The notes under the pieces were generated by a model that saw nothing but the letters and a program-made list of their open reading frames with translations, ran no database searches and was not told the origin of the DNA. A stretch of DNA of 63,979 nucleotides, counting the filler, from Octopus bimaculoides (Eukaryota): the NCBI RefSeq assembly GCF_001194135.2. It is 7 parts of 7 records of this genome, joined end to end, with 100 filler letters (N's around TTAATTAATTAA, not from the genome) between each part and the next. Parts side by side here need not be neighbours in the genome. Positions count along the whole stretch, not along the records: positions 23,284 to 42,147 come from NC_068983.1; 6 more parts are not named here. One strand, given 5' to 3'. A program made the position numbers and the translations under genes. Below, one piece after another: positions 1-63,979 of the stretch. Numbering within the stretch: position 1 is the first letter of the stretch; each line of letters starts with the position of its first letter.

Positions 1-314
1 TGGACTTTTGTTCCGCTGTGATACCACATGCATTGTCTCCAGAGGTTATTGAACCTCACGTGTATCAGAGAGAAGGCTAACTACGCATTGCTGTGAAGAT
101 GGTTACTGAAAGCAAACCCCTTGTACGAAGCACCTGTGAATAAACGGTTATTGCATTTACTCCGCCTGACAAATTCAGCGTGAGAAGAATGAGAGAGAAA
201 ATGTTGTTGTCTTTTCCTTAAATAATGGTTGCAAGCGAGATCTCGTTTTTGTCTCGCATATGGCAATGGTTGCAGGCGAGATCTCGCTGTTTCAAAATAG
301 CGCTGGCTTCTTTC

Positions 315-1059
315 TGCCTCATTACAAACTCAATGAAAATCAGAAACAGCAACGTTTGGAAGCCTGCATTATGCTACTTTCTCGTCACAAAAACGAATAA
401 TTTTTTAATCGAATTGTAACGTGATAAGAAATGGATCCAATACAACAACCGCAAATGTTCAGCACAATGGTTGGACAAAGACGAGCCACCAAAACACAGT
501 CCAAAAAGCAAAATTCATCAAAAGAAGCTGATGATGTGTGTTTGGTGGTCTGGTGCAGGTGTGATCCATTATGATTTCATTAAACGTGCCTCATCAATCA
601 CGGCCGAAGCATACTGCAGCCAACTGAACCAAATGATGCAGAAACTTACAAAAAAACCAGCCTAGATTAGGCGACAGATCCACCCCTATTTTATTGCAAG
701 ACAACGCCAGACCATATATCGCAAAAATGACATTGATGAAATTACAGGAGCTGGAGTTGGAAGTTCTCCATCATCCACCATACTCACCTGATCTTGCCCC
801 CACTGACCACCACTTCTTGCAGAATTTTTTGATAGGTAACAAATTTAATTCCGACTATGCTGTAAAACAGGCCATCCAAGATTTTGTTGACTCTAGATTG
901 TCTGGATTTTACAGTTCCGGGCTGGACAAGCTACCGCTGAAATGGCAAAAGTGTATTGACAATATGGGTGCATACTTTGATGAATAAAACTATTCCTTGT
1001 ATTTATAAAACATTAGCAAGCTTTTTTTCTTTTCTGCAAATTTCTTACTTGATGACCTA

Positions 1060-1062
<3 letters not shown>
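315..1062 (+). mobile_element. Mariner (DD34D) transposon fossil, 3' two-thirds with right TIR
   Basis: Frameshifted transposase: RIVT.DKKWIQYNN, KLMMCVWWS, QDNARPY, HPPYSPDLAPTDHH, KWQKCIDNMGAYFDE; ends ...TTACTTGATGACCTAATA. Confidence 0.93.
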
Positions 1063-1090
<28 letters not shown>

Positions 1091-1856
1091 TGTATGTATG
1101 TATGTATGTATGTNNNNNNNNNNNNNNNNNNNNNNNNNNNNNNNNNNNNNNNNNNNNNNNNNNNNNNNNNNNNNNNNNNNNNNNNNNNNNNNNNNNNNNN
1201 NNNNNNNNNNNNNNNNNNNNNNNNNNNNNNNNNNNNNNNNNNNNNNNNNNNNNNNNNNNNNNNNNNNNNNNNNNNNNNNNNNNNNNNNNNNNNNNNNNNN
1301 NNNNNNNNNNNNNNNNNNNNNNNNNNNNNNNNNNNNNNNNNNNNNNNNNNNNNNNNNNNNNNNNNNNNNNNNNNNNNNNNNNNNNNNNNNNNNNNNNNNN
1401 NNNNNNNNNNNNNNNNNNNNNNNNNNNNNNNNNNNNNNNNNNNNNNNNNNNNNNNNNNNNNNNNNNNNNNNNNNNNNNNNNNNNNNNNNNNNNNNNNNNN
1501 NNNNNNNNNNNNNNNNNNNNNNNNNNNNNNNNNNNNNNNNNNNNNNNNNNNNNNNNNNNNNNNNNNNNNNNNNNNNNNNNNNNNNNNNNNNNNNNNNNNN
1601 NNNNNNNNNNNNNNNNNNNNNNNNNNNNNNNNNNNNNNNNNNNNNNNNNNNNNNNNNNNNNNNNNNNNNNNNNNNNNNNNNNNNNNNNNNNNNNNNNNNN
1701 NNNNNNNNNNNNNNNNNNNNNNNNNNNNNNNNNNNNNNNNNNNNNNNNNNNNNNNNNNNNNNNNNNNNNNNNNNNNNNNNNNNNNNNNNNNNNNNNNNNN
1801 NNNNNNNNNNNNNNNNNNNNNNNNNNNNNATATTTAGATAAAAATGTTATACGTGT

Positions 1857-1909
<53 letters not shown>

Positions 1910-2449
1910 TACACGTATAGCTTTTTTTATTATCTAAATCTAAAACAATCCGATCAGTAAGAATAAAAATGTCAAGAAGTACATACGAAGTCGTTTATCA
2001 CTTTTACAAACCGGATTCGTTAAACCGGATCTAAGATAAAATATTTCACAAAACCTAATTTCACTTTCTGTAAAGATAGCATGGCGGCCTCTACGTCTGT
2101 CATGGACAAAATGCGGTTTGCAGAACTTTTTGACTGACGCATCTCACGAAAAATTACCCGGAATTTGTTTTTAGTTGTGTGGCTCGCCTAATGATGAGCC
2201 ATGTCTTATATGGCCCACTTCTCGAAAAAAGCTACCCATGCCGGCTCCGATGGCTCGCTCGGCTTCGATTTTCAGAGTATTTTCCTATTAGGCTCCGGTT
2301 TGACTGTATTACATTATAGACAAGCATACAAGCAAGCAAACACGCAAGCAAGCACGCAAGTAAGCACGTAAGCAAGCAGGCACGAAAGCAAGCAAGCAAA
2401 CAAGCAATCACAGAGTTTTAGTAGTGTATATATAATAACAATAATACCT

Positions 2450-2791
2450 GGATGGAATTTATAAATGTTTAATACATCGCTGCGTACGTTTCCACAGATC
2501 AGAGTCGGTATCCATACATTATAGTCCGTATTATGGATCCTCATTGATTCATTTCATCAGGCGATACTGTATAATTGGATAGATTGGCCTTCATATTGGC
2601 AAGAAGGGATAAACATCCCTCTGTCATTCATCCAATAATACAGTATTACCAGAAGAAATGGATCAAGGATGATGCCCACGGATAATACAGACTATACTAT
2701 ACTAATCCCAAAGATACCGAATCTGATGTTAAAATCATCTGATTTGTGGAAACGTACGTAGCGATGTATTAAATATTTATAAATTCCAACC
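2450..2791. mobile_element. MITE-like element with ~54-bp terminal inverted repeats
   Basis: GGATGGAATTTATAAATGTTTAATACATCGCTGCGTACGTTTCCACAGATCAGA from 2450 matches the reverse complement of the sequence ending at 2791 at 50/54 positions; no ORF. Confidence 0.7.
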
Positions 2792-2823
<32 letters not shown>

Positions 2824-3063
2824 TTATCCCACATTATGTCGGTATAACCATAATGCCACCCCGAAAATCTAACTCACAAGCCAGTATCATTAAATAGTAA
2901 CCGGCATAATGAAACAAGAGGTTTATTTGCATACCCCCAACGTTACCTAAACGAATTTAAAAGATAGATATATATATATATATATANNNNNNNNNNNNNN
3001 NNNNNNNNNNNNNNNNNNNNNNNNNNNNNNNNNNNNNNNNNNNNNNNNNNNNNNNNNNNNNNN

Positions 3064-4226
3064 TTAGAAGCAAATTGCGCGTAATTTTGTTTACAGCTGT
3101 TAGTTCAGTGTCAATTTTAACATGGAGTGCAAGAACGAACATTTTCGCTATATTTTGCCTTTTTATTTCCATAAAGGCAAGAAAGCTGCTGAGGCTCACA
3201 AAACGTGTGTGAAGTTTATGGTGTTGATTGCTTAACTGAACGCGCGTGTCAGAAATGGTTTAAAAAATTCCGTTCAGATTTTTCACTCAAAGATGACCAA
3301 CGTTCTGGTCGACCATCTGAAGTTGATGATGACCGAATTAAAGCCATAATTGAATCTGATTGTCATATAACTGTGCAAGAGATTGCAGAGAGGTTAAATG
3401 TATCACACAACACACAACAATTGAAAATCGCTTAAAATGTCTTGGCTTTGTTAAGAAGCTTGATATTTGGGTTCCACATAAATTAAATGAGATTCACTTA
3501 ACACAACGAATCAATATTTGCGATATGCATCTCATACGCAATAAAATCGACCTTTTTTGAAACGAATCACCACTGATGATGAAAAATGGTTGGTCTACAA
3601 TAACATCCTTCAAAAACGATCATGGTCGAAGCACAATGAACCAGCACAAACCACATCGAAAGCTAAATTTCATCACAAAATGGTCATGCTGTCTATTTAG
3701 TGGGATTACAAAGATGTTGTTTATTTTGAGTTGCTTCCAAAGAACCAAACGATCAATTCAGACGTTTACTGTCAACAATTAATTTAACTGGAGGAAGCAA
3801 TCAAAGAAAAATGGCCACAATTGGCAAATTGTAAATGAATCGTGTTCCACTACGACAACACTAGACCAGACACATCTTTGCTAACTCGTGAAAAATTATT
3901 GGAGCTTGGTTTGGAAGTGATGTCATATCCACCATATAGCCCTAACCTTGCACCATCAGATTACCATTTATTTTGAAGTTTGCAAAATTCTTTAAATGGT
4001 AAAACTTTTAATAATGATAATGACCTGAAATCGCACTTGCTTCAGTTTTTGGCTGATAAGGACCAGAAGTTCTACGAGTGCGGAATCATGAAGTTGCCAG
4101 GAAGATGACAAAAGATCATCAAACAAAATGGAAAATAAATAATTGATTAAGGTTCTCTCGTTGCATGAAAAAAATTGACTTTTATTTCACACTAAAAAAA
4201 AAATTACTTTCTTGCCAACCCAATAT
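3064..4226 (+). mobile_element. Near full-length mariner (Hsmar1/cecropia-like) fossil
   Basis: ATG at 3122 (MECKNEHFRYILPFYFHKGKKAAEAH); RSGRPSEVDDD, WVPHKL, DDEKW, DNTRP, PPYSPNLAPSDYHLF spread over several frames; right TIR AATTACTTTCTTGCCAACCCAATA resembles the Hsmar1-type TIR. The left end is in a gap. Confidence 0.93.
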
Positions 4227-4289
4227 ATGTGTTTCGGTCAGAATTGGCCCGGGCCATGGCTAACTTAATAGCACCACCTGGAAAAGGTA

Positions 4290-5240
4290 TTTAGTAATAT
4301 TTCATATTAAAGTCATTTTGGGGGCACCGGAGCCCATTCGGGTAAAGTTATTGCTTGCAGAGATATATCCGGGTGTAGGTGTTTATCTGGAATTTGTTGG
4401 AGATATTCACCCAGGAACCGTTTGAATGTTATGAGAACCTTTCCACCTCCTGTGTCTTGACATGATTTTAAAGATAGCAAGGTCATTTGAAGTGAAATAG
4501 TTCTGTCTTAGTGTTGTGGTTTGATGCGAGCATGGTTTTTGTAGAAGACGGATGACACGGAGACAAAGCCTAAGATGAAGTGCAAAGTTGATGCAAGCAT
4601 CATTTGGGCAATGCTGTTGGAATATTTTCTTCATCATACAAATGATATAACGCTCGTGGCATTGTCGGAGAGAATAAAGTTTGAGTTTCTCGAAACGATC
4701 CCAATAATCAAGACCTGTGTTGTGATCGATCTCTGAGGTGCTTCAGTTTTTATTATATATTGCTTCGTATAGGGAGACTACAGCGAATAACAATATTCAA
4801 GGTGAAGACAAACGAAGGTGGAGACGAGAAGGATAATGGTAGAAGCGTCTCGAGACCGAAAAGTCCTGAGGATCCAGGAGCACACCTATCGGGCCATGTC
4901 GACTTTGTTGTTAATGTGAGCACTCCAACTTACGTTGTTGTCGATAGTTACTCTGAGTTCTCTAACAGTGTTTGATGGCACAAGTTCTTCGTCCGAAGGA
5001 AGCTAGTCTGGTAGCTTAAGTGCAGCATCTTTACCAAAGTCGATTAATTCAAAGTTGTTCTCGCTTAGTTGCATATCGTGCTTTTGCGTGCATCCGATTG
5101 GAGATTAGCTCGGCCTCCTGTCCTGTCGACGACCTTCAGAATCTTTGGGTCATCTGCGAAAATTCTAATGTTGCTGTGTTTGATGACGTCAGTGATGACA
5201 CTGATGTAAACAGTGAAAAGGAGTAAGTCCAATACAATCG
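4290..5240 (-). mobile_element. CR1-clade LINE, decayed 3' ORF2 (RT and C-terminus)
   Basis: LLLFTVYISVITDVIKHSNIRIFADD, LKLYSLRQCHERYII and EYLQQIPDKH in shifting frames. Confidence 0.85.
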
Positions 5241-5983
5241 AACACAATCTATCAACACATTGTGGCTTCTGTTCACCAGAAAACATTCAATCCACGTGCT
5301 TCTTTCAGTTTCCGCCCACCAAACCCATTCACAGGGCTTTGATCGAACCAGAAGTCACTTGCCAAGATACCACGCTGTGGGACTGAACCCGGGACCAAAC
5401 AAACTTTTTAGCGCACAGCCACGCCTGCGCCTGTACTTTTTTAAAGCTATAATATAAATTATTTAAATGAAATATGAGTCTGCTTCCTGTGTACTTTTCC
5501 CCTGTGGTTTTATTTCCGTTAACCTCATTTCAACGTTCTTTGCAGCAGGGCTAACGAAAGGGTCTCTACATGGTCACTCAAAAAGCTAGAAATAGCAGCC
5601 ATATTTCCCTCAGACAACATCCTCTGTATTAGGAAGCGAGAAACGTCATACCAGACAATCCAGACCTAAATTGATACGATTATAAGACGAAATGACCATG
5701 GCTTTGATCATGCGTCATTGAGAAATAAAACAGTATAAAAAACATGAAGTTAATACCGTTTGCCTTCATTTGGATTGGGTTGGATTACCTATCCAGTCGA
5801 CTACAGGACGAGGGCCTCAGCATGTTCTTTCCACCAACTACGGTCCGATGTGGAGGCCGTGAATTTGGGCTTGAGATCATGCTGGTTTGATGAGCCTACT
5901 CTCGCACACTGGCTCGACATGGGTTGGCAGAGGGGTGCAGTTTCTTTTTTTATACTCTTACCCAAGAGCAGTTAAATTGATGA

Positions 5984-6127
5984 TGCCGACCCCAGTGCTC
6001 TCAACAGGTACTTATTTCATTGACCCCGAAAGGATGAAAGGCAGGCTCACCTCCGGCGGAATTTGAACTCAGAACGTAAGGACTGATGAAATGTGCCCGG
6101 CGTGCTAACGATTCCGCCAGCTCGCCG
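5984..6127 (-). mobile_element. tRNA-derived SINE family A, partial
   Basis: Reverse complement of the GGCGAGCTGGC...GTTCTGAGTTCAAATTCCGCC head that recurs more than 10 times in the window. Confidence 0.8.
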
Positions 6128-6149
6128 TTATTTGCCTTCATAAGTATGT

Positions 6150-6530
6150 CTAAAAGAAGTTTGCTTCTCAACCACATGGTTTCGGTTTCAGTCCCACTGC
6201 ATGGTACCTTAAACAAGTGTTTTCTACTACAGCCCAGGCCGACAAAAGCCTTGTGAGTGGATTTAATGAATGGAAACTGAAAGGAGCCCATTATGCGTGT
6301 GTGTGTGTGTGTGTGGGCGTGTGTTTGTGTATGCGCGTGTATGTCTTCGTCTTTGTGTTTGTTCCACACCACGGATTGACAATCACTGTTGGTCACATTT
6401 AGACATAAGAGACCAACAGAATAAGCGCCGGGTTTTAAAGCAAAAAATAATGGGGGTCGATTCGTTCGACTAAAAAATTCAGGCGGTACCCCAGCGTGGC
6501 CGCAGTCAAATGACTGAAACAAAAAGATGG
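6150..6530 (+). mobile_element. tRNA-derived SINE family B with internal (TG)n
   Basis: Head with B box GGTTTCGGTTCAGTCCC, then GGTACCTT...AAGTG, (TG)n and a tail ending GCCGCAGTCAAATGACTGAAACAAAAAGA. Confidence 0.8.
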
Positions 6531-7171
6531 TGTGTATGTGTGTGTGTGTGTGTGTATGTGTGTGTGTGTGNNNNNNNNNNNNNNNNNNNNNNNNNNNNNN
6601 NNNTGTGTATGCACATATACAACACGGCCATACACATGTATATATATATATATAATCTCTCTCTCACCCACTCTCTCTTTCACACTCTCTCTTTCACACT
6701 CTCTCTTTCACACTCTCTCTTTCACACTCTCTCTTTCACACTCTCTCTCTATATAAATGTATATGTGTGTGTAATGTGTGTGAGTGTGTGTGCGTGTGTG
6801 TGCGTGTGTGTGCGTGCGTGTGTGTGTGTATGTGTGTGTGTGTGTGTGTGTATCATTTTGTATTATGTCCTGTTATTTGTATTTGTGTAACACTTTCCAT
6901 TTCTTCCGTCCTTGTATTCGTATACATTCGCTGCTTTCTTCCAAGGAATCTAATGCTCTTAGCTTAGTTTTCCCTTGGAGCTGACCAGATTGGAGCAATC
7001 TCGAGTATAACCAGCCGAAATTGCAAAGTTAATCTGGAACTCGACTGAGGAAAGAAAGCTCCCAATGACCCGTCCTTGTTTTCTTTGTATCGTCTGTCTG
7101 GATGTTTTGTTGTCCCTTTTTTTGTATTACCTAACTGTTCGGATGTTTTGTATTCTTGTCCCATTTTGTAT

Positions 7172-7208
<37 letters not shown>

Positions 7209-8356
7209 AAGAACGACCGTGCGAACCCAAAAGGAGAAATGGTGACGAATGGAAAACAGGGTTCCTTTATTAAACGCGTCACACGGTCGAACACAAAAAT
7301 ATATGAAATGATAAATATGTTATAATTCTATAACATAGAGAATTCGTAAATGCCAGTAAGGAAGACGATATTGAACCAACCGATAAAGATGAATAACAGT
7401 AAGATTTATTGTAGCATTAAACTGTATGTCTGTGTGTGTGTTAATGCGACATAAGAAAACACAATATAAGACTGGCCGTCATGTAAACAAAAGAGTGTGT
7501 GCGAGTAATACATGTATGTGTATGTAAGAGTTACAGAGTATAGATTANNNNNNNNNNNNNNNNNNNNNNNNNNNNNNNNNNNNNNNNNNNNNNNNNNNNN
7601 NNNNNNNNNNNNNNNNNNNNNNNNNNNNNNNNNNNNNNNNNNNNNNNNNNNNNNNNNNNNNNNNNNNNNNNNNNNNNNNNNNNNNNNNNNNNNNNNNNNN
7701 NNNNNNNNNNNNNNNNNNNNNNNNNNNNNNNNNNNNNNNNNNNNNNNNNNNNNNNNNNNNNNNNNNNNNNNNNNNNNNNNNNNNNNNNNNNNNNNNNNNN
7801 NNNNNNNNNNNNNNNNNNNNNNNNNNNNNNNNNNNNNNNNNNNNNNNNNNNNNNNNNNNNNNNNNNNNNNNNNNNNNNNNNNNNNNNNNNNNNNNNNNNN
7901 NNNNNNNNNNNNNNNNNNNNNNNNNNNNNNNNNNNNNNNNNNNNNNNNNNNNNNNNNNNNNNNNNNNNNNNNNNNNNNNNNNNNNNNNNNNNNNNNNNNN
8001 NNNNNNNNNNNNNNNNNNNNNNNNNNNNNNNNNNNNNNNNNNNNNNNNNNNNNNNNNNNNNNNNNNNNNNNNNNNNNNNNNNNNNNNNNNNNNNNNNNNN
8101 NNNNNNNNNNNNNNNNNNNNNNNNNNNNNNNNNNNNNNNNNNNNNNNNNNNNNNNNNNNNNNNNNNNNNNNNNNNNNNNNNNNNACTATCACGTGACCTT
8201 ATTAGGGGCTATGGTTGGTCGATTTGCGTCCTGGGGGCAAATGGAGATAATTTACCCGCGCAAAGAATAGTCAGTCAGGTGATGACAGGGAATGAGTTGC
8301 TTTCTATTACGCTCGCGTTTGTTAATATTTATAGTAGTGAGAGAAAGTGGTGTTCA

Positions 8357-8403
<47 letters not shown>

Positions 8404-8970
8404 CGACAGGTTTTTTTGCAGTTTCCTCTTACTAAATCCACTCACAAGGCTTTGATTGGTCAGAGGCTGCAGTAGAAGACGAACCCGGAACTATGTGGTT
8501 GGTGAACNNNNNNNNNNNNNNNNNNNNNNNNNNNNNNNNNNNNNNNNNNNNNNNNNNNNNNNNNNNNNNNNNNNNNNNNNNNNNNNNNNNNNNNNNNNNN
8601 NNNNNNNNNNNNNNNNNNNNNNNNNNNNNNNNNNNNNAAAAAGAAATCTACAAGTCCATCTACGAGTGATTGTGAATCGGCGATCGCGTCTACAAGTGAT
8701 GGTATGCGCATGTCTAGTGCGACCGAAAGTGATTCAGAAAGCGATTATAATTCTATTGTTGTTTTATTGCCATTTACTTACGAGTATTATAAATTTTGTA
8801 GGTAAAATACTTTTCTGGGAAATTTACGATTTATATAACATTGCTACTGTGAGAAGTAATTGCCCTGCTTTCCGAGTTTTAGCTTTACGAGCGGTATCCG
8901 GGAACAAATTAACTCGTATATCGAGGCTTTTGTGCATATACATATGTATGTGTGTGTGTGTGTGTATGTG

Positions 8971-9004
<34 letters not shown>

Positions 9005-9404
9005 TATATGTGCATACAATCACACACACATAAACATATATACATACATACTTATATATCTATATATACATACACACATATATATATATACATAGATATA
9101 TTCATATGCACACACACACACACATTTAATGTGTATATACGACTGGGTGGATGTGCTTGCCTGGTGACCATCGTAGCGTGAAGCCGTCATTTCCTGCCTT
9201 TCCGATTCGCTGGTTCTGAGTCATTTCCTGCTGCTACCCCAATAAATCACTCCATTCTGCTTCGACCGTCACCGAATTTCCGTCGAAGTCACACATATCT
9301 CTACACTTTCACATAAGGACATTATTACATTCTGAGTTCAAATCCCGCAGCTGTCAACTTCAGTCTTCATCATTCCGGGACCTTTAGGTTTTTATCTTTT
9401 ACTT

Positions 9405-9587
9405 GTTTCAGTCGTTAAACTGTGGCCATGTTGGAGCACCGTTTTGAAGATTTTTAGTCGAATGTATCGACTCCAGTATTTATTATATATTTTTAAAGGC
9501 TTGGTACTTATTCTCTCGAACCCCTAAGTTACGGGAACGTTAACATACCAACACCGGTTTTCCAGCAGTGGTGGTGGACGAGCACAG

Positions 9588-9645
<58 letters not shown>

Positions 9646-9970
9646 ACGTGGTGATGGGGACAAACAGNNNNNNNNNNACACACACACACACAGAGACGTG
9701 GTGATGGGGACAAACAGAGACATAGACACACATAGATATATACATTTCTCTGTCTTTCTTTCTCTCTCTATCTTCGTTTTCTCTCTCTCTCTTCCTTTCT
9801 TTCTCTCTCTCTCTCTCTCTGGGCTTTTTCAGTTTCCGTCTGCCAAATTCATTCACAAGGCTTTGGTTGACCCGAGTCTCTAGTTGAAGATACTTGCCCA
9901 AGGTGCCACGCAGTGGGACTGAACCCGGACCTATGTGGTTGGGAAACAAGCCTCTTGCCACGCAGGCACG
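9405..9970 (-). mobile_element. SINE family B with expanded (CA)n/(CT)n middle
   Basis: Tail at 9405-9590 and head at 9820-9970 match the other family B copies. Confidence 0.8.
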
Positions 9971-10679
9971 TCTCGGATCTTTTTGGTTTGACGGGCAACA
10001 TTTTTCATTTATGTTTTATGTAGTGTTTTTGGCACCGAAACACTTTCAAACTTCGAATATTTGTATATTTTGTGTTATAGAACAGATACAAATTTTTGTA
10101 TTCGAAGTTATTTCATGTAAAAAGTTGTCGTATTTCGGTAATTTCAACCAATCACTGACGTCTATTCAGCTGAATACAGTTAGTGCCGTAGAATGTAAAT
10201 AACATTCTAACGGTGTTATGGGATCTTTTCCCTTGAATAAAATTAGTGCCGTTGTTTGTCAACAACAACTATCGGCGGTACTGTTATTTATAACATCGTT
10301 CGTGCGTTTGGGTTAGGGTTCGGGTTTTAGAGNNNNNNNNNNNNNNNNNNNNNNNNNNNNNNNNNNNNNNNNNNNNTTAATTAATTAANNNNNNNNNNNN
10401 NNNNNNNNNNNNNNNNNNNNNNNNNNNNNNNNCATACACACATACCCCTACCTCTACCCCCACGCTCATCCTAACCCACACTCCACCCATGCCTTCCCCA
10501 CCTCCCAACACCCTCATATCACACCACGCACACACTACAACTGACCAACTCCTTTCTCCCCTCCCCATTTTCACACATGCATACGTCAAGATCACCAGCA
10601 TTCTATCTCTCATACACGCAGCACCTCGTTCTTCGATCACCGTTCTTTCTCCCCCTTTTGTTATCTCCCCCTTTTCTTA

Positions 10680-10905
10680 GCTCTCCTGTGTAAAATTTCT
10701 AACTTCCGGTCAGCCATTGACCGTTGACCGAACGCTATTCAATTTTTTTCTCCGTGTTTTTCTCCTTGTCTCCGTATTCTTTCTGTTGAAGAGCGTAGCT
10801 CGAAACGTTAAAGACTTTCCGTATTCCCGAGCGTCATACTAATACATCCTTTTGTTGTTTACTCCACCTGTCCTCGTCTGTTGTTGTTTTTTCGTACATT
10901 CTCCC
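10680..10905 (+). mobile_element. Interspersed repeat with hammerhead-like motif (probable Penelope-like terminal repeat)
   Basis: Nearly identical to 55625-55775; carries TCTTT-CTGTTGA-A-GAGCGTAGCTC-GAAAC-GTT-AAAGA and ends at a (TA)n tract. Confidence 0.55.
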
Positions 10906-11189
10906 AGATATATATATTTATATATATATGCCTATATATATATTAGTATATATATATATATATATATATATAGGTATGTATATATATATATAAGTATATA
11001 TATACATATATGAGTATATATATACATATATAAGTATATATATAACTCTCTATATATATGTAACTATATATATGCATATATATGCATGTATATATGTATA
11101 TAAATGTACATATAAATATATATGTATGTATACCTACATACACGCACAGATATGCATGTATATTATATAGATGTATACATATGTATGCG

Positions 11190-11241
<52 letters not shown>

Positions 11242-11659
11242 NNNNNNNNNNNNNNNNNNNNNNNNNNNNNNNNNNNNNNNNNNNNNNNNNNNNNNNNNNN
11301 NNNNNNNNNNNNNNNNNNNNNNNNNNNNNNNNNNNNNNNNNNNNNNNNNNNNNNNNNNNNNNNNNNNNNNNNNNNNNNNNNNNNNNNNNNNNNNNNNNNN
11401 NNNNNNNNNNNNNNNNNNNNNNNNNNNNNNNNNNNNNNNNNNNNNNNNNNNNNNNNNNNNNNNNNNNNNNNNNNNNNNNNNNNNNNNNNNNNNNNNNNNN
11501 NNNNNNNNNNNNNNNNNNNNNNNNNNNNNNNNNNNNNNNNNNNNNNNNNNNNNNNNNNNNNNNNNNNNNNNNNNNNNNNNNNNNNNNNNNNNNNNNNNNN
11601 NNNNNNNNNNNNNNNNNNNNNNNNNNNNNNNNNNNNNNNNNNNNNNNNNNNNNNNNNNN

Positions 11660-11711
<52 letters not shown>

Positions 11712-12186
11712 AAATGAGTGCGAGTGTGTGTTTGAATGTATTTGTGTTTGTGTATGTGCTTGTATATATTTCACATCTTCGCTGTTTTTTCCTAAAAATA
11801 AATAAAAGTAAAAACAAAATCAAAGTGTGTGTATGTTTGAGTTGTTTACGTCCCTGTAACTTAGTGGTTCGACAAAGGAAGAGGACAAATAGGTGCCGAA
11901 CTTTAAAATAACTACTGGGATTATTTTGCTCAGCCAAAGAAAGAAGAATAACAACCCATTCACGACAGTGTCGAAGCATGGCTGCAGTCCAATGACTAAA
12001 ACAAGTAAAAAATGAAAGCTTTAAGTTAAAATTGACTGTATGTATGTGTACACAGGGATGCAGATGAATGGTCGAGGTTCGTTTTATGTATGTTTGTGTG
12101 CTTGAATACCTAATTTTTGTCTAAGTGTACCTTGTTATTATTTATTTATTTTTTTGTATATCAGTATGAAGTGTATGAAATTAATT

Positions 12187-12998
12187 ATCCTTTTCTACTC
12201 TAGGCACAAGGCCTGAAATGTTTGGGGAGGGGGTCCAGGAATTAGATCGACCTCAGTACTCATCTGGTACTTAATTTATCGATCCTGAAAGGATGAAAGA
12301 CAAAGTCGACCTCGGCGGAATTTGAACTCAGAACGTAGCGGCAGACGAAATACCGCTAAGCATTTCGCCCGGTGTGCTAACGTTTCTTATTTCTTTATTG
12401 CCCACAAGGGACTAAACATAGAGGGGACAAACAAGGACAGACAAAGAGATTAAGTCGATTATANNNNNNNNNNNNNNNNNNNNNNNNNNNNNNNNNNNNN
12501 NNNNNNNNNNNNNNNNNNNNNNNNNNNNNNNNNNNNNNNNNNNNNNNNNNNNNNNNNNNNNNNNNNNNNNNNNNNNNNNNNNNNNNNNNNNNNNNNNNNN
12601 NNNNNNNNNNNNNNNNNNNNNNNNNNNNNNNNNNNNNNNNNNNNNNNNNNNNNNNNNNNNNNNNNNNNNNNNNNNNNAACCTCGGCGGAATCTGAACTCA
12701 GAACGTAGCGGCAGACGAAGTACCGCTAAGCATTTCGCCCGGTGTGCTATCGTTTCTGTCGGCTCACCACCTTTAAAAGATATTGCTTTCTACTCTAGCA
12801 CAAAACTCGAAATTTTTGGGGAGGGGGCCAGTCGATTAGATCGACCTCAGTACGTAACTGGTACTTAATTTATCGACCCCTAAAGGATGAAAGGCAAAGT
12901 CGACCTCGGCAGAATTTGAACTCAGAACGTAGCGGCAGACGAAATACAACTAAGCATTTCGCCAGGCGTGCTAACGTTTCTGCCAGCTGGCCACCTTG
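12187..12998 (-). mobile_element. Cluster of co-oriented SINE family A copies
   Basis: ACCTCGGC(G/A)GAA..TGAACTCAGAACGTAGCGGCAGACGAA head segment occurs three times (~12300, 12680, 12895), with family A tails between them; one gap lies inside the cluster. Confidence 0.85.
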
Positions 12999-13109
12999 TA
13001 ATTAAAATATTAGAACGACAACACAAGATCTTTTTACTGTATTTAATTCCGTCCCTCTACATTCTGAGTTCAAATATTAGTAATACTGACTTTGCCTTTC
13101 AGCTCTTCA

Positions 13110-13260
13110 TACGAAAGTGTATAGCCTAATGGTTAGATTGTTAGACTCACGATCTAACGATCATGCTTTCGATACTCAGACTGGGCGGCGTGCTGTATCC
13201 TTGCGCAAAACCATTCATTTCACGTTGCTCTCGCCCACCGAGTTTGAAGATGAACAACCC
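13110..13260 (+). mobile_element. tRNA-derived SINE family E head
   Basis: TAGCCTAATGGTTAG A-box-like and TTCGATACTC B-box-like motifs, followed by GTATCCTTG...TTTCACGTTGCTC, which is shared with 49970-50100. Confidence 0.6.
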
Positions 13261-26800: not shown

Positions 26801-28675
26801 AACGAGGTGGTGGAACAATGTTGTTGACAGGGCTATTAGACAAAAGAAACAGGCTTGGAAGGACTGGAAGAATGGTGGTGGAAGAGAATTGTATCAGACT
26901 GCCAGAAGGGAGGCTAGGCGACAGGTTTATTTAGCCAGAGAGGAAGCAGATAAGAAAAAATTTGCCAATGTTCTGCGCCGTGAGGACCCAAGACTTGAGG
27001 TATTTCGTGTTGCAAGACAGTGTGTGAGAGAGAATCGTGATGTCGTGGGAGAGAAATGTGTTCGCATGGATGATGGTACACTTGCACTAAACGAGGCTAC
27101 AAAGAAAGATTGCTCAATAAAGAGAATGAATGGGAGAAAGAGAGTTTGCCGAATGTCGACCCAACAGAAGGACCAGCTATCCGAGTTGACAGTACCATGG
27201 TAGATAAAGCAATTAAGAGTATGAAGACAGGGAAGGCCTCCGGCCCATCAGGAATCACTGCAGAGATGCTCAAAATATCTGGCAGTGTCAGCTATAGCCT
27301 AGTCCCCCGTATTGTTAACCAGGTAATACACGAAGGAGTCATGCCCAATGACTGGTGTAGCAGCACCATAGTCAACTGCTACAAAGGTAAAGGTGATGCT
27401 TTAGATACAAATAATTATAGAGGTATCAAGTTGTTAGATCAGGTAATGAAAGTCACAGAGAGGGTCATAGCCCAACTACTTAGGGAGCGAGTCAGTTTAG
27501 ATGAGATGCAGTTTGGGTTTGTGCCTGGGAAAAGCACCACTGATGCTATATTTCTGGTAAGACAGCTTCAGGAGAAATACCTAGCCAAGGATAAACCTCT
27601 GTACCTGACTTTCGTTGACATGGAGAAAGCCTTTGACAGGGTGGTCAATGAGGAAACTAGGGATAGAAGAATGGTTAGTGACAGCTGTGCGAGCCATGTA
27701 CAGAGACGCTGTCAGTAAGGTGAGGGTTGGCAATGAGTACAGTGAAGAATTCCGGGTAGAGGTAGGGGTCCACCAAGGTTCTGTCCTCAGCCCCCTCCTA
27801 TTTATCATAGTCCTCCAGGACATGGAAACGGTAATGGAATAAAAACTCACTTGCTGAAAGATTCAGATGCAGCACCAAAGATAGCAACTTCATCAGCATT
27901 GGCTTTCAGCTGAAGAATAAGAAAAAGTTATTTTTGGAAAAATAAGAGACAGTGGGTGAATGAATATATAACATATAAGAATATTAAACCAAGCACAGGT
28001 AAAATTTCTCCAGGCTTCACTTCATCATTTCTTTAAAAACACTTTTTGACGAGAGCAAAAATAGATAACACCCACAATCACATAGGTGACTGACTGGTGT
28101 TAGAAAAGTCATTTTAACCATAACAATAGAAATGCAAGCATTAGTGTATCGTTGAGAAGTTTGCTTCTTTCCTTTCCTGAGCATCCAATAACACTGTACT
28201 TATTCCACGTCCTCACGTTGTTGTTTTTTCGTGTTTTTTCTTGCTTACTCTTTTTACTCTTTTACTCTTTTACTTGATTCAGTCATGTGACTGTGGCCAT
28301 GCTAGAGCACCGCCTTTAGTCAAACAAATCGACCCCAGGACTTATTCTTTGAACGCCTAGTACTTATTCTATCGGTCACTCTTTGCTGAACTGCTAAGTT
28401 ATGGGGACGTAAACACACCAGCATCGGTTGACAAACACAGACACACAAACATATACACACACACATATATATATATACATATATACGACGGGCTTCTTTC
28501 AGTTTCCATCTACCAAATGCACTCACAAAGCTTTGGTCTGTCTGAGGCTATAGTAGAAGACACTTGCCCAAGGTGCCACGCAGTGGGACTGAACCCAGAA
28601 GCATGTGGTTCATAAGCAAGCTACTTACTACACAGCCACTCCTACGCCTATATTGCTTGTTCATGTGTGTATTGA

Positions 28676-28722
<47 letters not shown>

Positions 28723-31700
28723 AGGATATGTTGTGGGGATAAGATTCAATGAGGCAGATTGGAGATAGAGAGAAGTGGGGTACAGTGGATGGTGAGCATT
28801 GGTAAGGGAAATGGAATGGTGTTGGGATGATGGGATATGAGGGAGTTTTGTAAGGGATCTCATCTAACCCATCAACTATCCATGAACACATTAGTTACAC
28901 ACTCACTAGATTTAGCAGTGTAACAATTGAATAGTTGATGAGCTAGATAAAGTGCTGACGGAAGCGCAATAACCCTTGAAATAGGTATATATCAAAACAC
29001 TGGGAAATGTTGCTAATCACTATTTCCATCACTTTTGAGATGTTAGCAGTGAAAGCTTATGCAACATCACTTCAGTTTCTTAGCAGATTACCAGATGCAA
29101 CTTTGAGTTACCACAGCACATTATATGCAATTATAGTAGAGTTAAAATGTCTCAGTGTTTCAAGTAGTAGAACATTTTAAGAAAAATAAAGACTTTACAT
29201 TTATAATCTAACAATTTGTGAGTGTAGAGACTGGTACTATAGTAGAAGGTACCTGAAGAGTTGATCCCAAGATTAAATTATGTAACTGAAAAGAAGTTTC
29301 TACAGATTTATGACAGTTATGAAAATGTTATGAAGGTTTAAATAAAGACTTTCTCCACAAATCAAGCAGAAAAATAGATTAGCACGGTATACTCACAGCA
29401 CCTTCAAATCCCTTGAGATTAGGAGTTAACACAGAGTAGATAACATTACTATGTCTTTGAATACCAGCCATCACTTCCTCATGATCACCTAACTGTCAAG
29501 AAAGAAAATAGAGAAAATATGTTAAAAATAAGATAAAATACATCCAGATGAAAGCTTTGTTTTCATTTTGACATATTTTTTACAAATATTTCTCTGAACA
29601 AGAAATAGCTGGAAGATTCTGGAAAGGTTAACATTGTAGAAATTCAAATGTTTTTACCCTGATTGTGAAACCACTCCATCTTTAACTCTATTTCTTAAAC
29701 CTTGTACATAAGAATGTAATTTAATGTAATTTGGTTTTGGAGATTTGGAGTCTAAAATCTAAATGTAATATATAAAGACATTGAGAAAACCAAATTCAAC
29801 ACATTTTTAAAGCAATTCATCGTTTAACGTCCACTTTCCATGCTAGCATGGGTTGGATGATTTCACTGAGGACTGGTGGACCAAGTGGCTACACCAGGCT
29901 CCAATCTGATCTGGTGTCACGTAACTGGCACCCATGCAGGTGGCACGAAAAAAAGCACCTTTAGAGCATTGAACCTCACAGAGGCAAGGTGACCGATGCT
30001 AGTGGCACATAAAAAGTGTCTTTCGAGTATTGGGCCTTACGGAGGCAATGACACGTGATCAGGACCTTTGGCATTACGTCATGAAGACCCATCAAGCCAA
30101 GTGAAATCGTAGTCATGGTAGATATTGGTGTCACACAAATGGCACCCATGCCAGTGGCATGTAAAAGCACCCATTACACTCTTGGAGTGGTTGGTATTAG
30201 GAAGGGCATCCAGCTATAGAAATCATGCCAAATCAGACTGGGGTCTGGTGCAGCCTTCCAGCTTGCCAGCCCTGATCAAACTGTCCAACCCATGCCAGCA
30301 TGGACAACGAACGTTAAATGATGATGGTGATGATTCTTCATCAAAGCAATGACAGCTTCAGTATTTCACATAATCTAAGTTAACCCTTTGGCATTCAGAT
30401 TGCTTTGTCAAATGTAATACTTATTTATTCACAGTTTTAAATTAATCATGCATTGTTTTGAATTAATCATGCATTATCTCATAACTTTGAGATTGCAATG
30501 ACTGATTGTTTATTTTTTTAACACATTGCAGGGTAGGTATGAGAGGCCAGATCTGGCTGGTTTGAACATAAAACAGATAGAATATTTTATCTGGATATGG
30601 TCGGTTTAAATGCTAAACAGTTAAACAAAGTTGAATTACTGAAAGACCTGATGCAGTAATTGACAGAATTCAAACTGCTGACTCGCCATGACAACAACTC
30701 TAGTTTTGTGTAGGCAGATCTATATATAACCTAATGCCAATTCTCCTTTGGAAAATTAATACCTTTGTAATAAACCTGAAAATCACTATTTCATACACTA
30801 AATATATTACCCCTAATGTACCTACCACACACATATCTCATTCAAACAAATATAAGGAATGTTGACTTACTTGTGGCACCCATTTGGGTGAAACAAAACT
30901 TGTTACTTCGATATTAGAAAAGCCTGCCTGGGACAGTTTGTTAATAAATTCAATTTTTGTTGCAGTTGGTATCTTAGTCTGAAATTAGAAGCACAGAAAA
31001 GGTAGAGTTTACATATGTGTGAGTGTGTGTACGTACGTACATACATACGTACATACATACATACATGTTTATTATTATGTCAAGTTTATTCTTAATAAAG
31101 AAATCATTATATATGGCATTAATAACATCTGTGTGTATGTCTCATTTATCAGTCTGTAAGAAGCATATGTGTGCGTATATATATATAGATCATCATCATC
31201 ATCATCGTTTAACATCCGCTTTCCATGCTAGCATGGGTTGGACGATTTGACTGAGGACTGGTGAAACTGGATGGCAACACCNNNNNNNNNNGAGGACTGG
31301 TGAAACTGGATGGCAACACCAGCCTCCAATCTGATTTGGCAGAGTTTCTACAGCTGGATGCCCTTCCTAATACCAACCACTCAGAGAGTGTGGTGGGTGC
31401 TTTTACGTGTCACCAGCATGAAGGTCAGTCAGGCGGTACTGGCAATGGCCACGCTCAAAATGGTGTATTTTATGTGCCACCCGCACAAGAGCCAGTCCAG
31501 GGGCACTGGCAACGATCTCACTCAAAAATCCTACGAAGGCCAGTCAGGCGGTACTGGCATGCAAATGACATCNNNNNNNNNNCTCACTCAAAAATCCTAT
31601 GAAGGCCAGTCAGGCGGTACTGGCATGCAAATGACATCCATGCCGGTGGCACATAAAAGCACCCATTACACTTTTGGAGTGGTTGGCATTAGGAAGGGCA

Positions 31701-34700
31701 TCCAGCCATAGAAAACCATGCCAAATCAGACTGGAGTCTGCTGCAGCCTTTCAGCTTGCCAGCTCTGGTCAAACCATCCAACCCATGCCAGCATGGACAA
31801 CAGACATTAAATGATGATGATGATGATATATATGTATATATATATAAAACAATATATACTACCTTGTAGGTGGGTATATGGAAGAATATGTATATGGGAG
31901 TTGGAAAAGTATATCTACTAGCTTTTTATTTTTTCCAACTGCTTCAATAAATCAACTTTCAAAAGAGGCTGATATGAGTGTAGAATGGGGCCAGCTGTTT
32001 TGTCACGAAATACAGGAAGTAATTTAGAGCCTTCACACAAGCAAAGAAACAGTTAATAAGCTCTGAAATAGTCACTCTCCATCACTTATCATTTCTAAAT
32101 GCTTAATTTTACTCTTCTTTTTATTTCTTATTCTGTTTAGCACTTTCTTCCTTGTAATCTGACTATGAAGAAAGAATTGCAATTTATTGTCAACCAGACC
32201 AATTTTTTGGCGTATTTTGATTATAATTGTATTTTGTCTGTCACTATATGTATGGGTTTAGTTTTGTCTATAAACTGCTGAAAATGACACATTACTTTGG
32301 GTATGCATTCTCGCATTGAGTGCAATGACAGTAGGATCTTACAAAGGACTTATTTAAACAGTGACCTGAGGAGGCACATTTTACACCTTGGATGAATGAC
32401 ACTGATTACACATCTCACCAATATACTACAGGTGTAAAATGTACTGAAACAGTTGTAGTGATTTTAAATAAAGAATGTTGTTCATTCCATTTTCAATCAT
32501 CTATATATATATATATATATACATCAGATTGGAGCCTGGTGTTGCCATCTGGTTTCACCAGTCCTCAGTCAAATCGTCCAACCCATGCTAGCATGGAAAG
32601 CGGACGTTAAACGATGATGATGATGATGATACACACACACACACATGTATGTATCATCATCATGTTCCATAATGGCATGGATTAGACTAAAAAAAATATG
32701 AGGTGCTTCATAAATTTGCATGTCATCCTTGCACAGGGGCCATGCTAATGTTCTCTGTATCATTCCAATTCTAAAATATGCACAGCCACATACATATATA
32801 TATTACACATACGCACACATACAATTTATACATGGACAGTTAAATTTATATTCATTTTTACTCTCAATATTCAGCTAACTAAACAATCTGTTAGTGTTTC
32901 AATGAAATACTGACACAGGGCAACTAATTGAATGGCCTCTTAGTATTTCCAGAAATTCAGCCACAGTAAATATACCAAAGCAGCTAATTCCAAGTTGCAC
33001 ACACATAGAAACATGTAGAGATGGTTGCAAACATTGTTAAATACATTAGAAGATACTTAATATATTATAAATTGTTTATAGAGCAAGATTTGAATGACTT
33101 GCTTTGGTAGAACATCCTGGATATTGACTTGTAATGAAAAATACCTATAGCATCTATCAGAGATTTCGCAATTAGTCACAATATCTATTAAGAGTTGTAA
33201 CTGATTGAATTTCCTTCCAAACATATTTTCATTGTCTAAAAAAATTACAAGCAAAAGCCACTTAATCAGTATTTGAACTTATAATGTAAATGGTTCGAGA
33301 CTAAATACTAAAATGTCTTAAATCAATGTCGTCAGAAACGAAAGACACATTAGATAATGTAGTCCTAGTTACACAGCAACAGCAAAAAAAAAAAAAACGG
33401 AAAGTCACATCCGAAGTATTCTTCATCATAAGTCTGCACACTTAGAACTAATCTGTAACAAAATGCTGTTATTAATACAAATATTTAAAAGTATTCAATT
33501 TTATAGTGAAATAAATAGATAATTTATTAGATCGAAAACATATTCCAGTGAAAACTCAAACTGCTTTACAAACCTTCTCATTTTGAAGGCCGTCTCGTGG
33601 GCCCACTTCTACCACTTTCACAAAACTTGGTAAACCGGCAACCTATAAATGAAGGGAGATTACTCTAATGACTGATTATATCACAACAATCACTACCAGC
33701 ATTCGACAGTCAAAAGCAAAAGATGAAACTATTGAATAATTTTTGTATAATAACAACAACAAAGTTTTTAGTACAATATGATTATAGTTTTCTTTCATCT
33801 TCTATTTCTTATACATACGTTTCAAACGTTCAAACAGAGGCATTTTAGCAGCTAGATCCACAGGATAGTTTACTGGTTCCTTGTTTCGTAGATCATGAGT
33901 TGGTATTTAGTCATATAAGTTGCCTTTCACCATGTCCTTGGACTAAAGATGTAACTCATTTTATTTGTTAGGCTACCAAATGGACATGACTTTCTAAAAG
34001 TTCAAAAAAAAATCTCTGAAAAACAAATTGTCATGATAAAGGCTACGTTTGCATGATTATCAGAAAGTTAATCAAAGAAAACAAGTTCTGATAAGCATAT
34101 GTACAGAGTGAATAAAATATTACTCGTTCTGGATAGTTGACTTTGGGGTTCTTTTTTTTTTCTTCTCTAATAATTTGCAACTGATAGTTAATAATAATAA
34201 TGACCATTTATTTATTTCAGAGGTACAGACTAGAAATTTGAAATGGAGTAGCAAGTCGATTAAAACGACCGCAGTACTTGAGTGGTACTTTATCAACCAT
34301 GGAACAATGAAAGAGAGAGTTGATTTCGGCAGGATTTGGACTTAATGCTCTTTTTAAATGGAACAACTAACATTCGCCTTTGTAGCCACAAGGGTTCTCT
34401 CATACTAATAATAAACATTTCACTATTTACCACTACAGCGGTAGTTATAGGAACAACAATAGTAATATAGCGGCGTAAAATTTTCCGTGTTCACCTTTCA
34501 AATTTTTTTATATATTTTTTTCTCACAAACAAAACCTCCTTGTGCTTTCATTTATCAAAAAGTATATTAAAGGAGATGCAAGGATTGTGTCAGTTTATTA
34601 CTTGAAGACGTTAAAAAAAAAAATGACATGAACACATGGTTTAAAGCATGTTGCGGTTCTCGTCATAATGAAACGAAACAAAATCTCTTCAAGGGTGACA

Positions 34701-35066
34701 CGGAAGATAATTATAAAGGTGCATTATAATTTTCTGTTGAGTGTGAATGTTTATTTAAACTCTTGAACTCGGCATATAATTAATATTTTCTATTGAGTTC
34801 GAATGTTTATTTAAAATCTTGAACTCAGCATATATTTAACATGTTAAACTACATCACTACCTTTACTTGATTGAAAAGGAAATTAATTGCGAAGGAAGTT
34901 AATAATTCTTTCCTAACAAGCAGTTACCCAACTAATCCAATCATTTTATGATACTTACTGCTGTTGGTACGTAGTTTTGAAATGTTGACAATGAAACTAT
35001 TTTCAGACATGACCGATATTTACAACATAATCGTTTAACAGACCTCGATAGCACATAAATCGCCAT
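23630..35066 (-). CDS. HMGCL: Hydroxymethylglutaryl-CoA lyase, mitochondrial; multi-exon, 3'-incomplete in this window
   Basis: Eight exons (35066-34959, 33642-33574, 30978-30871, 29492-29397, 27909-27851, 25887-25798, 24850-24787, 23818-23630), all introns GT-AG with matching phases, give 261 aa in frame. Family motifs: [69 protein letters not shown]. Exon sizes 108, 96, 59+90, 64 and 189 match human HMGCL exons 3-7 as recalled (108, 96, 149, 64, 189). Confidence 0.97.
24787..24850 (-). CDS. HMGCL: HMGCL coding exon 6
   Basis: catttag|T+[21 protein letters not shown]|gtaaga, 64 nt. Confidence 0.97.
25480..25740 (+). mobile_element. RTE LINE 3' tail fragment
   Basis: GGGCATCCAGCTGTAGAAAC...TCCAACCCATGCCAGC...TTAAATGATGATGAT matches the 3' end of the RTE at 38168. 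Confidence 0.7.
25798..25887 (-). CDS. HMGCL: HMGCL coding exon 5b
   Basis: ttcctacaaaaag|A+[29 protein letters not shown]+GG|gtaagt, 90 nt. Confidence 0.94.
26729..27819 (+). mobile_element. RTE-clade LINE ORF2 fragment, antisense within HMGCL intron 5a
   Basis: [68 protein letters not shown] and [16 protein letters not shown], with two frameshifts. Confidence 0.93.
27851..27909 (-). CDS. HMGCL: HMGCL coding exon 5a (first part of human exon 5 equivalent)
   Basis: ttcttcag|[19 protein letters not shown]+AA|gtgagt, 59 nt, phase-2 end. Confidence 0.95.
28262..28650 (-). mobile_element. Full-length SINE family B in HMGCL intron 4
   Basis: Minus strand: GGCGTAGGAGTGGCTGTGTAGTAAG (A box) ... 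GGGTTCAGTCCC (B box), then core, microsatellite and (AAAAGAGT)n tail. Confidence 0.85.
29397..29492 (-). CDS. HMGCL: HMGCL coding exon 4
   Basis: cttgacag|[32 protein letters not shown]|gtgagt, 96 nt. Confidence 0.97.
29818..30333. mobile_element. Head-to-head pair of RTE 3' fragments in HMGCL intron 3
   Basis: Minus tail 29818-29914 abuts a plus fragment (29915-30333) that ends in (TGA)n. Confidence 0.8.
30871..30978 (-). CDS. HMGCL: HMGCL coding exon 3
   Basis: atttcag|[36 protein letters not shown]|gtaagt, 108 nt. Confidence 0.97.
31190..31827. mobile_element. Second head-to-head pair of RTE 3' fragments in HMGCL intron 2
   Basis: Minus arm 31190-~31620, plus arm ~31640-31827, both ending in (TGA)n. 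Confidence 0.8.
32689..32788 (-). pseudogene. U6: U6 snRNA retropseudogene in HMGCL intron 2
   Basis: Minus strand reads CATATTTTAGAATTGGAATGATACAGAGAACATTAGCATGGCCCCTGTGCAAGGATGACATGCAAATTTATGAAGCACCTCATATTTTTTTT, collinear with metazoan U6 (ACAGAGA box and AGC triad intact). All five CpGs in the span are mutated and the 5' stem is not recognisable. Confidence 0.92.
33574..33642 (-). CDS. HMGCL: HMGCL coding exon 2
   Basis: tttatag|[23 protein letters not shown]|gtttgt, 69 nt; contains the catalytic Arg-Asp pair. Confidence 0.96.
34959..35066 (-). CDS. HMGCL: HMGCL coding exon 1 (predicted mitochondrial transit peptide)
   Basis: AACATGGCG start context; [36 protein letters not shown] has 6 K/R and no D/E; ends GCA|GTAAGT in phase 0, matching exon 2. 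Assigned by composition and splice fit, not homology. Confidence 0.8.
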
Positions 35067-35929
35067 GTTTCTGATTGCAAGGCAGATCAAGAGAAATAAC
35101 TCTGGTTTCTTCTCACATAATTTTTCATGACTTTTATAATCTCACTAAGAATATTGCCACTTTCGAGATTATTGGTTTCATTTACCTACTGATTTATTTT
35201 ATAAGAAATTCATCACTTTTTTTTTTTTTCAAATACCGCAAGAAAACAATATACATTTTTGACTTAGTACATAGTAATTTCTAAGAGCGAATGCCTTAGT
35301 GTAATTGAAATGAATTTAACTATAAATCGAAAATTCATCCCATAATCAGCTTACCAAGAACATAAACACACACACACACACAAAATACTTGTACTGTGCT
35401 TATATTTTCTATAATTTATAATCTAAGATCAATACTGATTATTGGGTGAGGAAATCATTATTTGTATTACCGTTCTCATAGTTAATGTTTTCAAATTCCT
35501 TGAATGTAAAACAATGTCGAAAGTTTCTTATAATCAACCCATATAATGCCCATTCACCCTTTCTTTCTGACGTTATTTTATCCTTTCCACTTGACTATAA
35601 CATTACAACATACGTTCAGCAATTTATCTTTCATTTTGTTCTCTGGTTTTGATTCAAATAAACGCTGCTCATGACACAGAAAAACGACGCTCCTAAACTA
35701 CCAAACATTCAGTCCAGAAATGATATTTCTGGCAAATATTATGACGAATATCATTGTTTATTTACTTACATGCAATTCAAAATACTGAGAGTAAACTTAT
35801 AATCTCGTACTTTTTTTATTTTATTATATATATATTTTTTTCTCATTTTCTCTCTTTGCAACATGCAGCTCCTTTGATTTGAGAAATATTTTACAGCCAA
35901 CAGGAAATATTTGACTTTGGCAGAAAATA

Positions 35930-37430
35930 TTCCCAAAACAGAATTATATAAATCTTGCTAGCTGTCTTCACAATTCGCACCCATTCAGATCGAGATTGGC
36001 ACTGAACTGCAGTATGAAGCAGCCCTCCACGTCACAAGGAATACTACTTGTGAGGTACCCAAGATAGTTCTTATGTTCTATCTAAAAATTATCTTTACTT
36101 CAATCAGACACGATGTCGTTTTCAATCCCTGTCACTTTGCTTGGTAGACTTCTTGGGAGCCCTATCACATTATCTGGTAGGCTTAACGGGAGCCCTTTCA
36201 TCTATCCTTTTGTGACTAGGACATTTCTTCTGTCTCGCGAGTTTGTGCTTGGCATCGGTGATATTGGTATACTGGGACTTGGCTTGGATTCGAATGTCTG
36301 ACACATTGATAATGCGTGTTTCTCACAACTGAAGTTAACACCTGAGAAACTTGGTCGTAGGAGCTTTAAGTTAACGAACCTAAATAGAGATCTTGGAAAC
36401 TCGACCATTAGCAACAGCAGCAGCATCACCACCATCACCAATATCATCATCCCTCTCAACCACCACTACCACCACCGTTATCATCAACACCATCACAACC
36501 GTCATTGTCAACAACAGTAACGACCTATTTATTAGTTCCATTTCCATCACAATTCCTTGATACAAGATCTTGAGCCAGTTAGGGACCTTCAACATAGTCG
36601 CTTGATCAACTTGAAATAACAAACAAATATTCCACAAATAAAATCCCAGTATTTTAAATACGGAATATGGATAATGTAGTTCTAGATATCCGTAAAAAGT
36701 TGTGGTTTTCATATTTAGAATGTTTTTGATCATGCATTTTCTCAAACAAGGTTGGCCAGAAACACCGGCGCAAAACAACAACTCATATCCACTTCATGTT
36801 TTCCTGACCCTTTATGCAGGCATAGGTCCAGGGCTCAGAAAACCAAAGAGAGATCGACGACTAAGGAACACCTCCTTAAAAAATAAATAAATGACAAAGT
36901 TTAAAAAGACTCACAGCAACCTAATATTTTGAGAGGATCCCTCCACTCTGAAGGACCGAAAGTGTTCTTGCTCTACCTTACAAAAATGTCTCTCAGATGT
37001 CATATCTAAGTAATAAACGAGATCAAAATGTCTATTTTATTTCGTCCATCCTTACATCAATACACATGATCGAAGTCAAATTTCATCCCTAAATTTTAGT
37101 TCGTATATCAAACAAAGGATGAAGGACCGCTTTCCGATTAGTGAGATTGATGTGGTTGATGTATACCTCGAACTATCTGTAAATTAATGTTTGTTGACAA
37201 GGAGGGGGGCTTCAGTCCTGAGAAGAAAGGGTCAGGCATAGTCATTAGCGCAGGGTCTGGCAGATGGGATGCATATCATAAGATTACGAAAGGAGAAGAG
37301 ATGAAAGTGGATCGGGTAGACCTTGATGGAAAGGGCATGCAGCTAATAAATTCTTGTATGAAGGCCGTTCTAGGAGCGATAAAAGACATAAGTAAAAGAA
37401 ACAGTGCTTTTCTGTAAGACAAGAGTTGGT
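35930..37430 (-). mobile_element. Possible ancient RTE-like LINE fossil upstream of HMGCL
   Basis: Correctly ordered but very degraded motifs: HQGLPDPLSSLL (QGxPLSPLL-like), CANDYA (YADD-like), LKAPTTKFLR..LQL*ETRIIN, SHKRIDER, DRAPKKS, RSEWVRIV. Interpretation by eye only. Confidence 0.4.
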
Positions 37431-38167
37431 GTTATGTATTCTTTTGGTTCGTGTTGGGACAATAAACAACTCATTGAAGGTGTTATTATGATTCTATGTC
37501 TTTATTTACTTGGCATGTTTACAAACTGTATATGTATAGCGGAGTGATACACACTGTGCGTATTCGCTTTATTCACAGTTCATACTGTTTACTAAATGCG
37601 CTTAACAAAATAGTACTAATAGTGGGGATGCATTCATATATACGTATGCTTACGCATACACATAGATATGAACATATAACATCCCTTCTTGAAAAAGGAT
37701 CTTTTGGCAATGAAAAAAAATATAGAAGTAATCTCCCTTACACTAATGGATTGTCAGCGCAAGGGTGGCAATCCTGCAGCAGAAACCGTGAGATTGTTCT
37801 GCCCACACACGTGGTTTTCTGCTTCCTAATCTAGCAGAACTAGTTACTATTTACTTTTTTTCTTCCTTTAACGGTATCGATTGGGTGGTAAAATATTCGG
37901 TCTCCATCAGGTGGATCTTGTGCTCCGCACTGATGTCTGAGATGTGCGTAGTGTTGATGTGTTGTTGGGCTGCTGATGGGTGGTTGGTGTTCGTTGAGGT
38001 GATGATTCTGTAGAAGCACGGATTCTGTGTGTGCCGTCATCCGCTGTGGGTGTTGTAGTTCTTGTTGGTGTTGTCACTGATGTTGGAGGTGTTGTGCATC
38101 TCATCCTTGAAAGCTCTGGTGTTGGGTGGATGTGGGCCCTGTTTCGTCTCAGCTGCCTACCAGATTC

Positions 38168-63979: not shown

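Follow-up and report, generated by a model that had tools for sequence, protein, structure and literature searches.

The question raised by this locus is how a U6 snRNA sequence came to stand immediately next to the 3'-terminal piece of a LINE in an intron of a protein-coding gene. Both parts could have arrived together, as a chimeric retrocopy made in one event, or separately, the U6 copy and the tail fragment landing side by side by coincidence; the U6 part could also be what is left of a genuine U6 gene, or the whole unit could be a member of an amplified U6-headed repeat family. These variants make different predictions about the 5' end of the U6 part, the junction, the flanks and the number of copies, and we considered these in turn.

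Location and species distribution of the unit

Within the window (the whole stretch of DNA that was analysed, 63,979 nucleotides), the piece carrying the unit is identical (100%) to Octopus bimaculoides CM046603.1 of assembly GCA_001194135.2, so that the host, called a probable cephalopod in the initial annotation, is indeed one. The exons of HMGCL are on the minus strand. Between exon 2 and exon 3 lies the unit, in agreement with its earlier placement in intron 2. Coordinates of all features are given in Table 1.

Table 1. Features of the U6-tail unit, its flanks and the reference LINE copy (positions in the window).
Feature	Position	Strand	Basis
Younger, 5'-truncated tail-family copy, inverted, its tail facing that of the unit; outside the unit	32523-32630	+	97% identity with the copy at 31189-31281
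3' flank ACATAC ATGTGTGTGTGTGTGT; candidate 3' TSD copy or distal half of a split microsatellite	32631-32652	-	Sequence, orthologues
3'-terminal piece of an RTE-type LINE/SINE tail family, 36 nt, AGTCTAATCCATGCCATTATGGAACATGATGATGAT	32653-32688	-	Mismatch search, orthologues, fold
U6 snRNA retrocopy, U6 nt 12-107, 5'-truncated, decayed	32689-32788	-	Rfam RF00026, local alignment to canonical U6
GTATG, counted by Rfam as the U6 5' end; U6 homology not convincing	32789-32793	-	Low-confidence 5' columns and 3-nt gap in the Rfam alignment; local alignment begins at U6 nt 12
5' flank TGTATGTGTGCGTATGTGTAATATATATATGTATG, compound (TG)n(TA)n; candidate 5' TSD copy	32789-32823	-	Similarity to the 3' flank
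5'-truncated, frame-shifted LINE copy with RT and PHD-like Cys motif; reference for the origin of the tail	38166-40449	-	ORF pieces, Pfam RVT_1, repeats

O. sinensis and O. vulgaris also have the unit, with both its parts, at the orthologous HMGCL position. The search for an empty site, proposed earlier as a check, thus recovered filled orthologues in both species, and none of the three Octopus species has the site empty. In Argonauta, no U6 was found within the HMGCL gene, and its intron 2 could not be aligned to that of Octopus: intron 2 of Argonauta hians (positions 3754-7481 of locus L004) shares with the Octopus intron only matches to repeat families. The divergence of the unit between species (6.6-7.4%) is close to that of the flanking intron (7.1%), hence the unit evolves neutrally, at the rate of the intron. 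It may be called a neutral fossil: neither a function nor an effect on HMGCL is apparent, and its insertion probably occurred well before the split of O. bimaculoides and O. vulgaris.

The U6 part

The Rfam model RF00026 matches the minus strand at 32692-32793 along its whole length (88.1 bits, E = 1e-21), and the U6 copy ending in a T-run, as described in the initial annotation, is thereby confirmed. The run (32689-32696) consists of eight T in O. bimaculoides and reads TTTTTATT in O. sinensis and O. vulgaris. In the local alignment to canonical U6, 80 of 96 positions are identical over nt 12-107 (83%), and the core motifs ACAGAGA and AGC can be recognised in the Rfam alignment, while nt 1-11, that is, half of the 5' stem-loop, are unrecognisable. 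The GTATG at the place of the missing 5' end is probably flank or microsatellite. Substitutions affect 17 of 97 positions in total, comprising 7 of the 12 CpG positions and 10 of the 85 others. With nt 1-11 missing, this many positions changed and divergence at the level of the intron, the locus is not a functional U6 snRNA gene. If the U6 part is a retrocopy, its 5' truncation is to be expected, whereas in a relic of a gene it is not. Sub-threshold Rfam matches to 'mir-297/466/1277' were rejected, as they are TA/TG microsatellites and not miRNAs.

The tail and its source LINE

The 36-nt tail is composed of an inner hairpin, CCATG-CCAT-TATGG (32667-32680), followed by AACATGATGATGAT and a (TGA)n terminus (32653-32663). 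Its 23-mer GTCTAATCCATGCCATTATGGAA differs from the family tail GTCCAACCCATGCCAGCATGGAA at four positions. When up to six mismatches were allowed, this tail was the sole match in the 18.8-kb piece beside the seven canonical copies; in the control of 100 Markov-randomised pieces there were no matches at four mismatches or fewer and 0.07 on average at six or fewer. In O. sinensis and O. vulgaris the orthologous tail is GTCCAACCCATGCCATTATGGAAAATGATGATGAT, which is closer to the family, with two mismatches in 24. Thus, this is true homology, and the additional differences are confined to O. bimaculoides; the earlier claim of a homologous tail in the same orientation as U6, ending in (TGA)n, stands.

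The family numbers 53 copies in the 121 kb of four octopod HMGCL loci, which sets the background at about 4e-4 per bp, and all 53 terminate in (TGA)n-like repeats. Compared with most of them, the tail of the unit is devoid of approximately 13 nt between the hairpin and (TGA)n, including the 3' strand of the outer stem. The fold energy of the tail hairpin is no better than that of shuffled sequences (z from -0.7 to +0.2), hence the hairpin is supported by conservation and by compensatory changes in the Argonauta copies rather than by energy.

In one copy within the piece, the tail is physically linked, without interruption, to a LINE reverse transcriptase. The ORF of this copy ends at 38766 and is followed by a 600-nt 3'UTR with tandem repeats of 64-66 nt (38317-38640), and the copy terminates in the hairpin and the (TGA)n tail (38166-38240; motif at 38198-38219). 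The LINE copies in the window are 5'-truncated, and the complete architecture was read in homologues that are 44-51% identical: in contigs of 3-4 kb, Exo_endo_phos, RVT_1 and PHD, i.e. APE, RT and PHD, occur in a single ORF of approximately 960-1030 aa. By this architecture, the source LINE would be of the RTE type; reverse transcriptase database matches yielded no informative clade names. RTE LINEs are abundant and were recently active in Octopus (PMC9115989, PMC13282606).

The junction and the flanks

The T-run of U6 is followed by one nucleotide and then, in the same orientation, by the tail hairpin and (TGA)4 (32653-32687), with neither a microsatellite nor a duplicated flank between the two parts. 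Among approximately 30 independent Octopus insertions of the family, this tail is the only one with homology that extends no further 5' than the hairpin. One ORF happens to run across U6 and the tail. Metagenome scans for the U6-tail junction returned no matches and then 13 chance matches, none with U6 or the tail family.

The whole 135-bp unit is enclosed by (TG)n(TA)n repeats in the same orientation, and such compound repeats are rare, with only about five independent loci in the four HMGCL loci. The two flanks share the repeat type and orientation and are identical at 28 of 31 positions in O. vulgaris and 29 of 32 in O. sinensis; in these two species the 3' flank runs on into (TA)n. This similarity is strong relative to shuffled sequences, yet its score is no higher than that of unrelated compound microsatellites, and we thus counted as evidence only the co-occurrence and the orientation of the flanks. 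As the flank copies are also offset by 5-7 nt from the junctions of the unit, there is no clean TSD. The search for a TSD suggested in the initial annotation gave candidate copies, as similar repeats on both sides, with this offset and a score typical of unrelated microsatellites. TA, TG or CA repeats directly 3' of the tail occur in 30% of the family copies, compared to 2.5% in the background, hence in its 3' junction the unit is a typical insertion of the tail family.

The inverted family copy beyond the 3' flank is found in O. bimaculoides only; O. sinensis and O. vulgaris lack it at the orthologous position and carry a different insert of approximately 390 bp at the microsatellite. Twin priming, or any single event producing both the tail of the unit and the inverted copy, is ruled out by this absence.

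Origin of the unit

The exact junction at the U6 3' end, the unusually short LINE piece, the 5' truncation of U6 and the bracketing (TG)n(TA)n repeats together favour one event, and a chimeric retrocopy made by an RTE-type LINE, as the initial annotation had proposed, is the best explanation of the unit and in our opinion quite a probable one. In such an event, the LINE reverse transcriptase would bind the 3' hairpin and (TGA)n module of the RNA of the LINE or of a partner SINE, and synthesis would be primed at a nick within HMGCL intron 2, either in the (TG)n(TA)n microsatellite or beside it. After copying approximately 36 nt, the enzyme would move onto the oligo-U 3' end of U6 snRNA, which could come about by template switching or by earlier ligation of U6 to a cleaved tail RNA, and would halt about 11 nt before the U6 5' end. 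The product would be 5'-[U6 nt 12-107]-T5-8-[36-nt tail]-(TGA)4-3', subject to neutral decay since then. As a counter-point, the tail is without the approximately 13 nt that include half of the outer stem conserved in the family; if this deletion was already present in the template RNA, its recognition by the reverse transcriptase would be questionable.

If a U6 pseudogene or retrocopy and a tail fragment with a severe 5' truncation came separately, in either order, the 5' end of the fragment must have met the U6 3' terminus within a couple of nucleotides and in the same orientation. The expected chance that a same-strand family copy starts within 2 nt on either side of a given site is about 1e-3, and it becomes lower still given that the fragment has to be the sole copy this short among the approximately 30 insertions. 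Moreover, there is no poly(A) or other trace of retrotransposition of U6 alone, and no duplicated flank separates the parts. On the other hand, the tail family is extremely dense, so that, should there be thousands of U6 copies, a few adjacencies by chance would be expected across the genome; the microsatellite is an insertion hotspot, as seen from the additional family copy in O. bimaculoides and the insert in the other two species; and the unit is not surrounded by a clean TSD. Weighing these points, we regard independent arrival as improbable. The same coincidence is required if a genuine DNA-level U6 gene with a TATA box decayed here and a fragment of the RTE family was inserted directly beyond its terminator; transcripts reading through a locus of this kind could even have acted as a proto-SINE. 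The intact T-run and the preserved core motifs would fit a gene relic, as would TATAAAT at -32 to -26 relative to the hypothetical U6 +1, the position of the U6 TATA box (chance 0.002 for the exact match and approximately 0.025-0.03 for a relaxed one). However, a loss of the first 11 nt with the rest at 83% is very unlikely at such a level of decay without truncation or deletion; the segment from -25 to +10 consists of a microsatellite that mirrors the unit's 3' flank, which a gene relic leaves unexplained; spacing over a microsatellite is unstable through time; and no PSE is recognised upstream. We consider this origin very improbable.

There remains the variant in which the unit belongs to a multicopy SINE-like family with a U6 head and a tail made of the RTE module, amplified as a whole. 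The repeat annotation of O. vulgaris contains the SINE classes 'U' (369 kb) and 'U-L1', thus snRNA-headed repeats do exist in octopus, and the piece kept in the unit is the hairpin and repeat module needed by a stringent reverse transcriptase. Contrary to this, a strong pol III terminator of 5-8 T lies between the head and the tail, and transcription of the U6 type would usually stop there without reaching the tail; U6 lacks an internal promoter; the tail has no outer stem; and no second copy was found in the 121 kb of the four loci, the unit being one locus with three orthologues. We therefore consider membership in such a family very improbable, and the one-event chimera is retained.

Implications and comparison with known systems

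The unit adds to the evidence that LINEs of the 'stringent' RTE type can bring U6 to new sites beyond vertebrates, and it is possibly the first U6-LINE chimera noted in a mollusc. Whether octopus RTE elements are somatically active in the brain is a matter of discussion. That the RTE machinery, abundant and brain-expressed, regularly captures spliceosomal snRNAs, and that such chimeras seed the 'SINE/U' classes of O. vulgaris, seems to us unlikely. If it were true, LINE-mediated mobilisation of snRNAs would reach from vertebrates to molluscs; chimeras of U6 and the tail could then be used to date RTE activity, in the way U6 pseudogenes are used for L1 in mammals, and would illustrate the first step in the birth of a SINE, when a small RNA gains a LINE recognition tail.

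The U6/L1 chimeric retrogenes of placental mammals reportedly, in the work of Buzdin and Garcia-Perez, arise by template switching. Like the octopus unit, they consist of U6 followed by a LINE 3' end in the same orientation, with the junction at the U6 oligo-U. Unlike it, they are products of the 'relaxed', poly(A)-dependent L1, end in poly(A), usually contain full-length U6 and variable, often long L1 segments, and have clear TSDs of 7-20 bp. The two candidate mechanisms are the same in both systems; for U6/L1, RNA ligation by RtcB has been modelled (Moldovan et al. 2019, PMC6789731).

SINEs headed by snRNAs, such as SINEU of crocodilians, resemble the unit in that an snRNA-derived 5' part is joined to a LINE-derived 3' recognition tail. 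They are amplified families, whereas the octopus unit is a single locus with a terminator inside and no amplification seen in 121 kb. A 'SINE/U' class is annotated in O. vulgaris (PMC13282606).

The closest parallels are in vertebrates: U6-L2 and U6-Mon-1 in platypus, including 40 U6-L2 chimeras, U6-RTEX-2, U6-L2 and U6-AnolisSINE2 in Anolis and, tentatively, U6-RTE_Mdo/RTESINE1 in opossum (Doucet et al. 2015, PMC4476161). In view of these published RTE-group and L2 cases, the novelty of an RTE-driven U6 chimera was overstated in the initial annotation. As in the octopus, the U6 3' end is joined there to a short 3'-terminal piece of a LINE or SINE that ends in a simple repeat and not in poly(A), U6 is usually 5'-truncated, and TSDs are small, unclear or absent; the LINE belongs to the RTE group, in which the octopus LINE would be placed by its architecture, or is another 'stringent' one (PMC4476161). 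The octopus locus differs in its molluscan host and its LINE family, whose terminus is (TGA)n and whose ORF contains a PHD, and in being one old copy with a tail deletion of approximately 13 nt and microsatellite flanks. Outside mammals, bipartite and tripartite chimeric retrogenes are also known in Magnaporthe grisea, where they are made by the MGL LINE (PMC2104539). The host there is a fungus, and both the LINE clade and the partner RNAs are different; common to both systems is that chimeras are formed, in the octopus probably, by the reverse transcriptase of a non-L1 LINE outside mammals, and thus the phenomenon is general.

The U6 copy and the adjoining tail

U6 snRNA is the sole above-threshold RNA family in the 18.8-kb part of the window holding HMGCL (Rfam, 88.1 bits, E=1e-21); sub-threshold matches to mir-297/466/1277 are TA/TG/TACA microsatellites, not miRNA genes. 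Aligned locally with canonical U6, the copy is identical at 80/96 positions over nt 12-107 and has no similarity to the ~11 initial nt, so it is 5'-truncated; in the O. sinensis and O. vulgaris orthologues the alignment spans nt 18-107. If octopus U6 is taken to equal the metazoan consensus at these positions, changes affect 7/12 CpG and 10/85 other positions. The copy terminates in a run of eight T, followed by A and then by GTCTAATCCATGCCATTATGGAACATGATGATGAT.

The motif GTCCAACCCATGC(C/T)AGCATGGA of the tail family occurs seven times at up to 2 mismatches in the same part, with 0 expected by chance, and the 23-mer adjoining U6, with 4 mismatches to the consensus, is the sole additional match at up to 6. 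As randomised sequence produced no matches at up to 4 mismatches (100 trials), and the 23-mer continues into (TGA)4, like the tail family, the similarity is not due to chance. Thus the U6 copy, the sequence downstream of its T-run and the homology of the latter to a (TGA)n-ended tail, all claimed in the initial annotation, are borne out.

The family tail can be folded into an outer stem CGUCC/GGACG enclosing an inner hairpin CCAUG-NNNN-CAUGG, the fold energies being no better than those of shuffles. In the U6-attached piece the repeat terminus and the inner hairpin, one of whose pairs is G.U, are retained. It lacks the outer stem's 3' strand, and also ~13 nt that separate the hairpin from (TGA)n in most copies (AGCGGACGTTAAAC or similar). 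Comparable deletions occur in rare family members.

Comparison of Octopus (CCATGC..GCATGG) with Argonauta (CCACGCTGGCGTGG, CCATGCATGCATGG) reveals compensatory changes in the inner hairpin. Judging from these copies, they indicate a putative 3' recognition element, structurally conserved across Octopoda, of the kind recognised by stringent LINE reverse transcriptases.

Coordinates of the features (window, unless one of the fetched octopod HMGCL loci L001-L004 is named; L004 is Argonauta hians)
Feature	Position	Strand	Remark
U6 snRNA match (Rfam)	32692-32793	minus	
T-run of the U6 copy	32689-32696	minus	8 T
GTCTAATCCATGCCATTATGGAACATGATGATGAT	32687-32653	minus	
Two exact TATAAAT	32824-32850		20 nt apart
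5' flank of the unit			TGTATGTGTGTGTATGTGTA-ATATATATAT
3' flank of the unit, O. vulgaris			TGTGTGTGTGTGTATGAGTATATATATATAT
(TG)n(TA)n microsatellite	32523-32652; L001 ~5870-6262; L003 ~5430-5810		adjoins chimera; spans include the inserts
Repeats trailing tails (examples)	31189-31200, 31817-31850, 32631-32652		
Tail copies with comparable deletions	L002 17267; L003 21265		
Inner-hairpin copies compared	L004 14453, 20924, 17023, 11094; 38198-38219		
Canonical tail	38166-38240	minus	end of 3'UTR
LINE ORF	40449 to 38766		frame-shifted
64-66-nt tandem repeats	38317-38640, 31396-31526		4-5 units
~220-400-nt repeat	39500-39720, 41666-41903		fragments at 34253, 40893
LINE copy holding one such repeat	39078-40449		
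LINE RT fragment	26729-27842	plus	RVT_1
Assembly gap	26029-26728		700 N
HMGCL exon near the RT fragment	27850-27909	minus	
Sub-threshold mir matches	28659-28726, 31007-31072, 25062-25142		

The source LINE

The canonical tail forms the end of a 600-nt 3'UTR with tandem repeats, preceded by a LINE ORF with RVT_1 and a Cys-rich PHD-like insert. Its conceptual translation matched ~1,900 homologues, the full-length ones being single ~960-1030-aa proteins with Exo_endo_phos (APE), RVT_1 and PHD on 3-4 kb contigs. Such a compact single-ORF layout is the architecture of the RTE group. Assignment of the source LINE to RTE is inferred from architecture, from a 3' end made of a simple repeat and from published work: RTE LINEs whose ~600-nt 3'UTRs are rich in repeats have been reported as active in Octopus (PMC9115989), and tRNA-CORE-RTE SINEs have also been described (PMC13282606). 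The remaining tail-sharing copies in the part resemble SINEs or the ends of 5'-truncated LINEs, and the tail RNA may have been donated by either a LINE or a SINE.

The tandem repeats filling the 3'UTRs of LINE copies are 61-80% identical, in agreement with the reported octopus RTE-2_OV 3'UTR being mostly repeat. Another repeat (…GGGGACAAACAAGGACAGACAA…CGACCCCAGTGCGTAACTGGTACTT…) is present in two copies, 86-97% identical, one of them inside a LINE copy.

Orthologous loci and age

The HMGCL-bearing part of the window matches O. bimaculoides CM046603.1 at 100% identity, and the concatenated exon translations yield Octopus HMGCL, with the unit between exons 2 and 3 in gene-sense orientation; hence, both the probable cephalopod origin and the location in HMGCL intron 2 had been annotated correctly. 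The HMGCL protein cluster comprises O. sinensis, O. bimaculoides, O. vulgaris and Argonauta hians, and we compared the HMGCL genomic loci of all four. U6 scores 82 bits at the orthologous site of O. sinensis and 81 bits at that of O. vulgaris, and is found nowhere in the Argonauta HMGCL gene. In the three-way alignment the entire unit is common to the Octopus species; in O. sinensis and O. vulgaris the T-run is TTTTTATT and the tail is GTCCAACCCATGCCATTATGGAAAATGATGATGAT (2/24 mismatches to the consensus). An orthologous empty site was not found, as the three Octopus species carry the unit and the Argonauta intron 2 aligns via repeat-family copies only.

The unit of O. bimaculoides differs from the other two by 6.6-7.4%, the same as the neighbouring intron (7.1%), and therefore is not constrained. 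The insertion is older than the O. bimaculoides/O. vulgaris split, dated at 13-33 Myr (PMC13282606), and its ~12% divergence from canonical U6 at non-CpG positions would make it, as a rough estimate, several times as old as the split.

Elsewhere in the gene, a LINE RT fragment antisense to HMGCL adjoins an assembly gap and ends ~10-30 nt short of an exon, on the donor side. Its best match in O. sinensis is at another place in HMGCL (~85% identity), hence the O. bimaculoides copy may be lineage-specific, and unusually near a splice site.

Single insertion or independent origin of the two parts

As the tail family is very dense (53 copies per 121 kb in the four HMGCL loci), adjacency of U6 and the tail requires an argument. 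U6 and the tail share one orientation and meet at the natural 3' terminus of U6, with no flank-like sequence between them; given the observed density, a same-strand copy would start at a given position, +/-2 nt, with a chance of ~1e-3. All other Octopus tail-family copies extend upstream into the body (...GTCAAACCG), and only the U6-attached one ends at the hairpin edge, so fragments that short are rare. The 5' truncation of U6 is as expected for abortive cDNA. One compound repeat occurs in the same orientation on both sides of the whole 135-bp unit. The similarity of the flanks scores no higher than that of unrelated compound microsatellites, and hence we refrain from calling them a TSD. Yet such repeats are uncommon, with ~5 independent loci in the sequences examined, and finding two around the unit suggests that the target was duplicated or split. 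At its 3' junction the unit resembles any other tail-family insertion: (TA), (TG) or (CA) repeats directly follow the tail, within 24 nt, in 30% of copies (16/53) vs 2.5% of random windows. Combined, the junction, the short fragment, the truncated U6, the bracketing repeats and the family-typical 3' junction make it probable that a U6-tail chimera inserted as one unit, so that the fusion proposed in the initial annotation is supported, though not proven.

Counting against it are the failure of the flank comparison to find a clean TSD and of the four-locus comparison to find an empty site, the absence of half of the outer stem, and TATAAAT at -32 to -26 of the hypothetical full-length U6 start. 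The latter is the U6 TATA-box position (chance 0.002 for the exact motif, ~0.025 relaxed), as would be expected if the locus were a relic of a genuine U6 gene. A gene relic, however, still requires the improbable tail adjacency together with loss of the 5' 11 nt of U6 and leaves the mirrored microsatellites unexplained. The present spacing of TATAAAT also crosses a length-unstable microsatellite. We regard this origin as very unlikely and take the motif to be a coincidence, yet it is the sole feature fitting a gene relic. Two exact TATAAAT are in fact present, at -52 and -32, among just 10 on both strands of the whole part.

A chimera inserted as a single piece could have formed by either of two known routes: the reverse transcriptase switched templates, leaving the tail RNA for the 3' end of U6, or U6 had first been ligated to a cleaved tail RNA (RtcB model, PMC6789731). 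The two would fit equally well and are not separable from DNA alone. Oligouridylation of the U6 end, or the addition of untemplated nucleotides, may account for the long T-run or TTTTTATT-A found at the junction.

The microsatellite that adjoins the chimera is a hotspot for insertions: a young tail-family copy of 108 nt was gained in O. bimaculoides exactly at its (TA)n/(TG)n boundary, and O. sinensis and O. vulgaris carry there an unrelated ~390-bp insert with (TA)n on both sides. Repeats after tails could reflect either endonuclease preference for repeats or their generation by insertion; RTE-linked microsatellite genesis in Lepidoptera is among the work cited in PMC9115989.

Comparison with known U6 chimeras

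In platypus, nearly all of 40 U6-L2 chimeras have a 5'-truncated U6 before a short (TGAA)n-ended L2 piece, with TSDs of 1-9 bp or none; in Anolis, U6 is joined to the RTE-group element RTEX-2 in three chimeras and to SINEs in others, and opossum has two tentative U6-RTE/RTESINE1 cases without TSDs (Doucet et al. 2015, PMC4476161). The same authors concluded that U6 pseudogenes produced by stringent LINEs (L2, RTE) arise only as chimeras. No reports of U6-LINE chimeras in molluscs emerged from our literature search. For O. vulgaris, snRNA-headed SINE classes are listed in the repeat annotation, without detail (PMC13282606). The octopus locus is an old fossil in neutral decay; its main value would emerge from a survey of the whole genome. 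It has the same anatomy as the vertebrate chimeras, differing in the host phylum and the LINE family, and is a further case of a form already known.
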